Shown piece after piece: positions 1 to 64,000 of a stretch of DNA of 64,000 nucleotides. The notes beneath the pieces were generated by a model. It ran no database searches. It was not told the origin of the DNA and saw only the letters and a program-made list of their open reading frames with translations. Location of the stretch: IMG/VR virus record IMGVR_UViG_3300020020_000024. One strand, 5' to 3'. The translations under genes were made by a program, and so were the position numbers. Source of the DNA: an uncultured virus (IMG/VR IMGVR_UViG_3300020020_000024). Its lineage: Duplodnaviria > Heunggongvirae > Uroviricota > Caudoviricetes. Numbering within the stretch: the first letter of the stretch is position 1; each line of letters begins with the position of its first letter.

Positions 1-1
1 A

Positions 2-400
2 TATACTTCTGACGAGACTTCTTGGTGCGCTCTTTTCATTAACTATCTTATCAGAATAACAGCTAAACCGCAGGTAGATGTAAAGGGTGATCGTTATAAT
101 CTTCTTCGGGCCAAGTGGCTTTTGAATTGGGGAACGAAAGTTACTGCCGGTGATGAAAAAATGGGAGACATTGTTATTATTGACCGTGATGGTGGTGGTC
201 ATGTGTTTGTACTGATAGCAAAAACAAAAGCCGGAAACTATATTGGTATTGGTGGAAACCAGGGTAATAAAGTTTCATTTGCCGAATTTGATAAAAATAG
301 AGTTCTTGGAATCAGAAGATTTTATACAACTGCACTTCCAGGATCAGCTAAACTTTATGTGGTTGATGGTACTGGTCAGTTTTCAACCAATGAAGCATGA
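2..400 (+). CDS. TIGR02594-family (CHAP/NlpC-P60-like) cell-wall peptidase, 5'-truncated by window edge
   Basis: Frame is open from base 2: YTSDETSWCALF...GDIVIIDRDGGGHV...IGGNQGNKVS. This matches the DETxWC / GHV / GGNQ signature. Confidence 0.8.
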   Translation, partial: YTSDETSWCALFINYLIRITAKPQVDVKGDRYNLLRAKWLLNWGTKVTAGDEKMGDIVIIDRDGGGHVFVLIAKTKAGNYIGIGGNQGNKVSFAEFDKNRVLGIRRFYTTALPGSAKLYVVDGTGQFSTNEA

Positions 401-465
401 GTGAAGTTATTAGTTTGAATTACAGAAAAAAATCTATTACATTACGCCCGAAGAAATCCAATGTC

Positions 466-1338
466 ATGAAAAGAAACCACAATTCAAAACGTAACCATTT
501 TTTGAACTTCGTAGGTGTTCCACCAAGTTCCGGATACTTAAATTATATGGCTGCGCAAGAAGGCTATTCTCAATCCGGTGATCCATTAGCACTATATCCA
601 AATATGTATCCAAGTGATGACGGCATTAGTGGAACACTTCTTCCAGGTGGTGGAGGTGATGCAATTGGTGCAGGTACTAGTGACCTGGGTTTGGGTAGTG
701 GCGGTATTAAACCGATTGTTCCAGAGCAAGAATTGGGTCTTGGTGCTGGTAATGCTTTGATGGAAAGCGGCGGCGGCACTACTCTTGTAAATACTCCTTA
801 CACTTACAACAATGTTGATAATGCTGATTGCCCTACTATCACTAGGATGATAGGAGAGGTAGAAAATAGCATGATAATGATAAGATTCACGCCGGAAGGT
901 TATGCTGCATGGATGGCATGGCTGCAGTATGCGTATGCAAGAAAAGAAATTATCTGTAATCCGAAATCAAGCCCTGTTGATGAATATTGTCCAAGCGGTA
1001 ATTGTGGTCAGACTACAACTGCCCCTGTTCAAACTTTTGGTGGCGGCGCTAGTGGCGGTGGAGTCATTGGGGCAGGTGTGGGTGATGGTGGTGGCGGTGT
1101 GATCGGTGCAGGTGGGGGTGTTGAAACTCTTACAAGTGGTGGTGCAGCAACTTCGCCGACAACATCTGCTCCAAAGAGTAGCGGCATTCTTGGTGGCCTT
1201 AGTGGACTGTTCGGCGGCGGCGGTGCAGGTGGTGGCAATGGACAAGCACCAACAGGTAAAGGAAAAGATTGGTTCTGGATCGTGTTTGGTGCAGTTTCAA
1301 TCACAGGATTAATAGTACATCTTTCAAAATCTGAATAA
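466..1338 (+). CDS. Gly-rich virion membrane protein with C-terminal TM anchor
   Basis: ORF 397-1338. ATG466 is preferred because it follows the leader AAATCCAATGTC, identical to the capsid gene leader. Gly-rich linkers, a Cys-bounded helical segment and a C-terminal hydrophobic helix. Confidence 0.65.
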   Translation: MKRNHNSKRNHFLNFVGVPPSSGYLNYMAAQEGYSQSGDPLALYPNMYPSDDGISGTLLPGGGGDAIGAGTSDLGLGSGGIKPIVPEQELGLGAGNALMESGGGTTLVNTPYTYNNVDNADCPTITRMIGEVENSMIMIRFTPEGYAAWMAWLQYAYARKEIICNPKSSPVDEYCPSGNCGQTTTAPVQTFGGGASGGGVIGAGVGDGGGGVIGAGGGVETLTSGGAATSPTTSAPKSSGILGGLSGLFGGGGAGGGNGQAPTGKGKDWFWIVFGAVSITGLIVHLSKSE

Positions 1339-1347
1339 AAAATATTT

Positions 1348-1680
1348 ATGGATCAAGTTATTCCAGACGGTGCAGCAACTGCACCACCAGGGCCGATAGG
1401 CGATGTATCGCAGGTTGCAGCACCGGCAGCGCCACCGATACAACAAGCTGCGCCAGTATATACTCCCCCGCCAACTCCAACGCCATCTTTTTTTTCAGGT
1501 ATAAATGTTGGTGATGTGCTTGTAGGTGCTATTGTATTTGGTGCAATGTTTACGATCATCTATTACTACCGAAAAGAAATAAAATATTCAAAAACCGAAA
1601 AGAGTGAGATTCGCCAGCAGCTTGATGAAGTTTCGCAAAATGTTCAAGCAGCACTTGGCCCGAATTATCAAAAGTACTAA
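1348..1680 (+). CDS. Pro-rich single-TM membrane protein
   Basis: Pro/Ala-rich N-terminus, TM VLVGAIVFGAMFTIIYYY, coiled C-terminus. Confidence 0.65.
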   Translation: MDQVIPDGAATAPPGPIGDVSQVAAPAAPPIQQAAPVYTPPPTPTPSFFSGINVGDVLVGAIVFGAMFTIIYYYRKEIKYSKTEKSEIRQQLDEVSQNVQAALGPNYQKY

Positions 1681-1834
1681 AACCAACCTTGTCATTTTTC
1701 ATACGCTAGATAAACCTATACCTGTGATTTCTATCACAGGTATTCCTTTTTATACATACATTTACAATACGCAAATCTCAAGATAACACAGAAACCCTGT
1801 ATATTCATGTACGGGGTTTCAAATTTAAAAGCGT

Positions 1835-2482
1835 ATGCAACCAACGATAAGAGATATTGATAAAATAGTTTTTGGCAATCCATCATTACGGGATTATAAA
1901 ATAATGCAGCAGGAATCATATCTGGACAGGTTAGTTCCTGAATTAAAAATGTTTTCACCTCCAAAAAATTCCTCTACTGCAGCCGTAAAAGAATTAGAAT
2001 CGTTGATCTCTTTTTTAAGTGAAAAAAAGGAAATACAAAATCATCTATTTGATAACGAACTACTGAATTTCATAAAAAATATTTTTGTGTCTGCTGGTGC
2101 TGATCCCGATAATATCAATCAGACAATATTGAATATTGAAAATGATGTGGCCCCTTTGATAACTAAATTGAAATATTTTTTTAATCGTCCTCGTCCATCG
2201 CAGCTGGCATGTTATTATGGACTTCATTTGTTCCCTGACTTTTCTTACTTCACAAATACTCCTTCATATCCATCCGGTCATAGCACACTTACTGCAATCA
2301 CCTGCGAAGTGTTGGGTAATCACTACCCGGAATCATATACTCAGATGAAAGATTTAACGAAAGCCGTTTCTGTTTCCAGGCTTTATATTGGTGCGCATTA
2401 TCCAAGTGATAATGATACGGCAATGATAGTTGCAAAAAAGGTGGTAGCTAATCCAGAGTTTAAATTGCGGTTCAGATTATAA
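1835..2482 (+). CDS. PAP2/acid phosphatase (haloperoxidase superfamily) protein
   Basis: All three PAP2 motifs: KYFFNRPRP, PSYPSGH, SRLYIGAHYPSD. Confidence 0.88.
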   Translation: MQPTIRDIDKIVFGNPSLRDYKIMQQESYLDRLVPELKMFSPPKNSSTAAVKELESLISFLSEKKEIQNHLFDNELLNFIKNIFVSAGADPDNINQTILNIENDVAPLITKLKYFFNRPRPSQLACYYGLHLFPDFSYFTNTPSYPSGHSTLTAITCEVLGNHYPESYTQMKDLTKAVSVSRLYIGAHYPSDNDTAMIVAKKVVANPEFKLRFRL

Positions 2483-2755
2483 ATGCGAATGGCAGTTGAG
2501 AACAACCGCCAGACACATCTAAAAATAAAAAAAATGCATCTAAATATAGTAATCTTTTCTATGATAAAATAAAGAAGGCGACTAAGAATAGCCGCCCGTT
2601 TCCAAAAAAAAATTCCTATGAAAAATCATTCAAATGTAATACTCTATTGTGGTAAACAAAATATCCATTGTATATTGGCATCGGCGTAAAACGTCCGCTT
2701 GATAAGTTAATGATGATTTGGACTTATTAACAGAATTAGTTTAACGCCCTCAGTC

Positions 2756-2787
2756 AGTAGCGGTTTTCTAATCGCTACTCTCTTTTT
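2756..2787 (+). terminator. intrinsic terminator-like hairpin
   Basis: AGTAGCGGTT-ttct-AATCGCTACT followed by ctcttttt. Confidence 0.55.
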
Positions 2788-2820
2788 ACAAACGAATTTT
2801 TTTTTCGTCAACCACCTCGT

Positions 2821-2828
2821 TAAATTTG
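2821..2828 (+). promoter_or_regulatory. Bacteroidota sigma-A -7 element (TAAATTTG)
   Basis: Matches TAnnTTTG, about 35 nt upstream of ORF 2864. Confidence 0.5.
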
Positions 2829-2863
2829 TTTCTGTTGTTTCTGAGCTAACCCCAAAAATTCTA

Positions 2864-3280
2864 ATGTCCTACTCTGCAAACCTGCATGAAAAATTTCTTG
2901 TAGCCGTAGAAACTCTTGGCCGTGAAGCGGTCAATGAGCTTTTCGACAAAGCATTGTCCGGCGACGTGCAGTTTGATAATCCCCTGGTACAAAAGGTTGT
3001 GTTAGCTGTTAGCCAGAAGATGAACATTACCGCATACGAGATCGTCAATGGTAGTGGAAGAAAAAATCACAGGAAGTATGCAATTGGTTTTTGTTGTTTT
3101 TATCTGATTAAGAATTATGAAGTAGATGCAGATGAAGTGGCACAATACTTAAAAAAAGATACATCACTTTGTTATAAGTATCTAAAAGATGTTACCAATC
3201 TTAATGGAAAATTGATAAGCGAAAGAATGTACTATGAAATAAAAATGGAATTTGATGATCTGTTTACCAAATCAAAATAA
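2864..3280 (+). CDS. DnaA C-terminal (domain IV)-like HTH DNA-binding protein
   Basis: AVSQKMNITAYEIVNGSGRK...YAIGFCCFYL...EVAQYLKKDTSLCY resembles the Bac_DnaA_C pattern. Confidence 0.55.
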   Translation: MSYSANLHEKFLVAVETLGREAVNELFDKALSGDVQFDNPLVQKVVLAVSQKMNITAYEIVNGSGRKNHRKYAIGFCCFYLIKNYEVDADEVAQYLKKDTSLCYKYLKDVTNLNGKLISERMYYEIKMEFDDLFTKSK

Positions 3281-3289
3281 AATACTGCA

Positions 3290-4369
3290 ATGAAAGAAAC
3301 TGAAAAATCCAATACTGAGAAAAACCAACAAGCCACTTCTTCTCCATCTGCGGCGGCTGGTTATAATCCAATGGGGGGAGATGTTTTTGTTCCCCCATAC
3401 GCTAAGCCTGAATCGCAATTCAATCAGGGAGAGTTGAACCAGGATATTCCAGAGCCAACTTATACCGCACCACCACGAGAATCGGGTATTCCTAACACAG
3501 AAGAAAAGCAGGAGAAGAAGCCTAAAGAGCCATACAATCCTGATATGGCAGATTTGCCAAAGGGTGAGCAAGATGATGCTGCGGAAAAAATGGCAAGGTA
3601 TCTTGTAGGATTATATGAGCAAATAAAATTGCAGGGTCGTGGTCTTATCAAGATAAGTGAACGCAAGGTCAATAAACTTGTCAATAACGGTGAGATTGAT
3701 CCATCCTTAATTGTTCCGGTTGGTATCGATGAACAAAAAACGCTTGGTGAGTTTTTCAATTTCTATAATGAACAATGTTCGCATCTATTTAAAACAACAG
3801 AAGATTTTAAAGAAGCGATCATCCCACCATTAACAAGAGAACTTGCAAAGCGTGGTCATGGTATTACCGATGCACAATTAATTTTATTCTTGTTGTTTCA
3901 GGATCTAGCATTAGCGATTCAGGAAGGCGTTAAAACAAGAATGGTGTTAACCGACATGCTAAGGTTTGCAAAAGAGCATACGCAAAATTCACGTCAGCCG
4001 GGAGCAGTACATACGCCGCCTCCACCACCCCCGCCGCCACAATCACCAGGGCCGCATCAATCAGAAACAATAGTGCAAGAACCTGCGATGACAGTAGCAG
4101 TTGCTTTACAAGATCAAATCCTTGCTAAGCATATCCCGATGGTTAATTCAGGTGATGGAATGCCTCAGTATGGTGGAGCAAGTAAACTGAGAAAATTAAA
4201 AACTGTTGCCAATCAGGAAAAAGATTCGATAAAGAAAGATAGAAAACGTGCATCAAAGGTTCTTGATGAAACCAGGGTAAGAATGCAATCAACAACGAAT
4301 GTTCCAGATGGTAAAAAAAGAAAAGCCGGCAGACCTGCTGGAAGTAAAAATAAATTTAAAAAACCTTAA
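3290..4369 (+). CDS. hypothetical protein, translationally coupled to packaging ATPase
   Basis: 359 aa with a helical core, poly-Pro tract and basic C-terminus. Its TAA overlaps the ATPase ATG. Confidence 0.7.
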   Translation: MKETEKSNTEKNQQATSSPSAAAGYNPMGGDVFVPPYAKPESQFNQGELNQDIPEPTYTAPPRESGIPNTEEKQEKKPKEPYNPDMADLPKGEQDDAAEKMARYLVGLYEQIKLQGRGLIKISERKVNKLVNNGEIDPSLIVPVGIDEQKTLGEFFNFYNEQCSHLFKTTEDFKEAIIPPLTRELAKRGHGITDAQLILFLLFQDLALAIQEGVKTRMVLTDMLRFAKEHTQNSRQPGAVHTPPPPPPPPQSPGPHQSETIVQEPAMTVAVALQDQILAKHIPMVNSGDGMPQYGGASKLRKLKTVANQEKDSIKKDRKRASKVLDETRVRMQSTTNVPDGKKRKAGRPAGSKNKFKKP

Positions 4370-5187
4370 TGGCACGGTATCCGATACTAATGGCGGTTTG
4401 TGGTAAGCGTCGTATTGGAAAATCGCACAAGACGACAGAGATCATGCGTGATTATGTGCGCAGGGGAAGAAAGGTTTTGATATTTGATGTCACCAATGAA
4501 TATTCGGATAAGTCGAAGTTTCCTGATATAAAAGCAATTGCTTTAAAAGATGTTCCATTATTTGCGGCGCAAACAAGAGCAGAGATCAGGCGTGTGGCCC
4601 CATTCTTTGATGATGGAAGAAAGATGACTCTTGATGATATGGTTAATGTGCTTAACTGGATTCTATCTGTTTACTTCAATGGACTTTTACTTGTGGAAGA
4701 TATTAACAAGTATATTGCAGATACGATGACTAAAGATGTAATGGGTGCTATGTGTACGCTTGCGCATCAGGGTGTTGATCTTATCATGCAATTCCAGTCA
4801 ATAGGTAGATTAACCACAAAGGTCTGGCAAAATATAAATGTGCTTCGTATGCACAAGAATACCGATAGCGTGGATCGTCACAGAGGTAAGTTTGAAGATA
4901 AGTATGAGTATTTAAAAGTTGCTGAGATACTGGTCAACGAAGAATATAGAACAGGTAACGTAAGATTTTTTCTTCATGTAAATTTTGATGATGAAAAAAT
5001 AATTGCTGACTTACCGGAAGAAAAAATTCGCAAAGGTATTGAGCAATACATGAGTGAGAATTATAGAACAGTAACTCAATTATCAGAGCGTAGAGATGGA
5101 AAAGGAAAGAGAATTTATAGTTATGAAGCAGCTTTTAAAACAGAGGTTGATCGCATTTACAATAACTATTTCAGACCAGCGGCTTAA
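4369..5187 (+). CDS. FtsK/HerA-superfamily (A32/P9-like) genome-packaging ATPase
   Basis: N-terminal Walker A GKRRIGKS, Walker B LLLVED, and AHQGVDLIMQFQS (H-x-G...hhhhQ motif). 272 aa, immediately upstream of the putative capsid gene. Confidence 0.8.
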   Translation: MARYPILMAVCGKRRIGKSHKTTEIMRDYVRRGRKVLIFDVTNEYSDKSKFPDIKAIALKDVPLFAAQTRAEIRRVAPFFDDGRKMTLDDMVNVLNWILSVYFNGLLLVEDINKYIADTMTKDVMGAMCTLAHQGVDLIMQFQSIGRLTTKVWQNINVLRMHKNTDSVDRHRGKFEDKYEYLKVAEILVNEEYRTGNVRFFLHVNFDDEKIIADLPEEKIRKGIEQYMSENYRTVTQLSERRDGKGKRIYSYEAAFKTEVDRIYNNYFRPAA

Positions 5188-5311
5188 CGACTGGCAAATA
5201 TATTATTTGCCACTAAGTATAAAGTATCAAAAAGCCCCTTTAAATTTATCCCTGAAATAAAAACCTACGTTGTCTGAGCAACGTAATAACTAACCCAAAA
5301 ATCCATTTATC

Positions 5312-5446
5312 ATGAAAGACGCAAAGACTTATCTCGTTATGCTTGCTGTTGGCACAGCTTCTACACTACTTGGCCTGTGGGCATACGACCAAATCAACAA
5401 AGCAAAAGTTGCTAAACCTGCAACGACTGCGACAGCCGCATCATAA
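5312..5446 (+). CDS. small membrane protein (44 aa; not in ORF track)
   Basis: MKDAKTYLVMLAVGTASTLLGLWAYDQINKAK...; preceded by an AAAATCCATTTATC leader. Confidence 0.7.
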   Translation: MKDAKTYLVMLAVGTASTLLGLWAYDQINKAKVAKPATTATAAS

Positions 5447-5514
5447 AAAAAGATCATTAAAGTTTTTTCGATATAAAATCCAATCTCTTATTTTTTAACC
5501 AAAAATCCAATGTC

Positions 5515-6192
5515 ATGAATAAGGTACAACAGTACATCAATCGTGCAAGAGGTAATTCAAGTAACCAGCACTTGAACTTCGTGAACGATCAAAAAAGTTT
5601 TATCATGCAGCCGAACCTATACGCTAATGGCGCAGGTGCTGGCCCCGCTGCTCCCGTAAAAAAATCAATGCCGTATGCGGTCGTGGTGTCTAGTGCATCA
5701 GGCTCGGCAGTAACTGATTTTGATGTTCTCGGTGCATACGAGTACATCAACAACTCCGGCTTTACTGCTGCGGGTTCACTGGTGATCGGATCAATTACGA
5801 TCAGTTCAGCGATCCCTGGCGTAAGCTACCGTGAGTTGCTGTATCAAACACAGAACAATCCGTTCATGGTGGGTCAGACTTATCTGGCTTGTTCTTCACC
5901 AACAGCCCAAGTGCTGGAAGTGTTCACCATCATCACCAAAGATGCGAACGGTACGCAGGTAAGGATACCTATCGTTCCTGCGGTTGACCCTTATCAGCAA
6001 CAAGATGGTGTGAATGTTGTTGAGCAGGAATATAATATTGATGGTTTCACGAAGCTGACTTTCGCCCGTATTCTTGCGAATGCGGTAGTGACTATCAGGT
6101 TCTACCCATCAGTTAAAATTAATCCTGCCAATCCATTGGCTGGTAAGCCTGACACGGCTGCTTACGGTAACCCTGGTGTTATTCGTCAGTAA
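5515..6192 (+). CDS. putative major capsid protein (beta-rich, single jelly-roll size)
   Basis: Follows the packaging ATPase, is non-membrane and beta-strand rich, is followed by a strong terminator, and has two paralogues in the window. The fold is inferred. Confidence 0.6.
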   Translation: MNKVQQYINRARGNSSNQHLNFVNDQKSFIMQPNLYANGAGAGPAAPVKKSMPYAVVVSSASGSAVTDFDVLGAYEYINNSGFTAAGSLVIGSITISSAIPGVSYRELLYQTQNNPFMVGQTYLACSSPTAQVLEVFTIITKDANGTQVRIPIVPAVDPYQQQDGVNVVEQEYNIDGFTKLTFARILANAVVTIRFYPSVKINPANPLAGKPDTAAYGNPGVIRQ

Positions 6193-6214
6193 TTGAAACT
6201 GAAAACCTCAACAT

Positions 6215-6250
6215 AAAGGCAAGGCGAATTGAATTTGCCTTGCCTTTTTT
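6215..6250 (+). terminator. intrinsic terminator after capsid gene
   Basis: AAAGGCAAGGCGAATT-g-AATTTGCCTTGCCTTT followed by T-run. Confidence 0.85.
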
Positions 6251-6273
6251 AGTTCATCAATAAAATTTCAGCC

Positions 6274-6669
6274 GTGATAACTATTTATGAATATATAACG
6301 AGCAACAACCCCTATGAAGCAAGGGCGTTGCTCAATAAGTACGGCATCAGTTTGCAAGGTGCAACCGATAATGTAGATGTAGCGAATTTGCTTGAACAGG
6401 GTGTTAAGCAAATTGGAGAGCCATTGTTTCTGGACATTGTTTCGCTTCATCCAGATAAGCAGTTGCTGGAAGAAGTTTCAGGGAGGATCATAACTGCACC
6501 GTCATCTGAGCAGGGTGAAAAGAAATGTTCCTGCCAGGAAAAATCGAAATCAATTGCAGATTATGTAAATACTGCATCTTCAAATAATTTCTTAATGCAA
6601 CATGGCCAGATCATTTTAATAAGTGCTTTGGTCATTGGTATTGCAATTGTAGCATCATCAAAATCTTAA
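6274..6669 (+). CDS. virion membrane protein, C-terminal TM
   Basis: NNPYEARALLNKYG N-domain similar to the next gene; C-terminal IILISALVIGIAIV. Confidence 0.7.
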   Translation: MITIYEYITSNNPYEARALLNKYGISLQGATDNVDVANLLEQGVKQIGEPLFLDIVSLHPDKQLLEEVSGRIITAPSSEQGEKKCSCQEKSKSIADYVNTASSNNFLMQHGQIILISALVIGIAIVASSKS

Positions 6670-6674
6670 TCATC

Positions 6675-7334
6675 ATGAACGCAACAAGCATTGCTAAAAT
6701 ACCTGAAAAAAGAATAGATGAAATTCTTGCCCATGTGATGTTCCAAAAGAACTCACAGGATATTCGCACTTTACTTTTTCGTAATGGTGTGCAAGGCGCA
6801 TACGAAATGAAAGATTCGGATGCAAGATACGCTTTCTTAAAAGCGATTGCAGAAAGTACAACTTTCCGCAAAGAAGTTTCCGATTATCTAACCGGAATGG
6901 TAATGGCGCAGACAGAAGAAAGAAAAGGTTTCATCATGCAACCTAGTTATCTGAATCTATTTGATGCTTCTGATCCCACTGACGTTGGTGATGTGCCTAC
7001 CTCAACAACGCCAACCACCACAACAACTGCAACGAAAACTACTTTCTGGCAGAGCCTGGGTGGTGTTGCGACTGGTGATAACCTGAGCAAACTTTTTAAT
7101 GTAGGACTTGATACACTTTCAACAAAATTGCAGTCTGATATTAATAAAGATTCTGAGGAAAGGGCGTTACAGGCGAAGATGCTAGATCTTCAAATTGCGC
7201 AACAACAAGCGGCGGCTGCGGCTGGTGGTGGAACGAGTAAGGGTTTGAGTGCCGGTGCGTGGATCGGGATCATTGCTGGTGTCGGATTACTTGGATTCGG
7301 CGTTTGGTATTTCGCAATAAGAAAGAAAAAATAA
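6675..7334 (+). CDS. virion membrane protein, Thr-rich linker, C-terminal TM + RKKK
   Basis: TTTTT linker, AWIGIIAGVGLLGFGVWYF-IRKKK. Confidence 0.75.
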   Translation: MNATSIAKIPEKRIDEILAHVMFQKNSQDIRTLLFRNGVQGAYEMKDSDARYAFLKAIAESTTFRKEVSDYLTGMVMAQTEERKGFIMQPSYLNLFDASDPTDVGDVPTSTTPTTTTTATKTTFWQSLGGVATGDNLSKLFNVGLDTLSTKLQSDINKDSEERALQAKMLDLQIAQQQAAAAAGGGTSKGLSAGAWIGIIAGVGLLGFGVWYFAIRKKK

Positions 7335-7340
7335 TTCCGT

Positions 7341-7517
7341 ATGGAAGAAACAATAAAGAGCAGCATTTGGCAAGCATCACTAGGCACTATCGGTGCTGTT
7401 GGTGCTGTTATATGGGCTGCTAATTCTGGTCACAAAGGAAAATTTTGGTGGTTCATTGGTGGTGGAATGATTGGTGGTGCAATTGGAATGATCCTGGACT
7501 CGGCCAATAAAAAATAA
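7341..7517 (+). CDS. small glycine-zipper membrane protein (58 aa; not in ORF track)
   Basis: MEETIKSSIWQASLGTIGAVGAVIWAA...WWFIGGGMIGGAIGMIL; two hydrophobic segments. Confidence 0.7.
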   Translation: MEETIKSSIWQASLGTIGAVGAVIWAANSGHKGKFWWFIGGGMIGGAIGMILDSANKK

Positions 7518-7522
7518 GTGCT

Positions 7523-7753
7523 ATGGCAGAAACAACAGAAGGAGGCAGCATGATGAACAAGATCGCTTCTATCGGCACATCGGGGCCAGAAGATGAGGCG
7601 ACACATAAAAACAAAGCAACGATAAGCGGTGCTGCTGTTGGTGGACTGTTCGGAATGTATTATGGTTATTCAAAAGAAAAAAACATGCTGGTTTGTGGGA
7701 TCGTGGGAAGTGTGATCGGTGCAGTAGTAGCCAGGGTATTTACATCTGTGTGA
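7523..7753 (+). CDS. small glycine-zipper membrane protein
   Basis: GAAVGGLFG and GIVGSVIG GxxxG helices. Confidence 0.7.
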   Translation: MAETTEGGSMMNKIASIGTSGPEDEATHKNKATISGAAVGGLFGMYYGYSKEKNMLVCGIVGSVIGAVVARVFTSV

Positions 7754-7756
7754 TAT

Positions 7757-8065
7757 ATGACAGCAAATGAAATGCATAAACAGTATTTGAAAGATGGCGG
7801 TCAGCTTGGGTTCAAAGAGTGGATTGGTCGTGAGAAGAAAAAAGACTTTATGAACTTCGACGGACAGGCCACAGTTCCAATTAATCAACCTCTCACGGAT
7901 AGTATTTACAGAACGCTCGATCAATTGCACAGAACATCCGGATATCAGGACGAGCTTTCAAATGAATACTGGCTCGGAATGAAGAAAACAAATCTCTTGA
8001 TAGGCACATCAATAGTTGTGATTGCAATCATCGCTGTTGTAGCTTATAAAAAAGGTAAAAAATGA
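7757..8065 (+). CDS. virion membrane protein, C-terminal TM + KKGKK
   Basis: FMNFDG motif; C-terminal hydrophobic helix with basic tail. Confidence 0.7.
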   Translation: MTANEMHKQYLKDGGQLGFKEWIGREKKKDFMNFDGQATVPINQPLTDSIYRTLDQLHRTSGYQDELSNEYWLGMKKTNLLIGTSIVVIAIIAVVAYKKGKK

Positions 8066-8187
8066 ACGAAGCAAAATTTGAAGTAACAGGTGCTTTAGCG
8101 GTTTTATTTATAGGCGCAGTAGGTGTGATTACACTTGTGGGCGTTAGCCTTACAATTGCTTTAATTGGTAAATCATTAAAAAAGTAA
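8062..8187 (+). CDS. small hydrophobic protein (41 aa; not in ORF track)
   Basis: MNEAKFEVTGALAVLFIGAVGVITLVGVSLTIALIGKSLKK; ATGA overlap with the previous stop. Confidence 0.65.
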   Translation: MNEAKFEVTGALAVLFIGAVGVITLVGVSLTIALIGKSLKK

Positions 8188-8190
8188 CAA

Positions 8191-8442
8191 ATGAAAACAG
8201 TATTTATTTTAGTTGCTGGTGCTGCTGCCGGATACCTTATTTGGGATTACTGTAATAAAAATAAAAAACCTTGTCCTTGTCAGCATAAAGAGGAAGAAGT
8301 AACAACAGCAATAGTTGCTATTGCGCCGAAACAAGAAATTGTTTCTGATAGTGTTGTTGAAGTATATGATGCAAGCAGGAATGCAACGTTGCCAACGCCA
8401 CAAAGACTGATTGTTGGTGCGGGATCAACTGAATGGAATTAA
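8191..8442 (+). CDS. small N-anchored membrane protein
   Basis: N-terminal hydrophobic helix, KKPCPC. Confidence 0.65.
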   Translation: MKTVFILVAGAAAGYLIWDYCNKNKKPCPCQHKEEEVTTAIVAIAPKQEIVSDSVVEVYDASRNATLPTPQRLIVGAGSTEWN

Positions 8443-8465
8443 GAAAAAAGAAGATTGTATAATTT

Positions 8466-9257
8466 ATGAGATATGTTATTGGAACAAGATACCGTTCATG
8501 TGCAATCGTCATACCTATTGAAGCAAATAAGGTATGTAACATTTTTATAGAGGTTCATGATTCAAAAGAACCTCATTGTTATTTGACAAAACGTTTCAGA
8601 ATGTTCAACCAGGGTGAGAAAAGAAACATGGTTGTACAGATGCCATTAACTGGTAACGCTGTTGTTTGTTCGATCTTTGACAACCCTGATGATAAGGATG
8701 GTAATTCGCCTAATTTTAGCTGCGGAAAAATAAAATTAATGTCATTGCCGTCACAGCTTGATGTCGTTGATATGACTAAAAACCACATGAAAGAATTTAT
8801 TCGTTTCTGTGGAAGATTTTGTTTTAATGCAGGATCGCTGCCAACATTTGAAGATAAATTTTATGTCAGCGATGCAAAACATTTTCGTATTAAATATGTA
8901 AATACGATCATGGGCGACAGCCAGGATGAACAATTGACTCCTGCAAGAATTTCAAAAGTTACAAAAGTGATCGAAGCAGCGAAGTCAAAGTTTATCAACA
9001 TGACAGTTCCAGGACGCTTTTGCATCCTGAGTCATGAATATTGTCACTTGTTCGTTAATGAAGATATGCACGACGAGTTGGAGGCTGATCTCAATGGACT
9101 CTCAATATACCTGGGCCTCGGTTTTCCGAGAATAGAAGCGAAGGAAATATTTTATAGCACCTTTTATCAGTCACCAACTGAGGATAACTTAGTAAGGTTG
9201 CAGCATATTGAGAAGTTCATGGACAGCTATGAAAACATTGAACAGAAATATTTATGA
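8466..9257 (+). CDS. HExxH zinc metalloprotease (putative virion maturation protease)
   Basis: LSHEYCH followed by ELEAD (third-ligand ExxAD); located inside the structural operon. Confidence 0.7.
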   Translation: MRYVIGTRYRSCAIVIPIEANKVCNIFIEVHDSKEPHCYLTKRFRMFNQGEKRNMVVQMPLTGNAVVCSIFDNPDDKDGNSPNFSCGKIKLMSLPSQLDVVDMTKNHMKEFIRFCGRFCFNAGSLPTFEDKFYVSDAKHFRIKYVNTIMGDSQDEQLTPARISKVTKVIEAAKSKFINMTVPGRFCILSHEYCHLFVNEDMHDELEADLNGLSIYLGLGFPRIEAKEIFYSTFYQSPTEDNLVRLQHIEKFMDSYENIEQKYL

Positions 9258-9556
9258 AATCGAATTTAGAAGTCATAAAATCCGCAATAAGTCTTATCGC
9301 TGCAGTAACGATTGTTGGTAGCGGTTATTTCCTTTATAGGAACAACATTTGGATTCCGCAAGTTGATGTTATAAAGTATGATCCGCAAGTTGGAGCAGTA
9401 GTAGTGGTGAATGCAAAAAAGATGATAGTGAAAGAGAATCAGACGATCCATGCCGGTGGAATGTGGGGAGTACGATTAAGCGGAGATGATGAGCAGATTA
9501 CAAGACTTGAACTTTTAAAAAATAATTTGGTTTACAAAACCTATCAATTGAATTAA
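9254..9556 (+). CDS. N-anchored membrane protein
   Basis: N-terminal TM plus small beta domain. Confidence 0.65.
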   Translation: MKSNLEVIKSAISLIAAVTIVGSGYFLYRNNIWIPQVDVIKYDPQVGAVVVVNAKKMIVKENQTIHAGGMWGVRLSGDDEQITRLELLKNNLVYKTYQLN

Positions 9557-9558
9557 TC

Positions 9559-9651
9559 ATGAAAAACGTTTTACTGATAGTTGCGGTAGGTCTGGCAGTA
9601 GCTGCCGGATATACTTATTTAAAAACTCGTCAGCAAAATAAAGAGTCATAA
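9559..9651 (+). CDS. 30-aa membrane peptide (not in ORF track)
   Basis: MKNVLLIVAVGLAVAAGYTYLKTRQQNKES. Confidence 0.6.
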   Translation: MKNVLLIVAVGLAVAAGYTYLKTRQQNKES

Positions 9652-9687
9652 ATTTTTTTCTTATTCTTAACCTTTAAATTTAAAATC

Positions 9688-9825
9688 ATGGCAGACAATG
9701 TAGTAACAGCAAACGCTCCTACTAAATCAAATGCAATCGCATGGGCACTCGGCGCATTAGCATTAGGTGCAGTAGTTTTCGTGGTTGCTTTCGCTTGGAA
9801 GAAAGGCGAAAAAGCTGGTGCTTAA
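9688..9825 (+). CDS. 45-aa membrane peptide (not in ORF track)
   Basis: MADNVVTANAPTKSNAIAWALGALALGAVVFVVAFAWKKGEKAGA; A-rich leader. Confidence 0.7.
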   Translation: MADNVVTANAPTKSNAIAWALGALALGAVVFVVAFAWKKGEKAGA

Positions 9826-9905
9826 TATTAACCGGGGTCATTCCCGGCACATCCATGAGGATGGCCCCTGTTATTTTATCCATCTAAATCAATTAAGCAT
9901 TTATC

Positions 9906-10472
9906 ATGAATCAAGCATACAAGTATTATAAAGAACTTCCTGGTTTGGCCAAAGGAGTTGTCGTTGTCGGTGGGTTAGCGGTGCTGACCATTGTAGGATT
10001 TAAAGCCTATAAACTTATTTCTAAGACAATAGACCGTGAGAAGGAAAAGAAAGCCGTTGATGAATCGAAAGAAGAACTCAATGATCTTGAAAATAGTGGC
10101 GTTCGTCCAAGTTATCAGGATAGCCAATATTCTGGATGGGCAGATAAAATTCACAATCAGTTTGACGGTTGCGATTTTGACTGGTCATTTGTTGCGATGG
10201 GTTCGGTAGTTGGTATTGCTACGTCATCAGTAATGAATACGCTGAGCAATTCCGGTAAGACTGTGTATGCGATCCTTAGTAACATGAACAATGATGCAGA
10301 TTTCTTATCACTTGTTAAAGCATACGGTGTAAGGACATACGATCAGTGTGGTTGGTTCATGGGAGATTTCACAGGAAATCTTTACAAGGCTGTTAATGAT
10401 GAACTCAGCGCAAATGAAATTAAAGAAATGAATACCCTACTTGCAAAGAAGGGTATTAGTTATAAATTTTAA
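9906..10472 (+). CDS. N-anchored virion protein with helical domain
   Basis: TM VVVVGGLAVLTIVGF, coiled segment, helical C-domain. Confidence 0.7.
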   Translation: MNQAYKYYKELPGLAKGVVVVGGLAVLTIVGFKAYKLISKTIDREKEKKAVDESKEELNDLENSGVRPSYQDSQYSGWADKIHNQFDGCDFDWSFVAMGSVVGIATSSVMNTLSNSGKTVYAILSNMNNDADFLSLVKAYGVRTYDQCGWFMGDFTGNLYKAVNDELSANEIKEMNTLLAKKGISYKF

Positions 10473-10481
10473 TCCAGGCAG

Positions 10482-10997
10482 ATGAAAAACATTTATTTCA
10501 ATTTTATAAATGAACCCCAGGAAGGGTCGAATCTTAATTCAGCCTACCTGAATCTGTTTGGTATTTTGGAAGGTGATACAAGAGAAGCAAAAGAAACAAG
10601 ACTCGTTCTTGACGAGGTTCGCCAGTCAATGGGGCCATATAGCACTTGTGCAGAAGCGGATCAGAAAACTATTTGGCTTTCAAATGCGCTTGCAGACGTC
10701 AATAGAAAAATTACATCAGGGGAAACAGACGCTGTTGGTAAGAGGTATAAAACAGCTTTTGAAGTACTCTTGACAGAAGTAAGCTCTTACATTACCACCA
10801 ACTGTTTGGGCAAGCAAGCCACAGGTGCAGGTACAACAGATACTGCGCAAACTGTTATGAGCACTGGAGTAACTCAAAGTACTTCAACAGTCGCTCCTGC
10901 ACCAACAAAAATAAATTATATACTGGTCGCTGGTATTTCATTTTTAGTGCTTGTCGTGGGAGGGGTTATTATGTATAAGTTGGCAAAAAAGAAATAA
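10482..10997 (+). CDS. virion membrane protein (Cys-bounded helical hairpin, Thr linker, C-terminal TM + KKK)
   Basis: Paralogous to 16807-17313 (GETDAVGKRY vs GTTDRVGLRY). Confidence 0.75.
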   Translation: MKNIYFNFINEPQEGSNLNSAYLNLFGILEGDTREAKETRLVLDEVRQSMGPYSTCAEADQKTIWLSNALADVNRKITSGETDAVGKRYKTAFEVLLTEVSSYITTNCLGKQATGAGTTDTAQTVMSTGVTQSTSTVAPAPTKINYILVAGISFLVLVVGGVIMYKLAKKK

Positions 10998-11482
10998 TGA
11001 AAAAGACATTGATAATAGTGGCCCTGGTAGCTGTCGTAGGCACGGGGCTATATTTTTATTATAAGAAACAATCTACATTACTTCAAGAAATGAGGTATGA
11101 TATTGTTGGCTTCAATGTGCAGCAGGTAACCTCTGATAAGATAATAGTGAATATGAAATTGAGGATCACAAGCGATAGCGTTTTACAAACCGAGATTACT
11201 GATTTGAATATTGATATATACGTTGATGATGTCAAAATAGGAACTGTGAATAATTTGGCGAAGTTTATTTTACCGGCAAAGGGATATACAATAGTTGACA
11301 CAAAAGTTACTATATTGCCGGGAGAAGCCAGCAAAAGTGCTTTGGATTTGGTCTATGGTTTTATCAGAACAAATGATACGAGAGTTCGTATCGAAGGCTA
11401 CGCCAAAGCAAAGATTGCCGGAATAAATATTCCAACACCAATAAGTTATTCTACAACCCTAAAAGAGATCATTGGAGGTTAA
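10997..11482 (+). CDS. LEA type-2 (WHy) domain membrane protein
   Basis: N-terminal TM; LRITSDS...ITDLNIDIYVDDVKIG...FILPAKG pattern. Confidence 0.7.
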   Translation: MKKTLIIVALVAVVGTGLYFYYKKQSTLLQEMRYDIVGFNVQQVTSDKIIVNMKLRITSDSVLQTEITDLNIDIYVDDVKIGTVNNLAKFILPAKGYTIVDTKVTILPGEASKSALDLVYGFIRTNDTRVRIEGYAKAKIAGINIPTPISYSTTLKEIIGG

Positions 11483-11487
11483 AACGT

Positions 11488-11880
11488 ATGTTAAAAAAAA
11501 TGTTAGTGAAGCCCGTTTTTAATACCACCGTACTTGATGCAATAAAAAAAGCATCCGGGCGCATTTCAGAAAAAGTGAACAGAACACAGTTAATGATTTC
11601 GCTTAAAGAAGATGGATCAAACCAGTATATGATCTGTCGTGACTATAAAGCGATAGAAGAAGTTCAATATTCGGACTTCATGGGAAGTGAACAGGATCTA
11701 GAGTTGAGCATGAACCGGGTTTTAAAAGAATTTAATTTGGAGTTTAAGATGCTTCCAAATTCAGCGATAGTGCAATTCATTTCTGATGAAAAGGGGAAAC
11801 TGAGAATGTGCCTTTATGAAAAGAACAAATATGTAAAAGATATTTTATTTGATGATATATTTCACAAGCTGGAATTGTAA
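11488..11880 (+). CDS. hypothetical protein
   Basis: Tightly packed ORF in the operon. Confidence 0.65.
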   Translation: MLKKMLVKPVFNTTVLDAIKKASGRISEKVNRTQLMISLKEDGSNQYMICRDYKAIEEVQYSDFMGSEQDLELSMNRVLKEFNLEFKMLPNSAIVQFISDEKGKLRMCLYEKNKYVKDILFDDIFHKLEL

Positions 11881-11920
11881 GAATTAAGTTTTTTACTTCC
11901 GGCAATTTAAAATCCTTTAT

Positions 11921-12475
11921 ATGAAAAAGACCAGCGTTATACTTATTGGAGTCGGTGTAGCGGGAGCAATAGCAACTATTGCTTATCTTCTTTTAAGAAA
12001 GAAACCAGCACCTGCAACAACTACGAATAATTCAACTACGACAAATAGTAGTTCTGTAACGACCGAGACTGGTGCAGGTTCAACAACTCCTGGAACTACT
12101 GCTCCGACAACCCCGGTGGTAACTGTTCCGGCATCAACACCAACTGCGCAAACTGTGATCAATCCAACATCTGACACGATTGCGACACCTGTAATAACAA
12201 ATCCAGGTGTGAAAGTTTATGCAGACAAGAATTATGTAAATATGCAGTCGTATCTGCAACCAGGGTATTATGCCAACTCTGACCATTTGAGCAGAAATGG
12301 AATCGCAAACGATTCTATCAGTTCTCTACAATTAGACCCCGGAATCAGAATGGTTATTTATGAGGGCAGAGATCGTGGCGGCAGATCACTTGAAGTAACA
12401 AAGAGTGTTCCTGATCTCAGTATATATGGCTTTGATAATATGATTACGAGTATGGACATAGTAAGAGTTCTGTAA
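11921..12475 (+). CDS. membrane-anchored Thr-rich stalk with beta/gamma-crystallin (Greek key) domain
   Basis: VKVYADKNY...NDSISSLQL and MVIYEGRDRGG...DNMITSMDI are two Greek-key motifs. Confidence 0.75.
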   Translation: MKKTSVILIGVGVAGAIATIAYLLLRKKPAPATTTNNSTTTNSSSVTTETGAGSTTPGTTAPTTPVVTVPASTPTAQTVINPTSDTIATPVITNPGVKVYADKNYVNMQSYLQPGYYANSDHLSRNGIANDSISSLQLDPGIRMVIYEGRDRGGRSLEVTKSVPDLSIYGFDNMITSMDIVRVL

Positions 12476-12518
12476 AAATATTAGTGCCTAATAAGCACAT
12501 CACATAAATTAAAGTATC

Positions 12519-12794
12519 ATGTCTTATCCTCCACAAACGGGTGTGCATACAAGAACAATAACTGGCCCGATCGTAATTTCAAAAGATGACAATGTAAAAC
12601 AAATAAGCATTTCTGTTATTTCTGGAACATGCACCGTTTTAGGGAGTATGAAATTTCAGAATGAGGAGTCAGACCCAATAACTCTTGGTGCAGCAACAAC
12701 TCCATCGCTTACTATACCTGCAACATCGGGTGGCGCACTTGATGGAATAACAATTACGCCAACGGGCAGTGCAATTATTATTGTTATGACTTAA
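12519..12794 (+). CDS. small beta-rich structural protein
   Basis: Beta-strand pattern; directly upstream of the fibre gene. Confidence 0.6.
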   Translation: MSYPPQTGVHTRTITGPIVISKDDNVKQISISVISGTCTVLGSMKFQNEESDPITLGAATTPSLTIPATSGGALDGITITPTGSAIIIVMT

Positions 12795-12811
12795 TCGTTA
12801 AAATTTATAAA

Positions 12812-14365
12812 ATGAGTTTTAATCAAAATAGTACGTTTGGTTTTGGTGGTGGTGCTGGTGGTGGTAGTGGCCCAGGTGGACTGTCAGATGCCAACAATGG
12901 TCTTTCCGTTAGTGGTGGGGCTATTGCTGTGTTAGGACAGGATATTGGTGAAGTTGGTAATCCAGGCCAATTATTAAGTGACAGGGAAATTCCTTTAAAT
13001 GCTTTTAATCTTCATATTGGAGTAATGGATACTGCCATATGGATTGAAGAAGTAAACCAGGAAATTTATATCGGAGACCCATTCGGAGTTGGAAGCGGTG
13101 CTTTACTTGAGTTGCGTACTGGCTCAGGCAGATTACAATATTACGACAACAACGGAACGTATTTAGATATTGATCCATTTTCGAGCAGGTACAGGTTTGG
13201 AGATTTTGATATTGCAAATAATGGAACACAGTTAGATATTGATGATGCTAATATATTGGTAGCGTTGGGTGATGTTGCCAGCCAGTATAGTAATTTTCAA
13301 CTACTCATTGACATCATTAATGAAGATATTTTTTTAGGAGACCCAAATTTTATTGGGCCAGTTGTTGAAATTACAGGTTTCGGAGGAGGTAGTAATCCGT
13401 TATTTGAAGCATATGTACCAAGCAATGCAGACGCCGACAGCTATATTGATTTAAGTATGTTTCATAATGGAGATGTTGTGTTTTTGTTGGATATGCAGGG
13501 ATTATCGAATCGCTATCAACTGAATTGGAGATTGGATACAAACACCGGAGATTTCTTTTCAATTGAGCGCCGTGACGGAGGTGTTTTTAGAAATCTATTT
13601 ATTGATTTTACAAATGATCTTTATGAATTTGGAGATATAAATGCACAAACTAACGGCACGCACCTTGCCATTGACGATGCGGATATGAGATTTACAATGA
13701 TTGCAACAACCTCATTTTTAAATATGCTTGACCTTAATGGATCAACAAGGTTGTACCGGATGGGTGAATTTGACAACGGTTCTGATTTTGCTTTCGTAAT
13801 GGATGCAGATAATCAAGTTTCACAAATAAAATTAGGCAACAACTATTTAGATATTAATGTACCCGCATTACGATATCAGTTTGGGGATGTTGATCAAGTA
13901 AATAATAATAGTCGGATAGATATTAACGGATCGCCTGGTAGTGCTGTTATTGCACTAGTTATCGCAGGAAACCCAATGTTTGAAGGGTTTGAAAATGGCG
14001 TTCGTGCTGAGATGGGTGATGTAGGTAATGTTGTAAATGGTACAAAGGTCAGAGTTTCTGTTAATGGCGGGATTGATACGGTCTACCAAAATCAAACTCG
14101 TGGTTTTCTACTGGACATGATTAGTTCTATTCATCAATTCGGAATATCTAATATCGGTAATCAACCTATATTAACATCGAATGGTAGTTCATTACGGATG
14201 TACACAGAACAATTTGATCAATTAATAGGAACATCAGGTACGGCATATGCCAATGGAGCAGCCGCTCAGCTAGGCACATTGACAAATGCGCCAGCTGCTG
14301 GCAATCCTACGAAGTGGCTTAAAATAAACGATAATGGCACAATAAGGCATATACCAGCTTGGTAA
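12812..14365 (+). CDS. spike/fibre protein with internal Y/F-x-(F/M/L)-G-D repeats
   Basis: Gly hinge; repeated YRFGD/YEFGD/YQFGD and NGTxLxIDD units; C-terminal TLTNAPAAGNPTKW...IPAW. Confidence 0.65.
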   Translation: MSFNQNSTFGFGGGAGGGSGPGGLSDANNGLSVSGGAIAVLGQDIGEVGNPGQLLSDREIPLNAFNLHIGVMDTAIWIEEVNQEIYIGDPFGVGSGALLELRTGSGRLQYYDNNGTYLDIDPFSSRYRFGDFDIANNGTQLDIDDANILVALGDVASQYSNFQLLIDIINEDIFLGDPNFIGPVVEITGFGGGSNPLFEAYVPSNADADSYIDLSMFHNGDVVFLLDMQGLSNRYQLNWRLDTNTGDFFSIERRDGGVFRNLFIDFTNDLYEFGDINAQTNGTHLAIDDADMRFTMIATTSFLNMLDLNGSTRLYRMGEFDNGSDFAFVMDADNQVSQIKLGNNYLDINVPALRYQFGDVDQVNNNSRIDINGSPGSAVIALVIAGNPMFEGFENGVRAEMGDVGNVVNGTKVRVSVNGGIDTVYQNQTRGFLLDMISSIHQFGISNIGNQPILTSNGSSLRMYTEQFDQLIGTSGTAYANGAAAQLGTLTNAPAAGNPTKWLKINDNGTIRHIPAW

Positions 14366-14405
14366 AAATTAGTCACTTATTTTTTAATCATATAAAAACA
14401 CGATC

Positions 14406-14633
14406 ATGGACTTAAAAGTTAAAGTCAGCAGTCTTAAAGCAGTTCCGAAGAACGCAAGAATTCCGAATCCACAGAACCCCAATCAACCAATTGTTATGCA
14501 AAAAGACATTTTGGTGATTGAGTGCGTATCTGCCGAATCGGATGAAATTGCGGCTCGGTTGTCAGTAGATGCTGAGAAGTATCCTGGTGTTAAGGATTTA
14601 AAAATCTCTCAGGAAATTACAATCACGATATAA
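14406..14633 (+). CDS. hypothetical protein (possible fibre chaperone)
   Basis: Follows the fibre gene and precedes a terminator. Confidence 0.55.
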   Translation: MDLKVKVSSLKAVPKNARIPNPQNPNQPIVMQKDILVIECVSAESDEIAARLSVDAEKYPGVKDLKISQEITITI

Positions 14634-14643
14634 AAGTCGTGCG

Positions 14644-14678
14644 GTAAGTCATAGTGATAGCATTATGACTTACTTTTT
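14644..14678 (+). terminator. intrinsic terminator
   Basis: GTAAGTCATAGTG-atag-CATTATGACTTAC-TTTTT. Confidence 0.8.
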
Positions 14679-14781
14679 ATTAAACCGATTCGTTACGAAA
14701 TCCACATATAGTAATAACCAATGTAACTACTATTAGATACAAAAGTTATTTTATATTTTGCAACGAAATCCAATATTTTTT

Positions 14782-15204
14782 ATGAGCCACTATTTATTGC
14801 AGTCAATTCTTTTGCAGGGTTTACTTGGCGACATTGAGCCTCTTTTCTTTTTATGGTGTGCATTTTGGGCATGTATAGGAGTTATTATAACACTACTTGC
14901 CGGAACAATGGTTCGTGACCCGGAAAGCAAATGCAGCCCCAGAAAATGGTCTTTTTTATATCTTATAAGAGACAATTACAAAAGGATCATTTGGAATGCA
15001 GTTCTAATCTTCATAGCAATAAGATTTTATGAAGATATTACTGGATGGGCATTAACTCATTGGTCAGCTTTATGTATTGGTCTGTCTTTTGATACAATAC
15101 TGATGATCATAAAACAGAAATCAAGCTGGCTAGATCCATCAAAAAAAGCAATTTCTAAACAACCACCGCAACCCTCTGATAATGGAAAATCTTCTAACGA
15201 ATAA
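14782..15204 (+). CDS. multi-TM membrane protein (holin-like)
   Basis: About three hydrophobic helices and a charged C-tail. ATG14782 follows the AAATCCAATATT leader. Confidence 0.55.
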   Translation: MSHYLLQSILLQGLLGDIEPLFFLWCAFWACIGVIITLLAGTMVRDPESKCSPRKWSFLYLIRDNYKRIIWNAVLIFIAIRFYEDITGWALTHWSALCIGLSFDTILMIIKQKSSWLDPSKKAISKQPPQPSDNGKSSNE

Positions 15205-15216
15205 AATTGAGGTAGC

Positions 15217-15516
15217 ATGGAAAGGAAATTAATAAACAGTCAAGTTATGCCAGACGCAGACAAGTACACTCTTGAAATCATAGGTGCAGTAATAGGATTA
15301 ATGTGCTACTTCTTATTTACAGATGGTAGTGGATTTTTCATGATCCATATTGATTGGATCGCCTACATATTCTCGGCAATAGAAGTAGGATTTGTAACAT
15401 TCTTTTCCGGTTTCCTCACATTTCTGGGTAAGAAATTCGGCGAAAAATGGTATAAAAAGCATTTTGAAAAAGGCACAAAAGGCATGAACCAGGGCCGTGA
15501 GCCAACCGATCTGTAA
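15217..15516 (+). CDS. two-TM membrane protein (holin/antiholin-like)
   Basis: Two hydrophobic helices and a basic C-tail. Confidence 0.5.
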   Translation: MERKLINSQVMPDADKYTLEIIGAVIGLMCYFLFTDGSGFFMIHIDWIAYIFSAIEVGFVTFFSGFLTFLGKKFGEKWYKKHFEKGTKGMNQGREPTDL

Positions 15517-15624
15517 GAGGAAATTAATAGTTTGAGTTACAGAACTCAAATGCTTATATTAGCGACTGATATAAGATACTGACCAGCAATGGTTGGTATC
15601 TGAACCAATAAATCCAATATTACC

Positions 15625-16329
15625 ATGAGTCCAAAAACCAAAAGGATATTATTTATCTTGGCCCCACTTGTTTTAGGCGGTGGCGTCATTTTGTATTTGA
15701 ATCGTAAAAAGAAAACTCCAGTTAATGATAGAACAGATGCTGGTGATACAGATTCAAAACAACTTCAACAAACGTTGACATCATCAGCAAATTTATTCCC
15801 ATTAAAAAAAGGTAGTCGTGGTGATCTTGTAGCTGCGTTGCAAAATGCACTTATTGCCGCTTATGGTAAGGCGTTGCTTCCTAAGTATGGTGCTGATGCT
15901 GATTGGGGAACAGAAACCGATACGGCTGTTCAATCAAAATTGGGCATTACTCAAATTGCTGATAAAACTCAATTCAATTCGATCATCACAAGTCTTAAAA
16001 CAAGTGCTGCGGCGCAGCAGATTACAAGTGCTGCAATCAGCAAAGCTCAGCAGATTTTTAATAACTGGACAAATAATGCAGCGTTAAAATTAATTGTTAC
16101 TGCACCACTCAGTGCAGCAGTAGTAACGATTGATTATAACAAGACCGCTTCTTCTACTGGTAAGTTTGAAAATGTTGCCGCTAATACGCCGCTTCCAAGA
16201 GAGCATTACCAGCCTTATCTTGTTTTGTCTAACGGTAATCTTGTGGTTAAGCATATAACTACTTACTGGATCGGTGATCCGGATGTAACGTATCTCGTAT
16301 TCAGACCTGACACAACAACCTTGATTTAA
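15625..16329 (+). CDS. membrane-anchored peptidoglycan-binding (PG_binding_1) protein
   Basis: N-terminal TM; FPLKKGSRGDLVAALQNAL...GADADWGTETDTAV. Confidence 0.8.
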   Translation: MSPKTKRILFILAPLVLGGGVILYLNRKKKTPVNDRTDAGDTDSKQLQQTLTSSANLFPLKKGSRGDLVAALQNALIAAYGKALLPKYGADADWGTETDTAVQSKLGITQIADKTQFNSIITSLKTSAAAQQITSAAISKAQQIFNNWTNNAALKLIVTAPLSAAVVTIDYNKTASSTGKFENVAANTPLPREHYQPYLVLSNGNLVVKHITTYWIGDPDVTYLVFRPDTTTLI

Positions 16330-16339
16330 AAAGCCTTGT

Positions 16340-16519
16340 ATGAAAAAAAAGTACGGAGTTATTATGGTCGTGGTAGGTGCTTTGATGGTGAGTGCAGGTT
16401 TATATCTTTTACTCAAACCAAAAAAGAAGCAAGAGGATGATTTGGCGGTAAACAATACTACTACAAATAATACATTAGTAAATAGTCTTAGTGAAGAACA
16501 ATTACTTCACGGAGATTAA
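16340..16519 (+). CDS. small N-anchored membrane protein (59 aa; not in ORF track)
   Basis: MKKKYGVIMVVVGALMVSAGLYLLLKPKKK... Confidence 0.7.
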   Translation: MKKKYGVIMVVVGALMVSAGLYLLLKPKKKQEDDLAVNNTTTNNTLVNSLSEEQLLHGD

Positions 16520-16537
16520 AATACAAATCCAATATTA

Positions 16538-16804
16538 ATGAATAAGAACACTAAAACATTTTTGCTCGTACTAGGTGTTGCGGCTGTTGGATGGATGGGA
16601 TGGCAAGCCTGGAAAAAGAAGCAACAAAGCGATGCGGTTGAGGCCGCTAAGAAAGAAGAATTGAAAGCTGGTAGTACAGCCCCGGCAACATCAACTGGTG
16701 CGCAGGTTGTAAAGGATGTTTCAGAAGGTGTAATGATCCCAACGGATCAAGTGACAAGTTATGCTACTCCTATTGAGCAGGATACTATTTCAAATGTGAT
16801 GTAA
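16538..16804 (+). CDS. N-anchored membrane protein
   Basis: TM followed by WKKK; AAATCCAATATTA leader. Confidence 0.7.
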   Translation: MNKNTKTFLLVLGVAAVGWMGWQAWKKKQQSDAVEAAKKEELKAGSTAPATSTGAQVVKDVSEGVMIPTDQVTSYATPIEQDTISNVM

Positions 16805-16806
16805 CA

Positions 16807-17313
16807 ATGAAAGAGCAAGCAAATTATATCGGTGCCGGTAGCATGGATCAGTATTTTAATATACTGCCCATAATTACCGCTATTGCTACATCGCCAGACG
16901 AGGAAGCAGAACGTTTGAAAGCATATAATGAAATAGCTGCAAAGTATCCGATCACGTCTAAGATTGATTGTTTGACGATCCGGGCCGTAATGCAAGACAT
17001 GGATGGAAATATTGAGGACATTGAAAAGCAAAGGGTTTTAGGAACTACTGACCGGGTAGGACTTCGTTACATACTAGCATATCAAAGAAGGAAATCCGAA
17101 TTTGAAAGTATATGGAATCAGATGCAATGTGCCGATAAACTAGCACAAGCTAAAGACGAACTTTTTCTCGATCAGCAATACGATCAACTTGAAAAGGTAC
17201 AGAAGTTAGGACAGGATGCAGGTAAGGCTGCAACGTATGTTATTTGGGGAATGCTTGGTCTTGTTGTTGTAGCAACCGGAATTTTCATGTATAAGAAATT
17301 AAAAAAGAAGTAA
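16807..17313 (+). CDS. virion membrane protein, C-terminal TM + KKLKKK
   Basis: Paralogue of 10482-10997. Confidence 0.75.
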   Translation: MKEQANYIGAGSMDQYFNILPIITAIATSPDEEAERLKAYNEIAAKYPITSKIDCLTIRAVMQDMDGNIEDIEKQRVLGTTDRVGLRYILAYQRRKSEFESIWNQMQCADKLAQAKDELFLDQQYDQLEKVQKLGQDAGKAATYVIWGMLGLVVVATGIFMYKKLKKK

Positions 17314-17666
17314 TGATTGATCACTCGGCCGAAATGTTAAATGCAATTGATCCTGTTTCTGCTGTTACGCAGATTGGTACTGCTACGGCTAATACCATTG
17401 CAGGAATCAGTGACATGAACAAGCGCCGGGAGTTCGACCAGGCACTTCAATCATTAACCAACAGCCAGCAGCAAGAGTTAAATGAAAAACTACTTTCTGC
17501 AAATACGCAGAATGATAGACTGCGTATCCTTTCGGAATCAATGACCAATTACCTGATAGCAAACCAGGCCAAAGGAACAACAAGCAATATTTTTTTATAC
17601 GCAATAGCAGGAGTTCTTGCTATTGGTTTATTTGTAGGTGTTATTTATTTAAGTAAGAGCAAATGA
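17313..17666 (+). CDS. virion membrane protein, coiled coil + C-terminal TM
   Basis: Gln-rich coil, FLYAIAGVLAIGLFVGVIYL. Confidence 0.7.
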   Translation: MIDHSAEMLNAIDPVSAVTQIGTATANTIAGISDMNKRREFDQALQSLTNSQQQELNEKLLSANTQNDRLRILSESMTNYLIANQAKGTTSNIFLYAIAGVLAIGLFVGVIYLSKSK

Positions 17667-17968
17667 TGAAACTAACAGTTGACGATAGAAAAACGATACT
17701 CGGTGCCGTGGCCGGATTTCTGCTTTTTGCATGTGTTATTTATTTGTTTGATACAAACAAAAACGCAGAAGAAAAAGTTTCAGAAAAAGATATTGAAGAT
17801 GTTGTTTCGGCTTACCAGGATGCAATGAGTGCAAATGAAAGTAAAGAGTTTCTGGACGAACTTAATCGGGGATTAATGAAAGAATACGGCCTAGCTGTTT
17901 CTTATCGTTCAACGGACGGAAAGTTTATTGTAAAAAATAAAGCTGGCAACACTATTAGAGTTGTATAA
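17663..17968 (+). CDS. N-anchored membrane protein
   Basis: N-terminal TM; overlaps the previous stop. Confidence 0.65.
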   Translation: MMKLTVDDRKTILGAVAGFLLFACVIYLFDTNKNAEEKVSEKDIEDVVSAYQDAMSANESKEFLDELNRGLMKEYGLAVSYRSTDGKFIVKNKAGNTIRVV

Positions 17969-17970
17969 AA

Positions 17971-18498
17971 ATGAATAATGAGCAAATTGTATATACTGCA
18001 GCCAGAGAAATGGACGTACCTGATCACGGTGCGGTTTTAGTCGTTCAACAAGCTATACATGAGTCAGCCGATTTTTCCTCTCACGTTTTTCAGACAGATA
18101 ACAACGCCTTTGGAATGAAAGTTCCTGCTGTAAGAAAGTCTCCTTACATAGCGGGGCCAAGTACTATTGTAATGGTGAGTGAGGGCAAGCAGCCATACGC
18201 TCATTATGACAGTTTATCTGATAGCGCAAAAGATCTAGTTCATTGGTTAACGTATAAAGGAATTGATTGGACTAAGATCACCAATGAAACAGAGTATGCA
18301 GCGTTTTTAAAAAAGAGTGGTTATTATGGCGATAGCCAGGATAATTATACTGATGCGTTGCTGCGTCATTATACCGAAGCAAAGAACGCCATAGGTAAGG
18401 CAATAAGGGAGAATCAGGGTGTCACTATTGCTACCGGATTAACTTTATTTGCAATGCTTGGATTTTATATTTACAAAATCGCAACGAGGAAAAAATAA
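17971..18498 (+). CDS. GH73/glucosaminidase-like muralytic enzyme with C-terminal membrane anchor
   Basis: QAIHES, NNAFGMK, YAHYDSLSDS, LKKSGYY motifs; C-terminal TM + RKK. Confidence 0.75.
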   Translation: MNNEQIVYTAAREMDVPDHGAVLVVQQAIHESADFSSHVFQTDNNAFGMKVPAVRKSPYIAGPSTIVMVSEGKQPYAHYDSLSDSAKDLVHWLTYKGIDWTKITNETEYAAFLKKSGYYGDSQDNYTDALLRHYTEAKNAIGKAIRENQGVTIATGLTLFAMLGFYIYKIATRKK

Positions 18499-18921
18499 AT
18501 GTCCGTATATACGCCTACCATAACCATTGCTTCAACTCCTGCGATAGAAATAACAGCAGCTGGCTTGACCTATGATGAATTAATTGCTTCTTTTGGCAAT
18601 TACAATTACCTTATTCGTTGTTTATTTATCCAGGCTTTAAGCATTGATCAAACATTACAGGAACTCACCTTTCAAACATATGATTCAAATGGGCAGATGT
18701 ATATCAGGACAGTATCACCACCTGTGAGCCCGTATCAATATCAGCCATCCCTTATGATGGATGTTCGTGAACAATGTATAATGATCAATGGAAGGACATC
18801 CTTATCATTCAATCTACTTCCGCTTGAAACATTAAGTTTGATGATCTATGCCGCCAGAGATTATGTTGGGGAATATCTTGAACGTTTTGGAATACCAAAT
18901 AAAATGCAGGTGCAGATATGA
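18499..18921 (+). CDS. minor capsid-like protein, paralogue of 5515-6192
   Basis: GLTYDEL / DSNG / VSPYQYQ / INGRTSLSF align with GVSYREL / DANG / VDPYQQQ / IDGFTKLTF. Confidence 0.7.
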   Translation: MSVYTPTITIASTPAIEITAAGLTYDELIASFGNYNYLIRCLFIQALSIDQTLQELTFQTYDSNGQMYIRTVSPPVSPYQYQPSLMMDVREQCIMINGRTSLSFNLLPLETLSLMIYAARDYVGEYLERFGIPNKMQVQI

Positions 18922-20162
18922 GTACTCAGGAGTTTACTATAAAGATTCGTAATAATCGAAATGCGCTGATCCCTATTTCAATATTAGGGAATCCATCTTT
19001 TAGCAGCACATTTAATGCGTTCCGAACGTTTAGTTGGGATATTACACCAGAAACTTTTGCTGATCCAAATTTTAGCATTCAAATAAAATTAAATGCCGCA
19101 CCTGCTTATACAACTTATGGTGGACAGATAAAAACATTGTCAATTGGCGGTTTAGTGGAAGCCCTTAATTTTTTAAACATTGGCCTTTTTTGGATTGAAA
19201 CATCTGGTTCAAATAGTTATATCGTTACAGCCAATGATACTTATTTATACAATGAACTTACAATAGGCAGCAACACATTCGCAATTCAATGGACTGCACG
19301 AACGCCGGCGTTTCTAGGTTCTTTTCATGGTGTTGCTTTTGGTAATGGACTTTTTGTTGCTGTTGATGGTTCAGTTAGTACAAATTTCGTTATGACCTCA
19401 CCTGATGGGATTAACTGGACTGCACAAACCACTCCATTGGGATCGGGATTAGCGGTAATATTTGACGGAAGCCAGTTCGTGGCATTATCAGGAGCAGGTG
19501 TAGCAAATCAAATATTTACCTCACCTGATGGAATTAACTGGACTCAACAAACCACACCATTTGTTATCTCCACATGGCAAGACTTGGCGTTTGGTGGTGG
19601 GGTTTATATTGCTATTGGAATAAATGGAGTGAATACGATTGTGATGACATCTCCTGATTCAGTTGTATGGACATTACAAGCTTCTCTTTCCAATATAAAT
19701 TTAAGAGCGATAACATACGCCAACGGAGGATTTGTAGGCGTTGGTTCATCGGCTGCTTTTCCAACACAATCTGTTGCCACAACAGTCAATGGTGTTGCAT
19801 GGACAATTCAAACAGCATCAGTAGGAAACGACTGGAGAGCCATTGCATTTGGTAACGGAGTATTTGTAGCGGTTTCCAACAATGGTTCAGGAGATCGTGT
19901 AATGACATCTCCTGATGGAGTTAACTGGACAACGAGATCATCTGCTGCGGATCAGACATGGCAAGTAGTAGGATATGGTAACGGAGTATTTGCAGCATTA
20001 GCTATTGCTGGCGGCGGTACTGCCCCAATGTATTCTCTTGATAACGGTGTCACCTGGACGCTGACAACTTCGCCTCCGGGGGATTGGGAATCGCTCACAT
20101 TTGGCAATGGAATGTTTGTGGCCGTGGCTCCTAATTCTACGAGGGTAATGACGTCTCCATAA
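18918..20162 (+). CDS. receptor-binding/spike protein with Asp-box (BNR) beta-propeller repeats
   Basis: About 6-7 repeats of (F/Y)GNGxFVAV...TSPDGxNWT. Confidence 0.8.
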   Translation: MSTQEFTIKIRNNRNALIPISILGNPSFSSTFNAFRTFSWDITPETFADPNFSIQIKLNAAPAYTTYGGQIKTLSIGGLVEALNFLNIGLFWIETSGSNSYIVTANDTYLYNELTIGSNTFAIQWTARTPAFLGSFHGVAFGNGLFVAVDGSVSTNFVMTSPDGINWTAQTTPLGSGLAVIFDGSQFVALSGAGVANQIFTSPDGINWTQQTTPFVISTWQDLAFGGGVYIAIGINGVNTIVMTSPDSVVWTLQASLSNINLRAITYANGGFVGVGSSAAFPTQSVATTVNGVAWTIQTASVGNDWRAIAFGNGVFVAVSNNGSGDRVMTSPDGVNWTTRSSAADQTWQVVGYGNGVFAALAIAGGGTAPMYSLDNGVTWTLTTSPPGDWESLTFGNGMFVAVAPNSTRVMTSP

Positions 20163-20215
20163 TATAATTCCCTTATCTTTAGTTCATATTTTTTAACCAA
20201 ATCAAAACAACTTTT

Positions 20216-20806
20216 ATGAAAAACCTATTTGGAAAAATTGCTCTGCTTGTTACCGTTATCGCCGCAGGTTATATGCTCTTAACTGCATTTGGCGGCACTA
20301 AAACTTTTTGGGGATGGGATGCTGCTCAAACAGGATGGGGTTGGAAAATCTTTATGATAGTCATCCTTCTTGCTACTGCTCACGTTTTTTATTATATCAC
20401 TAAGAAAGGCATATCATTCAAGGCTGCTCACGGTGCATTAATTGTTTTACTGCTCGGTATTGGATTTGGCGCAAGCACCGGATTTAAATTTACCGCAGGT
20501 GATATCAAGCAAAGGATCACTTATCTTAATACTTATGGACAGGTAACCGACACTACTATACTTTTTAAATATTATGAAGATTTTTACCACTTCAATGATA
20601 ACCCTGAATTAAAAAAGTATGTAATAAAATATCGTGAACTTCCAGGACGCAATTGCTGGAATGAACATATACTTGCATACCTGAGAGGCGATACTACTGA
20701 GACATATAAGGGTGCAAAACCAAGTAACGCACCATCTGCTGACAGTTGTGCTTTTAAATGGCATACTGGTGCATATGAAATGGACTTGAAAGTTAAATTG
20801 AGATGA
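20216..20806 (+). CDS. multi-TM membrane protein with soluble C-domain
   Basis: Three hydrophobic segments. Confidence 0.65.
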   Translation: MKNLFGKIALLVTVIAAGYMLLTAFGGTKTFWGWDAAQTGWGWKIFMIVILLATAHVFYYITKKGISFKAAHGALIVLLLGIGFGASTGFKFTAGDIKQRITYLNTYGQVTDTTILFKYYEDFYHFNDNPELKKYVIKYRELPGRNCWNEHILAYLRGDTTETYKGAKPSNAPSADSCAFKWHTGAYEMDLKVKLR

Positions 20807-21279
20807 TACACCAACTACCAGCTATATGGCAGCTTATCACCTGGGCCATGATACAGATACTTATGATCGTATTTACACGATTTGCAAGTTTGCATCATGG
20901 CCCAGCGATAAATGCTTTCAGGAAATACATACCAGTTGGCCAGATAACTGAATATGAAAACCCGTTTCATAAATGGGCATTGGGAATGGCGATTCTTGCG
21001 GACGCCTTTCTCTGTATTATCCTCTTACTACTAACCAATATTTATTTACCATTTATAATGGGTCTGATTTTAATTCTGGGATGGTATGGAGTTTTCTTTG
21101 ACAGGTGGGTAAATGAGCAGGTGCCCGGGCGCAGTAAATATCATGTCTCCGAACATTCCACGATCGACAGTTGGTTTATAAAAAAGTACGGAGCAAGGGC
21201 GGGTGAGCAGAAGCAATATTTTGGAATGGCGCTAATTATCATCCTTAACACTATCGGCATTTTTCTTATCCTTTTGTAA
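20803..21279 (+). CDS. multi-TM membrane protein
   Basis: Four hydrophobic segments; last gene before the strand switch. Confidence 0.65.
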   Translation: MIHQLPAIWQLITWAMIQILMIVFTRFASLHHGPAINAFRKYIPVGQITEYENPFHKWALGMAILADAFLCIILLLLTNIYLPFIMGLILILGWYGVFFDRWVNEQVPGRSKYHVSEHSTIDSWFIKKYGARAGEQKQYFGMALIIILNTIGIFLILL

Positions 21280-22194
21280 GTCATTACTCTTTTTCTTCTT
21301 ATCAAAGTCGCTTATCTTTTTAAGGTCATTAACGGTAATATCTCCAATGACTTTTTTCATTTCGTTCTTATCAAAGAAATATTTCAGGCAGTAATCAACC
21401 CCATATTTTCTTATTGCAATTGACTTTTCAAATTGCTGAGCATATGGTTTATTAATGACTTCCCCCGGTCTCCTAGCTGAAATTTCTGTAAACTTTTCCT
21501 CTGGCTTTTTATCCTTATTATATCTTTCTTCGGCGTACTCTCTCGACTTCTTAATAAGATCATTAGTTATTTTCAATCTTCCTGTCTTGCGTATAAAATC
21601 AAATACCATTTGATTATAAAAAGATTCTTGCCAGCCATTTTTATAATGATTGAGACATTCTGTAATGATTCCTTTAATATCTGATATTCTTTTTTCCGGC
21701 GTACTCGACATTCGCATTAGTTCCTGTTGAGCAAGTTTGTTAAGCTCACCTATTAATCTTGTGCGGTATCTATTATAGGAAGAAAGTACTTGTGTTAAAA
21801 ATAAACAGGTAAAGTGTACCGTGTGAGGAACTGTAAGGTTTTCAAGCGAACTGGTCATATACATATTAAATGCATGGTCAACATCAGATAGGGATAAGAA
21901 GTTAAAATATTTTTTTAAATGTTCTGCTTCCAGCTTTATTTGATCAGGTTCTGCGTTAAGTGATCCCATCATCTTTCTTAGGGTAGAAACCTTATCAATA
22001 ATATCTGATATTGTAAGATGCCGCAGTTTTTCAATACCGAAATAATTATTTACGATAATGCTTGCATTGAGTGGATTGGCGGCAAACCTGGCAGCGTTAA
22101 GAAATATTATTCGCTGCTGCTCCGTCTCCTGTTGTATGTTTTGCTTCTTCGACAACGCTGTTGAAGTTTGTAAAGTTTCCTCTTTTTTTGCCAT
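21232..22194 (-). CDS. hypothetical protein (possible helicase loader/replication partner)
   Basis: Directly downstream of and overlapping the initiator-like gene. Confidence 0.55.
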   Translation of the reverse strand: MAKKEETLQTSTALSKKQNIQQETEQQRIIFLNAARFAANPLNASIIVNNYFGIEKLRHLTISDIIDKVSTLRKMMGSLNAEPDQIKLEAEHLKKYFNFLSLSDVDHAFNMYMTSSLENLTVPHTVHFTCLFLTQVLSSYNRYRTRLIGELNKLAQQELMRMSSTPEKRISDIKGIITECLNHYKNGWQESFYNQMVFDFIRKTGRLKITNDLIKKSREYAEERYNKDKKPEEKFTEISARRPGEVINKPYAQQFEKSIAIRKYGVDYCLKYFFDKNEMKKVIGDITVNDLKKISDFDKKKKSNDLQKDKKNADSVKDDN

Positions 22195-22681
22195 AATGTT
22201 TTTCGCCTAAATAGTTTGCAAACTTTGTCTTGTTGAAAAGGGTCGTTGGTCTTAAATACTTTTCCATTTCAGTTCCTTTCCATTCCTGGACTTTCTTATC
22301 AATGACAGTATAAAAGTCTTGAAGTTCTAGCTTGAATTCAGTTCTTCTTTCAAGTATCATTCTAACCGGGGAAGATGTAATCAGGTTGGAAAATTTAGAG
22401 CCACTTTTATCATTAAGGTATGCAATGACATCAGAACAAAACTTCTGATCTTCGGAATTATCAATATTCTTTTTTCTATTTGTGATCGTTATTGCTGATT
22501 CGTCTGAAAAAACAGGATCTAGAAGGTCACTATCCGGAATGTTAACAGGTGCGGCATGACTGCCTGAGATATAGGTAATATCTTTTACCATGTAGGCAGA
22601 GGTTCTGCCACACATACATTTTTTTGTTTTTAATCCAGGCTTAAAGCAATCCCTGCAATTTGAGCAATAGACAAGTTTCAT
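22097..22681 (-). CDS. phage replication initiator-like protein (Zn finger + conserved phage C-terminal Phg_2220_C domain)
   Basis: CxxC...CxCG N-terminus; VIDKKVQEWKGTEMEKYLRPTTLFNKTKFANYL. Confidence 0.75.
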   Translation of the reverse strand: MKLVYCSNCRDCFKPGLKTKKCMCGRTSAYMVKDITYISGSHAAPVNIPDSDLLDPVFSDESAITITNRKKNIDNSEDQKFCSDVIAYLNDKSGSKFSNLITSSPVRMILERRTEFKLELQDFYTVIDKKVQEWKGTEMEKYLRPTTLFNKTKFANYLGEKHYGKKRGNFTNFNSVVEEAKHTTGDGAAANNIS

Positions 22682-22878
22682 TTACTTATAGGTGTTTCGC
22701 AGATTGGCCAGCATTCATAAATCTTTACCGTTACCTCTCTGCCGTGTCTTTCTGTAACTTTCCATCCCTCTTTAACTTTTTTTATTGAAGCTGTATGAGG
22801 GAGTTCTTTATAGGAGTTTTGGATAAATAGCATTACTGAAATAGTAGCAATAGCTACTAGAAAAAAACGGTTTCTCAT
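22678..22878 (-). CDS. small membrane/secreted protein
   Basis: N-terminal hydrophobic segment. Confidence 0.55.
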   Translation of the reverse strand: MRNRFFLVAIATISVMLFIQNSYKELPHTASIKKVKEGWKVTERHGREVTVKIYECWPICETPISK

Positions 22879-22929
22879 ATAAATATCAGTTTTGGTTTAT
22901 AAATAGAGCCAGTAGTAACCGATAGTGAT

Positions 22930-24765
22930 TTACAACTGAGTGGCAATCCCTACCACATTCTTATTAACGAAAATAAGATCATTGCTTCTCAATTTACTGA
23001 AATAAGTTCCAAATGTTCCACTTGTATGACTCATACCAACGGCTGCACCGATTTCTTCTCTAGTTACACTATTTGGATGCTGACGATCAATAAACCTGAG
23101 CATTTTACCAGGGCCGGAACTTTCACCAAATATTTCAATCCAAAATGAAACCCAATCATCTGGTCTGGATGGAACGTTATTCATTTCTTGCAAATGTTTC
23201 CATCCAAGTTCAGTACATACAACATCTCCATTTACTTTATCAATCAAACCATTTGAACTGAGCGTTGAAAGATGCGTTCCAAACGTTCCGCTTGTTGATG
23301 ACATATCAGCTATTGTACCCATACGAATTCGTGTGATTGCATCGGGATAATAAATACCTGCTGCGTATAACATACGAATAACGCCCGATGACTTTGTCAT
23401 CCTCTTTGCATCAAGAGCAGCACCAGCACTATCTCCATTAGTCTTATAAGCATTTTCAGTATCTGCTATAATAATAGGTTTTTTTAGTACGGGCAATGTC
23501 TTGGCGGCAAGTCTCTGATCTTGGCTCATGATCTCGGTTACGAATTCGGACTTTGATATCTCCGGTTTTACAGCTAAGACAGAAGTTGGAATTTTATGAT
23601 TAAAGTGCTTATCTATAATTGATTTTAAATCAACCATGCTTTTAAGAGCTGCATTTATTTCACTGACTAAAGCACTTGAATATTTTCTTTCTGCATTAAG
23701 GGAAAGTTTCAAATGATTAACCTTTGCCCTTTCATTTATAAATTCACTATTCTTTGATGATAATTCTTTTACAGCATTATCATACTGCTTTTGCAGTTGC
23801 CTGTCTGATATGGGTTGAGCATTTTTTGTGACCTGGACTATTCCTGATTTCTTTAATTCCGCTTTCAGCCGGGAGATTTCGTTTTTATATCCTTGCTTGG
23901 TGGTAATTTCTTTTTCTGCTTCTTCCGGAATCGATTCAAGTTTGGAAAGTATTTTTTTAATTGCCGATGGTGTTGGTGGCATGGAAACAACTTTTGTTCC
24001 CGATTTTATATGAGTTGTTTTTACTTCACCAACTCTAAACTTTATAATCTCTTTGCTGATAGCGGGGCCGAATGCGTAGAACTCTCCTTTGTCGAGATTT
24101 CTCAGATCACGAATTTCTTCTTTTGTTCGTAACCCAAGTTCATCACCAACTCTTTTTTGATCAAGCGGCAAACTAGTGCTACCCATCAATTTGTTTTTAC
24201 ATTGTGCAGCTGCGCTTTTATTCAAGATGCTAATGCGTAATGTGGCAAGTATTGCGCAGAGTCCTCTTTTCCTTCCCCTGGTGCAGAGATCAATTACTGC
24301 AGCAGTTGAAATTGCTCTTTTATCTTCTGGACAAAATAACTGCGCTTCATCAATATAAATCAAGCATGAATGACGCATGTTCTTTGGGGCATTCATTAAC
24401 GCTTCAATGAATGTTTTAACGAACTGTTCTCTTTCGTGTTGCTTGAACTCATAGAGGTCTATGATTGTAGAGATACCCGTTTCAAGTATTTTGTGAGCAA
24501 GAGCTTCCGCATACCTGATACTTAAAGGCAGGTCACCATTTTTACTAACGAGTGCAAAAGGATACTTTTCTCTAAGAGTAACAAACTCTCCTTCTGGGTC
24601 AATAATTATCTGTTGAACCATGCCGGAGCATTCTTCTGCAAGTTTTCTTATTGTCCATGATTTTCCAGAACCGCTATCTGCTTCAAGGAGGAGTTTTGTT
24701 TCTAGCAGACTTGGAAGATCTATTTTTATACCTATGTCAATGGCTTTTTCTTTCATGCTGTTCAT
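22930..24765 (-). CDS. HerA/DUF87-like ATPase with coiled coil and tandem C-terminal winged-helix-like repeats
   Basis: ADSGSGKS, IIIDPEGEF, IYIDEAQ, RGRKRG; duplicated MSxTSGTFGT(H/Y)xSxL. Confidence 0.8.
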   Translation of the reverse strand: MNSMKEKAIDIGIKIDLPSLLETKLLLEADSGSGKSWTIRKLAEECSGMVQQIIIDPEGEFVTLREKYPFALVSKNGDLPLSIRYAEALAHKILETGISTIIDLYEFKQHEREQFVKTFIEALMNAPKNMRHSCLIYIDEAQLFCPEDKRAISTAAVIDLCTRGRKRGLCAILATLRISILNKSAAAQCKNKLMGSTSLPLDQKRVGDELGLRTKEEIRDLRNLDKGEFYAFGPAISKEIIKFRVGEVKTTHIKSGTKVVSMPPTPSAIKKILSKLESIPEEAEKEITTKQGYKNEISRLKAELKKSGIVQVTKNAQPISDRQLQKQYDNAVKELSSKNSEFINERAKVNHLKLSLNAERKYSSALVSEINAALKSMVDLKSIIDKHFNHKIPTSVLAVKPEISKSEFVTEIMSQDQRLAAKTLPVLKKPIIIADTENAYKTNGDSAGAALDAKRMTKSSGVIRMLYAAGIYYPDAITRIRMGTIADMSSTSGTFGTHLSTLSSNGLIDKVNGDVVCTELGWKHLQEMNNVPSRPDDWVSFWIEIFGESSGPGKMLRFIDRQHPNSVTREEIGAAVGMSHTSGTFGTYFSKLRSNDLIFVNKNVVGIATQL

Positions 24766-25167
24766 TTATAAGAGCGAATCAATTCTTGTTAAAACATCCG
24801 AACTTGTATGCCCATCATATTCAGGTGCTTTTTCAAGTGTTTTTGCAAAGTCGCATTTTGTCCACAAACTGCTTGGTAGGTGGTAAGTAATCTGCTTTCC
24901 AGGTTCGTGATTAATACCTAGTAGAAACCAACCAGCAATTTCAACATCAGTTGAGTGTCGCTTTGACCGCCAAACAGGTGATACTTCACTTACGGATGTA
25001 ACCACTTCTGTAAATCGTTCATGAATGTGCTGGCAAAGAGAAATAAAAAGAATGTTTCTGTGATCATATAATTCATTGAAAGTATGATAGCCATCGGTTA
25101 TTTTAGATTTGTCGCAGGTTTTAATAATGAGGTTAACGGCATCCTCAACTGTACTTATCTTTTGCAT
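24766..25167 (-). CDS. WDGH-domain-like phage protein
   Basis: DGYHTFNELYDHR...QITYHLP...YDGHT. Confidence 0.65.
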   Translation of the reverse strand: MQKISTVEDAVNLIIKTCDKSKITDGYHTFNELYDHRNILFISLCQHIHERFTEVVTSVSEVSPVWRSKRHSTDVEIAGWFLLGINHEPGKQITYHLPSSLWTKCDFAKTLEKAPEYDGHTSSDVLTRIDSLL

Positions 25168-25192
25168 GTGCAGTTAATTTGGTTATGACTTT

Positions 25193-26338
25193 TTATTCTG
25201 ATTGCGCCGGCTGGCTTTGATTATATACTAATTGACGAACAGCACCTAGATAACTTTTATCATCCTTTACTGTAACAAAAATATTATGCTGTATGGGTTT
25301 GTGAAATTGAACCTTGTCTGAATCAATAGATTTCATTACGGTAAGCATTGCTTTCGCATTGAAAATAAATTCATCAATATCGAAATCCTTTTTTACATCC
25401 AAAATCATCTCAGCGTATTTACTGAACTGAGCATTATCATAAACGAATTTAAGTTGTCTTTTCCCTTCGTTTTTAATGATACCCTCACATCCGTATTCGG
25501 TTGGATTATTACCGATAACCATTTGACAAAACTCAATAATCTCAGCACGGTCAAGCGTTACGTTCCCTTCTTTCTTTAATGCAACTATTGGGCTAATATC
25601 ACGGTAAGCAGCTTCCGGTTGCGCAAATCCATAAATTGATTTACCAGTACCAAAGAAATAATATTTACCAGACTGGCTAAACTCAACCTGATCGTATTGA
25701 CAAATTACATTACATGCAGCAGGTTCAAGAACCATGTGTGGTAATGGCTTATCAAATTCTTTGTAGTACATAACCTGACCATCTCCACCCCAAACACAGT
25801 AATGAGTAGGATTGTCGGCAGCACCTAAATTGAAAATGTAAGCATACATTAGCCATGTGCGCACATCTTTTATAGGATCAGAATGATCGGCGGCGGCGGC
25901 AAGTGCTTTTAAAACTGTTTTATCAAGAACAAACACTTCTGTTTTTTCCTGTTTCTCAGGGGCTGGAAAGTTTTCGCCAAAAGGGGCAAAGAAATCCATT
26001 TTCTTTTTACCGCAAACCATGTGTACCTTATTGGTATCAATATTATCTTTCTTTATTGATGTGCTTTCAATGGTAAGTATAGCATCTGACGGAGCATTTT
26101 CAATAATGCTTGACAATGACCTTTCATCAAGAAGAACTTTTATATTCTTTATTTTTTTTGCAACCTCTGCTTCCACTTCATGAATAACAAATGATGCCAT
26201 GCTGTTTTTTGTTAACGTGCAGGTCTCACCATCATATTCAAATTTTATGTAGGCAAGTATGGGAAGGATTTTATTTTCTTTAATTGATTTGCTACGCTGA
26301 AAGAAAGCTCGGACTTCCGAAACTGAAATTGTAATCAT
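25193..26338 (-). CDS. dnaN: divergent DNA sliding clamp (Pol III beta-like)
   Basis: 381 aa; N-terminal ILPILAYIKF and C-terminal FNAKAMLTVMKSIDSDKV match beta-clamp patterns. Confidence 0.65.
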   Translation of the reverse strand: MITISVSEVRAFFQRSKSIKENKILPILAYIKFEYDGETCTLTKNSMASFVIHEVEAEVAKKIKNIKVLLDERSLSSIIENAPSDAILTIESTSIKKDNIDTNKVHMVCGKKKMDFFAPFGENFPAPEKQEKTEVFVLDKTVLKALAAAADHSDPIKDVRTWLMYAYIFNLGAADNPTHYCVWGGDGQVMYYKEFDKPLPHMVLEPAACNVICQYDQVEFSQSGKYYFFGTGKSIYGFAQPEAAYRDISPIVALKKEGNVTLDRAEIIEFCQMVIGNNPTEYGCEGIIKNEGKRQLKFVYDNAQFSKYAEMILDVKKDFDIDEFIFNAKAMLTVMKSIDSDKVQFHKPIQHNIFVTVKDDKSYLGAVRQLVYNQSQPAQSE

Positions 26339-26372
26339 GAATTGGGTGTTTTGATTTTAAAAATATTGTGAG

Positions 26373-26969
26373 TTAGTTTGCGTTCTCATTAACGACATCC
26401 TTTGCTTCGTCTCCCCATGCCGCAACAACAGCATAGATGTTATCCCCCCAACGATTCTCGGTAAATAAAACAATTGGATCGTCTGTTACAATATAGCCTT
26501 TTTTGATAGTGGCTTTGTCATTCAATGAAATCTGATTTGCAGGAGCGCAGATATAATATTTCCGTTCGTCAAGTTCTTTAATATAGCCTCTCTTAAAAAA
26601 GCTATCTTGCTTTCTTACCGCTTTTACATCTTCTTCATTGCGATAAAATTTCTCCTTATAGACAAATCTATATTCGCAATTCTGTTTGAATTGAATTATG
26701 TCATTCACTTTGTTTTCAGGAACATCACCTACGAATCGATGTAGTTCTGCCATTAACAATCCATACTTTTTACAAATTTCCTCTACCTTATCTTTTGTTA
26801 TGATTTTGTGTAATGGGTAACGTTCTCTATATCCGTTAATAGTCGCCAACATTCCAAATCCAGCAGATTGAAGTAGTGCAGGGCTGGTTTTTTTTATGCC
26901 ATCACAGGCTGCTTTAAATTCTTCAAAAATAACTTTTGAAGATACGGGGCCGTTCTTTGTTGATTTCAT
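26373..26969 (-). CDS. hypothetical phage protein
   Basis: FVGDVP, DPIVL...VAAWGDEA; phage-like. Confidence 0.6.
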   Translation of the reverse strand: MKSTKNGPVSSKVIFEEFKAACDGIKKTSPALLQSAGFGMLATINGYRERYPLHKIITKDKVEEICKKYGLLMAELHRFVGDVPENKVNDIIQFKQNCEYRFVYKEKFYRNEEDVKAVRKQDSFFKRGYIKELDERKYYICAPANQISLNDKATIKKGYIVTDDPIVLFTENRWGDNIYAVVAAWGDEAKDVVNENAN

Positions 26970-26981
26970 ATATAAAAGTTA

Positions 26982-27242
26982 TTATTCTTTTTCCAGGACA
27001 ACTCTCCATCCAACTGATTGAAGATAATTAACGAGGGTGTTAAGATTTGGATTTGGTTTTTCATCGTTTTCAAGGATGGAAATATAGCCTTGTTGCTTTC
27101 CCCCCATCTTCTCTCCAACATCTTCCTGTGATTGATTTTCACCCTTCCTGATGTTTGCCAGGGTGCTTCCGAATTTATCAAGTACTGCCTGATTTACGAT
27201 CACTCTTGAATTGCCATTTTTCTTCGTAGTAGTTTCTCCCAT
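26982..27242 (-). CDS. XRE-family HTH regulator
   Basis: SQEDVGEKMG..QGYISILEN...NPNLNTL. Confidence 0.85.
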   Translation of the reverse strand: MGETTTKKNGNSRVIVNQAVLDKFGSTLANIRKGENQSQEDVGEKMGGKQQGYISILENDEKPNPNLNTLVNYLQSVGWRVVLEKE

Positions 27243-27344
27243 ATATAAATATTAATATGTAGTAAAACTAATATAATCAAAGAATAATAGGAAAATTATT
27301 TTTAAATAGTATTTTTACCTTCAAATCACTAAAATTCAAAGACT

Positions 27345-27647
27345 ATGGAAGCAGGTCATCAAGTTGAATTAATCCCCATATATGTGCATTATATGCCCAA
27401 GCCATTAGAGCCGGGAAAACTGTACATCTCAAAGGAATTTGGTTTAGCAATACATCTCTGCTGCTGTGGATGCGGGGTAGAAACAGTAACCCCATTAACA
27501 GAAACTCGTGAAAAACCAGGAGACGGATGGGTACTAACCGAAAAAGAAGGTAAGGTTTCCTTGCAGCCATCAATTGGTAATTTTTCAGGTGAAAATCCCT
27601 ATCATGCTCATTATATTATTACTGATAATATAGCGACTTTTGTTTAG
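27345..27647 (+). CDS. DUF6527-like protein
   Basis: LEPGKLYIS...HLCCCGCG...W...VSLQPSIGN...HY. Confidence 0.7.
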   Translation: MEAGHQVELIPIYVHYMPKPLEPGKLYISKEFGLAIHLCCCGCGVETVTPLTETREKPGDGWVLTEKEGKVSLQPSIGNFSGENPYHAHYIITDNIATFV

Positions 27648-27655
27648 CTGTTTTT

Positions 27656-27913
27656 CTAAACACATTTAACTACCTTTCTTCTGTACTGATCACGTGGCCC
27701 GTAATTTTCATCTGGCCTGATAGTAATTAGTGTAGTTGAATTATTGTGTGTGCATATATAAACCTTGCCTTCTGGAATACTGTTTACATGATCTCCGACT
27801 ACTGATTTCCAGTTTTTGTCATAATTGCAAAGAACATGGCCACAAAATATACATACCTGGATTCCGTTTTCAAAAGTGCCAGCATGATGCTGTATATAAA
27901 TTAATTCTGTCAT
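27656..27913 (-). CDS. small Cys/His protein
   Basis: QVCIFCGHVL. Confidence 0.55.
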   Translation of the reverse strand: MTELIYIQHHAGTFENGIQVCIFCGHVLCNYDKNWKSVVGDHVNSIPEGKVYICTHNNSTTLITIRPDENYGPRDQYRRKVVKCV

Positions 27914-27919
27914 AAATAT

Positions 27920-28717
27920 TTAATATCGTTCATCATCTTCAATTACACCATCCCATTCACCGACGAATTTATAATCAAATCCTTTGTCAGCAAAAAAGTT
28001 ACTAATTGCTTTTATATTTCTTTTGCTTTCAAAAAAATAAATACAATCTGTGCGGTAGCAAACGAAGTCATTCCCTACCAGGGCCGCAGCTTGCTGCATG
28101 TAGCTAAAGCAGTTATAACGGATTTTTAAATAAATTCTTTTTAATTGTTCATCGCCTGAAATAATCTCAACTTGATTTGTTTTTATTCCATCTTTTAAAA
28201 CAATATATCTTTTGTCGGCACCGAGAGATGAAAGCGTAGATAACGTCAGCATTTTATTATCGATAACACGAAAGCCATGATTAAATGTATTTTCAGAAAT
28301 AACTTTCATATTACGGGCAATCTGCCAGTAAGCATTATCAAGATCAATTCCAACAATGTTGCGTTTGCTTTTTCTAAGATTTGCATTCCAATGTACTGAT
28401 GGAAGAAATGGTACTGGTCTCTTGATCGGATGTTTCGATAAATATTTCTTTGCGTCTTTCTTGACGAGTCCATAAAGAAAAAGATGCTTTAATGATTTCC
28501 GGTTCTTTTTTAATGTGAACATATATCGCTTACCCCGCCATACAAGTTCTCTACCAAAATAAGTTGATCTGAACCAGGCTTTCACTCCACTTCTTCTGAT
28601 CGTTCTTATATACATAGCCCATCCAGACAGGCCAACAAAAAATTCCTGCTGCTTGAATAACTTCTTTTTTCTAAATGAAACCTTCTCTGATTTGTGAACG
28701 TGATTATTTCTGACCAT
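27920..28717 (-). CDS. minimal family-B DNA polymerase-like (palm-only) protein
   Basis: Motif A-like GIDLDNAYW and motif C-like YRTDCIYF; no exonuclease domain. Start taken at ATG28717. Confidence 0.55.
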   Translation of the reverse strand: MVRNNHVHKSEKVSFRKKKLFKQQEFFVGLSGWAMYIRTIRRSGVKAWFRSTYFGRELVWRGKRYMFTLKKNRKSLKHLFLYGLVKKDAKKYLSKHPIKRPVPFLPSVHWNANLRKSKRNIVGIDLDNAYWQIARNMKVISENTFNHGFRVIDNKMLTLSTLSSLGADKRYIVLKDGIKTNQVEIISGDEQLKRIYLKIRYNCFSYMQQAAALVGNDFVCYRTDCIYFFESKRNIKAISNFFADKGFDYKFVGEWDGVIEDDERY

Positions 28718-29633
28718 ACCCCTTTTTGATGCGGCGACTAAGGGATGTATATTGCTTTTTACTGAGGACGTTATCATTAAATAACTCAGTGAGTCTTTTT
28801 TTCTCTTTCAAATATATTGATTTTAATTTCTGTTTTTTTTGATCTGCTGTTAAAAACATTGACCTCTCCTTGAACTTATGAATATCTTTTTCAATTTGCT
28901 GCCTTATTCTTTTAATTCTGCTTCGCTGCTGCTTCATTTCCTTTAATCTGTCCATCACATATTGCTTAACGTCTTTTGCTTGTTTTTTCTGATATTTCGT
29001 TTTTTTACGTCTTGGTATTTTTACTACTTTGGGTTCTTTCTCCGGTTCATAAACCACTACTTCTGTCGGGCCTTCCAAAACCATTTCCAGGTAGTAATTA
29101 TCAGGATGACCATTGTTTGACTTCCCCGGCAGCACCTGCACCATACCATTATACCTAAATCCTGGACTTGTGCGTTGAAATGGATTTCTATTTAGATATT
29201 GATTGATGTTGTTTGTTATCTGCGCTATGCCGGAAGCATAATAATTGTAATCGGCTGTATTGAAAATATTCGTCTCTCCAAATCCATCAGCATTTACTTT
29301 TATCATGATACACGGTGGCAGGACTCTCCAAATAAATTCAGCAACTACGAAGTATTCTATGTCTGAGTAAGTGCCTGGATCAATTGCAAGGACATTACAA
29401 CCCTTCTTCCTTGGCACCCACTGTATCTTATGAAAAATAAAATCCCGCAATGGTTTTAATCTTATGCGGGAAATACTTTGACCTCTATATGATGGATAAA
29501 TCTTTTTGCTGACGAATGAATAAAGTTCTTTGCGGCTTAGCTTTCTGTTTACTGGCAGGTTTCGGTTTATCGCACTTACCTCCTTTACTAAGAGGTTATA
29601 GATGCGTATCCCTTTGGTTCTGTTACCAGCCAT
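28704..29633 (-). CDS. highly basic hypothetical protein coupled to PolB-like gene
   Basis: K/R-rich N- and C-regions with a Tyr-rich core; overlaps the downstream start. Confidence 0.65.
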   Translation of the reverse strand: MAGNRTKGIRIYNLLVKEVSAINRNLPVNRKLSRKELYSFVSKKIYPSYRGQSISRIRLKPLRDFIFHKIQWVPRKKGCNVLAIDPGTYSDIEYFVVAEFIWRVLPPCIMIKVNADGFGETNIFNTADYNYYASGIAQITNNINQYLNRNPFQRTSPGFRYNGMVQVLPGKSNNGHPDNYYLEMVLEGPTEVVVYEPEKEPKVVKIPRRKKTKYQKKQAKDVKQYVMDRLKEMKQQRSRIKRIRQQIEKDIHKFKERSMFLTADQKKQKLKSIYLKEKKRLTELFNDNVLSKKQYTSLSRRIKKGYGQK

Positions 29634-29782
29634 TCCTGAGATGAAATTTTAAATTGTGTGATTAGCAAAAACGGGGAGACAACATAACAATCAATCTTCA
29701 TAAATTCAAACTAATAACTTCTACTAATGTGAAAAATGTTAAATCGTTGAACTTGTGCCTATTGAGAAATTGTCAACCGGGG

Positions 29783-30052
29783 TTAAGCGGCAATTCGCTT
29801 GGTTATTAAAGTATAAATATCATAGTGATCAAAAAAGTTACAAATTTTAATCATCATTTCATACTTTGGGAATGCGATTGCTCCCGTCCATCGTCGTACA
29901 CGATCCTTGCTTTCGCTCATTTGTTCTGCGAAGTCATCAGTAGTTAAACCTTTTTTCTTTAAAAGAGTTTGCAGGTTGTCAGCAAATACTTTTCTGTCTG
30001 CTGTTGTAGTTGCTTCTTTTTGTTTTATTGAATTCTTAGAGGGCGATTTCAT
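29783..30052 (-). CDS. XRE-family HTH regulator
   Basis: FADNLQTLLKKKGLT..FAE...VRRW...FP. Confidence 0.8.
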   Translation of the reverse strand: MKSPSKNSIKQKEATTTADRKVFADNLQTLLKKKGLTTDDFAEQMSESKDRVRRWTGAIAFPKYEMMIKICNFFDHYDIYTLITKRIAA

Positions 30053-30078
30053 AAAGAAATGTATTTTAAAATAGCGGT

Positions 30079-31821
30079 TTAGATATGCGGTTTAGATTTA
30101 ATTTTCTTTTTAGGTTTATTATTCTGTATGATCTTTTCAACTTTATCAATCCGTGTTCCGATCCATTCCATAACATCTTTAGTCATCCCATTACCTATTG
30201 CCTGGTATCTTAATGTATCAGGACTTGTTTTCTTTTTATTCCAGGGAATGTTTGTATGATTGTCTGGATAGCCTTGTAATCTTTCACATTCAACCGGGGT
30301 TAATCTTCTTATTACTGATGTTACAGATGCTACTGCAGCCACGATCTGTTGTTGTTCCTGTGACTGCGGTGATCTTGAATCAAGGTTATGTTTTGTAAGA
30401 GTAGGAGAAGTTTGTTTTACGAATTGATAATTGCTTTCTGCTTTTGATCGTAAAGCCTGGGCCGTATCGTTTTCGATCTGACCACCACCGCTTGCCCATT
30501 GTATCTGCTTAGACTCTCCTGCAATTATATGCTGCTGGCCACCCTTAGCAAGTGTTGGAGATGGATCGCCGGTCTTTGGGTTGCTTCTATTCTCTGGACT
30601 TGTTAATTGTGCGGCAGGATAAACAATAGGATTAATAAAACTGAGTGAGTTGCCGCCACTATTCTTTGCTTGTATAGTTGCTGATAGTTCTTCGTTGACT
30701 GTCATGTTGCGAACATCGAGTGATTTTGCATCTTGAATTATAAAAGTTTCCGATTCAAAATCCTGGCGGTTGTTATGTCCTTTGATTGCAGTAGATACAT
30801 TTATTTCACCCTTTGTGTTATTGCCACCAAATGCAACAAGGTGAGAAAAGTTTTGTCGCTGATCTTGACCACTTACACCTTGCAATCTTGCATAACTTGC
30901 ATCAAGAGTTGCCGTTTGTTCTGCTGGCCATTTCTTTTCATCAACAACTAAATTATTATCCAGGCCTCGGTCAGAATAAGGTTTTCTTGAAACAGAATCA
31001 GCTACTAAATTATCATTCCATCCTCTTGCAGAATTTTGTTTTGTAGCAATAGGAGAAGCAGTTTCATTTATTGCTGATCCACGATTGCTTGAAGGATCGC
31101 TCTCAGTTGTGCTGGCAGTTCCCGGCCTCTCCTTTCTGCTCGGCGTAATATTCCCATACAGGCTTTCCGGCTCAAACAATACTGCGAAAGGTGGTCGCCA
31201 GTCGTTTCCAAGATGTCCGACAACAAAGACTCTACGGCGTCTTTGTGGCACTCCGAAATATTTATAGTCCAGCACCCTGAATGCGCAACTATACCCGCAT
31301 TCCTGAAAACCTGTAAGCAGGGCTGCAAAATCTGAACTTTGTATAATGGTGTCGGCATCGGTTGTTCTTCCTCTTGCGTTAATTGTTTTATTTCCTTTAA
31401 CTCCTTTTTTTCTTTTTCTGTTAGTGGTATCTTTTTTACTTTCCTTTTCATCTGAGAAAGAACTAAAAACACCGGGAACATTTTCCCATACGAACCATTT
31501 GGGTTGTTTTCTGAGTAGAATTCTGCAAAAGACAAGGGATAGGTTACCACGCTGGTCATCCAATCCACCTCTGAGACCTGCGACTGAGAATGCTTGACAG
31601 GGAGTTCCTCCAACAATAAGTTCGGGGTTTGTTTCATTGAAAATTTTCTTTTTAGTGAGTTTGCACATATCGCCAAGATTGGGAACATGCGGCCAATGAT
31701 GTTTAAGAACGGCTGAGGGGAATGGTTCAATTTCTGAGAACCATAATGCTTGCCAGCCGAGAGACTGTTCCCATGCAAGTGTTTCAGTACCTAATCCAGT
31801 TGCTACGCTTCCGTAAGTCAT
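30079..31821 (-). CDS. dcm: C5 DNA cytosine methyltransferase with long repetitive variable region
   Basis: GGTPCQAFS (IV), ENVPG (VI), QRRRRVF (VIII), RRLTPVECERLQG (IX), IGNG (X). Confidence 0.92.
   Translation of the reverse strand: MTYGSVATGLGTETLAWEQSLGWQALWFSEIEPFPSAVLKHHWPHVPNLGDMCKLTKKKIFNETNPELIVGGTPCQAFSVAGLRGGLDDQRGNLSLVFCRILLRKQPKWFVWENVPGVFSSFSDEKESKKDTTNRKRKKGVKGNKTINARGRTTDADTIIQSSDFAALLTGFQECGYSCAFRVLDYKYFGVPQRRRRVFVVGHLGNDWRPPFAVLFEPESLYGNITPSRKERPGTASTTESDPSSNRGSAINETASPIATKQNSARGWNDNLVADSVSRKPYSDRGLDNNLVVDEKKWPAEQTATLDASYARLQGVSGQDQRQNFSHLVAFGGNNTKGEINVSTAIKGHNNRQDFESETFIIQDAKSLDVRNMTVNEELSATIQAKNSGGNSLSFINPIVYPAAQLTSPENRSNPKTGDPSPTLAKGGQQHIIAGESKQIQWASGGGQIENDTAQALRSKAESNYQFVKQTSPTLTKHNLDSRSPQSQEQQQIVAAVASVTSVIRRLTPVECERLQGYPDNHTNIPWNKKKTSPDTLRYQAIGNGMTKDVMEWIGTRIDKVEKIIQNNKPKKKIKSKPHI
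31068..31778 (-). CDS. overprinted alternative-frame ORF inside dcm (possible second MTase polypeptide)
   Basis: 236-codon ORF ending ...LSDILETTGDHLSQYCLSRKACMGILRRAERRGRELP; possible start at ATG31358. Confidence 0.55.
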   Translation of the reverse strand: MHGNSLSAGKHYGSQKLNHSPQPFLNIIGRMFPILAICANSLKRKFSMKQTPNLLLEELPVKHSQSQVSEVDWMTSVVTYPLSFAEFYSENNPNGSYGKMFPVFLVLSQMKRKVKKIPLTEKEKKELKEIKQLTQEEEQPMPTPLYKVQILQPCLQVFRNAGIVAHSGCWTINISECHKDAVESLLSDILETTGDHLSQYCLSRKACMGILRRAERRGRELPAQLRAILQAIVDQQ

Positions 31822-31823
31822 TA

Positions 31824-32291
31824 TTATTTTTTAAATACGATATATGAAAATCCGTGTTCATTTGTAAATTGAAATTCTTCTACATGGCAACTCATGTACC
31901 TGCCCCAATCGGTTACGATTCCTGGACGAAACAAACAGGATGTTGCTAATTGCAAATCATCATTGAGAATTAAAATTATATATCCATCTTGCTTGCATAC
32001 ATCAACCAACTGATGAAGTGTTCTCCAAAACAAAGGATCGGCATTTAGGCAATCACAAAGAACTACGTCAAAATGATCAGATGGCAATCTCCAATCATAC
32101 CACTTATCATCTTTTCTTACATAAGTGCTACCCGAATTCTTACTAAGGGTTTCATAGACATCTTTATTGTCTAAAACTGGTTTGTAATTATAACCTTGTT
32201 TACCACCGCCTACATGAAGAATTTTTGATTCTCTTGGTATGTATCTGTTTTTAAAAAGATCGTAAACTGTTTTAGGGATATTATTATTCAT
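31824..32291 (-). CDS. divergent class I SAM-methyltransferase-fold protein
   Basis: KILHVGGG, FDVVLC, CKQDGYIIL. Confidence 0.5.
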   Translation of the reverse strand: MNNNIPKTVYDLFKNRYIPRESKILHVGGGKQGYNYKPVLDNKDVYETLSKNSGSTYVRKDDKWYDWRLPSDHFDVVLCDCLNADPLFWRTLHQLVDVCKQDGYIILILNDDLQLATSCLFRPGIVTDWGRYMSCHVEEFQFTNEHGFSYIVFKK

Positions 32292-33417
32292 TGATATTGG
32301 TTTTCTTCGGATGTTCTTGCATCAAGATAAGGGCAAAAACGGCATAATTCAAAATATCAAAATAGTTTGCGTCAATGCCTTCGCTTTTTGTAGTATTTAC
32401 GTTTAAAAGCTGCCTGATCCGGTTAAGTTTCATGATGATAATATCAACAAAACTCGTCTGCGTCATTTCCCTCCATGCTTCTCCGTAATCATGATTCTTA
32501 TCCATCATTAAAAACTTTGCTCTGTTTGTTGCATAGTCATACATTCCAGATAACTGATTTAATTCAATTTCTTTTGAATCCTGGTCGGTTAATCCTAGTT
32601 GTATCAAACCAATTACAGAATAGTTAACTACACCTATGAATTCAGAACGAATGCTATCGGGTATTTTCTGTTCACCAGCAACCTGGATTGTTCTGATACG
32701 TTTAGTTTTAATATAAATTTGATCCACGATCGACAGGGTTCTTAAAACTCTCCATGCAGTACCGTAATCCTTTGCCTTTTCCATAAAAATTAATTTACAG
32801 TCAGCGATGGCAGTTCCATATTGTTGATCAGTAGTAGGCGGTTGTTGCTGGTCATTATTTACTACGGCCCCGGTAGATTTTGAACTAGTTGTATCTAAAT
32901 TAGTTGGATCGAAATCGTTAACAAGTTTCAGAAAATCGTTAAGTGAAATAGGAGGCGCACCAGGAAATTTTACATTGATATGTGCAACATAACTTCTGTA
33001 TGCAATTGCAAGTGATTTTAAATCGCTGCTTTCATAGGCATATTTTACATAGGTCATTATCATCTGCTCATGAATAACATCAGCCTCAGTCTTTGACATA
33101 AACATTTCTTTGAATTGTTCAATAGTAGGTACAACACAATCAGGATGGTTGGTTTCAAGATCAGCACAGAATTTATTGTAGCTATGCAGCAATCTTGGCA
33201 TCTCAATATCTGGTTTCGGCTCAACAGCAGACAAGTGTTTTACCTTATCACGATGCATTTGCCTTATAGCATATTCTGACAAAGCATTTTTGTCTTTCTT
33301 TTTAACAAGAATCATAAGAGCATCATCACTTAACTCTTGGATAGAAATAGGGATGATGTCTTTTTTAGTAGATTTTTTTGAAGATTTTCTTTTTGCAGTT
33401 TTTATTCTCGTTGCCAT
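32284..33417 (-). CDS. tandem DUF1599 (nucleotide-modification-associated domain 1) protein with N-terminal extension
   Basis: KAKDYGTAWR...IYIKTKRI and KNHDYGEAWR...DILNYAVFALI. Confidence 0.85.
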   Translation of the reverse strand: MATRIKTAKRKSSKKSTKKDIIPISIQELSDDALMILVKKKDKNALSEYAIRQMHRDKVKHLSAVEPKPDIEMPRLLHSYNKFCADLETNHPDCVVPTIEQFKEMFMSKTEADVIHEQMIMTYVKYAYESSDLKSLAIAYRSYVAHINVKFPGAPPISLNDFLKLVNDFDPTNLDTTSSKSTGAVVNNDQQQPPTTDQQYGTAIADCKLIFMEKAKDYGTAWRVLRTLSIVDQIYIKTKRIRTIQVAGEQKIPDSIRSEFIGVVNYSVIGLIQLGLTDQDSKEIELNQLSGMYDYATNRAKFLMMDKNHDYGEAWREMTQTSFVDIIIMKLNRIRQLLNVNTTKSEGIDANYFDILNYAVFALILMQEHPKKTNINE

Positions 33418-33450
33418 TATTTGGGATTTTTATAGGTGAAAATATTTTTA

Positions 33451-33738
33451 TTATTTAATTGCTTCAACTTGCGAAATGTGCATATACTGCGGTTTCTTTA
33501 TGCCATCCCACTTTACACAAATTGTTGCATCAGAAAAATGATTAATTGCTCCTTTTAAAAAGTCAACGACTTTGCCCCTTTTTTTTCTATTCCAATTTCC
33601 TTGCATTACTAAACCGAACTCCGATAATTTAACCCGACAGCCTATTTCGTGTGGTTTCTTTATGCCAACACTATTTTTTTGCTGACAGTACGCTTCAACG
33701 ATTGCCATTGCTTCTCTGAACTGTTGAGCAGTTATCAT
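33451..33738 (-). CDS. hypothetical protein (SH3-like)
   Basis: IGCRVKL...GKVV...VKWDG. Confidence 0.55.
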   Translation of the reverse strand: MITAQQFREAMAIVEAYCQQKNSVGIKKPHEIGCRVKLSEFGLVMQGNWNRKKRGKVVDFLKGAINHFSDATICVKWDGIKKPQYMHISQVEAIK

Positions 33739-34301
33739 TATTTTAGTTCTGAATATCTAAGTTGTAATTCAATAAAAAATTTAATATCAATTTTCCACCA
33801 CTCACAGAACTTAATGATAAGGGCAATTACATAGCCCCAATCAATATGAAACAAGCCTTGCTTATGGGCGGCTAGGATAAATTGGTTAAGCAATAGTAAA
33901 TCTTCCCCAATACTTCCAGATGATACCCTGCGACACTCTCTTGAATATAGAGGTTCTGAGTATGCTTGCATGTAATCAAGTATCTTCAAGAACACACTTA
34001 CAACTTTTGCTTCAAGTGTTGGAATAAAATAAGTCTCATGCCATATCCGGAACGCACTACTATCACTTGCTTTATCAAAGGGGCCGCAGTCTTTCCATTC
34101 GTCAAAGTCAACCTTCTCATATGTATCACCTTTCAAGTGTCTTGACAGAACGCCGCCAAGCTCAGAAATGATGACCATTATGATCTCAGCACGGTTCTTA
34201 TTTGGCTTATCTTGCCAATAGCCATGTTTATATGAAAGTTCATGAACCCGTTGCTGGTAATTGAAAATATCCTCAATGTTTATTGTATTTTCTATTGTCA
34301 T
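33738..34301 (-). CDS. divergent MazG/dimeric NTP-pyrophosphatase-like protein
   Basis: VHELSYKHGYW...IISELG; helical; ends IELQLRYS. Confidence 0.5.
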   Translation of the reverse strand: MTIENTINIEDIFNYQQRVHELSYKHGYWQDKPNKNRAEIIMVIISELGGVLSRHLKGDTYEKVDFDEWKDCGPFDKASDSSAFRIWHETYFIPTLEAKVVSVFLKILDYMQAYSEPLYSRECRRVSSGSIGEDLLLLNQFILAAHKQGLFHIDWGYVIALIIKFCEWWKIDIKFFIELQLRYSELK

Positions 34302-35389
34302 AAATTTGCTTTTTTAAGTAGCCTGGAATCAAATTGATTTTCACTAGCAAATAATTTACGATATTGGGTATAGCCACGAAAATTTCCACACCATCCGTAT
34401 TCTTTTACATAAATCTTTTTACCATCTTCATACATATAATCAAAATGATGAAGGATTTGATATTTCTTTGAATATATCTGTTCGTAAAAATCATGCGGCA
34501 TTGAAACTACTTTGTGATGAACAAACCACTCTTTCATTGTCATTACCCTGGCGCAATGTTCAAATGGACTCCAGTGCTTAGACGTTGCCAGCCGATTATG
34601 AAGTTTTACAAGGCTATCAAAATTCATTTCCTTTTCTCCGTCACCAACTACTGTGTAACTTGTTTGGGCGCATCTTGCAGTAGCAATTTTTATTTTTGCC
34701 TTTATAATGAGTTCATCTGCATTATCAGCACCATTGCTTGCTTTTAGATCGGGCAGCATTATAGCAGCTAACATCTCAGCGTTCTCAGCCGTATCAATTT
34801 TATCTCCAAATGGAATATGCCACTCACCTTCTTTCAATTGCTTTGGTGTGTTGTTATTGAACGACTCCAGCATCATTTCCGCAAGCTTGCTAATATGTAT
34901 ATCGGCTGCACCATCAGCCCGTAGCGCAAAAAAGTTTTCCCACTCTGTTGCACTTAATAAAGCGGTGTGGTACATAAATGGTTCAAGTAGTCTGTTACAC
35001 ATTTGTTTGGTAAGACCAAGTATGGTCATTTGTTCTGCGGCCTTAATTGCTGCATCTCTTGCCTCCAACCAGGTTTGTTTAAATACAGATGTGCGGGTAT
35101 ATGTTTGTGAACCATCAGGGCTTTCGCAAACATCGGTATCATTAAAATATTCTGTTCCCTGCATTCCTTTATGTTCCTTCATCCAAGCCATAGGAATGAA
35201 CGGATTTTCCTCAACAGCCGCAACCATTTTTTTAAATGGGATCGCCCTGCTGCTGGCACTATTGCGGGTCAGCATACGATGGGTGTTTAATTCGGCCAGG
35301 ATATAACGGGGAAAAGTAGTAAGAGGGGTAATGAGGCGGCAACCCATAGGGCTGACGCTATCAGCAACAATGTTTAAAGAAAAACTCAT
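34298..35389 (-). CDS. thyX: FAD-dependent thymidylate synthase (ThyX/Thy1-like)
   Basis: PRYILAELNTHRMLTRNSASSRAIP, KQMCNRLLEPF, HWSPFEH. Confidence 0.85.
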   Translation of the reverse strand: MSFSLNIVADSVSPMGCRLITPLTTFPRYILAELNTHRMLTRNSASSRAIPFKKMVAAVEENPFIPMAWMKEHKGMQGTEYFNDTDVCESPDGSQTYTRTSVFKQTWLEARDAAIKAAEQMTILGLTKQMCNRLLEPFMYHTALLSATEWENFFALRADGAADIHISKLAEMMLESFNNNTPKQLKEGEWHIPFGDKIDTAENAEMLAAIMLPDLKASNGADNADELIIKAKIKIATARCAQTSYTVVGDGEKEMNFDSLVKLHNRLATSKHWSPFEHCARVMTMKEWFVHHKVVSMPHDFYEQIYSKKYQILHHFDYMYEDGKKIYVKEYGWCGNFRGYTQYRKLFASENQFDSRLLKKANL

Positions 35390-35405
35390 AGCAATTGATT
35401 TTGTT

Positions 35406-35726
35406 TTAAATAGTAATTATTTCATCGAAATTATGTTCAAGTAATGGCGACAAAGTATATGGTTGTAATATGACTATTAGATTGATGTTTCGATCCCTTC
35501 TTGCAATCAGCATTTGATGAAGTCTCATTCTTGTAGTAAAAGTGAATTTACTAGCTTCAATATACGAGAGATCAATAATTAAATCTTCGTCTTTAAGTGT
35601 AATGAAATTAAATGACGTCATCTTTTTGTAAGATGAAAACCATTCAGGAATAATGATCTGTTTGAAAAACTCAATTGAATCTTCCGTCTCCAAAACAAAA
35701 CAAAATGCAGTTCCTCTGATAGTCAT
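35406..35726 (-). CDS. hypothetical protein
   Basis: Packed ORF in the operon. Confidence 0.55.
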   Translation of the reverse strand: MTIRGTAFCFVLETEDSIEFFKQIIIPEWFSSYKKMTSFNFITLKDEDLIIDLSYIEASKFTFTTRMRLHQMLIARRDRNINLIVILQPYTLSPLLEHNFDEIITI

Positions 35727-36028
35727 TTCTTATGCGTTAAAATCATACGATGATTGAGCCACAGACTCCACAGATCTAGAAATGCTTTTTTCACTATCGC
35801 ACGATCCAATCTTGCATAAGCAATTCTTAATTCGGTAAAATGTTTGCTGGCGATAAAATCTAGCTGACGGGTATTCTTACAACGGGATATTTGCCCCTTG
35901 ATCTTGTTCACTTCTAAGTGAAAGTCCGACGCAAGATTTCTTTTTGGTTTTTCAGAAGCTGTTGGATTTGCTCCAAGCATGAATATCCAGAAGGCGATAC
36001 ATGCAAGCAGCAATATTAATACGCTCAT
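35723..36028 (-). CDS. N-anchored membrane protein
   Basis: N-terminal TM. Confidence 0.55.
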   Translation of the reverse strand: MSVLILLLACIAFWIFMLGANPTASEKPKRNLASDFHLEVNKIKGQISRCKNTRQLDFIASKHFTELRIAYARLDRAIVKKAFLDLWSLWLNHRMILTHKK

Positions 36029-36429
36029 TTTTTATTCTTCTCATTGGGTCTGAATGATGACTTAGTAAATAAATGCTTTTCATCCTTCTCTCCGATAACC
36101 GCTTTATAATGACGAAAAAAATAATCAACTGATGTTATATATGCTGTGTCTTTATGATCTCCAAAGTATTGAAAAAATAAGGCAATATGATAAAAGTACA
36201 AAGCCATTCTATACCCAATTAAGTCACCAACAACTACCTTGTTATCCACATTTCCGGCTTCAATAAGGGGTATAACTGTCTTATGAATATCTTTCCAATG
36301 ATTGAGTATTTTAACACCACCTATCCAGAATCTTTTCTGCTCTTTTGTAGGGAACGTTTTGATGATTTTGATATAATCATCAGTAGCAATTATAAGTGGC
36401 TTAATTATATTTGTTTCAAATACTATCAT
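36025..36429 (-). CDS. hypothetical protein
   Basis: Coupled ORF. Confidence 0.55.
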   Translation of the reverse strand: MIVFETNIIKPLIIATDDYIKIIKTFPTKEQKRFWIGGVKILNHWKDIHKTVIPLIEAGNVDNKVVVGDLIGYRMALYFYHIALFFQYFGDHKDTAYITSVDYFFRHYKAVIGEKDEKHLFTKSSFRPNEKNKK

Positions 36430-37925
36430 AAGTCAGCAAACATACCAAAACTTTGTTCAATTCTTTTATCCTTCAACTTCACATATTTTGGATTTAACTC
36501 TACTCCAATATAGTCACGGTTTAATCCTTTTGCAACTACGGCTACTGTTCCTGACCCCATAAAAGGATCTAGAATTACCGCAGGTTTTATAGGGTGCTGA
36601 TCGAGAGGGATTTTTGGTTCGTAAACCGTGTACTCGTTCTTTTCACCCTCAATATAAAGCGGATCGGTTTTAGTCAATTTCTTTTTAACAAATTTTCCAT
36701 GACATTCGCAGGTAGGCTCCCATCCAACAGATTTATAAACATTCATCATGCCTTCTGCAAATACACTATTCTCCGTGCTTTTGTCGCCACGATATCGCTT
36801 AACGGTCTCGGTAGATTTTTTACTGATTGCTTTTTTGTTTTGTACCTGACCATCTTTTACGAGTATTCTTTTCCAGGGTTTACCGCAGTCAGCACAGCAA
36901 CCCTTTTCACTTGATGCAGCCTTTATACATATACGAGGAAGTTCTTCGGGGAATACAGCAAAATGAGCATCTTTATATGGTTTATTATTAATGACCCAAA
37001 CACTTCTTTTGTTACGCAGATATTCACCATTCGGCCCGCGCAGCCAACGTTCATGACCGCTTGCATGAAAAGTATTTTCAACCTGTCCTGGAACAAAAGC
37101 GCCGTTGTATTTTGTTGCGGGTTTCATCATGGTTGTTTTCCTGCCATCAAAATTTGCTTCCTCCATGATCGCATAAGTATCGAAATAATAACGGTTGGTT
37201 TTTGTGAACATGAAAAGATATTCATGACTCTTTGTGCAACGATCCTTTACTGATTCAGGAAGCGGATTATCTTTTTGCCATATAATATCCTGACGCAAGT
37301 ACCAACCTTCTGTTTTAAACATCTCTGTGAAATTCCAGAGATCAATTGTATTTTTTAAAGTTGAGATGTACGCTAAATTCTTTTCATCTATTGCTTGTTG
37401 CAGCATTGCAGACCAATCAGAAAGCACACTATGAGAAATAACGCTCGATCCACGCAGCGCCAGGGCCACCGACCAGGGAACACCAAACAAATCCTTTGGC
37501 TTTATATTATCATTTTCTCCCGGCGCAGCATTACCACCATCATAGCGGCCTGAGCCACGATCAATGCGTTTTGATTTACTGAATTTAGGAGATGGTTTTG
37601 ATGGAGGCGCATTCCCTTTATTTTCTCTATCTCCATTAAACGATTGTGCCTTTCCATAGTTATCTCCCCAATAAGCAGCATAGGTGTCACCAAGATTCAA
37701 AAAGAAAACGCCAGTAGGTTTTAATATACGTTGTACTTCTTTAAACACCTGCATTTGATTGCGGATATATTCATATATCGTTGTTTCAAGACCAAGTTGA
37801 CCTTTTATATCATAGTCACGAAGTTGAAAATAGGGTGGACTTGTTATACAACAGTCGGCATAGTTATCATCAAACTTTTTTAATTCCAATCTGGCGTCGC
37901 CAGTAAGGATCAGATTTCTTTTCAT
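36426..37925 (-). CDS. N4/N6 DNA methyltransferase (beta class)
   Basis: TSPPY, LRQDIIW.K, HFAVFP, ILDPFMGSGT. Confidence 0.92.
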   Translation of the reverse strand: MKRNLILTGDARLELKKFDDNYADCCITSPPYFQLRDYDIKGQLGLETTIYEYIRNQMQVFKEVQRILKPTGVFFLNLGDTYAAYWGDNYGKAQSFNGDRENKGNAPPSKPSPKFSKSKRIDRGSGRYDGGNAAPGENDNIKPKDLFGVPWSVALALRGSSVISHSVLSDWSAMLQQAIDEKNLAYISTLKNTIDLWNFTEMFKTEGWYLRQDIIWQKDNPLPESVKDRCTKSHEYLFMFTKTNRYYFDTYAIMEEANFDGRKTTMMKPATKYNGAFVPGQVENTFHASGHERWLRGPNGEYLRNKRSVWVINNKPYKDAHFAVFPEELPRICIKAASSEKGCCADCGKPWKRILVKDGQVQNKKAISKKSTETVKRYRGDKSTENSVFAEGMMNVYKSVGWEPTCECHGKFVKKKLTKTDPLYIEGEKNEYTVYEPKIPLDQHPIKPAVILDPFMGSGTVAVVAKGLNRDYIGVELNPKYVKLKDKRIEQSFGMFADL

Positions 37926-37941
37926 TTATGATTGGTGCTTT

Positions 37942-38562
37942 TTATGCTACGCCAAGATGTTTCAGGTTATCGTAGTATCGCTGGTAAATATATACGGGGT
38001 TGACATCTTTCTTTTCGATGTCGCTATAATCTGCCTGTTGTGTCGCAATCAAAGGGTAAGTGCAGTAGCTGTTCCCCTCTGGCTGGATCAGACTTTCCAG
38101 AAGCATATCAAAAGGTAAGTTGCGATTATGCTGAGCCTTCTTTAACACTTTCAATATACCTCTATTGCTATAAGCGACTGCATGAGTACTTCTGCCTTCT
38201 GTGATTGATAATAAATTATTATCAACGAAAGGAGGGAATGGTTTATGTGTATTGACACCCAAATAAAGCAAATCCCATCTTCTGGAATCTATTTGTGTTA
38301 TCACATTAGGCATATAGCCAGATGGGTCGCATAATAATTTCACATCATCTTCAAATACTAAAATTCGGTCGAAGTGCATACATGAGTTAAAAAGATCAAG
38401 CATAGTTCTGAACAATCCCTTTGCTCCATCTTCATCTTTTATGGCAGGAATAACCTGGTACGGAATGTTCCATTTCTTCAACTCGGTTTCAGATTTTTCA
38501 AGCCGATCTCTGCGCTCCGGCAGATTAATTAAAAAGATTCTATTAAAATAATTCGTCCACAT
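37942..38562 (-). CDS. glycosyltransferase family 25-like
   Basis: INLPERRDR, LVFEDD, WDLLYLG, STHAVAYS, YSDIE. Confidence 0.85.
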   Translation of the reverse strand: MWTNYFNRIFLINLPERRDRLEKSETELKKWNIPYQVIPAIKDEDGAKGLFRTMLDLFNSCMHFDRILVFEDDVKLLCDPSGYMPNVITQIDSRRWDLLYLGVNTHKPFPPFVDNNLLSITEGRSTHAVAYSNRGILKVLKKAQHNRNLPFDMLLESLIQPEGNSYCTYPLIATQQADYSDIEKKDVNPVYIYQRYYDNLKHLGVA

Positions 38563-38570
38563 AAAGTATT

Positions 38571-38882
38571 TTATTGTTGTTTATCGTCGTCTGCTTCTCC
38601 TTCAATCATTTTTTCAATCAGTTCTTTTACTTCGTCCATTTTTATATGACCAAGTGCTTCAAATGCCATCCTTTCCCATTCTTCAAGTTTTTCTTCACCG
38701 ATCTCTTTACAAAGCTCATTTCTTAGGCGAACAGTAACTTTTTTAAATACAATATTATTTAACCCCTGTGTCGGCTGTGTGACAGAAATCCCCAATGCCA
38801 TGAAGTAATTATTGAATAAATCATTTACAGACATTGTAACTGCCAACTTAAATTCAATTTTAATAATTTTATCTTCTTCCAT
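38571..38882 (-). CDS. hypothetical protein
   Basis: Start ATG38882 follows an AAATCCAATACT leader. Confidence 0.55.
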   Translation of the reverse strand: MEEDKIIKIEFKLAVTMSVNDLFNNYFMALGISVTQPTQGLNNIVFKKVTVRLRNELCKEIGEEKLEEWERMAFEALGHIKMDEVKELIEKMIEGEADDDKQQ

Positions 38883-38892
38883 AGTATTGGAT

Positions 38893-39399
38893 TTATAGTT
38901 TTTTAAATTCTTCAAGTAGCGTGATGACTTGTGATTTTGCAAGAAACTCGTTGCTGTCACCATGCCTCATTGTGTAAAACTGTGAAGCTGTTGGCTTTTC
39001 TTTTTCCTTCTCTTTTTTGTCTGGAATGTGAACCTGTCCGGTATTTACATAAAGACGATCCCATTGGGGGCAATTGAAAAACGGAATTGCTTCTTCGATG
39101 AACACAAGTAAACGAGTTCCATCAGATGCCAATTCTAGTGCGGCAGAAATGCCATTTTGGGTTAGGTAATCCCCTTTGATCATTTTTATTTTTGGCTGTT
39201 GATACTCACTAAACATATCAGCAGGATAGAGAGAAGCCAACTTATGTACGTTGTCATAGCTTTGTTTGTCTCCCTTCTGCAAATAGAACAGAAACTGAAT
39301 TGATTCAGGAGAGCCAGCCTGTTTAAATGCAGACTTCACAACATCCGTAATTTCGTCTGTAATCGGATTGGAAATAAGTACAGAAATTTCTTTTTTCAT
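38893..39399 (-). CDS. hypothetical protein (possible degenerate GT-A fold)
   Basis: ISVLIS N-terminal strand; lies between two glycosyltransferases. Confidence 0.45.
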   Translation of the reverse strand: MKKEISVLISNPITDEITDVVKSAFKQAGSPESIQFLFYLQKGDKQSYDNVHKLASLYPADMFSEYQQPKIKMIKGDYLTQNGISAALELASDGTRLLVFIEEAIPFFNCPQWDRLYVNTGQVHIPDKKEKEKEKPTASQFYTMRHGDSNEFLAKSQVITLLEEFKKL

Positions 39400-39413
39400 A
39401 ATTTTTTATTTTA

Positions 39414-39704
39414 TTATACTCTTGGCGGCCAATGCCATGAACGTTCTTGTGTTAGATCATCATTATATTTAACGGAAGTCAATCTTGCTGTTTCGTCGTG
39501 ATCGAAAAACACTACTAGGTTGCAGGTCATTCCGTCAACGTTAACAACAATTGCTGCTGCTATCTCCCCACCACCATTATACATCCCCTTTTCTTGTGAT
39601 GATGGTACATAGTGAACTATACGTCCTATTGAGGGCGGCATCGGTGCTAGTGTGGGTTCGTGGCCATTTTCAATTGTTTTCTTTTTTTGATCGTTCTTCT
39701 CCAT
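39414..39704 (-). CDS. conserved phage protein
   Basis: PSIGRIVHYV...AAIV...NLVVF...WHWPPRV. Confidence 0.65.
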   Translation of the reverse strand: MEKNDQKKKTIENGHEPTLAPMPPSIGRIVHYVPSSQEKGMYNGGGEIAAAIVVNVDGMTCNLVVFFDHDETARLTSVKYNDDLTQERSWHWPPRV

Positions 39705-39722
39705 TTTCTTATAATTTAAAAT

Positions 39723-40373
39723 TTAAAAATCAAGTTGGCCCGGAATGTGACAAACAAGATAACCAGCAGATTCGGATCGCTGATAGTTATAAAACTTTGT
39801 TTGCAGAAAATCAATAAATCTCCAATCATGTCCGTAATCATCACTCCAATTCGGGCCTAATATTTTTCTATGTGCAATACAACTTGTGCCGATCCTTCCT
39901 TCCGATAATATTGAATGACGTCTGCGTTTGTTGCTCAGATCGGCAGACTCTGCTACAAAATCGTCCATATAAATCCAGTCAGGCATAATACCTCCGCTAA
40001 ATGCTTCTGCTATATTACGCAGGTGCCCGGGCAAAAAAACATCATCGGTATCGAGATAACATATTATTTCTCCAGTAGCACTTTTAATTCCCTGATTCCT
40101 GATAAAGCCGGAAAAAGGTGACTGCTTCTGCAATATTAAAAGTTGACCTTTTTTCAAAGCTGTTACAAGTTGTATAGGTGCTGTTTTCATTTCTAATGAC
40201 CTTATTAAATCAATTGTATCCTGACATCCATCTGAAACTATTATCAATTCTTTATTTTGGTAAGATTGGTCTGCGAAAGAGTTTACAGCCCGTATAAATT
40301 TAGATTTCCGGTTACTTGCCGCATTTGGATAGTCACCAAGATATGATGCCATAATAACGCTTATCTTTTGCAT
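39723..40373 (-). CDS. glycosyltransferase family 2
   Basis: ISVIMASY, ELIIVSDG, RNQGI, YLDTDD. Confidence 0.88.
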   Translation of the reverse strand: MQKISVIMASYLGDYPNAASNRKSKFIRAVNSFADQSYQNKELIIVSDGCQDTIDLIRSLEMKTAPIQLVTALKKGQLLILQKQSPFSGFIRNQGIKSATGEIICYLDTDDVFLPGHLRNIAEAFSGGIMPDWIYMDDFVAESADLSNKRRRHSILSEGRIGTSCIAHRKILGPNWSDDYGHDWRFIDFLQTKFYNYQRSESAGYLVCHIPGQLDF

Positions 40374-40376
40374 ATG

Positions 40377-40535
40377 CTATTTTTTTTCTGATAAATTATT
40401 TCGTGTAAGATTAAGAGTAATTAATACGGACAACGTAACGAGACAAACAGATTTAAATGAAAATATTTCAGCAGATACTGATAAAACTAAGTTTGATATC
40501 ACATTAATTATTATTAATAATAAGAGATTTTTCAT
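40377..40535 (-). CDS. small two-TM protein (52 aa; not in ORF track)
   Basis: MKNLLLLIIINVISNLVLSV...VCLVTLSVLITLNL; fills the gap between neighbouring genes. Confidence 0.5.
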   Translation of the reverse strand: MKNLLLLIIINVISNLVLSVSAEIFSFKSVCLVTLSVLITLNLTRNNLSEKK

Positions 40536-40730
40536 TTAAAGTCTTATTGGCTGTGGGATGTTATAAACAGATTTTGAAACAAGTATAGTATTATCTTCTT
40601 TAAATACTTTTATCATTGCTTTTTTAGTATCGTAATTCCAGGTCATCTCGTTATGTCTGGCCATGGCCGCAAGAACTTCATTGCAGTCTTTCTCGTCGTC
40701 AAATTCAATGATTATTTTATTTTTTGCCAC
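40536..40730 (-). CDS. hypothetical protein
   Basis: Packed ORF. Confidence 0.5.
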   Translation of the reverse strand: MAKNKIIIEFDDEKDCNEVLAAMARHNEMTWNYDTKKAMIKVFKEDNTILVSKSVYNIPQPIRL

Positions 40731-40733
40731 AAG

Positions 40734-40937
40734 TTATTTTTTTTCCTGATAAACAGACCAATCGGTTTCCCATTCTTCCGAAGTACGATATGCCCAAAAA
40801 GCATTTGGACTGAGACTGTAACCCATTTCGTCAATGTAAATAGTTCCTTTCATTGTAATAAATTCATGAGCATCAAAGAACCTGTGAGTAACTTTCTCAC
40901 CTTTTCCCATCGCCTCTATTGCCTGTTCTTTTGTCAT
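40734..40937 (-). CDS. small phage protein (possible DUF2829-like)
   Basis: MTKEQAIEAMGKGEKVTHR...ETDW. Confidence 0.5.
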   Translation of the reverse strand: MTKEQAIEAMGKGEKVTHRFFDAHEFITMKGTIYIDEMGYSLSPNAFWAYRTSEEWETDWSVYQEKK

Positions 40938-40949
40938 GGTTACTTGCTA

Positions 40950-41420
40950 CTATTTAGCAGATTTTAAAGCAGGATAAAATTTTATTCTAACCTTTGATTT
41001 TGCTGGCAATGAAAAATTAAAGGTGCTATATCGGTCAATGGTAAATTCTTTTTTACACAACCGTAGCCTGTTATTTAACGGAACTGTATCAAAGGGAGTG
41101 TTGACCGTGACGTTTCCGTTTGTTCCATGTATTACACCATGTAAATATGATCCTACTACTAATTCATCATCACTATCTGATAATATTTCAAAGAGGACAA
41201 TATTAAAGATTGTTTTATTATTGGCAAATTCATATCTAATATCACCATATGTGATACCTGCAATCGGACAAGTTATAGATAAATCAGGTGGTAACCCGCT
41301 TTTTATAGCACCTAAATCAAATAAAGAAACCGATTGATTTGCATCGCCTTTATTTTCTACATCAATTGTGTACGGCATTCTATTTGAGAGTTCATCTAAA
41401 TACATTAAGATATTGTCCAT
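40950..41420 (-). CDS. displaced paralogue of the putative major capsid protein
   Basis: MPY..V / LGA / IAGITY / NN / NG / EFTID / VRIKFYP align with 5515-6192. Confidence 0.7.
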   Translation of the reverse strand: MDNILMYLDELSNRMPYTIDVENKGDANQSVSLFDLGAIKSGLPPDLSITCPIAGITYGDIRYEFANNKTIFNIVLFEILSDSDDELVVGSYLHGVIHGTNGNVTVNTPFDTVPLNNRLRLCKKEFTIDRYSTFNFSLPAKSKVRIKFYPALKSAK

Positions 41421-41426
41421 AGTTTT

Positions 41427-41885
41427 TTATTTAGTAGATATATAAATAGCAGCACCAGTTGCAACAATTGCCCCACCAATTGCCCACCGCTTTGCTCTTT
41501 TCTGTCGCTTAACTTCCTTTTCTAATTCAGCATTTTTTATCTGCAACAACTTGCCGGCAAGATCAGAGTTGGCTAGTTGTGTTGTTTTAATGTTGATAAG
41601 TTCTCTATTGGCCGAATCAAGTTTTTCGCTTTTATATAAAGCAATATCAGCATTATCCAGCGCTCTCTGCTGATCAGATGTTTTAGCTTCAAGTATTAAA
41701 ACCTTTTGTTTAAATACTGTCAGGCTATCCTTAACACGAAGGGAATTTTGTACTAATGGTACAGGCAAACAAAGCATACTATCTTTTGACGGCAATGTAT
41801 CAGTTACCAAAGTATTCCGTGAATTTGCGGCGAAGGCTGTCGCCAAAAAGATCGTTATAACGAGGGGAAATGTTTTTAAGTTCAT
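41427..41885 (-). CDS. signal-peptide coiled-coil protein with C-terminal hydrophobic tail (spanin-like partner)
   Basis: Signal peptide, coiled coil, WAIGGAIVATGAAIY; overlaps the upstream gene by 86 nt. Confidence 0.5.
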   Translation of the reverse strand: MNLKTFPLVITIFLATAFAANSRNTLVTDTLPSKDSMLCLPVPLVQNSLRVKDSLTVFKQKVLILEAKTSDQQRALDNADIALYKSEKLDSANRELINIKTTQLANSDLAGKLLQIKNAELEKEVKRQKRAKRWAIGGAIVATGAAIYISTK

Positions 41886-42249
41886 TATTGAGGTTATTTA
41901 ATTGGTTATCGTATCTGGAAATCTTGTTGTTTAATATTCTGCGTTCATCCCTAAGCAATGCAATGTCTTTCCTGAGACTATCTGTATATAGTATGATACT
42001 ATCAGCATGGGTTTGCAGTTTTGCATTTTCCTGGCGCAAACTATCAACGACCTGCTGAACGTTGCCGCTTGATGATCCTTTTTTGAGTGCGGTAACACCG
42101 AGAACAACGATAACAATCAAGCCAGCCGCTACAATTATAAGTAAAGCAAATATCAATCTGAATCTTTTTTCAATATCAGTTTTTATATGAGAATTATTGC
42201 TAATAGTATCAACCCTGTCGGCAGTAATATTTGTTTCTTTATTATCCAT
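41800..42249 (-). CDS. TM + coiled-coil protein (i-spanin-like)
   Basis: N-proximal TM followed by a long heptad region. Confidence 0.55.
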   Translation of the reverse strand: MDNKETNITADRVDTISNNSHIKTDIEKRFRLIFALLIIVAAGLIVIVVLGVTALKKGSSSGNVQQVVDSLRQENAKLQTHADSIILYTDSLRKDIALLRDERRILNNKISRYDNQLNNLNNELKNISPRYNDLFGDSLRRKFTEYFGN

Positions 42250-42254
42250 AGTAA

Positions 42255-42773
42255 TTAATTTTTTCTTATTTGAATTTCCTGATCCATCTTCTGCATGTCT
42301 TTTGCTATGTTATTTGATGTGTCATAGATTGATTGTATGCGGCTTGTTGATTTGACATCATCCTCGTCCTCTATTTGGCAACCATTAAGTAAGCCTTCAA
42401 GACAAAAGGCAGTCCAAACAAAATTATCTATTCCGAATGATTGAAAGATTTTAAGTATGCGGTAGCCCAAATTGTTAATATTTTCCCGGCCTATTGATTG
42501 AAGAAAGGTGTACTGCCTTTCTGTAATATCCTGGTTAACGATCAATGAGTTTTTATTTTTGAAGCCTTCTGAAAATATATTTGCAAGATCACCAAGAACC
42601 TGGATGCAACTTGCAACAGACTTCAATTCCCGATAGGAAATAAATGTTCTTGTGATAAATGTATCTTCTGCTACTGCAGCCCATGTAAAATTCTCAATTT
42701 TATAAGACTTGAAAACTCTTTCCAGATCATTAGCCATCTTTGTGGCTTCTTTTTTTGTAATCGCTCTGATCAT
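42255..42773 (-). CDS. hypothetical protein with internal duplication
   Basis: FKSYKIENFTWAA vs FQSFGIDNFVWTA. Confidence 0.6.
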   Translation of the reverse strand: MIRAITKKEATKMANDLERVFKSYKIENFTWAAVAEDTFITRTFISYRELKSVASCIQVLGDLANIFSEGFKNKNSLIVNQDITERQYTFLQSIGRENINNLGYRILKIFQSFGIDNFVWTAFCLEGLLNGCQIEDEDDVKSTSRIQSIYDTSNNIAKDMQKMDQEIQIRKN

Positions 42774-43522
42774 TATTTATCTTTTTTAGTTCTGCTATTA
42801 ATTACTTGCCTCACATCTTTCCAGGAAAATTTTGTTCTTATACTTTGTTTCCTTTTCCCTTTTACCTTCTTACTCTTTCCTTTCGATAGTCCTTTATCTT
42901 TTTTCTCTTGCTCTTTACGCTTTTTATATTCGTCAACCCATTCTCCACTCATTAGCTTCCGGTAATCAAATTCAACTCCAACCGTATCGTGAACTGTTAT
43001 CTTTTCACCCAGAAACCCCAACAACTCATTGTTATAAAGAACGGCGATTTCATCTATTTTAAAATCACCTTCAACAAACCTTTTACCCCTATCTGTGATC
43101 GCCCAATAACCAGATGACTTTTTATTTGGGTCGTCGGTTTCTTCCTGTGCTTTCTTTCTGATAAGTTTCCAATGGGCAAATTTTGAAAAATCAGCACTCT
43201 GGGCATTCGTTAGTTTTAGTTCCTGGTCATAATGAAAGAAAATTTTATGTGGTTGTAATTTATCCATTTTATACAACTTAAAAAGAGCATCGGCCATTGA
43301 TTCAGTTATATTACGGGGATAAATTTCAGCGTGTTGGCCACACGAAGGGCAGGTGCATCCTTGCCATAATTCTTCTTCTGTAAGGATAGCATATTGCTTT
43401 GGCTTAGGCTTTTCCTGAGTAGCTAATTTGGTCAGGTCTTTTACAATTCGGTCAGCATCAGTAACGAAATAACCTTCTGCTCTTAAAATGCTGACAATGT
43501 TCTTTTCAATCTTTTTACTCAT
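42773..43522 (-). CDS. Zn-ribbon + winged-helix DNA-binding protein
   Basis: CTCPSCGQ...DFSKFAHWKLI...GYWAITDRGKRF. Confidence 0.6.
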   Translation of the reverse strand: MSKKIEKNIVSILRAEGYFVTDADRIVKDLTKLATQEKPKPKQYAILTEEELWQGCTCPSCGQHAEIYPRNITESMADALFKLYKMDKLQPHKIFFHYDQELKLTNAQSADFSKFAHWKLIRKKAQEETDDPNKKSSGYWAITDRGKRFVEGDFKIDEIAVLYNNELLGFLGEKITVHDTVGVEFDYRKLMSGEWVDEYKKRKEQEKKDKGLSKGKSKKVKGKRKQSIRTKFSWKDVRQVINSRTKKDK

Positions 43523-43979
43523 GTGATACCTGTTGTTGAGTTAACTCATTAATTATTTTTCTTCTAGTTTCAATTTCATCTTTGACCACGACAAATGCTT
43601 TTTTTAGACTAACTCCAATATAAAGACCGATTATCCCGATCATTTTGTCATTCATCAATTTATTATTTCTTGAAAATATATGTCCATCAATTAACAGTAT
43701 ACCACCTGCCTTTACTCCAAGCCACTTTATTTCAAATTTTTTTTCCAAATGAATCGCCCAAAATCCATCGGGGGCAGTTTTCCAACTATTAGCAGGTATC
43801 GCTAGGGCCATCTCAACTGCCTTTTCCTCTATTGTTGATGTCTTTGATTTGTTTTCTTCAATCTTTTTATTCACGAATTCTTTATGCCTTCTTTTCATTA
43901 GTATGCTTCCCCTCACATATAGAATTATGGTTGCAATTGCGGCAATTACTAATACGATAAGAATAATTTGTGGGTTCAT
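43515..43979 (-). CDS. N-anchored membrane protein
   Basis: N-terminal TM. Confidence 0.6.
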   Translation of the reverse strand: MNPQIILIVLVIAAIATIILYVRGSILMKRRHKEFVNKKIEENKSKTSTIEEKAVEMALAIPANSWKTAPDGFWAIHLEKKFEIKWLGVKAGGILLIDGHIFSRNNKLMNDKMIGIIGLYIGVSLKKAFVVVKDEIETRRKIINELTQQQVSHE

Positions 43980-43991
43980 AGATAACTTGTT

Positions 43992-44468
43992 TTATATTTC
44001 TGTAAGTTGAAAGCTATCTCTTATTAATTTTCTGAATACATAAGATTTTATAGTTGCAATAGTGCTTGCATTGTGTTCAAGCGACCAGGTGTGAGCGACT
44101 AGCAAGTAAGGAGGTTGCTTGTCATCAGGGCATGTCTTTACCTTACAGTCAGCAAGCCTACCTTCGGTTGGTTTTAACCCACACTCATGAAGCGAACATA
44201 GGCCATTTTGTAAAAAAGGACAACAACCTCTTTGATGGTCGTATCCTATCTGATACATTTCAATTATGGGGATGCCGTATTTTACACCAGCAGCCCACGC
44301 CGTCCGGAATATTTTATCGCCATGTCCAGCCGCAATAAGTTTAATAATATCTTCCGGTGTGCCAAGACAAGGAGCAGTCTTACACATATTAACGCACAAA
44401 TCGCATGTGCATGAATTTTCCTTTGTGCAGGAAGATTCTTTTATATACTCTTGCTCAGTCATTCTCAA
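43992..44468 (-). CDS. YkgJ-like cysteine-cluster protein
   Basis: CTCDLCVNMC...CPFLQNGLCSLH...KP. Confidence 0.65.
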   Translation of the reverse strand: MRMTEQEYIKESSCTKENSCTCDLCVNMCKTAPCLGTPEDIIKLIAAGHGDKIFRTAWAAGVKYGIPIIEMYQIGYDHQRGCCPFLQNGLCSLHECGLKPTEGRLADCKVKTCPDDKQPPYLLVAHTWSLEHNASTIATIKSYVFRKLIRDSFQLTEI

Positions 44469-44793
44469 AAAATAATTCAGGAAAGTTAGCCTGGATCATT
44501 TCCTCAACGGTACTATATAATCCCGCAGGAGATCGTAACGCATCAAGGTAAGTCCGGTTGATATTCTTTTTTATTAACAATAATCTCAGATTCAAATTTG
44601 GACAACGTTGTTCATCTTGTTTCATTAGCCATCCTACACACACATGGCCGTCTTTTTTATGACAATGATAAACTGCGCCCCATTGTTCGTCCTGCTCCAT
44701 CAACTTTTTAAATTCTTCCTTGTGCCACATCTGCAAAGGAGCGTCTAGTCGGTATGGACAATTATCACAAGGTTGTTTACGATGCAAATCCAC
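44455..44793 (-). CDS. DUF6283-like Cys/His protein
   Basis: PCDNCPYRLD...CH...CVGWL. Confidence 0.6.
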   Translation of the reverse strand: MDLHRKQPCDNCPYRLDAPLQMWHKEEFKKLMEQDEQWGAVYHCHKKDGHVCVGWLMKQDEQRCPNLNLRLLLIKKNINRTYLDALRSPAGLYSTVEEMIQANFPELFFEND

Positions 44794-45059
44794 TATAACT
44801 GTTTTTGCTCCTTCTTTGCATTTATAACATCTCTTATGATAGCCGCTTCTTCAAAATTACTATCCTCTACCTGTTGATTCATCATACTAATAAGATCATC
44901 AACTGACATGTCATGATAAGAAACGGTTGGTTTTTCTGTGGTCTTTTCATCAGTATTTGAATGCCTCATTAATGCAAAACCAAATAAAGCGCCTCCTAGA
45001 AATATTGCTAGATATAAAAGACCATTGGACTGCATTGATTTTTGTTTTTTTGTATTCAT
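44793..45059 (-). CDS. TM protein with UVR (UvrB/C) motif
   Basis: QVEDSNFEEAAIIRDVI. Confidence 0.6.
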   Translation of the reverse strand: MNTKKQKSMQSNGLLYLAIFLGGALFGFALMRHSNTDEKTTEKPTVSYHDMSVDDLISMMNQQVEDSNFEEAAIIRDVINAKKEQKQL

Positions 45060-45062
45060 AGA

Positions 45063-45689
45063 TTATTGGTTGAATGCTTTTACATAAATCTCTTTTCCAG
45101 GAAGTCCACCCCATTTGTCTATAAATCGTTGTTGATTGCTCATGAAGTTGCGATTTAAAAACCTGTCCTTTTGAACGCTTTGACTGACCCGGAATATCTC
45201 AGGATCTAAATAAGAGGTTCTATAAATATCAATTTGTGCTTGAACCATTCGCCAGCTATAATCGCTGTCCTCAAAATAGGCAATCTCAAAACCTTCATCA
45301 AAGTCTCCTACTTTTTCAAAGGTTTCTTTGTTGATTATAAATATGCACCATTGTTTTTCGCTTACATGAAATCCGTGTTGTTGTTCCGTAAGATACCCGT
45401 CTATCTGATCCTGATTTTTACCCAAATAAATATCATCATTCAAAATGATAGCATGGTCACACTTCTCAAATATTTTTTTACACAATAAATTCCAGCTGGC
45501 TGCTACACCTAAGTTACGACCATAATTCAATATCGTCATGTTGTGATGCGCCGCAATACCCTGGTTTCCGTTATCAAGCACAACTACCTGCGTTGATGGG
45601 AAATCAGCAGCATATAGCCCCAATGAACTCACCAATAGATCATAACGATTGACTGTTGGGATACCAATCCCGAAAGTTTGAGAACTCAT
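45063..45689 (-). CDS. glycosyltransferase family 2
   Basis: IPTVNR, VLDNG, NLGVAASWN, LNDDI, GDFDE, YFEDSDY. Confidence 0.88.
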   Translation of the reverse strand: MSSQTFGIGIPTVNRYDLLVSSLGLYAADFPSTQVVVLDNGNQGIAAHHNMTILNYGRNLGVAASWNLLCKKIFEKCDHAIILNDDIYLGKNQDQIDGYLTEQQHGFHVSEKQWCIFIINKETFEKVGDFDEGFEIAYFEDSDYSWRMVQAQIDIYRTSYLDPEIFRVSQSVQKDRFLNRNFMSNQQRFIDKWGGLPGKEIYVKAFNQ

Positions 45690-46069
45690 TTTTCAATTTC
45701 TTTTGGGTAATTATATTGCTCAAAATATCTTGTTACATCAGCGATCCTTTCAAGATTTAGAGGACTCAGTGTTTTCGATAATGCTTTTGTAAATTCTTTT
45801 ACAAATAATTGTTTATCAAAATCTGGAACAATTTCAATAAGTTTTTCAATGGCTTCTCTATCTGCCCTCTTTAAATCTTTATGCTGGCCCAGGTAAAACA
45901 GTTGATAAAAACTGAATCGTTGAAAGGTCTCAGAGTATTCTAGTAAAACAGGACTGTACTCTATGAGTCTTTCGGAATGACTCACTCTTGCAATATACCT
46001 ATGTGTCAATTTTGGATTAACAACAATTATGTATTCCAGGTCGTATTCTACTTCTTGAATAAAGTTCAT
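45686..46069 (-). CDS. hypothetical protein; probable inactive paralogue of the 8466 protease domain
   Basis: ARVS...IE...RF...KRAD aligns with ARIS...IE...RF..HEYCH...LEAD, but HExxH is absent. Confidence 0.5.
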   Translation of the reverse strand: MNFIQEVEYDLEYIIVVNPKLTHRYIARVSHSERLIEYSPVLLEYSETFQRFSFYQLFYLGQHKDLKRADREAIEKLIEIVPDFDKQLFVKEFTKALSKTLSPLNLERIADVTRYFEQYNYPKEIEK

Positions 46070-46137
46070 TATAAATGTTTTTTTTAAAATCCTAATTCTT
46101 TTAACTTTTGTGACCTACTTCTCATTTCAGCGATGAA

Positions 46138-46560
46138 TTAAGTATAAACTTTTTCATCAGTAGCAATATCGCTTGAATAGCCCTTAGCAGTAGAAGCAAT
46201 GTATTTTAATGCCAGCCTCTTTGAATCGGAAATATGCTTATAAAGTTCCTCTGCTCCTTCCAGAATGTCACCATTTCTTATATGATTTAAAGCTTGTCCA
46301 ACCATACTTGCATGTACGCTTTTTTCAACAAAACAATCAACATCGTCAGTATAGTTTAGTAGGCAATGACCTGCGAAGCAAGCAATGCATCTTCTTCTAC
46401 TTCTTTTCTGATCCGTTGTTCCTTCACGCTTACCCCAGGTTTGCATATCTATAATATGCCCTGAGTCTTTAGCTGCAATGAGATCATTAACGGCTAACAG
46501 TATAATATCAGAAAGCGGAAGTTGTACTAATTCCTGAATTGTGGAAGGATGGTGCGGCAT
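46138..46560 (-). CDS. hypothetical protein (possibly prematurely terminated)
   Basis: CIACFAG motif; frame continues for 17 codons after the TAA. Confidence 0.55.
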   Translation of the reverse strand: MPHHPSTIQELVQLPLSDIILLAVNDLIAAKDSGHIIDMQTWGKREGTTDQKRSRRRCIACFAGHCLLNYTDDVDCFVEKSVHASMVGQALNHIRNGDILEGAEELYKHISDSKRLALKYIASTAKGYSSDIATDEKVYT

Positions 46561-46592
46561 ATATAACTATCGAAGTTTGTTTAAGGGATTAT

Positions 46593-46600
46593 CAAATATA
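46593..46600 (-). promoter_or_regulatory. Bacteroidota -7 element TATATTTG
   Basis: TAnnTTTG about 33 nt upstream of ORF 46560. Confidence 0.6.
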
Positions 46601-46650
46601 TATATAAATATTAATTGATGAAATATTTTTTCGTGGCCAAAGCAACAATA

Positions 46651-46677
46651 AAAAACCGCACCTAGTATGTGCGGTTA
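46651..46677 (-). terminator. intrinsic terminator
   Basis: Minus strand AACCGCAC-n-GTGCGGTT followed by T-run. Confidence 0.7.
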
Positions 46678-46720
46678 TATGAAAACAAAAGAAAACAACC
46701 TAGTGAAACCTAATCTATAT

Positions 46721-47290
46721 TTATAATACTCCAATAATAGCGATTCCGATTTTAAAACGCCCTGCTTGACCAGTACCATAACTTGCAGATAGTTTAAAAA
46801 AGCCATTCTTTTTTAATTCTCCATCATCACCAAAATCTGGCACCCAAGTAGTTATTGCCGCCCCAAAAGAAGGATAAATGTTGTTGTAGCCACCTAAGAG
46901 GTCAAGTTCGTTTGTGGGTTGTCCTTTATGTTCTCTGCCCATCGTAGCGTAACGACAATCGGCGAACATCTGCACAAATCCCCAATCTTTCTTTTTCACA
47001 TTTACATACATCCTTGCCCCTAAATCAAGCACAGTCCAATGACGATTCGCATCCTGATTGCTAACATAGGCATCCATTGTAAAAGCAGGATAAATTGTAG
47101 CGTTTTCTTGCATGATGCCTGTTTCAAGACTACCGTAAAACTCCTTGTAATTAGTAACGCCAAAACCACCACCAATTAATAATTTCAAAGGACGTGATTG
47201 ATCTTGTGCAAAAGTAAATGCGGGAGTTGTAAGTAAGATAAAGAACAATGTTCTTAAAAATTTGCTGTTGTTTTTTGTAAAAGTTTTCAT
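46721..47290 (-). CDS. signal-peptide protein, outer-membrane beta-barrel-like
   Basis: AFTFA-Q signal cleavage site; alternating Gly/aromatic strands. Confidence 0.55.
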   Translation of the reverse strand: MKTFTKNNSKFLRTLFFILLTTPAFTFAQDQSRPLKLLIGGGFGVTNYKEFYGSLETGIMQENATIYPAFTMDAYVSNQDANRHWTVLDLGARMYVNVKKKDWGFVQMFADCRYATMGREHKGQPTNELDLLGGYNNIYPSFGAAITTWVPDFGDDGELKKNGFFKLSASYGTGQAGRFKIGIAIIGVL

Positions 47291-47399
47291 TTTAATAAGG
47301 TTTAATTTTTTACTAACCGAATACTAAAGTAATATGCAGAAAAGAAAGATTATAGCATTTGCATCATTAATAAATGTTAATATCTATATAGTAGTATAT

Positions 47400-47885
47400 C
47401 TACGATATGGGTCGCCATTTATGCACAACCCATGCAGAGCGAAAATCGCCGTTTTCAAAGGAGAAAAGATCATCACTAGCTACATAAATACCAGTTCGCC
47501 AGATTTCATCCTCAGCCATAAAATCAACCTTCTGACCGTCATGTGGAAGTGTATTCCGATCCATTGAGATTTTAACAGTTCCTGAAATATCGGTCGTATT
47601 TAATCGCCTGGGTTGTCTTGCTTTCTTTTTACGCTTCTCCATTTTATCAGAAGCGTCAAGTATGTATTCGGTAAGGCCACGTTTCGGATCAAGTTTGTAA
47701 GCGATATGCAATAGGATCGCAGCACAGTCGCCAATTTCTTCCTTAATGTTTTTGTTATCTTTTAAGCCAATAGCTATTGCCAGTTCAATAATTTCTTCAC
47801 CAAGTTTTTTCATCTTATCTGTCAAAGGAATATTCCCAACATACTTTTCAAATACCGCAAGGGCTTGATGTTCTCCGTTAGTCAT
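47400..47885 (-). CDS. MazG-like nucleotide pyrophosphohydrolase with C-terminal extension
   Basis: KLGEEIIEL...IKEEIGDC. Confidence 0.75.
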   Translation of the reverse strand: MTNGEHQALAVFEKYVGNIPLTDKMKKLGEEIIELAIAIGLKDNKNIKEEIGDCAAILLHIAYKLDPKRGLTEYILDASDKMEKRKKKARQPRRLNTTDISGTVKISMDRNTLPHDGQKVDFMAEDEIWRTGIYVASDDLFSFENGDFRSAWVVHKWRPIS

Positions 47886-47890
47886 GATTT

Positions 47891-48469
47891 TTATTTAGAT
47901 GTGATTTCAGCAAGTTCAATAGGCTTAAACATTGCAACAGGTCTTGGAAATTCATCCATCTTATCTTTAATAATAACTCTTACTCCTTTTCCAAGATCAC
48001 CAAAAAGGCCATATACCTTCCAATTACATTTTCTGCCATCCACTTCAATTCCTGAATTACATTCCTGGTAATCTGTGGTCTCCCCATCACAACATGGACA
48101 GATATATTTACCGGACGGGAACTTGTCTCTGAAAGATTGTATTGTATCAAGAATAATTACATTTGATAAATCAGGTAAGTAAGAATCATTAAACCAATTA
48201 GTATAGTTCACTCTCCTTGCTTTTGCATAGGTGGTTAAAAATTCTAAATCCGATTTGCCAATAATATTGGAATACTGCGGTATTCTTTCTGAGATAAATT
48301 TTATGCAACCAATAACCCTTTCTTCTCCTGTTTTCCCCGGCCATCCGTTATATACTTCTAAAATAATTTCATTAAGCATGTCTGCATCACGAAGCTCAAC
48401 AGGTAATATTTGCTTTGCATCAATACAAGTTGATGGCAGTAGATTGGCGTCTGTAATTTTATCTTGCAT
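47891..48469 (-). CDS. Zn-finger phage protein
   Basis: YICPCC...QEC...CNWKVYGLFG; start taken at MQDK. Confidence 0.6.
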   Translation of the reverse strand: MQDKITDANLLPSTCIDAKQILPVELRDADMLNEIILEVYNGWPGKTGEERVIGCIKFISERIPQYSNIIGKSDLEFLTTYAKARRVNYTNWFNDSYLPDLSNVIILDTIQSFRDKFPSGKYICPCCDGETTDYQECNSGIEVDGRKCNWKVYGLFGDLGKGVRVIIKDKMDEFPRPVAMFKPIELAEITSK

Positions 48470-48479
48470 TTTGTTTATT

Positions 48480-48614
48480 TTATAATTCTTCTCCGTAAGC
48501 ATCTTTAGACGCACGACAATTTTCACATTCTATCCCACTTGTGTTTGTGTACCAGCATTGGGAGCAGTACCATTTTTTACATAATTGTTGAATGCGAATA
48601 ATTAAATACTTCAT
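48480..48614 (-). CDS. 44-aa RanBP2-like zinc-finger mini-protein (not in ORF track)
   Basis: WYCSQCWYTNTSGIECENC; fills the gap between ORFs. Confidence 0.6.
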   Translation of the reverse strand: MKYLIIRIQQLCKKWYCSQCWYTNTSGIECENCRASKDAYGEEL

Positions 48615-48617
48615 AAA

Positions 48618-48917
48618 TCATTTTTTAGTTATTCCTTTTTCTGAATATTCTTCTTCTGCTGCATTTTCTTCATACTCCTTATGGTCAAATGGTTTTTCTT
48701 TTTCCCCAGGAACATATTTCCAATAACCTTTCATGGGGCCACCTGCTGTAAATACAACAGTTCCTTCATCACCAGGATTTGGTAGTATGGTGTTATCGTG
48801 ACCAGTTAGCACATAACCTTCATTGTTTTCTGTACCTACGCAAACAATCAACGATGGAGATACACTTTCTATTCTGACCTTATGCGTTGTTCCGAATTGA
48901 ACAAATTGTTTTATCAT
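48618..48917 (-). CDS. hypothetical protein
   Basis: Packed ORF. Confidence 0.55.
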   Translation of the reverse strand: MIKQFVQFGTTHKVRIESVSPSLIVCVGTENNEGYVLTGHDNTILPNPGDEGTVVFTAGGPMKGYWKYVPGEKEKPFDHKEYEENAAEEEYSEKGITKK

Positions 48918-49507
48918 AATTCTAAAAGTTTAGAGAGTTTTTTTAATTCAAGGTCAATAAGCTGATCCCAATCAGTTCTGACCTGTTTCTTCTTATGATA
49001 CGATTCGATTTTCTTTATAATACCAAGAATCTCTAGTTTCCGTGTATCAATAGTAATAACAAATGGCTGGCTATCTTCAACACTATCTTCGTCCGACCGT
49101 AACGTATCAGACGGTTGAGCATATTTTGTGATAGTTTGATTTGCATTAGTGATTCTTTGTTTATCTCGATCAGAAAAAATATCTGGATGTTGCTCCATTT
49201 TCTGTTCACTCATTTTAACGACATGGTAAAGCATAAGTCGTGTTTCAAACCTTTCTATTGCGTAATTAGAATTAAAATTTTTGAACGCATCCGTATTGTC
49301 TAGATCTTCCAAAGCTGTATTAACGATAGCGTGTTTTTTCCAATCAAGCAATACAAGAGCGATTGCAAGTCGTTCAATCCTGGCCTCCTCAGCATTGCCC
49401 ACTACAACTAATGACCAATGCTTGTCTTTTGCCTTGATGATAATTCTAACATCCTGAATTTGCTCTAAATCGAAAGCGGATATCTTTTCTTTATTTAGCT
49501 GATCCAT
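48914..49507 (-). CDS. hypothetical protein
   Basis: Packed ORF. Confidence 0.55.
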   Translation of the reverse strand: MDQLNKEKISAFDLEQIQDVRIIIKAKDKHWSLVVVGNAEEARIERLAIALVLLDWKKHAIVNTALEDLDNTDAFKNFNSNYAIERFETRLMLYHVVKMSEQKMEQHPDIFSDRDKQRITNANQTITKYAQPSDTLRSDEDSVEDSQPFVITIDTRKLEILGIIKKIESYHKKKQVRTDWDQLIDLELKKLSKLLEL

Positions 49508-49530
49508 TGTTATTGAATAGTTTAATTATA

Positions 49531-50160
49531 TTAGCTTCCTGTATTTTGTAGATATTCCTGATTTTGGGAATGGTGATTAAGCTTACTTGATAAATCGTAG
49601 TTTTGGTACAGCAATATGAATGTAAGCAGAAATGGCATTTTACCTCTAATGATTTTCAATGCTCTTTGTTTTTGCTTACGAACAGACCCAGAAGTAGTTC
49701 CCATGATGCCTGCAATTTCTTCACAATTATTTTGTTCAAAAAAATAAAGTTTAATTACTTGTTGCATTCTAGGGGAAAGCAATTCAATATGGTCAACTAT
49801 TTGTCTGATCATTTCAGCAAAAGCAACTTCGTCAAAATATTCAAAATCATTGGTGCTGTTATTTATTATATACGATTTTGCCTTTAAAACAACCTTCTTT
49901 TTCCTTAATATATCAATACATCCATTACGAACAGATGTATATAGAAATGACTTTATAGTTTCTGGTCTTTTTATTTTTGGGCTATTCCATAATCCTACAA
50001 AACAATCCTGAACAATGTCCTTTGCTTCTTCCTCATTATTTAATATAGAATTGGCAAAGTAACAAAGAGCAGTATAATATTGCCTGAATAAGAAATCAAA
50101 TCCAGCTTGGTTTCCATTTTTGAAGGCCACGATCAATGCTTCATTAGGTAGCTTATTCAT
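49531..50160 (-). CDS. ECF sigma-70 factor (Bacteroidetes-type)
   Basis: FDFLFRQYY.ALCYFA, AKDIVQDCFVGLW, SFLYTSVRN, LSPRMQQVI, EIAGIMG. Start taken at MNKL. Confidence 0.9.
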   Translation of the reverse strand: MNKLPNEALIVAFKNGNQAGFDFLFRQYYTALCYFANSILNNEEEAKDIVQDCFVGLWNSPKIKRPETIKSFLYTSVRNGCIDILRKKKVVLKAKSYIINNSTNDFEYFDEVAFAEMIRQIVDHIELLSPRMQQVIKLYFFEQNNCEEIAGIMGTTSGSVRKQKQRALKIIRGKMPFLLTFILLYQNYDLSSKLNHHSQNQEYLQNTGS

Positions 50161-50188
50161 AACCGTATTTTTAATTAAAAATATTATT

Positions 50189-50602
50189 TTACTGTTGTCC
50201 ATTATTGGGTATTAAAGCGGTGTTTAAAGCCGTCTTAGCATCTATGATCTGCCCTTTTACATTGGCTATTTCGCCCCTGATCTCTAAAAGCAATTCTTGG
50301 TTAGGACAATTATGTTCAATAACATCGGCACATTTTGTAAGCATATCCGATACTTTCATTAATCTAAAGGCTGACCGATTTAATGTAGTCGCAAGTAACG
50401 GCGCTGTATCATAAAATTGTTTTAATCCAGCATCTTCAAAAATTGAATCCTGCCATTGTTGCCTGTGACCTTCTCTTGTTTCTTCTATACCAAACTTTGG
50501 GCAATTGTGTCCACTTGATTTGTGCAACCCTCCACCGGCACCACAGTTGGCGCACACATCAATACTTCTTGGATAAACCTCTGTGCCTAATTCGATTTCC
50601 AT
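50189..50602 (-). CDS. hypothetical protein (CxxC..H..C)
   Basis: CANCG...H...C. Confidence 0.55.
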   Translation of the reverse strand: MEIELGTEVYPRSIDVCANCGAGGGLHKSSGHNCPKFGIEETREGHRQQWQDSIFEDAGLKQFYDTAPLLATTLNRSAFRLMKVSDMLTKCADVIEHNCPNQELLLEIRGEIANVKGQIIDAKTALNTALIPNNGQQ

Positions 50603-50616
50603 AATAATGTTATTTT

Positions 50617-51099
50617 TTACGCAACTGCATAGCTGCGGTCAACTAAATTGATTTCAAGTTTATTCATAACAAACTCTGGGTTTTCACGGAAAGTTTTTAA
50701 TATTTCAGTAAGAATTGGGAAATCATTGGTGTAATGACAAATAATTTCCTTCATTAGATTTTCCTGGTCTTTAAAAAGTTCTGTTATTCCTTTGTGGTCA
50801 GTAATCTTACTCCATAGTGATTCCAATTCGGCTGCTACTACTTTTTCAAGTTCTGGAATCAATAAATTGATTCTGTTTTTGAGATCGTGACGGTAATACT
50901 TCGTTTCTTTTAATTCGTCCATTAGAGAAAGCAGTCCTTCACATTGCATTATTGCATGTAAGTAAAGATGACTATGATTAGGAATATTCATAATACTACT
51001 TTTGTTCGTCGTCTTTTTCAAATACAAGTTTTGCAAACTCAAAACCGGCGCATGGCCTACCAGCATCTTTGAATTGCGGGGTATGGCAATTGAACCCAC
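50617..51099 (-). CDS. hypothetical protein
   Basis: True start probably MNIP, downstream of the listed start. Confidence 0.5.
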   Translation of the reverse strand: MGSIAIPRNSKMLVGHAPVLSLQNLYLKKTTNKSSIMNIPNHSHLYLHAIMQCEGLLSLMDELKETKYYRHDLKNRINLLIPELEKVVAAELESLWSKITDHKGITELFKDQENLMKEIICHYTNDFPILTEILKTFRENPEFVMNKLEINLVDRSYAVA

Positions 51100-51286
51100 C
51101 CTCAGCCATCAGCATGTATGCAGCATTATCGGCAGCCATGAAATAAGTCAGGTTGTGTTCCTGCTCCCATTTGAAGGCGCAGGTATCGCACATCTTCCCG
51201 CATTCACCAAGTTTACCTTGTTGCTTAGCTTTCTCAGCCCCCGCTTTCGCCAGTTGTGATATTGATTCTGCGTAACTGACTATCAT
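50996..51286 (-). CDS. small Cys/His protein
   Basis: MCDTCAF...FNCH...CAGF. Confidence 0.6.
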   Translation of the reverse strand: MIVSYAESISQLAKAGAEKAKQQGKLGECGKMCDTCAFKWEQEHNLTYFMAADNAAYMLMAEGGFNCHTPQFKDAGRPCAGFEFAKLVFEKDDEQK

Positions 51287-52050
51287 TATTTATCAATTGT
51301 AATAAGACAAGAAGCGACATTTGCGCCACTCTCTTTAAATGTATCCTGCGGTAAATCATCAATATTTGAATTGAGATTGTTTAGCCACCTTTCAAACTCT
51401 TTTTCTTTTTTCGTACTCACAATACGAAAATGATTTGAACACACTGTAACGATCCGGCCACCTGGAGCGCAGACTTCATACATCATCCTGATATGATCAA
51501 TATCCTGGTTCTTTGCAAATGGAGGATTGGCGATAATAATATCGAATAATAAGTTTTTTTGTTTATACTTTTTGATATCCAAAAAGTTATTGCAGATAAG
51601 TCTGCCGTCGTCACTAATATTTTCAAGTAGTTCGTGTTTGGTTGTATCAAGCTCACAGTACCAGTAAAGATTTTTACAACCGTTCCGGTGAGCAGCATGG
51701 ATTAAAGCACCTTCTCCGGCATGTGGTTCAAGAAATGTGACAGGAGGCTTTTTTAATCTTGCACTTGGAAAAGCCAAACCAATCATGTGATCAGATAAAC
51801 CCTTTGGGGTATAAAATGATTGAAACTCTTTTTGCAAGTTTCTTTTTACTCCACCCGCTACCTGGGCCACAAGATCAGTAGGATCATGAGGAAACAAAAA
51901 CCCTTGTTCTTTTTTATTCCAAGCACCACCTATTTTTTGTAATGTAGTTGATACTTGAAGATATAGCGGTCTTTCTAATTGAACATCTGGCAGCTTAACC
52001 AGTTTTCCTTTAATTGTACATTGCTTTAATACTTCTTCTTTTGTTTCCAT
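51286..52050 (-). CDS. N6-adenine methyltransferase-like protein
   Basis: FYTP, LEPHAGEGA, IIANPPF, FKESG. Confidence 0.85.
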   Translation of the reverse strand: METKEEVLKQCTIKGKLVKLPDVQLERPLYLQVSTTLQKIGGAWNKKEQGFLFPHDPTDLVAQVAGGVKRNLQKEFQSFYTPKGLSDHMIGLAFPSARLKKPPVTFLEPHAGEGALIHAAHRNGCKNLYWYCELDTTKHELLENISDDGRLICNNFLDIKKYKQKNLLFDIIIANPPFAKNQDIDHIRMMYEVCAPGGRIVTVCSNHFRIVSTKKEKEFERWLNNLNSNIDDLPQDTFKESGANVASCLITIDK

Positions 52051-52058
52051 GATTGTTT

Positions 52059-52403
52059 TTATTTTATCTTTTTAACGATTGCGTAATTTTTTGATTGGTC
52101 TAGCTTCATAATATTCATTCCAAGTAAAAAAGCCTCACACCAGGAAATATTTGATTTATCCATGAATGTGATTATTAGCTGGTTACTGACTATTTCTTTT
52201 GTACTAAATAAATAAACGTAATGCTCAATAGGATTCAACAGTATTCGACGATCCAAGCCGGTTGATCTCAGAGCGTATTCAAGATGGCCATACCTTCTTG
52301 TAAGATTCTTATTTGTGATAATATCAAAACGGTAGGCGTCGTCCTCAACTTCAATCGCAAAAATGCTTTTTAGGATTTCTTTAATATTAACTGTCTTTGC
52401 CAT
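52059..52403 (-). CDS. hypothetical protein
   Basis: Packed ORF. Confidence 0.5.
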   Translation of the reverse strand: MAKTVNIKEILKSIFAIEVEDDAYRFDIITNKNLTRRYGHLEYALRSTGLDRRILLNPIEHYVYLFSTKEIVSNQLIITFMDKSNISWCEAFLLGMNIMKLDQSKNYAIVKKIK

Positions 52404-53055
52404 TTAGCTTTAGTTTTTTTTCAGTTATATCTTGACATACTAACTCAAATGCAGTAAACACTTTTCTCATTACAGCAAATGAATGTTGCTTCCCGTCTGA
52501 TAGTTCATCAATTGCTTTTGTCCAAATCTCTCTTGGTTTCATCCAAAGCTGACTCATTTTTTCCTCTGTATCAACCTTACCGTTAAAAGCTCCATAACTA
52601 AAAAATGTATCGGTCTTGAAAAAGCAGAACCTTGCGTTTGATTTTATTTCTTCTTGTAAAATAAATTGCTTTATTACAGGTATGGTCATTGATATTAAAT
52701 TATCAATTGCTGGTTTTGCTTTAAGAATTTGAGCAGCCAGCTTGCCAGCAAGTATGAACTTTTCAAGTGTGTTAGGATCGTCGTTTTCCAGGAATCTTGC
52801 CTTATAGTGACATTCCTTTTCTTCTTCATTTGTAATAGTAACAAATATATAAAGCAAATTGTTGGCCATGCAGTACCACCCATCTTTTGCACGACGAACA
52901 TATGTAAAACATAGCGGTTCACAGTTTTCACTTACCTCTGAAAGATGAATAATTTTGTTGATCATTGCTGCATGATTCTTAAAATCAAGACTACTGCATT
53001 CTTCTTCCGTCGCAAATGGTTTTACCAGTTCGATCATTTCTTCTGTTATAATCAT
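52387..53055 (-). CDS. hypothetical protein
   Basis: 222-aa ORF. Confidence 0.6.
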   Translation of the reverse strand: MIITEEMIELVKPFATEEECSSLDFKNHAAMINKIIHLSEVSENCEPLCFTYVRRAKDGWYCMANNLLYIFVTITNEEEKECHYKARFLENDDPNTLEKFILAGKLAAQILKAKPAIDNLISMTIPVIKQFILQEEIKSNARFCFFKTDTFFSYGAFNGKVDTEEKMSQLWMKPREIWTKAIDELSDGKQHSFAVMRKVFTAFELVCQDITEKKLKLNGKDS

Positions 53056-53140
53056 CTTTCTTTTTTAATTTTTTAAAATTTAGCCAGGGCATTGATATGC
53101 CCCGGCATCTATTCTATTTTTACAAAAAAACCCTCTTTAG

Positions 53141-53413
53141 TCAATTCCATTTTACACCATCTTCCCATTCTATTTCCATTGTTCCTTGTGGCCATCGATG
53201 CCACATATCAAGTATGCAGGTAAGGTCAGACAGATCAGATAGCTTATTATATTGCTTATAATCCTTTGCATCGTCGGCTATTTTCATTTGCTCTTTTACT
53301 TTTTTATGAAGCATAGTAAAATTTAGTTTGCCAACCTGCTGCCTCAAAATTGTTAGCCGATGTGTCTCTGACATCTTAGCTAGGCTGCGTACCAGTTTAT
53401 CAGTAGCTTTCAT
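53141..53413 (-). CDS. hypothetical protein
   Basis: ORF on the coding strand. Confidence 0.5.
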   Translation of the reverse strand: MKATDKLVRSLAKMSETHRLTILRQQVGKLNFTMLHKKVKEQMKIADDAKDYKQYNKLSDLSDLTCILDMWHRWPQGTMEIEWEDGVKWN

Positions 53414-53648
53414 TTCCTATTGCGTCAATCTTTTTATCCAAACGATCAATTTTTTCATTCAATTTTATAAGTCCATTTTCATCGTTTATAAATCGCAATT
53501 GCAACATATACCAATTAGCCATAAGCCAATATGCGAACAGTTTTATTGATTTTATAAAAACGATACCTACTCCCATAGTGATAGAATAAACATTAATACA
53601 GTAATGAAAACAATACCGATTGCGAATCCGAATAGAAACCACGCCGTT

Positions 53649-53888
53649 TTAACTTGCTTCATATTTTACTTTTTTAGCAGGTTGCGTTCTTGCTTGCTTA
53701 ATAAATTCATTTATCTTTCCAGATTCAATTAACAAATAAGTAAAGAATGCGTAATAGTATCTGTGCTTACTATTACTATGAGATGCCATATCATCGAACA
53801 GATCACGCTTAAATTTAGCATCTATGTCATAAACCAATCCAGACTCTTTAATTATTGTTGAGTTCTGCTTCATATGCTTTTCTTGCAT
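53649..53888 (-). CDS. hypothetical protein
   Basis: ORF on the coding strand. Confidence 0.5.
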   Translation of the reverse strand: MQEKHMKQNSTIIKESGLVYDIDAKFKRDLFDDMASHSNSKHRYYYAFFTYLLIESGKINEFIKQARTQPAKKVKYEAS

Positions 53889-54324
53889 TTTTAATTTCTA
53901 CTGCATAATCCCTTTGCACCTGCTCCCAAAATTCAGGTCTCACTCTTACATCATAGCCAGCGAATACCTTAGTTCTTTGAACATTCTCCATTTGTCTAGC
54001 ATTACGCTTCTTTTTTTCCAGGTCTAGAAGTTTCTCTAATGCCTCTGATCCTGGAACTTTAATCATTTTATTGAAATTGCTCTGTGGCAGAGTGGCGATG
54101 TAATCAAATTTGAATTTCATAAAATCAAACCTTGCATCCTTGCCGTATATTTCCAGGCATATCGCTAATGCAAGTTGAGCAGCACCGCTACCAGGGTAAC
54201 CCCAATTGAACTCAGATGACATCTTTGATCGTTCAAGACTTTTTTTAATAGCAAGTTTTTTACCATTCAGATAAACATACTTCTTGAAATAATTTCCTCT
54301 GAGTTGAATTGTGATCAGTTTCAT
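53848..54324 (-). CDS. DUF6166-like protein
   Basis: FNWGYPGSGAAQLALAI. Confidence 0.7.
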   Translation of the reverse strand: MKLITIQLRGNYFKKYVYLNGKKLAIKKSLERSKMSSEFNWGYPGSGAAQLALAICLEIYGKDARFDFMKFKFDYIATLPQSNFNKMIKVPGSEALEKLLDLEKKKRNARQMENVQRTKVFAGYDVRVRPEFWEQVQRDYAVEIKNARKAYEAELNNN

Positions 54325-54509
54325 ACGTTAATTGATTCTTTAAAAAGGGGCATCCCGCATCCGGGTCAGCCCCACCATTAAACCTCAACCTAAGCCTTAT
54401 GCAAAGTCATTTAAAGAGAGCCTACCGATTAAGGAACGGCTCTCTCATTAACCGTCCATGTTAATATATTGAAGAAAGACCCTACCGCCCATGCGGATCG
54501 GGCCTTCCT

Positions 54510-55328
54510 TTACAACCTATTTTGTTGCGCCATCTTTTCTGCTGACATGGTTTTAGAATAAAAATATCCGTTGTATTGCTGCTTAGCCCACGCAGCAAGA
54601 TCATCTGATATGGTAGGCATTTCCAAAATAACAGCAACCATTGATTCTAATACACTGGCCCGATCGGAAACCTGCGAAGCAAACTCCTGGACTTCTTCTA
54701 AGTTTTTAAGGTTTGCATCAGGGAAGTGAATATTATTGATTTTACCATTTGTGAATATGTGAATACCACAATTATTCTTTAGCCAGAAACTAATTTCTCC
54801 GTTATGAATAAGAATATAGTTGACTGATTTTTTTAAAACTGGATTTGAAAGGTAGTGTCTGCCAACCTTATTGGTATTATCTATCCGTTCTTGCTGAATG
54901 GTTGTGATGTGTTGTTCTCTTGCATGGTAATGCTTTACCCCCAGGTCTATCAGAGCCTTTAATTTATCAGCATCAATTTCTTTGTTAATATTAATCCTAA
55001 TTACATAATTCTTTGTGACGTCAACTGTCATTGTTCTCATTGCAATAAAACGATTCTTCCTGATAGTGGTCTTTCTTGTATAAGCATTTGCTCCAGCATA
55101 AGAAGCGTTATCAAAGTTTATGGTAAATACAGCATCTTTTATTTTTATTTCGTTGGTATGCAGCTTGGATTCAATTTCAAAGTCAAGTGACTCTAAGAAT
55201 GAAATGAATTTGCTACCGTAAATATTATCGTCTGCACGGGTTTCAAACTCCCTGTTTTTGTCATTGATCTCAAACATTGTAGTATGCTTCTTTGTCATCT
55301 TTCTTGTTTCTAAAAAATCAGTAGTCAT
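54510..55328 (-). CDS. hypothetical protein
   Basis: 272-aa ORF. Confidence 0.65.
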   Translation of the reverse strand: MTTDFLETRKMTKKHTTMFEINDKNREFETRADDNIYGSKFISFLESLDFEIESKLHTNEIKIKDAVFTINFDNASYAGANAYTRKTTIRKNRFIAMRTMTVDVTKNYVIRININKEIDADKLKALIDLGVKHYHAREQHITTIQQERIDNTNKVGRHYLSNPVLKKSVNYILIHNGEISFWLKNNCGIHIFTNGKINNIHFPDANLKNLEEVQEFASQVSDRASVLESMVAVILEMPTISDDLAAWAKQQYNGYFYSKTMSAEKMAQQNRL

Positions 55329-55330
55329 GA

Positions 55331-55561
55331 TTACTCCGGTATTGGTTTTGTGAAAAATGAAACAATCTTAGCTTCCCTTTTGACAATAGTAACTTTGTTC
55401 TTTACAAAAGGTTTCATGTGCGTCAGAAGGTCTGATTCGTTTTCGGTATATGCAGCACCCGCTACCACACACAAGCAACCTGCTAGTGCCATCTCGTTTG
55501 ATTTCTCACAATCCCTTACGAGTCTATTTATTTTATCAATTAAAATATCTCTTGCATTCAT
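55331..55561 (-). CDS. hypothetical protein
   Basis: Start taken at MNARD. Confidence 0.5.
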   Translation of the reverse strand: MNARDILIDKINRLVRDCEKSNEMALAGCLCVVAGAAYTENESDLLTHMKPFVKNKVTIVKREAKIVSFFTKPIPE

Positions 55562-55571
55562 ATAAGTAGCT

Positions 55572-56465
55572 TTATAAGAATGAACTGATTTGATCCCTGA
55601 GATTAAGCAACTGTTCTCTTGTGAATCTGCCGATAACTTCAATATCTTTCACAACTTCAAAGTCTGGCTCTTGCCCTGTATAACTTTCTTCTGAGGTAAC
55701 ATAATATTTCGTCTCTGCTTCATCGTATCCCGCATTAATAGCCTGATTGGTTTCATCTGCAACAGGTGTGCCAACGGTTTTGTATTTCACCAATACATAT
55801 AATTCGCTTGTCTCAATGTTAGACATAGTGCCTGATGCGATAATCTTATTTACTTTATCATTCCTGTCGTTGACATGCTTTACAACATCATCAATCATAC
55901 CATCATCTATTAATTGCTTCATGGTATTGTGCCATACGCCTTTTTGCGCATAACCAAATACTTTATCATCTTTTAGAACTGAAAAGGTTCTGATATTATT
56001 CCTCATTGAATATATCTCTGCATCATGTACTGCCCTTCCAAGTTCTTGTACCGTCTTTTGTTGTTTTAATCCCCTGATTATTATTATCTCCTTCTGTCGT
56101 GGATAAGATAATTCCTCTTGTACATAGAACTTGTTTTCTACGGCCATATCCCATGCCATATTCCAAAGGTTAATATCAAGAGCATCCTGTCTGCTTTTTT
56201 CCGTATGTGCATATTCGTAATCGCTTGGCATTGTTGGTCTGCGTCCAACTACGTTTATAAACGCTTCGTCCATTGTCATATTAGCATCAAGATATTCATG
56301 TGAGGCACAAGAATCTTTTTCATTGTCATTTTTAGTAATGACTTCATTTATCTGCTTCCTACTAAGATCACGACGAAGTATTCTTGAAAATTCTTTAGCA
56401 AGTGTTATTTGTAGTTGTAAGTCGCCGATAACCGGAGAGGTTGATTTATTGTTTGTTGTTGTCAT
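55572..56465 (-). CDS. hypothetical phage protein
   Basis: CASHEYLDANMTMDEAF...WNMAW motif. Confidence 0.65.
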   Translation of the reverse strand: MTTTNNKSTSPVIGDLQLQITLAKEFSRILRRDLSRKQINEVITKNDNEKDSCASHEYLDANMTMDEAFINVVGRRPTMPSDYEYAHTEKSRQDALDINLWNMAWDMAVENKFYVQEELSYPRQKEIIIIRGLKQQKTVQELGRAVHDAEIYSMRNNIRTFSVLKDDKVFGYAQKGVWHNTMKQLIDDGMIDDVVKHVNDRNDKVNKIIASGTMSNIETSELYVLVKYKTVGTPVADETNQAINAGYDEAETKYYVTSEESYTGQEPDFEVVKDIEVIGRFTREQLLNLRDQISSFL

Positions 56466-56485
56466 GTTGTAAAGGTTATATTGAA

Positions 56486-56785
56486 TTAAGAAATTCTTTT
56501 TACATCAGCACCCATCCCCGGTTCATGTCTCTCACCAACTTCTAGTTTGACTATGGCTTGCCAATCAGGGTCAGACATAAATTCAAAAATGTCTTTAACA
56601 TCAACTGCGTCCATGTTTACTACAAGTATTTCTATAAGGGAACTTGGCTCGTTTGAATCAACTGAATAAGTTCTTGAAGTAAATTCGTCAAGTGTGAGAT
56701 TATACTTTTCACAGAATTTCTTCTTTGTGTCATCGCTGAGTTTGGCGATCAGGTTCGCAACGTGATTTTCGTGGTTGTATGTCAT
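56486..56785 (-). CDS. hypothetical protein, first gene after an early-type promoter
   Basis: ORF downstream of TATATTTG. Confidence 0.6.
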   Translation of the reverse strand: MTYNHENHVANLIAKLSDDTKKKFCEKYNLTLDEFTSRTYSVDSNEPSSLIEILVVNMDAVDVKDIFEFMSDPDWQAIVKLEVGERHEPGMGADVKRIS

Positions 56786-56815
56786 ACGCTGTAAAGGTTA
56801 AAGCAATACAATAAT

Positions 56816-56823
56816 CAAATATA
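56816..56823 (-). promoter_or_regulatory. Bacteroidota -7 element TATATTTG
   Basis: TAnnTTTG with TTG about 21 nt upstream. Confidence 0.6.
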
Positions 56824-56845
56824 TATATTTATATATAATAATGCC

Positions 56846-56879
56846 AACAGTCACGAAAAAATATTTCGTGACTGTTTTT
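56846..56879. terminator. strong hairpin (terminator-like)
   Basis: AACAGTCACGAAA-aaata-TTTCGTGACTGTT. Confidence 0.7.
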
Positions 56880-56889
56880 GGCTTTATTG

Positions 56890-57270
56890 TTAGAATCCGT
56901 AGGGGTTTGTTGTTCTGACCTTTAATGTTGAATGAAAAGGAGCAATAATGGTAGCCCTGATCCACATATTAGGTACAAAGAGAGCGGGTGTGCCATTTTC
57001 ATCAGAATGGCCAACTAAGAAAATGTTATATGCAAATGGTTCAAGAGTAAATGTTTCTGTAATACCAACTGACAATAATTCAATTTCGATAGTGATCGTT
57101 TGGTCAGTATAATTCGTAAGAGCCACGCTATAACCAGCGTAATCGCTGTAAGAGTTATAATCTATGAATTCCATACGGAACGCACGATTTGAAGAAGCGT
57201 TTTTTTTCTGAGCATTAACGTTGCTGGTGAATGCTGCAAGTACTAAAAGTACGATAGTAAGTTTTTTCAT
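56890..57270 (-). CDS. secreted protein with signal peptide
   Basis: MKKLTIVLLVLAAFTSNVNA-Q. Confidence 0.7.
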   Translation of the reverse strand: MKKLTIVLLVLAAFTSNVNAQKKNASSNRAFRMEFIDYNSYSDYAGYSVALTNYTDQTITIEIELLSVGITETFTLEPFAYNIFLVGHSDENGTPALFVPNMWIRATIIAPFHSTLKVRTTNPYGF

Positions 57271-57300
57271 TGTTGTAAAGTTTAGAGTTAAAAGGATTAT

Positions 57301-57320
57301 CAAATGTATATATATACATT
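57301..57320 (-). promoter_or_regulatory. -7 element TACATTTG overlapped by an 18-bp palindrome
   Basis: AATGTATATATATACATT perfect palindrome at 57303-57320. Confidence 0.55.
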
Positions 57321-57412
57321 AGCTAATACTATCTTTTTTGCAAAAATATTTTTACAACACGCATTTGGCTATACAACTTCGTTATATAACAGGAGATTAG
57401 AGGGATTAGTAA

Positions 57413-58117
57413 TTATACGTTAGTGCGGATCGCAGCAAGGATAGCCCCATCCTGGCCTACGAATTTCTTTATATAGGCTCTTGTTTCTTCAACCTTTAAT
57501 TTGCTTACGATTGTAGCGGTATCTGCATTTTTGAGACCAGCAAGAATAATTTCTTTAGTGTAGTTTCCGTATCCACGATTATATAAAATAATAACGTGAT
57601 CGAGTTTGTAATCACCGAAATCCTTTTTGGTTTTTGCCATCAGTTGGGCAAGGTGCATTGTGCCCATCCATATACTGAATTCAGGGATCAGTAGTGATTC
57701 ATATATTTTCTTTTTCCAGGACAAAGTAAGTAGCGGAACAAAGCCACCAATCTTTAAAAAGTCGGGAAGGTATTTTTGAATAATACTTGCTTCTGCCGGT
57801 TTCAGACTTGCTGCCTGGTCTTTTATTGTTTGGTATGCAGTAGCAACTTGCATTTGCATGAGACCATAAGAACATCCATAATTTGATTTGTCTAGTGTGG
57901 AGCAGCCATAGCTTATAGCTTTGGGATCTAGTGCAGTATTTTCAATGATCATGAAACCAACAACAAAGTTTTTGTCAATACCAACTGTATCAGCTGCTGC
58001 CCTGATTACTGACCCATAGTTTGTTTTGATTTTATTTGCTGCTACAACGGCATCCCTGCTGAAAGTATCTGAATACTTTTCGTTGATCATTGGGAATTGA
58101 ATATAATTAGTTGCCAT
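57413..58117 (-). CDS. SLT-family lytic transglycosylase
   Basis: MIIEN (catalytic E), YGLMQM, YNRGYG, ETRAYI. Confidence 0.8.
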   Translation of the reverse strand: MATNYIQFPMINEKYSDTFSRDAVVAANKIKTNYGSVIRAAADTVGIDKNFVVGFMIIENTALDPKAISYGCSTLDKSNYGCSYGLMQMQVATAYQTIKDQAASLKPAEASIIQKYLPDFLKIGGFVPLLTLSWKKKIYESLLIPEFSIWMGTMHLAQLMAKTKKDFGDYKLDHVIILYNRGYGNYTKEIILAGLKNADTATIVSKLKVEETRAYIKKFVGQDGAILAAIRTNV

Positions 58118-58119
58118 GA

Positions 58120-58260
58120 TTATTCTATTCCTTTTGTGTTTCTTAATTCTGCTCTATCTTCTTCTGAAAGTTTGTTTGGTCTGCGGATAAAGAAGTACCA
58201 TCCAGCAACGCCGCCTAAAACCAAGACGGAACTAATGATGATCGCTACCTTAATTTTCAT
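58120..58260 (-). CDS. small N-anchored membrane protein
   Basis: MKIKVAIIISSVLVLGGVAGWYFFIRR. Confidence 0.65.
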   Translation of the reverse strand: MKIKVAIIISSVLVLGGVAGWYFFIRRPNKLSEEDRAELRNTKGIE

Positions 58261-58369
58261 ATAAAATGTGTGGATGCGGCTAAAAATAAGTAAAAAAAAT
58301 TGAAGCCAGCAACTGTTATTTGCCAGAGTTGGTGGCAAATAATAATTCAATGTTTAATCCGTCAATCTT

Positions 58370-58845
58370 TATATTAGTTCCTTGATTTGGGTAAAGGAAG
58401 TAATGCTTCTTTTAAGGAACAACAAACGGATGTCTTTGCAGTAGGCATCCGTTCTCCTTTTAAAAATCAAAAACAATTGTATCTTTATTGCGCTAACTTT
58501 TTTTAAAGTTGGCTTTTTCTGTTATAATATCATAATAATATTTTTAACTCTCTCATTGGACATACCTGTTGTTATAAGCAGCCTCTTTATTAGGGGCTGT
58601 TTCTTTTTTATTATATTTACCTCGTAGTTTTTCATAGGATATTGAACATAACCAGGATCACCTGCCATTTTTATGGTGGGTGATTTTTTATAACTACAAC
58701 TTTTTAAAAATATTTTTTACAAGATTTGGGTAATTTCTATATAACTTAGGATTGTAATTCTTCCTCAAACTTGCCATAGTTTAGATTAATTACATCGTCC
58801 TGAAATTATAAACCCCCGATTTCCATCGAGGGTTTTGTTTTATAT
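58370..58845 (+). ncRNA. array of four candidate small RNAs / terminator units
   Basis: Four hairpins with + strand T-tracts (58425-58453, 58576-58602, 58657-58684, 58810-58835) in an ORF-free gap between minus-strand genes. Confidence 0.4.
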
Positions 58846-58862
58846 ACCGTCCAAGTATAATA

Positions 58863-59387
58863 TTATTTCACCTGATAAATAACAGCGTTCTTGAAAGTGT
58901 AAGTGTTTGATGCCTGACCTGAGATGAATGTAAGTTCTATTCTTTGTTGTGTGGTAGTGTTGACTGCGACTGTTGCAGCAGTTGGACTGATGATCGGCGC
59001 TATCGCTTGTTTATCTCCAAATAAAGAACCAATAGCAGTTCCACCTGCCCCAATTGATCTTATGGTAATCAAACCACGAAAGAACGAAGGCACCGCAGTA
59101 GTTCCTACCGATCCGGTAAGTGACGCCGCAATGTTTCCTGTAAGAGTTGTATTGCCGATCCTGATCCTGATAGTCGGGGTTGCTGCGTTCGTTCCCGCTT
59201 GTATGCAGTATGCTTCAATTGCAAATGTTGAACCTACTGCAAGTTCACCCACAGCAGCTATATAAGAAACAACAACTGTTTCGGTATTAGCAATAGCAGC
59301 ATCAGCATTAAGAATGCCTCTGCCTCCAACCTCTCCAAAGGTTGCAATTCTATTTGATCCTGTTCCTTTCGGGCCTAAAAAATCCAT
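58863..59387 (-). CDS. beta-rich structural/fibre-associated protein
   Basis: Ala/Thr/Gly-rich with a beta-sandwich pattern. Confidence 0.6.
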   Translation of the reverse strand: MDFLGPKGTGSNRIATFGEVGGRGILNADAAIANTETVVVSYIAAVGELAVGSTFAIEAYCIQAGTNAATPTIRIRIGNTTLTGNIAASLTGSVGTTAVPSFFRGLITIRSIGAGGTAIGSLFGDKQAIAPIISPTAATVAVNTTTQQRIELTFISGQASNTYTFKNAVIYQVK

Positions 59388-59388
59388 A

Positions 59389-60465
59389 TTATCCGATTAT
59401 AATTACTAGGTAAGTATTTGATGCCGGAGCGACAGCAAATGTAATCGTAACCGCATTGACGCTATTACGAACCACATCAGCGTAAACCTCTGCATGTGTA
59501 GAAGCATCTCTTATAGATACAGCGACATCTCTTGTGTTTAAGTTATGCGTACAAACTATTGCAGTAGCTACGCCGTCTCCAATAGAAAATGTTTTCTTCT
59601 GTGTAAAATTTGCAAGGCCAGCAGGAGTCACGGCCCTGGTTGCATCTGATTTCGCTTCTACCTCAGCTTGTGTTGCAAGTTCAACTATCCCTTGTGTCGT
59701 TAATGTTGCGGTGTCAACATTTGCTTGAACTACTACCCAATTAGCACCAACACCAGCATGAGTGCCAGCAGCAGATGAATCCGTAATACAATACAATGTA
59801 TCACCAGCAGTAACATCAACACCTGATGCGCCACCGATTTTACCAGCTACTGTTACCTTGTAAACATGACCAGCATTAGCAGCAGGGTAATTAGGGTTTG
59901 CGCTACAATCAATACCGCCTTTGAATACTAGCGCATCGTTTGCATTGAGTAAGGCATCGATGTATGCCTTAACCGCTTTTTGTGTTGCGAATCTTGCATC
60001 GCTGTTTGCAGTCAATGCTACATCAGTATCGGCAACGTTAGCTGCCAGCATAGCAATAGTCAAATTACTGATCGTGTTATTTGAAGCATTGATCGTTTTA
60101 TTTGTCAATGGTTCGGCCCCTGCTGGTGTTATGTAATCTGTACCAGCAACAGCAGCAGCAACAATACCAGCAGCAATCTTTACAATACCTGCGGTTGTAT
60201 ATGCGGAGATTGTTTTATTAGCACCACCAGCAACTATTAATTCACCGGCACCACCAGCGTTTACGGCTCTTGTAACTGCGTTAACGACGCCAGCACCTAA
60301 ATAGATCCATGTAGTATCCTGGTAGCAACCAAACTGTTTTAGTGTAGTATCATAATAAACCAAGCCTTCTATTGGAGAACCTGGTGCAGCAGGAAGATTT
60401 TGTATAACTGCGTTTAGTAATTCTGTTCTTGTTAAATCGATTCCATTTAAAAACGATGCTGACAT
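59389..60465 (-). CDS. fibre-like structural protein
   Basis: LTNKTI, ATQKAVKAY, GIVELATQAE and THNLNTRDV motifs typical of phage fibres. Confidence 0.7.
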   Translation of the reverse strand: MSASFLNGIDLTRTELLNAVIQNLPAAPGSPIEGLVYYDTTLKQFGCYQDTTWIYLGAGVVNAVTRAVNAGGAGELIVAGGANKTISAYTTAGIVKIAAGIVAAAVAGTDYITPAGAEPLTNKTINASNNTISNLTIAMLAANVADTDVALTANSDARFATQKAVKAYIDALLNANDALVFKGGIDCSANPNYPAANAGHVYKVTVAGKIGGASGVDVTAGDTLYCITDSSAAGTHAGVGANWVVVQANVDTATLTTQGIVELATQAEVEAKSDATRAVTPAGLANFTQKKTFSIGDGVATAIVCTHNLNTRDVAVSIRDASTHAEVYADVVRNSVNAVTITFAVAPASNTYLVIIIG

Positions 60466-60492
60466 AATATTGGATTTTAATAGTAAAAAAAA

Positions 60493-60945
60493 TTAACCTA
60501 AATATACTTTACCGCTAAATGCGGCACGAAATATAACTGTGATAGAGTTTGGATTAACGTATTCAACATCACCATAAACCTTTCTGCCGGTACTATCAAC
60601 AATTGTTACACTAGGAAAATAATTTAAGTTGTGATTAATATTCCAGGTTGTTGCTGGCACTCCTTGTGTATGAGTATAAGTGCCACCACCCGAACTGCCT
60701 GGATCACCTTTTAAATCAATTAATGCAACAAGATCATTCCAGTTTACATCGCCAATATATCTCCATTGAATATGAGTTGATGATTTTTGAAGATCTACTT
60801 CTCTGCCATCTGATCCTGGAACTGAATTTCGATTTCCGATATTTCTTAACCAATCAAAGGCAAATAAATCAGTCCAGTCATCACTTTCACCACCACTCCA
60901 TTGGATATGAGTTGGCGTGATTCTTAATTTTATATCCTGTGGCAT
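60493..60945 (-). CDS. fibre-associated protein (THIQW repeats, collagen-like LKGDPG, HNLN domain)
   Basis: Two THIQW...WxDL repeats; WNINHNLNYFPSVTIVDSTG. Confidence 0.65.
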   Translation of the reverse strand: MPQDIKLRITPTHIQWSGGESDDWTDLFAFDWLRNIGNRNSVPGSDGREVDLQKSSTHIQWRYIGDVNWNDLVALIDLKGDPGSSGGGTYTHTQGVPATTWNINHNLNYFPSVTIVDSTGRKVYGDVEYVNPNSITVIFRAAFSGKVYLG

Positions 60946-61076
60946 TGCGGTTAGCTGGTAAATAACGGGGGAGTATATATCCGAAATATATAAAAAAAAC
61001 GTGACAACATTCTTCTTTTATGATAAATGCCTGTAAATTCATGTAGTCAATCCAATTAATCACCTAATAATCAATC

Positions 61077-61346
61077 ATGAGAAAGTTTATAGCATCAGCA
61101 ATTTTGCTATCCCTTTTCTCAGTAGCGATGGTGGGCAATTGTTTTGCTTATAGTTTTTCGGTTGAAAAAGTATTGGTAATAAAAAAGCAGATTACTGCTG
61201 AGGCAATCGCTGAACCAATGTTTTTCTATACAAAGCCGATGAACAAGCACGAACAAAGGAAGTACCATCTTGCAGCCGGAGTAAACCAAAGGGTTGAAAC
61301 TCGCTGCAACAGTCCTACTGAAAGGCATTTGCAAAATTCATATTAA
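61077..61346 (+). CDS. small secreted protein
   Basis: Signal peptide; followed by a hairpin at about 61374-61403. Confidence 0.5.
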   Translation: MRKFIASAILLSLFSVAMVGNCFAYSFSVEKVLVIKKQITAEAIAEPMFFYTKPMNKHEQRKYHLAAGVNQRVETRCNSPTERHLQNSY

Positions 61347-61429
61347 AAAAATGTAGTAAAGAAAAAACAACTGATCCCTGCTTACCTGCGGGGATTTGTT
61401 TTTATTGATTATCCGAAATTAATTTTCCC

Positions 61430-61437
61430 TACATTTG
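61430..61437 (+). promoter_or_regulatory. Bacteroidota -7 element TACATTTG
   Basis: 27 nt upstream of the methyltransferase ATG. Confidence 0.6.
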
Positions 61438-61464
61438 AAACCGACATAAATACCACCTTCGTTC

Positions 61465-63984
61465 ATGATTAAGATACTGCACGGTAAAATGGAAATCAGA
61501 CTAAAAGAATTTCCAGATAATTATTTTGATAGTGTTGTTACAGATTCTCCGTATGGTCTCGGTGAAGAACCAAATGTAATTGAAGTATTAAGAGACTGGC
61601 TCGATCATGGTTATCACGAAGTAAAAAATAACGGTGGATTCATGAATGCTGAGTGGGATAAATTTGTTCCGCAACCAAACGCATGGAAAGAAGTTTACAG
61701 AGTGCTTAAACCAGGTGGCCACTTAGTTACGTTCGCAGGCACACGGACATATGATTGGATGGTTATGAGTTTGAGGATCGCAGGATTTGAAATAAGAGAT
61801 CAGTTGGATTGGTTGTATGGATGTTTAAGTAATGATACGGAAGTGCTTACTGAAAAAGGATGGATTTCTTATAAAAATCTTAACACAATTGACTATGATA
61901 AGATAATGTGTTATGATATTTTGGACGACAGTATCCATTTTGAAAGACCACAAAAATGGAATGAATACCAAATCAAAGATACCTGTTACCGAATACAATC
62001 TGATAGTACAGACCAAATCGTCACCAGAAATCATCGTTGCCTTATTGAACGAAAAGGAAAGCTATTATTTGAGTTTGCTGAGAAAGCCGCACGGGAACAA
62101 CAAGCGAATATACCCATTCTGGAAAGCATGTCGTGTTTGCGGGAAACCTTTTATGACTCATACCAAAGAACAAGCAAGCAGAAACAAATGTTGTTCAAGG
62201 AAATGCCAGACAGCAATTTTAATAAACCGGAGAAAACGTGCAGTAAAATATTTAATAGAGAAAAAATGCGCTGTTTGTGGGGAAAGATACAAAGCAAGAC
62301 AAGACAGGGAATCAAAATATTGTTCTGCAACATGCAATGGAAAAGTACAAGCATTGGGCTTAATAAAACATTCTCACAAGGGTCATTTGAGTTGGACAAA
62401 AGAAACAAAGTTGAAATTCAAGAAAAGAATGAAGGGGGCTTCAAATCCATCTTGGAAAGGGGGCGTAACATATCGAAACAGGAAAGGTGTTTACCGTCAA
62501 TGGAAGATAAAATATATAAAGTGTCCAGTAGAATACGCATCAATGAGCAGGAAAGACGGGTATATAACGGAGTACAGATTGAAAGTGGCGCAACAACTAC
62601 GACGAGTATTAACAAGAATAGAGGTTGTTCATCATATAGATCACAATCCAGAGAACAACGATATAGCGAATCTGATGTTATTCAAAAACAATGCAGATCA
62701 CAAGAAATACGAAGCGGGGTACGATATAAAACCACTCTGGCAACCATCACTCCATTTGAATATAGCGGCATAGTTTTTTGTCCTACTGTATCTACTGGTG
62801 CTTTTGTAGCAAGAAGAAATGGAATGATTTTTATAACCGGAAATTCAGGATTTCCAAAATCACTCAACGTAAGTAAAGCTATTGATGCAAAATTCGGTGC
62901 TGAAAGAGAAGTGATCGGTAAAAGAAAACATCCTACTTTAAAAAATCCGGAAAAAATAATGGAAAGTAAAAGTGCTGTTCATACGCTTGCTGATACTTGG
63001 CAACGTGAATGGCCTATTACTGCAGCCGCCACAGATGAAGCAAAGAAATGGCAGGGATGGGGAACGGCATTGAAGCCCGGGCACGAACCGATATGTCTTG
63101 CAAGAAAACCATTATCAGAAAAAAACATTGCTGAAAATATTTTGAAATGGGGAACAGGCGCTATCAATATTGATGAAAGTAGAATCGGATTTGCAGATGA
63201 TGAAGATAAGGATAGTGCAGTATGGGGCAGAGGCACTGATATTGGTGGTGGAAATTTTGTTGGTTCTACTAAGTCATCAGGCAAAACAAATGTAGAACCT
63301 AATAAAGCAGGGCGATGGCCGGCAAATGTGATTCTTAGTCATCATCAAAATTGTGTTGATGAAATTCAAGAATGGAAATGCGTTGATGATTGTCCGATTA
63401 AAATTCTTAATGATCAAGCACCATCTACTGGCGCTGTTTCAATGATCAAAAAAGGCAGCTACGGTGTGAGCCAAAACACATACAACGATTACGCATACAA
63501 AGGTGATGATGGAAGAACATTCAGGGGTGATATTACCGGGGCCAGCAGATTCTTTTATTGTGCGAAGGCAGATACACAGGAAAGGAATATGGGGCTTGAT
63601 AAAGACAAGTATAAAAAAATAATCAATCATGGCATTCATGATACTTGTGAAATATGCGGAGGAAGAATATTCCAGGCCCAGGGTTTTCCTGGAACTTGTA
63701 TTTGTGATGAACCAACAAGGCAAGGGAAAATAGTTAAAGGGAATTTTCATCCAACTGTAAAGCCTGTTGCCCTCATGCAATGGTTAGTAAATTTAATAAC
63801 TCCTATCAACGGAAAAGTTCTCGATCCGTTTAATGGAACTGGTTCAACCGGGATCGCTTGTAAGATTGATGATTTTGAATATATAGGGATTGAACAAGAA
63901 AAAGTTTTCTGTGATATCAGCGTGGATAGAATAAATGGCTGGATATATCAAAAAAAGAATTTAGTAGGTGATATGTTTGATTAA
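61465..63984 (+). CDS. N4/N6 DNA methyltransferase containing an intein
   Basis: VTDSPYG, LKPGGHL, WLYG|SGFPKS, ALKPGHEPI, HPTVKP, VLDPFNGTGSTG. Confidence 0.9.
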   Translation: MIKILHGKMEIRLKEFPDNYFDSVVTDSPYGLGEEPNVIEVLRDWLDHGYHEVKNNGGFMNAEWDKFVPQPNAWKEVYRVLKPGGHLVTFAGTRTYDWMVMSLRIAGFEIRDQLDWLYGCLSNDTEVLTEKGWISYKNLNTIDYDKIMCYDILDDSIHFERPQKWNEYQIKDTCYRIQSDSTDQIVTRNHRCLIERKGKLLFEFAEKAAREQQANIPILESMSCLRETFYDSYQRTSKQKQMLFKEMPDSNFNKPEKTCSKIFNREKMRCLWGKIQSKTRQGIKILFCNMQWKSTSIGLNKTFSQGSFELDKRNKVEIQEKNEGGFKSILERGRNISKQERCLPSMEDKIYKVSSRIRINEQERRVYNGVQIESGATTTTSINKNRGCSSYRSQSREQRYSESDVIQKQCRSQEIRSGVRYKTTLATITPFEYSGIVFCPTVSTGAFVARRNGMIFITGNSGFPKSLNVSKAIDAKFGAEREVIGKRKHPTLKNPEKIMESKSAVHTLADTWQREWPITAAATDEAKKWQGWGTALKPGHEPICLARKPLSEKNIAENILKWGTGAINIDESRIGFADDEDKDSAVWGRGTDIGGGNFVGSTKSSGKTNVEPNKAGRWPANVILSHHQNCVDEIQEWKCVDDCPIKILNDQAPSTGAVSMIKKGSYGVSQNTYNDYAYKGDDGRTFRGDITGASRFFYCAKADTQERNMGLDKDKYKKIINHGIHDTCEICGGRIFQAQGFPGTCICDEPTRQGKIVKGNFHPTVKPVALMQWLVNLITPINGKVLDPFNGTGSTGIACKIDDFEYIGIEQEKVFCDISVDRINGWIYQKKNLVGDMFD
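61822..62844 (+). mobile_element. intein (341 aa)
   Basis: Block A CLSNDTEVLTEKGW, block B VTRNHR, blocks F/G YSGIVFCPTV...FITGN followed by Ser+1. Removal restores WLYGSGFPKS. Confidence 0.92.
61913..62773 (+). CDS. HNH homing endonuclease with Zn-ribbon repeats, +1 frame inside intein
   Basis: CRVCGKPF..CCSRKC, CAVCG..YCSATC, NPSWKGG, GYITEYRL, EVVHHIDHNPENNDIANL. Confidence 0.85.
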   Translation: MIFWTTVSILKDHKNGMNTKSKIPVTEYNLIVQTKSSPEIIVALLNEKESYYLSLLRKPHGNNKRIYPFWKACRVCGKPFMTHTKEQASRNKCCSRKCQTAILINRRKRAVKYLIEKKCAVCGERYKARQDRESKYCSATCNGKVQALGLIKHSHKGHLSWTKETKLKFKKRMKGASNPSWKGGVTYRNRKGVYRQWKIKYIKCPVEYASMSRKDGYITEYRLKVAQQLRRVLTRIEVVHHIDHNPENNDIANLMLFKNNADHKKYEAGYDIKPLWQPSLHLNIAA

Positions 63985-64000
63985 TATGAAATATAAAGTT

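Follow-up and report, generated by a model that had tools for sequence, protein, structure and literature searches.

The largest non-coding stretch in the DNA of an uncultured soil phage was found to carry a cluster of plus-strand units that lie antisense to late genes. One of them, unit 3, is read as the phage copy of a small-RNA family that is sister to the FopS family of Bacteroides, a second copy (UX) lies in another part of the same DNA, and units 1, 2 and possibly 4 are likely to be small RNAs as well. We assign this reading a probability of about 0.7. The DNA that was analyzed, hereafter the window, is a stretch of 64,000 nt from the IMG/VR record IMGVR_UViG_3300020020_000024. The finding suggests that the phage, otherwise an orphan, probably infects Chitinophagaceae. 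It further suggests that a sister family with the same 5′ seed occurs widely, and in many copies per genome, among the Chitinophagaceae of soil and water, that copies recur at a stereotyped location in unrelated environmental phages, and that the seed matches a start-region motif used by SusC genes and phage genes alike. It also provides a concrete case, open to testing, of a host post-transcriptional regulator borrowed by a phage in the Bacteroidota, a phylum described as lacking Hfq and ProQ (PMC11697453).

The phage and the hairpins of the gap

The window has a G+C content of about 37%. The size of the phage was about 133 kb, and a protein collection assigns the genes of the window to contigs of about 132.7 kb. 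The genes form two blocks, one on the plus strand that reaches to about 21 kb and one on the minus strand that spans about 21 to 61 kb. Few of them were named by PHROG or Pfam, among them terminase, several DNA methyltransferases, thymidylate synthase and a sigma factor. A search of the window for tRNA and tmRNA genes returned none, no DNA relative of the window was matched among GenBank phages, and no relatives of the terminase or of the SLT-domain protein described below were found in IMG/VR; the relatives of the tail-fibre domain in IMG/VR and metagenomes were distant and without synteny. Judged by the relatives searched, the phage is an orphan at the sequence level. Contigs from a second soil sample and from a freshwater sample were identical to the window over the parts covered and offered no variation. 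Exact TAnnTTTG boxes were located 35-45 nt before several real genes (2821, 61430, 46600, 56823 and 57348), which fits a Bacteroidota host, and none was located inside the gap.

The gap (58261-58862, 602 nt) is flanked by minus-strand genes. Upstream of it lie tail-fibre-like or virion structural genes on the minus strand (58863-60945, comprising 58863-59387, 59389-60465 and 60493-60945), which were assigned by PHROG matches and have relatives in viral and metagenome contigs. On the other side, a minus-strand ORF of 46 aa with a single membrane pass (58120-58260) is followed by a protein with an SLT domain (57413-58117), and the two probably form a lysis cassette. A weak minus-strand terminator with a T-run (58326-58306), overlapping an alternative hairpin (58342-58318), occupies 58306-58342, 44 nt upstream of the 46-aa ORF. 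An earlier note on this DNA had described an ORF-free gap between minus-strand genes. The minus-strand flanks and the standing of the gap as the largest non-coding stretch of the window were borne out, but a 48-aa minus-strand ORF (58522-58668) lies inside.

A consensus scan of 57000-60000 returned nine terminator-like sites, compared with 2.2 ± 1.8 in shuffled sequences. Three of the nine were on the plus strand within the gap, and H3, H4 and H0 were added by a further scan and by folding. The fold z-score of the gap was -6.18 for the plus strand and -5.32 for the minus strand, and on neither strand was the stability equalled by any of 100 shuffles. Hairpins with plus-strand T-tracts were located at 58425-58453 (H1), 58576-58602 (H2), 58654-58687 (H3) and 58810-58835 (H4), and two more at 58372-58405 (H0) and 58492-58513 (H1b). 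Set beside RNA anti-CRISPRs, which are solitary mimics of CRISPR repeats, the stems of the gap, of 11-14 bp and followed by U-tracts, are terminator-like. For the five hairpins from H0 to H3 (58372-58687), the plus strand was more stable than the minus strand by 4.2-7.5 kcal/mol. The number of G-U pairs in H0, H1, H1b, H2 and H3 was 1, 1, 1, 2 and 4 on the plus strand (9 in total) and 0 on the minus strand. The same signature of G-U pairs and stability was given by four control plus-strand terminators elsewhere in the window, three of which stand just after plus-strand ORFs. This asymmetry indicated selection on plus-strand RNA structure across 58372-58690, amid minus-strand genes.

The four plus-strand hairpins claimed in the earlier note were all present in their places, with T-tracts and beyond chance, but H4 was more stable on the minus strand (-15.5 kcal/mol, compared with -10.2 kcal/mol on the plus strand). 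It starts 28 nt past the stop of the tail-fibre-like gene 58863-59387. Given this stability and this place, H4 (58810-58835) was taken as the minus-strand intrinsic terminator of that gene, at most bidirectional. The hairpin array is real and non-random, and it is plus-strand RNA structure. A replication origin, a cos site and a CRISPR-like array were also considered for the gap and were rejected, as no direct-repeat structure was present and the G-U asymmetry points to hairpins at the RNA level. In the Rfam search, the gap gave no match near any cut-off.

Unit 3, UX and the Chitinophagaceae family

Spacer 3 of the gap, TTTTTCATAGGA, was recognized as the 5′ seed that is conserved in a small-RNA family with multiple copies in Bacteroidota. 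A pattern of seed and box was scanned against one genome per prokaryote species, which gave 80 loci among the matches listed. The full unit was present in at least 52 of these 80 loci, and all 52 were titled Bacteroidota, mostly Chitinophagaceae; the genera among the matches listed were Ferruginibacter, Terrimonas, Chitinophaga, Ginsengibacter, Agriterribacter, Cnuella and others. As built in these listed matches, the bacterial unit consists of an A-rich stretch with TTTG or TTG about 19-21 nt upstream, the -7 box, NNNNGG, TTTTTCATAGGATATTGGATTTTAAA, a variable GC hairpin and a T-tract. A covariance model, R1, was made from an alignment of 45 of 53 bacterial units, from which three longer Bacteroidales-type units, near-duplicates and the window sequence were excluded. 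Compensatory changes were found at 8 of the 8 predicted stem pairs in this alignment of 45 units. Of 61 genomes sampled from the Chitinophagaceae, the family of Ferruginibacter, 41 had an R1 match at E ≤ 1e-6. At E ≤ 1e-3, the number of copies was 14 in Chitinophaga sedimenti, 11 in Cnuella takakiae, 23 in Ferruginibacter paludis and 10 in a Chitinophagaceae MAG, and some of the host-family copies were arranged in tandem arrays with a spacing of about 185-200 nt.

When R1 was run over the window with filters off, unit 3 came first (58626-58690, 34.6 bits, E 8.2e-7) and UX second (2567-2627 on the minus strand, 33.8 bits, E 1.3e-6), each covering the full length of the model (positions 1-62). 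The third match (9515-9568 on the minus strand, 17.6 bits, E 0.013) was rejected as a unit; a genuine gene for a small membrane protein begins there on the opposite strand.

Unit 3 (about 58626-58692, plus strand) is oriented opposite to the flanking genes and comprises the 5′ seed UUUUUCAUAGGAUAUUG, a terminator hairpin (58654-58687) and a U-tract, as delineated by R1, by an HMM of the 5′ region (E 2e-4) and by the fold. In the fold of 58626-58692 the 5′ part was largely open, with a weak 4-bp stem only, and was followed by the terminator H3 (-19.2 kcal/mol on the plus strand with its four G-U pairs, compared with -11.7 kcal/mol on the minus strand) and the U-tract. The promoter-like -7-type box of unit 3, TATATTTA (58612-58619), has one mismatch to TAnnTTTG and stands 8 nt before the seed rather than 6 nt, and no clear -33 element was seen. 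BLAST of the whole gap against 201 Chitinophagaceae genomes gave one recurrent match, namely the box and seed of unit 3, while the rest were scattered and AT-rich; the likeness of unit 3 to host DNA in these genomes spans only about 35-40 nt. BLAST of the units against GenBank phages gave noise only.

The 12-mer of unit 3 has two exact copies in the whole window, the other of which (2614-2625, minus strand) belongs to UX. This second unit (2567-2638, minus strand) was found in a 381-nt gap of the plus-strand block while TAnnTTTG sites were listed, and it is antisense to the flanking genes. Its predicted promoter consists of an exact box, TACATTTG (2638-2631), with TTTG 18 nt upstream. The seed (2625-2614) starts 5 nt after the box and ends 16 nt before the terminator (2597-2576), the hairpin of which reached -13.7 kcal/mol on the minus strand. 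The fold of 2565-2627 on the minus strand showed a mostly open 5′ part with a weak short stem, the terminator and a U-tract. The layout of unit 3 and UX is accordingly held in common, as box, 5 or 8 nt, 12-mer, 14 or 16 nt, hairpin and T-tract, in two family copies about 56 kb apart within 64 kb. Judged by its homology, unit 3 is a small-RNA gene and a phage-borne, diverged copy of the multicopy Chitinophagaceae family, with transcription predicted.

The promoter boxes were compared with those of the bacterial family. Upstream of 25 copies picked by R1 alone, exact TAnnTTTG was found in 9 and a TAnnTT-type box in 20, at a fixed distance, and the variants in true family copies include TATCTTAG and TATTTTTA. 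Three -7-like octamers had been reported in the gap. They do exist, but each is one base off TAnnTTTG, and one-mismatch matches across the window were at or below chance (1243, compared with 1328 ± 30). As one-mismatch boxes are common in R1-chosen copies, octamers of this type are compatible with real family promoters, which by itself is no proof.

The relation to FopS was evaluated with the Rfam family RF04319, the gathering cut-off of which is 56. A Bacteroides graminisolvens member retrieved by the seed and box pattern scored 58.7 bits, a Prevotellaceae member 37.1 bits and two Chitinophaga members 31.2 and 25.6 bits, and the phage copies did not reach the cut-off (15.1 bits for unit 3 and 12.6 bits for UX). 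Since they are far below it, the phage copies were filed under a Chitinophagaceae-type, FopS-like sister family and not as RF04319 members. The Rfam-positive locus L099 begins at its 5′ end with exactly the 12-mer UUUUUCAUAGGA, as do L075 and L095. The sequence likeness suggested that the Chitinophagaceae small-RNA family is a sister of the Bacteroides FopS family.

Units were also found in other viral contigs. The seed and box scan of IMG/VR gave 22 matches, for which our own rough arithmetic expects about 19 by chance. In five of the 22 loci, representing four distinct sequences, a strong hairpin begins at or within 14-16 nt past the 12-mer. R1 gave 30.5-48.3 bits for the four distinct viral units and no hit to any of the other 17 pattern matches. 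In three of the four viral contigs (four of the five loci) the unit is antisense to a flanking gene and just downstream of its stop, as in the window, and in the fourth contig it lies between convergent genes.

The neighboring units and the pairing of the seeds

Unit 1 (58372-58462, plus strand) contains H0 (58372-58405) and H1 (58425-58453), the U-tracts of which are interrupted by C. The plus strand was more stable than the minus strand for both H0 (-9.1 compared with -4.9 kcal/mol) and H1 (-14.9 compared with -10.0 kcal/mol), and an 11-mer, GATTTGGGTAA (58384-58394), lies 6 nt after TATATTAG (58370-58377). H1b with its T-tract (58492-58520) is plus-specific (-8.8 compared with -4.1 kcal/mol). 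Unit 2 (58539-58612, plus strand) has a box-like TATTTTTA (58539-58546), a 5′ stretch beginning UCAUUGGACAUACC, the terminator H2 (-15.3 compared with -8.6 kcal/mol, with two G-U pairs on the plus strand) and a U-tract. A possible unit 4 (58723-58845, plus strand) was delineated by repeat and fold, with a second copy of GATTTGGGTAA (58723-58733) that follows TATTTTTT at a distance of 4 nt, a long hairpin whose apical loop contains UGCCAU, and then H4. Units 1 and 4 thus have the exact 11-mer in common, 4-6 nt after a box-like octamer.

No homologues of units 1, 2 and 4 and no recurrent match were found by BLAST in the 201 Chitinophagaceae genomes. R1 gave no match to these units at E ≤ 10, except for the H4 hairpin with the terminator part of the model (58805-58842, 11.5 bits, E 0.4). 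Units 2 and 4 were considered as diverged FopS-like copies on the basis of a weak likeness by eye, which was rejected, as neither R1 nor the 5′ HMM matched at E up to 10 and 100. The combination of box and GATTTGGGTAA gave 3 matches in 101 Chitinophagaceae genomes and 3 for the backwards control, and in IMG/VR a terminator stood behind 0 of 61 matches. With their plus-specific terminators, their open 5′ stretches and a true small-RNA gene next to them, units 1, 2 and 4 are, as a best guess, additional small RNAs; units 1 and 2, and possibly 4, are probably small RNAs of an unfamiliar family.

The 48-aa minus-strand ORF inside the gap is a called gene in the protein collection, where it is a singleton: a search of 5.8 billion proteins gave no homologue. 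Its MKNYE likeness to MKNYEANI of the viral locus L022 results from the conserved seed and box on the other strand. Read by eye, the equivalent frame is soon closed in relatives: L032 and L034 have a stop after 4-5 codons, and L079 and L061 have one after about 11-13. A type I toxin-antitoxin system was also considered and rejected: the opposite-strand ORFs are basic rather than membrane-like, they have no homologues, and the frames are stopped in relatives.

Complements of ATG-centered start regions had been reported in spacers 2-4 of the array. CAT was not enriched, as it occurs 10 times in 58370-58845, compared with 8.0 ± 2.1 expected, and 239 of 1000 shuffles reached 10. Pairing was then evaluated directly with 30 SusC/RagA genes of two Chitinophagaceae genomes, in which the first in-frame ATG was taken as a rough start, and 200 dinucleotide shuffles. 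By mean duplex energy to these 30 roughly called starts, the host-type seed had a z-score of -2.45 (3 of 200 shuffles) and UX of -3.22 (1 of 200), while unit 3 was not significant (z -1.42, 13 of 200). No excess pairing to the 30 SusC starts was found for units 1, 1b, 2 and 4 (z -0.24, +0.83, -0.72 and -0.41, respectively). When the SusC starts were compared with a crude set of 46 other start regions, UX was the sole one standing out (p 0.014), and the values were 0.086 for the host-type seed and 0.53 for unit 3. The earlier note had read the spacers as small RNAs directed against start codons, to be checked against start regions with shuffled controls. The proposal was right in kind for unit 3, which has a FopS-like seed, but it found no backing for units 1, 2 and 4, which have no homologues, no R1 match as a unit and no excess SusC pairing.

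All matches with 0-1 mismatch to the 22-mer complement in four host-family genomes were the small-RNA genes themselves; the lack of a near-perfect target there is as expected of trans-acting small RNAs. Against the start regions of the window itself, the spacers gave no better complement than shuffled spacers. The host-type seed paired strongly with the start regions of the phage (z -4.23, 0 of 200 shuffles), its best sites being AAATCCAATAT-type motifs just before the ATG of genes 15625, 5515, 11921 and 16538. The phage copies paired less well with them (z -1.96 and -2.42). The motif stands just before the ATG of many phage genes, and the matching part of the seed is lost in the phage copies.

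Proposed function, rival readings and known systems

Homology, architecture, hairpin strand and copy numbers are the direct basis of our reading, and from them we infer transcription, targets and a benefit to the phage. Host RNA polymerase would start a few bases after the -7 box and stop at the intrinsic terminator, yielding an RNA of about 65 nt. The free 5′ end of this RNA, beginning UUUUUCAUAGGA, would be the complement of ...UCCU-AUG-AAAAA. The seed could then pair at the translation start of target mRNAs and block initiation, as FopS does in B. thetaiotaomicron, where the targets are SusC-type outer-membrane transporters. In this way, the phage may tune host genes for the envelope or nutrient uptake during infection, or compete with the copies of the host. 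A fuller version is offered only tentatively: a true phage small-RNA cassette with several seeds, in which the FopS-like RNAs mimic the multicopy regulator of the host, the host family brakes phage translation and the phage copies are a counter-measure. Pairing of the host-type seed with phage start regions, combined with the loss of that seed part in the phage copies, would give the host family and the phage copies these roles. If the phage RNAs are mimics, shutting off SusC-type transporters could exclude superinfection or spare progeny dead-end adsorption, provided that the transporter is a receptor, or the RNAs could compete with host copies. TonB-dependent receptors have been proposed as phage receptors in Bacteroides on the basis of docking (PMC10028833), which is context and not evidence here.

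It is possible, although well short of even odds, that only unit 3 and UX are genes and that the remaining plus-strand hairpins are what is left of decayed copies or serve as stacked terminators against antisense transcription into the tail-fibre genes. The lack of homologues of units 1, 2 and 4, octamers that match TAnnTTTG at chance level, the U-tracts broken by C after H0 and H1, and a 5′ stretch in unit 2 that is weakly like the family seed (10 of 14 positions by eye) would all agree with decay. However, H2 is strong, canonical and plus-specific with two G-U pairs, features that would hardly persist in a hairpin with no transcript to terminate; one-mismatch boxes, TATCTTAG and TATTTTTA among them, occur often in true members, and tandem arrays exist in host-family genomes. 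The proposal of the earlier note, that the gap encodes four independent phage small RNAs, each directed against a host start codon in an undescribed takeover system, seems unlikely to us. The seed of unit 3 is the anti-start-codon sequence of a family known to act in this manner, and box, open 5′ stretch and terminator are common to all units. Against it, CAT was not enriched, the pairing of units 1, 2 and 4 with start regions of SusC genes or of the phage did not exceed that of shuffles, H4 is a minus-strand element, and the CAT of unit 4 is in the loop of the long hairpin rather than at an open 5′ end. The novelty in particular has to be given up: FopS (RF04319) is published and in Rfam, so that the kind of RNA represented by unit 3 was already known, and a phage copy of FopS has been noted before (PMC11697453).

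The FopS-like units might also be passenger DNA acquired from hosts by recombination, with no role in the phage. Divergence of the phage copies after seed position ~16 and the suggestion that phages may spread FopS genes (PMC11697453) agree with such an origin. Both copies in the 64 kb nevertheless keep box, seed, spacing and a strand-specific terminator, the unit recurs in four other viral contigs, in three of them at the same position relative to the upstream gene, and a host likeness of only about 35-40 nt argues against recent transfer of a larger piece; we consider this explanation improbable. Action in cis, by which convergent transcription or antisense pairing of the plus-strand units would limit read-through into the lysis cassette and time lysis, is quite doubtful. 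The gap does lie just upstream of the 46-aa membrane ORF and the SLT-domain protein, with the weak minus-strand terminator and its alternative hairpin ahead of the former, but UX has very different surroundings, and bacterial members of the family are trans-encoded. It is very improbable that translation of very small minus-strand proteins truly begins at the ATG-centered motifs (ORFs of 48/37 aa at 58522-58668 and of 27 aa at 58694-58777). Although the 48-aa ORF is on record as a called gene and its internal start MKNYE resembles that of L022, it is a singleton, the equivalent frames in L032, L034, L079 and L061 are stopped early, the likeness is due to seed and box on the other strand, and strong plus-specific hairpins lie inside the ORF.

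Among known systems, FopS of B. thetaiotaomicron is the nearest to the cluster of FopS-like and neighboring units proposed here. It has been described with 14 paralogues of about 65-70 nt, in which a single-stranded 5′ seed is followed by a terminator, under a canonical sigma-ABfr promoter with TAnnTTTG at -7 and TTTG at -33; a copy number of 12-15 is given for FopS (PMC11697453). It pairs next to the start codon of SusC-homologue mRNAs and blocks translation, which the RRM protein RbpB counteracts (PMC11697453). FopS has so far been described as a regulator of glycan-uptake loci in gut Bacteroidaceae, “highly conserved within Bacteroidaceae”, with the sequence noted in one Caudovirales phage and a spread of FopS genes by phages suggested; the main text of that report contains no mention of Chitinophagaceae (PMC11697453). 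The units described here resemble FopS in a predicted RNA of about 65 nt with an open 5′ seed complementary to the start-codon region, a Rho-independent terminator, a predicted sigma-ABfr-type promoter of their own and multiple copies, and Bacteroidales members that reach or come close to the Rfam cut-off have the identical 13 nt at their 5′ end. They differ in that the Chitinophagaceae type diverges after position ~13 and the phage copies diverge again after ~16. RbpB binding and SusC repression are described for Bacteroides FopS. The Chitinophagaceae branch, the recurrence in unrelated environmental phages and a possible interplay with phage start regions are suggested as new by our work.

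GibS of B. thetaiotaomicron (RF04182), which has the R1 seed in common with FopS, also pairs at translation initiation regions (PMC11697453). It is longer than the units described here and has a second seed and a different promoter, and RF04182 gave a single chance-level match on the minus strand of the gap (24.1 bits, compared with a cut-off of 115). Tandem multicopy small-RNA loci, such as LhrC1-4 of Listeria, Qrr and PrrF1/2, also have several units of promoter, small RNA and terminator lined up within a single intergenic region. The units of those loci are paralogues, whereas in the gap unit 3 alone has a recognizable family, and units 1 and 4 have only an 11-mer in common. Most described cases of phage-encoded regulatory small RNAs come from phages of Proteobacteria and are Hfq-dependent. 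The FopS-like units are similar to phage small RNAs in general (reviewed in PMC12197685) in that they presumably act in trans on host mRNAs, and different in that they are copies of a Bacteroidota host family.

Pairing of phage start regions with the host-type seed

The start regions of the phage genes were compared with the 5' seed of the FopS-like small RNAs of Chitinophagaceae, the likely host family. Across 93 phage start regions, pairing with this host-type seed was far stronger than with shuffled seeds (z -4.23; 0 of 200 shuffles), and AAATCCAATAT-type motifs were located immediately 5' of the ATG in many phage genes, such as those at 15625, 5515, 16538, 11921 and 60465. Either start regions throughout the host clade generally share this motif, or the host small RNAs are able to act on phage messages.

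Transcription signals and gene starts

The second FopS-like unit (2567-2638, minus strand), a predicted small-RNA gene with promoter box, seed and terminator hairpin, was found in a non-coding gap of 381 nt (2483-2863) inside a block of plus-strand genes. The same gap contained a plus-strand terminator at 2756-2779, about 270 nt past the point where the preceding gene ends. The gene at 2864 is preceded by an exact TAAATTTG promoter box (2821) that also lies in this gap. The phage also encodes a sigma factor (49531-50202, PHROG 1740), which might drive some of the units without a good host-type box; the promoter motif of this factor was not found.

On the minus strand at 58306-58342, 44 nt upstream of an ORF for a 46-aa membrane protein that is followed by an SLT-domain gene, a weak terminator hairpin with a T-run was identified together with a second hairpin, and the two are mutually exclusive. 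This pair may be a regulated terminator ahead of the probable lysis cassette. Between two minus-strand genes, a very stable 16-bp hairpin at 56843-56882 (-21 to -22 kcal/mol on each strand) directly adjoins a TATATTTG promoter box that comes after it, and is probably a bidirectional terminator. For the ORF at 56890-57303, the listed TTG start (57303) is formed by the final three bases of a TACATTTG promoter box, and the true start probably lies downstream.

A 349-nt "gap" contained two unlisted plus-strand ORFs for small membrane proteins (9559-9830), one starting at 9559 (about 31 aa) and the other near 9690 (about 46 aa). The minus-strand ORF of the greedy gene map at this place was judged spurious.

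Tandem FopS-like units in host-family genomes

In host-family genomes, some FopS-like units were arranged in tandem rows of 2-4 with a spacing of 140-300 nt (loci L221 and L222 of Chitinophaga sedimenti, and L216, L119 and L126), each unit having a separate box and terminator. In many of the host-family copies, an A-run together with an ATACC...GGTAT palindrome was also present some 35-45 nt 5' of the box.

Follow-up and report, generated by a model that had tools for sequence, protein, structure and literature searches.

An HNH endonuclease gene overprinted in the +1 frame of an intein within a phage N6/N4 DNA methyltransferase gene

Results

Organization of the methyltransferase locus

We analysed a 64,000-nucleotide stretch of DNA (the window) from an uncultured virus of the Caudoviricetes (IMG/VR record IMGVR_UViG_3300020020_000024), in which an open reading frame of 839 residues at 61465..63984 encodes the precursor of an N6/N4 DNA methyltransferase (PF01555, E = 1.3e-24; phrog_67, E = 8.9e-46). 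All features described here lie on the + strand. The precursor consists of an N-extein of 119 residues (61465..61821) with the C-terminal end ...DWLYG, an intein of 341 residues from Cys1 to Asn341 in the same frame, hereafter frame 0 (61822..62844), and a C-extein of 379 residues plus the stop codon (62845..63984), which begins with SGFPKS. At the 5' junction of the intein, ...TGG TTG TAT GGA is followed by the TGT codon of Cys1 (61822-61824), and at the 3' junction ...ACC GGA AAT, with AAT encoding the terminal Asn (62842-62844), is followed by TCA GGA TTT CCA AAA TCA. Once the 341-residue intein is removed, the methylase has a length of 498 residues. Related methylases that lack the intein have a continuous YGSGFPKS, indicating that the insertion site is conserved and that uninterrupted alleles exist. 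A search of 61300-63200 against Rfam with E values up to 1 returned no intron family and a single snoRNA row at chance level.

Inside the intein lies a second open reading frame (61913-62773, 286 residues), whose offset of 448 nt to the methylase reading frame places it in +1. Counted from ATG 61961, it comprises a gene for an HNH endonuclease of 270 residues (61961..62773), with ATG 61913 as an alternative start. The +1 frame is free of stops from 61907 to 62770; in the remainder of the methylase gene it contains 37 stops, and frame +2 contains 105. For annotation, the consequence is that the window requires two gene calls and one intein feature.

The splicing domain in frame 0

The initial annotation had described an intein of the Cys...Asn/Ser type in the methyltransferase, with an in-frame centre that holds no recognisable domain, and both statements agree with the junctions, the conserved residues and the predicted fold. 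Cys1 is invariant in the 108 aligned loci, and the residue before it is Gly in 105 of them. The block B His is present in 108/108 loci, where the first residue of the motif is Ser (95 loci) or Thr (13 loci); the window has TRNH. At the C-terminal end, where three of the 108 rows are cut off, the terminal Asn preceded by Gly is found in 105/105 loci, followed by Ser in 104 and by Thr in one. The invariant frame-0 residues of the C-terminal lobe are C320, G326, F328, T339, G340 and N341. The penultimate His is absent from this intein, with Gly at that position in all 105 aligned loci. A penultimate His is common in inteins but not universal, and since inteins without it are known, its lack does not rule out that the element belongs to the inteins.

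An AF2 model of the frame-0 product, built on a 100-sequence alignment, has pLDDT values mostly above 90 in two lobes and below 50 for residues 115-270. The N-terminal splicing lobe (residues 1-100, 61822..62121) has pLDDT 81-98, and third codon positions are the most variable there up to about 62100. The C-terminal splicing lobe (residues 301-341, 62722..62844) has pLDDT 82-96 and ends with ...FITGN. Between the two lies a stop-free read-through linker of residues ~101-300 (62122..62721). When the model was compared with 48,161 chains by VIA-align, the best match was 6zgq_B (Z 20.0, rmsd 1.9, 142 aligned residues, 22% identity), and the 31 chains with a Z of at least 8 were all inteins or other HINT-type domains. 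The profile of 100 intein sequences also matched the solved inteins 6zgq (E = 4.8e-8), 9hth (0.0029) and 7cfv (0.031). As a single sequence, the frame-0 insert matched no Pfam family and no PHROG family, and the NCBIfam model TIGR01445 reached E = 0.029 and 15.3 bits against the single intein sequence, which is below its cut-off of 24.5. On the basis of the model, the frame-0 product is a HINT splicing domain built around a disordered linker of about 200 residues. From these features we infer that the intein splices.

The HNH protein in the +1 frame

The product of the +1 frame matched phrog_1271 (E = 2.2e-16), and eight of the ten other PHROG families that it matched also carry an HNH annotation. 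It further matched PF13392 (HNH_3) with E = 8.9e-6 and 25.7 bits, above the cut-off of 24.8. In the alignment, the protein shows two Cys4 zinc-ribbon-like motifs (C57/C60/C78/C82 and C103/C106/C121/C125; 62129..62335), whose cysteines are invariant or at least 90% conserved among 100 sequences. These are followed by an NPSWKGG motif (62444..62464), in which N162, P163, W165, K166, G167 and G168 are conserved, and by the catalytic core HH...N...N...H at residues 224-251 of 270 (62630..62713), which carries the PF13392 match. The core residues H224, H225, N233, N237, N244 and H247 are invariant in the 100 sequences. The matched families and the invariant core bear out the HNH nuclease that had been read in this frame from the sequence.

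The +1 product was modelled with confidence (mean pLDDT 90.9, with 86-98 for residues 1-40). Its best row in VIA-align was a weak one to the homing endonuclease I-HmuI (1u3e_M; Z 5.2, rmsd 3.9, 75 aligned residues) over residues 166-255, and I-PpoI reached only Z 4.0. Foldseek with the whole multi-domain model against the PDB gave nothing at E 0.001 or better. HNH identities in the alignment are 36-54%, and tblastn of the window HNH against 50,697 phage records (E up to 1e-8) found one uncultured phage only.

Dual coding is maintained at the locus

Both frames had been noted as stop-free over about 860 nt, and codon shuffling places this beyond chance. When the codons of the HNH gene were shuffled synonymously, 18.5 +/- 2.8 stops were expected in frame 0 with the codons of the reading frame itself and 32.2 +/- 4.0 with the codon usage of the window. 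None is observed, and none of 20,000 shuffles gave zero. The avoidance is visible base by base: where the next codon starts with AA, AG or GA, the third base of an HNH codon is T at 0 of 95 junctions, vs 58 of 190 elsewhere.

The commonest cause of a frame-shifted domain, a priori, is an error of sequencing or assembly, in which two compensating indels would have shifted the ordinary in-frame HNH of a canonical intein. In one related truncated contig (L255) the frame is indeed broken close to where the HNH ends, and its C-terminal intein lobe lies in a different frame. However, under such an artefact the middle of frame 0 would be free of selection, and yet it holds no stop where 18-32 are expected. 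The sequence was also cross-checked with assembled contigs. Logan contigs X1 and X2, from the probable source sample, are identical to the window over 61400-63000, and contigs X3 and X4, from a different sample and study, cover 61762-62505, 62228-62378 and 62517-62797 with no differences and no gaps, including both points at which the coding frame switches. The possibility of paired indels, raised with the first description of the element, is therefore excluded for practical purposes, and we leave an artefact of this kind a negligible probability. The overprinted layout is thus confirmed as real and as maintained by selection.

Conservation of the layout among relatives

Searches with patterns based on the HNH covered 165 sources. 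The HNH is in +1 to both intein halves in 139 of them and to the sole half present in eight, while 18 have no intein match; it is in frame 0 in none. Among the 135 unique loci, both intein halves are present in 111, and all 111 have the +1 layout, which again argues against an artefact in the window. Further prophage-like copies were found in one isolate genome (L249) and in bins whose assignments span many phyla.

Frame 0 is open under translation table 11 in 109 of the 111 loci. In the other two (L126 and L149) it is open under table 25: all of their frame-0 "stops" are TGA (10 and 14, respectively), several at conserved Gly positions, and they contain no TAA or TAG, vs 13.2 and 16.2 expected (0 of 5,000 shuffles reached zero). 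Since TGA is tolerated only in these two loci, in which it encodes Gly, the stops that the carrier frame avoids are those of the genetic code that each locus uses. In a pooled set of 108 loci, which was chosen for an open frame 0 and spans a GC range of 0.34 to 0.63, there are no frame-0 stops where a mean of 12.1 per locus is expected, and T occurs at 0 of 8,087 at-risk junctions vs 4,902 of 19,148 elsewhere.

Some copies are incomplete. The +1 reading frame is shortened with frame 0 still open in three loci (L133, L153 and L162), the catalytic part is lost in L231, and L242 is a mini-intein of 144 residues without HNH.

Frame-specific selection

The wobble periodicity among the relatives switches from frame 0 to +1 at about 62090-62107 and returns to frame 0 at about 62737, independently of the frame in which the sequences are aligned. 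Between these switch points (about 62100 and about 62737), variability is highest at the third position of the +1 frame. In terms of frame 0, it is position 1 that varies most between 62107 and 62736, indicating that selection in the middle of the intein follows the +1 frame. This periodicity points to an endonuclease frame that is under purifying selection where the two frames overlap. The linker in frame 0 is kept free of stops, and nothing indicates that its frame-0 protein sequence is under selection. The switch of the wobble position between the frames, together with the avoidance of stops, substantiates the dual coding that had been claimed for this element.

A separate pattern is seen at 61961..62100, where frame 0 encodes the block B region and +1 encodes the helices at the N-terminus of the HNH protein. 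Diversity is low here at all three positions, with values of 0.29-0.38 at position 3 of frame 0 vs 0.55-0.67 elsewhere. Both frames are probably constrained over this stretch.

True double protein coding could be extended to all 860 nt if the frame-0 middle were a functional domain. Frame 0 is indeed open in every locus, and its middle part includes a small number of invariant columns (P98, E212 and Q294). However, these columns sit under invariant motifs of the +1 protein, the pLDDT of residues 115-270 stays below 50 despite an alignment of 100 sequences, and the variability of position 1 between 62107 and 62736 shows selection tracking the +1 frame. We consider a functional domain in the frame-0 middle to be very improbable.

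Translation start of the +1 protein

In the window, ATG 61961 lies six codons upstream of a conserved Ile-Pro. An ATG four codons upstream of this Ile-Pro is present in 70 of 108 loci, and one within 1-8 codons in 79; no ATG is found within 12 codons in 29 loci, and in six loci the Ile-Pro is not preceded by any in-frame ATG. The initial annotation had proposed a separately made nuclease, starting from ATG 61961 or from a TTG near 62075, or produced by a frameshift. ATG 61961 aligns with the start region that is conserved in the relatives. On the other hand, the TTG is an unlikely start, because constraint on the +1 frame begins near 61970 and a confidently modelled N-terminus is encoded there, upstream of the TTG.

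Among the 70 loci with an ATG at four codons, 40 have GGAG, GAGG or AGGA at positions -17 to -6, where the baseline is 10.5% and none of 200,000 simulations reached 40, in a count that is not made up of independent events because the loci are related. The frame-0 residues encoded over this Shine-Dalgarno-like motif vary (RS, EE, QE and others). The Tyr codon TAT that creates the ATG is mildly enriched, with 72 TAT vs 26 TAC against a T baseline of 59%. In the window, no Shine-Dalgarno motif was found before ATG 61961 or ATG 61913, so that the putative start at ATG 61961 is assigned by homology; the motif is rare across the genes of the window (2/54). Since an ATG preceded by a Shine-Dalgarno-like motif is conserved in many relatives, the +1 product is likely to be translated by independent initiation, as judged from these sequence features. 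This start, together with selection on the +1 frame, favours the separate product that had been proposed.

Programmed ribosomal frameshifting from the intein frame, with no independent start, would yield instead a fusion of the N-extein, the N-terminal intein lobe and the HNH, or a canonical intein if a second shift restored frame 0. It would account for the six loci without an upstream in-frame ATG and for the window without a Shine-Dalgarno motif. In many loci the open +1 frame also extends beyond the ATG on its 5' side, reaching back as far as 48 codons from the conserved Ile-Pro. However, methylase survival would require two efficient shifts, and no conserved slippery or stop-stimulated site was noticed by eye in the alignments inspected. 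The conserved ATG with its enriched and correctly spaced motif favours initiation, and since relatives with Shine-Dalgarno-using hosts have the motif before this ATG, a frameshift is not needed to explain the product. We therefore regard frameshifting as improbable.

Discussion

Proposed mechanism and homing

Taken as a whole, the locus is, in our judgement, quite probably a mobile intein in a phage N6/N4 methylase, whose homing endonuclease is encoded by an HNH gene of its own, written in +1 over the central part of the intein-coding DNA. Translation of frame 0 would give the precursor of 839 residues, from which the HINT lobes (residues 1-100 and 301-341) with their disordered linker would excise themselves at YG|C...GN|SGFPKS, leaving the methylase of 498 residues. 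Internal initiation at ATG 61961 would set the ribosome in the +1 frame and yield the protein of 270 residues, with a predicted N-terminal helical segment, two zinc ribbons and the HNH core. This nuclease would cut methylase alleles that are free of the intein, and repair would copy the whole element into them. Selection accordingly acts in three ways, on frame 0 at the ends of the intein, on +1 in its centre, with frame 0 there required only to lack stops, and probably on both frames over about 61961-62100.

Nuclease activity and homing are what we infer from the conserved residues and the position of the element. The HNH could alternatively have ceased to serve homing, having been adopted by the phage as a packaging-associated protein or as a partner nuclease of the methylase, or it could be an inactive relic in the window. 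Other roles of phage HNH proteins are known (Arsenault et al., PMC11855218, section 4.2), and the layout is very widespread and old, as seen in HNH identities of 36-54%, which is unusual for a purely selfish element. However, all 100 sequences retain the catalytic His and Asn residues, and the insertion point of the element coincides exactly with a site conserved in the host gene, of which intein-free alleles exist. Also, the decayed (L133, L153 and L162), deleted (L231) and HNH-free (L242) versions are expected under a homing cycle and may be read, from their sequences, as its signs. A role outside homing accordingly appears to us a rather improbable explanation.

A more tentative idea, which we hold to be possible but doubtful, is that the HNH gene and not the intein is the mobile unit, with a splicing and a non-splicing carrier and with an extra N-terminal segment in the intein carrier. 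The splicing carrier would be the intein at YG|SGFPKS, and the non-splicing one would be a read-through loop located some 15 codons further downstream. Both would hold one HNH lineage, always one base out of the methylase frame, and both would keep the host gene alive. A quick tree built from 139 HNH sequences places the loop type within the intein type in three separate positions, and its well-supported branches require no fewer than two changes. In the intein carrier, the HNH would have gained an N-terminal helical segment written over the coding region of block B, after which both frames would be constrained. If this were true, the family would present a living series for splicing first and endonuclease invasion later, and a structured protein segment born by overprinting.

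Comparison with known systems

The closest solved relative of the splicing domain, by profile and by fold, is the AceL NrdHF class 3 split intein (6zgq). The two share an invariant Cys in the C-terminal lobe (C320 in the window) and a Thr-Gly-Asn end. However, 6zgq is split and has no endonuclease. Set against the class 3 hallmarks, the window family keeps Cys1 and has no invariant Trp in the block B region. Inteins in phage genes with an HNH homing enzyme as part of the intein polypeptide were reportedly described in 1997; in contrast to those, the HNH of the window is a separate translation product.

The cellular dnaX intein is similar in having an overlapping endonuclease reading frame, purifying selection on the endonuclease frame and a relaxed intein frame. 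In-frame relatives are unknown and mini-intein relatives exist for both the dnaX intein and the window family. They differ in that the dnaX reading frame is in +2 with LAGLIDADG motifs and lies in a cellular gene, whereas the window has an HNH in +1 in a phage methylase.

The initial annotation had called the element an unusual dual-coding selfish element. The dual coding stands, but the layout is not new in kind, as out-of-frame intein endonucleases and hidden HNH genes in phage methylases have appeared in publications of 2025-2026. The former are the subject of 2025 and 2026 preprints, both of which cite Gorbalenya 1998 in their available text. According to the accessible part of one of them (bioRxiv 10.1101/2025.01.02.630785), non-canonical inteins of actinobacteriophages have their endonuclease in a separate reading frame, and its authors suggest the invasion of an intein by a free-standing endonuclease gene. 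Like the window, these inteins combine a real splicing domain with a same-strand, out-of-frame endonuclease in the usual region and an open intein frame. On the other hand, their out-of-frame enzyme, as described there, is endonuclease VII-like and in frame 3, and their HNH inteins are in frame, whereas the window has an HNH in +1. Their hosts in that text are DNA polymerase, minor capsid, terminase and thymidylate synthase genes, whereas the host in the window is a PF01555 methylase; and unlike the actinobacteriophage set, the window family belongs to environmental phages of many host phyla. It is also a large family, with 111 unique intein loci in our scans. Since gene callers give only the long methylase reading frame, such endonucleases are missed and their inteins are mistaken for decaying or mini-inteins, a point that the same preprint also raises in its accessible part.

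Neither the avoidance of stops according to the genetic code in use nor an internal ATG with a Shine-Dalgarno-like motif was found in the available text of the related literature. The conserved ATG and motif would give a concrete answer to how hidden endonucleases are translated, which is left open in the accessible text of the paper on the ShiLan domain, a hidden out-of-frame HNH in mycobacteriophage DNA methylases (Arsenault, Gosselin, Gogarten, Genes 2025, PMC11855218). As described there, the ShiLan domain shares with the window a methylase host, an out-of-frame HNH with zinc fingers and a stop-free host frame. It has no splicing domain according to that text and is thought to be retained in the methylase as a loop, whereas the window insert has a full HINT domain and is therefore not a ShiLan domain. 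The ShiLan HNH is reported there to lie in the third frame, with a GTG start and no detectable ribosome-binding site (PMC11855218). An intein-less member of our HNH family (L069) matched phage DNA annotated as methyltransferase with 34-35% identity (E = 2e-7 to 8e-6) in the phages Mantra, Starcevich, Filuzino, Pollywog and others, and Mantra and Starcevich are named in the available part of the ShiLan paper (PMC11855218). By sequence similarity, the HNH of the window and that of ShiLan are distantly related.

Methylase gene with an insert and an overlapping HNH ORF

At the right end of the window, a phage-like contig of 37% GC, the plus strand carries an N6/N4 DNA methylase ORF of 839 aa (61465-63984; PF01555, 1.3e-24; phrog_67, 8.9e-46). 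The methylase family match is interrupted between ...DWLYG and SGFPKS... by an insert of 341 residues, which, as read from the sequence, begins with Cys (61822) and ends with Asn (62842-62844), followed by Ser. Inside this insert, on the same strand and one base out of step with the methylase frame (frame 0), lies an HNH ORF of 286 aa (61913-62773) matching phrog_1271 (2.2e-16) and PF13392 (above the curated cut-off). The +1 frame contains no stop over 61907-62770, versus 37 in the remaining methylase gene. As a single sequence, the frame-0 insert matched no Pfam or PHROG family, and the intein region matched no Rfam intron family. The initial annotation had described a Cys...Asn/Ser insert with an HNH ORF in the +1 frame, and the ORFs, the junctions and the HNH profile matches bear this out exactly. 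Its interpretation as a dual-coding intein also holds, in view of the family layout, HINT fold, stop avoidance and frame-specific diversity.

Predicted products of the two frames

In frame 0, all 108 loci share Cys1 and the block B His, and a Gly-Asn terminus was found in all 105 rows reaching the end, with Ser (104) or Thr (1) as the next residue. A profile of 100 inserts matched the solved inteins 6zgq (4.8e-8), 9hth (0.0029) and 7cfv (0.031). In the AlphaFold2 model built with the 100-insert alignment, residues 1-100 and 301-341 exceed a pLDDT of 90, and residues 115-270 stay below 50. When 48,161 solved chains were searched with the structure, inteins came top (6zgq_B, Z 20.0, rmsd 1.9, 142 aligned), and all 31 chains at Z of at least 8 were inteins or other HINT-type domains. 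The frame-0 product is thus predicted to be an intein whose central part is disordered. Gly stands in place of the customary penultimate His, an uncommon but not disqualifying feature in inteins.

The closest solved relative, 6zgq, is a class 3 intein. Intein residues 320-341 (62779-62844) contain a family-invariant C320 and a Thr-Gly-Asn end, which, together with the kinship to 6zgq, hint at a class 3-like splicing route. Against this, the family retains Cys1, and the block B region shows no invariant Trp.

In the +1 frame, two Cys4 clusters, NPxWKGG and an HH...N...N...H core are invariant or nearly so in 100 sequences, and the model has a mean pLDDT of 90.9. The +1 product is predicted to be a well-folded HNH protein. 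Its best solved match was the HNH homing endonuclease I-HmuI, which was weak (Z 5.2), and Foldseek with the whole beads-on-a-string model found no match among solved structures at E of 0.001 or better.

Conservation of the layout

Viral and metagenome contigs were scanned first with the HNH protein and afterwards with a three-protein HNH alignment; the alignment scans retained the best 80 of 107 and the best 80 of 119 relatives. Together the scans gave at least 164 loci. The parts of the window were then searched by tblastn against all scanned loci, 165 sources including the window. Among these kept loci, the HNH was +1 to both intein halves in 139 sources and +1 to the sole half present in 8, 18 had no intein match, and an HNH in frame 0 was found in 0 of 165. 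Deduplication left 135 unique loci, 111 of them with both halves, and in 109 of these 111 no stop interrupts frame 0 across the intein, the exceptions being L126 and L149. A scan with intein patterns (78 loci kept of 164 relatives, many on contigs already in the first scans) showed a +1 HNH in 76 of 78 loci, and a one-genome-per-species scan added 14 intein-type copies, one in an isolate genome (L249). This methylase intein family with a +1 HNH is large and old.

The sole exception to the +1 rule is locus L255 (1-760), whose contig is cut inside the HNH. The usual carrier frame terminates shortly before the C-terminal intein lobe, and this lobe is encoded in a different frame; the break could reflect an assembly error, a pseudogene or an indel of one base. 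At locus L001 (2550-5711; same contig as L018, L087 and L171), the methylase gene is split besides having the intein: the first ORF runs to 4256, 4247-4720 holds another HNH-like ORF that is free-standing, and the C-terminal methylase ORF is separate (4692-5711). A fractured gene or an intron could explain this arrangement.

Selection on both frames

We held the HNH protein fixed, permuted its synonymous codons and counted frame-0 stops over 20,000 shuffles. The expected number in the overlap was 18.5 +/- 2.8 with the ORF's own codons and 32.2 +/- 4.0 with the codon usage of the window; the observed number is 0, which none of the 20,000 shuffles reached. Stops are absent because T never precedes codons starting with AA, AG or GA (0/95 junctions in the window, vs 58/190 elsewhere). 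The same was found in a pool of 108 loci (GC 0.34-0.63), which had been chosen because their frame 0 is open and their +1 ORF closed: frame-0 stops number 0, where 12.1 per locus are expected on average, and T stands at 0 of 8,087 at-risk junctions vs 4,902 of 19,148 elsewhere.

Displacement of an in-frame HNH by a pair of compensating indels would have left the middle of the insert free of selection in frame 0 and full of stops, contrary to what is observed. Contigs of the probable source sample are identical to the window over 61400-63000, and those of another sample and study, spanning 61762-62505 and 62517-62797, show 0 differences and 0 gaps, both frame-switch places included. We therefore rejected the paired indels against which the initial annotation had advised a check.

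L126 (1467-2640) and L149 (728-1933), both on metagenome contigs, provide a control by genetic code. Every frame-0 'stop' in them is TGA, and several fall on Gly sites of the family, namely the residue preceding Cys1 and the glycines of ...PTGAFVARRNGK...; under table 25 (TGA = Gly), the code of SR1/Gracilibacteria, both loci are open in both frames. The overlap has 10 and 14 frame-0 TGA, yet no TAA or TAG, where 13.2 and 16.2 were expected and 0 of 5,000 shuffles got to 0. Stop avoidance therefore tracks the genetic code in use, as translation through frame 0 predicts. The stretches examined contain 13 and 19 frame-0 TGA, and the HNH frame 16-17, several at conserved Gly. In a quick tree the HNHs of these two loci lie closest to that of the window (support 91), although the window itself uses the standard code.

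Nucleotide diversity per codon position across ~108 loci was the same whether the alignment was built in frame 0 or in +1. Frame-0 third positions are the most variable up to ~62100 and again after ~62737, and +1 third positions from ~62100 to ~62737. Over ~61970-62060, diversity is low at every codon position (0.29-0.38 at frame-0 position 3, versus 0.55-0.67 in the remaining splicing blocks and exteins). Here frame 0 encodes intein block B and +1 encodes IPxTEYNQIxQTKSSPETIVALLNE, a segment modelled as two helices (pLDDT 86-98). The stretch is probably under constraint in both frames, with the caveat that frame-0 conservation could itself raise the model's confidence.

Probable start site of the HNH protein

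An ATG lies four codons before a conserved Ile-Pro in 70 of 108 loci and within 1-8 codons in 79; in 14 others it lies at -18 and in 6 at -23, and 6 loci lack one. GGAG, GAGG or AGGA occurs at -17..-6 of the -4 ATG in 40 of the 70 loci, against a baseline of 10.5% in the same ORFs. None of 200,000 simulations reached 40 motif-bearing loci, although the loci are related and the counts non-independent. That the Shine-Dalgarno-like motif itself is kept is suggested by the varied frame-0 residues encoded over it, such as Arg-Ser, Glu-Glu and Gln-Glu. Given the conserved ATG and this motif, independent internal initiation is the best-supported route to the HNH protein; frameshifting is a less likely alternative.

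In the window, ATGs lie at -6 (61961) and -22 (61913), with no GGAG, GAGG or AGGA upstream of either. Such a motif precedes 2 of the 54 ORFs of at least 150 aa in the window, and the sequence ahead of the starts is rich in A. This virus probably infects a host that does not rely on Shine-Dalgarno sites, and such starts would fit a Bacteroidota-like host.

Possible homing cycle and relation to known systems

In L133, L153 and L162 the +1 ORF is prematurely stopped and frame 0 is still open. L231 (1501-2097) is an intein of 199 aa whose +1 ORF retains the zinc ribbons and has lost the catalytic HNH part, and L242 (1501-1932) is a mini-intein of 144 aa at the same site, with no +1 ORF and one in-frame TAA at codon 7. 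In intein-free related methylases, YGSGFPKS is uninterrupted. We consider the shortened +1 ORFs, L231, L242 and the uninterrupted alleles as apparent signs of a homing cycle.

ShiLan is an out-of-frame HNH in mycobacteriophage methylases, read through in frame, without a splicing domain or a detectable ribosome-binding site (Arsenault, Gosselin, Gogarten, Genes 2025, PMC11855218); a genome announcement names one further phage of this type. By sequence, the HNH of the window belongs to the same broad family as these hidden HNHs. Some actinobacteriophage inteins carry the endonuclease out of frame or on the opposite strand (bioRxiv 10.1101/2025.01.02.630785). In the accessible text of that preprint, the out-of-frame enzyme is endonuclease VII-like, HNH is in-frame only, and methylase, the host in the window, is not among the hosts named for non-canonical inteins. 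A 2026 preprint describes a cyanobacterial DnaX intein that likewise has an out-of-frame endonuclease, crediting Gorbalenya 1998. The out-of-frame layout itself is no longer surprising. Our literature search found no paper with an out-of-frame HNH in an intein or with this methylase intein family; preprint supplements may contain cases. The family size, genetic-code control, conserved start signal and doubly constrained stretch make it a good experimental system.

The same methylase family also includes members without an intein in which HNH relatives (~38-47% identity) once more lie in +1, with the methylase frame uninterrupted, in viral contigs (L066, L068, L069, L072, L074-L079, L081, L082) and genome contigs (L256, L257, L260-L263, L265, L266). 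These loop-type inserts lie ~15 codons downstream of the intein site, behind an intact YGSGFPKSxNxxKxxD, and in frame 0 five of six compared start with CxC and end with CxxC. With no intein, an out-of-frame HNH and a host frame that is read through, their layout is ShiLan-like. In a quick tree, loop-type HNHs are nested among intein-borne ones at three places, and well-supported branches force at least two changes. In L259 (1182-3268), a Curtobacterium plasmid record, an uninterrupted methylase of this family is directly followed by a free-standing HNH relative, an arrangement resembling the upstream HNH genes of phages Tiff81 and Sashimi (PMC11855218).
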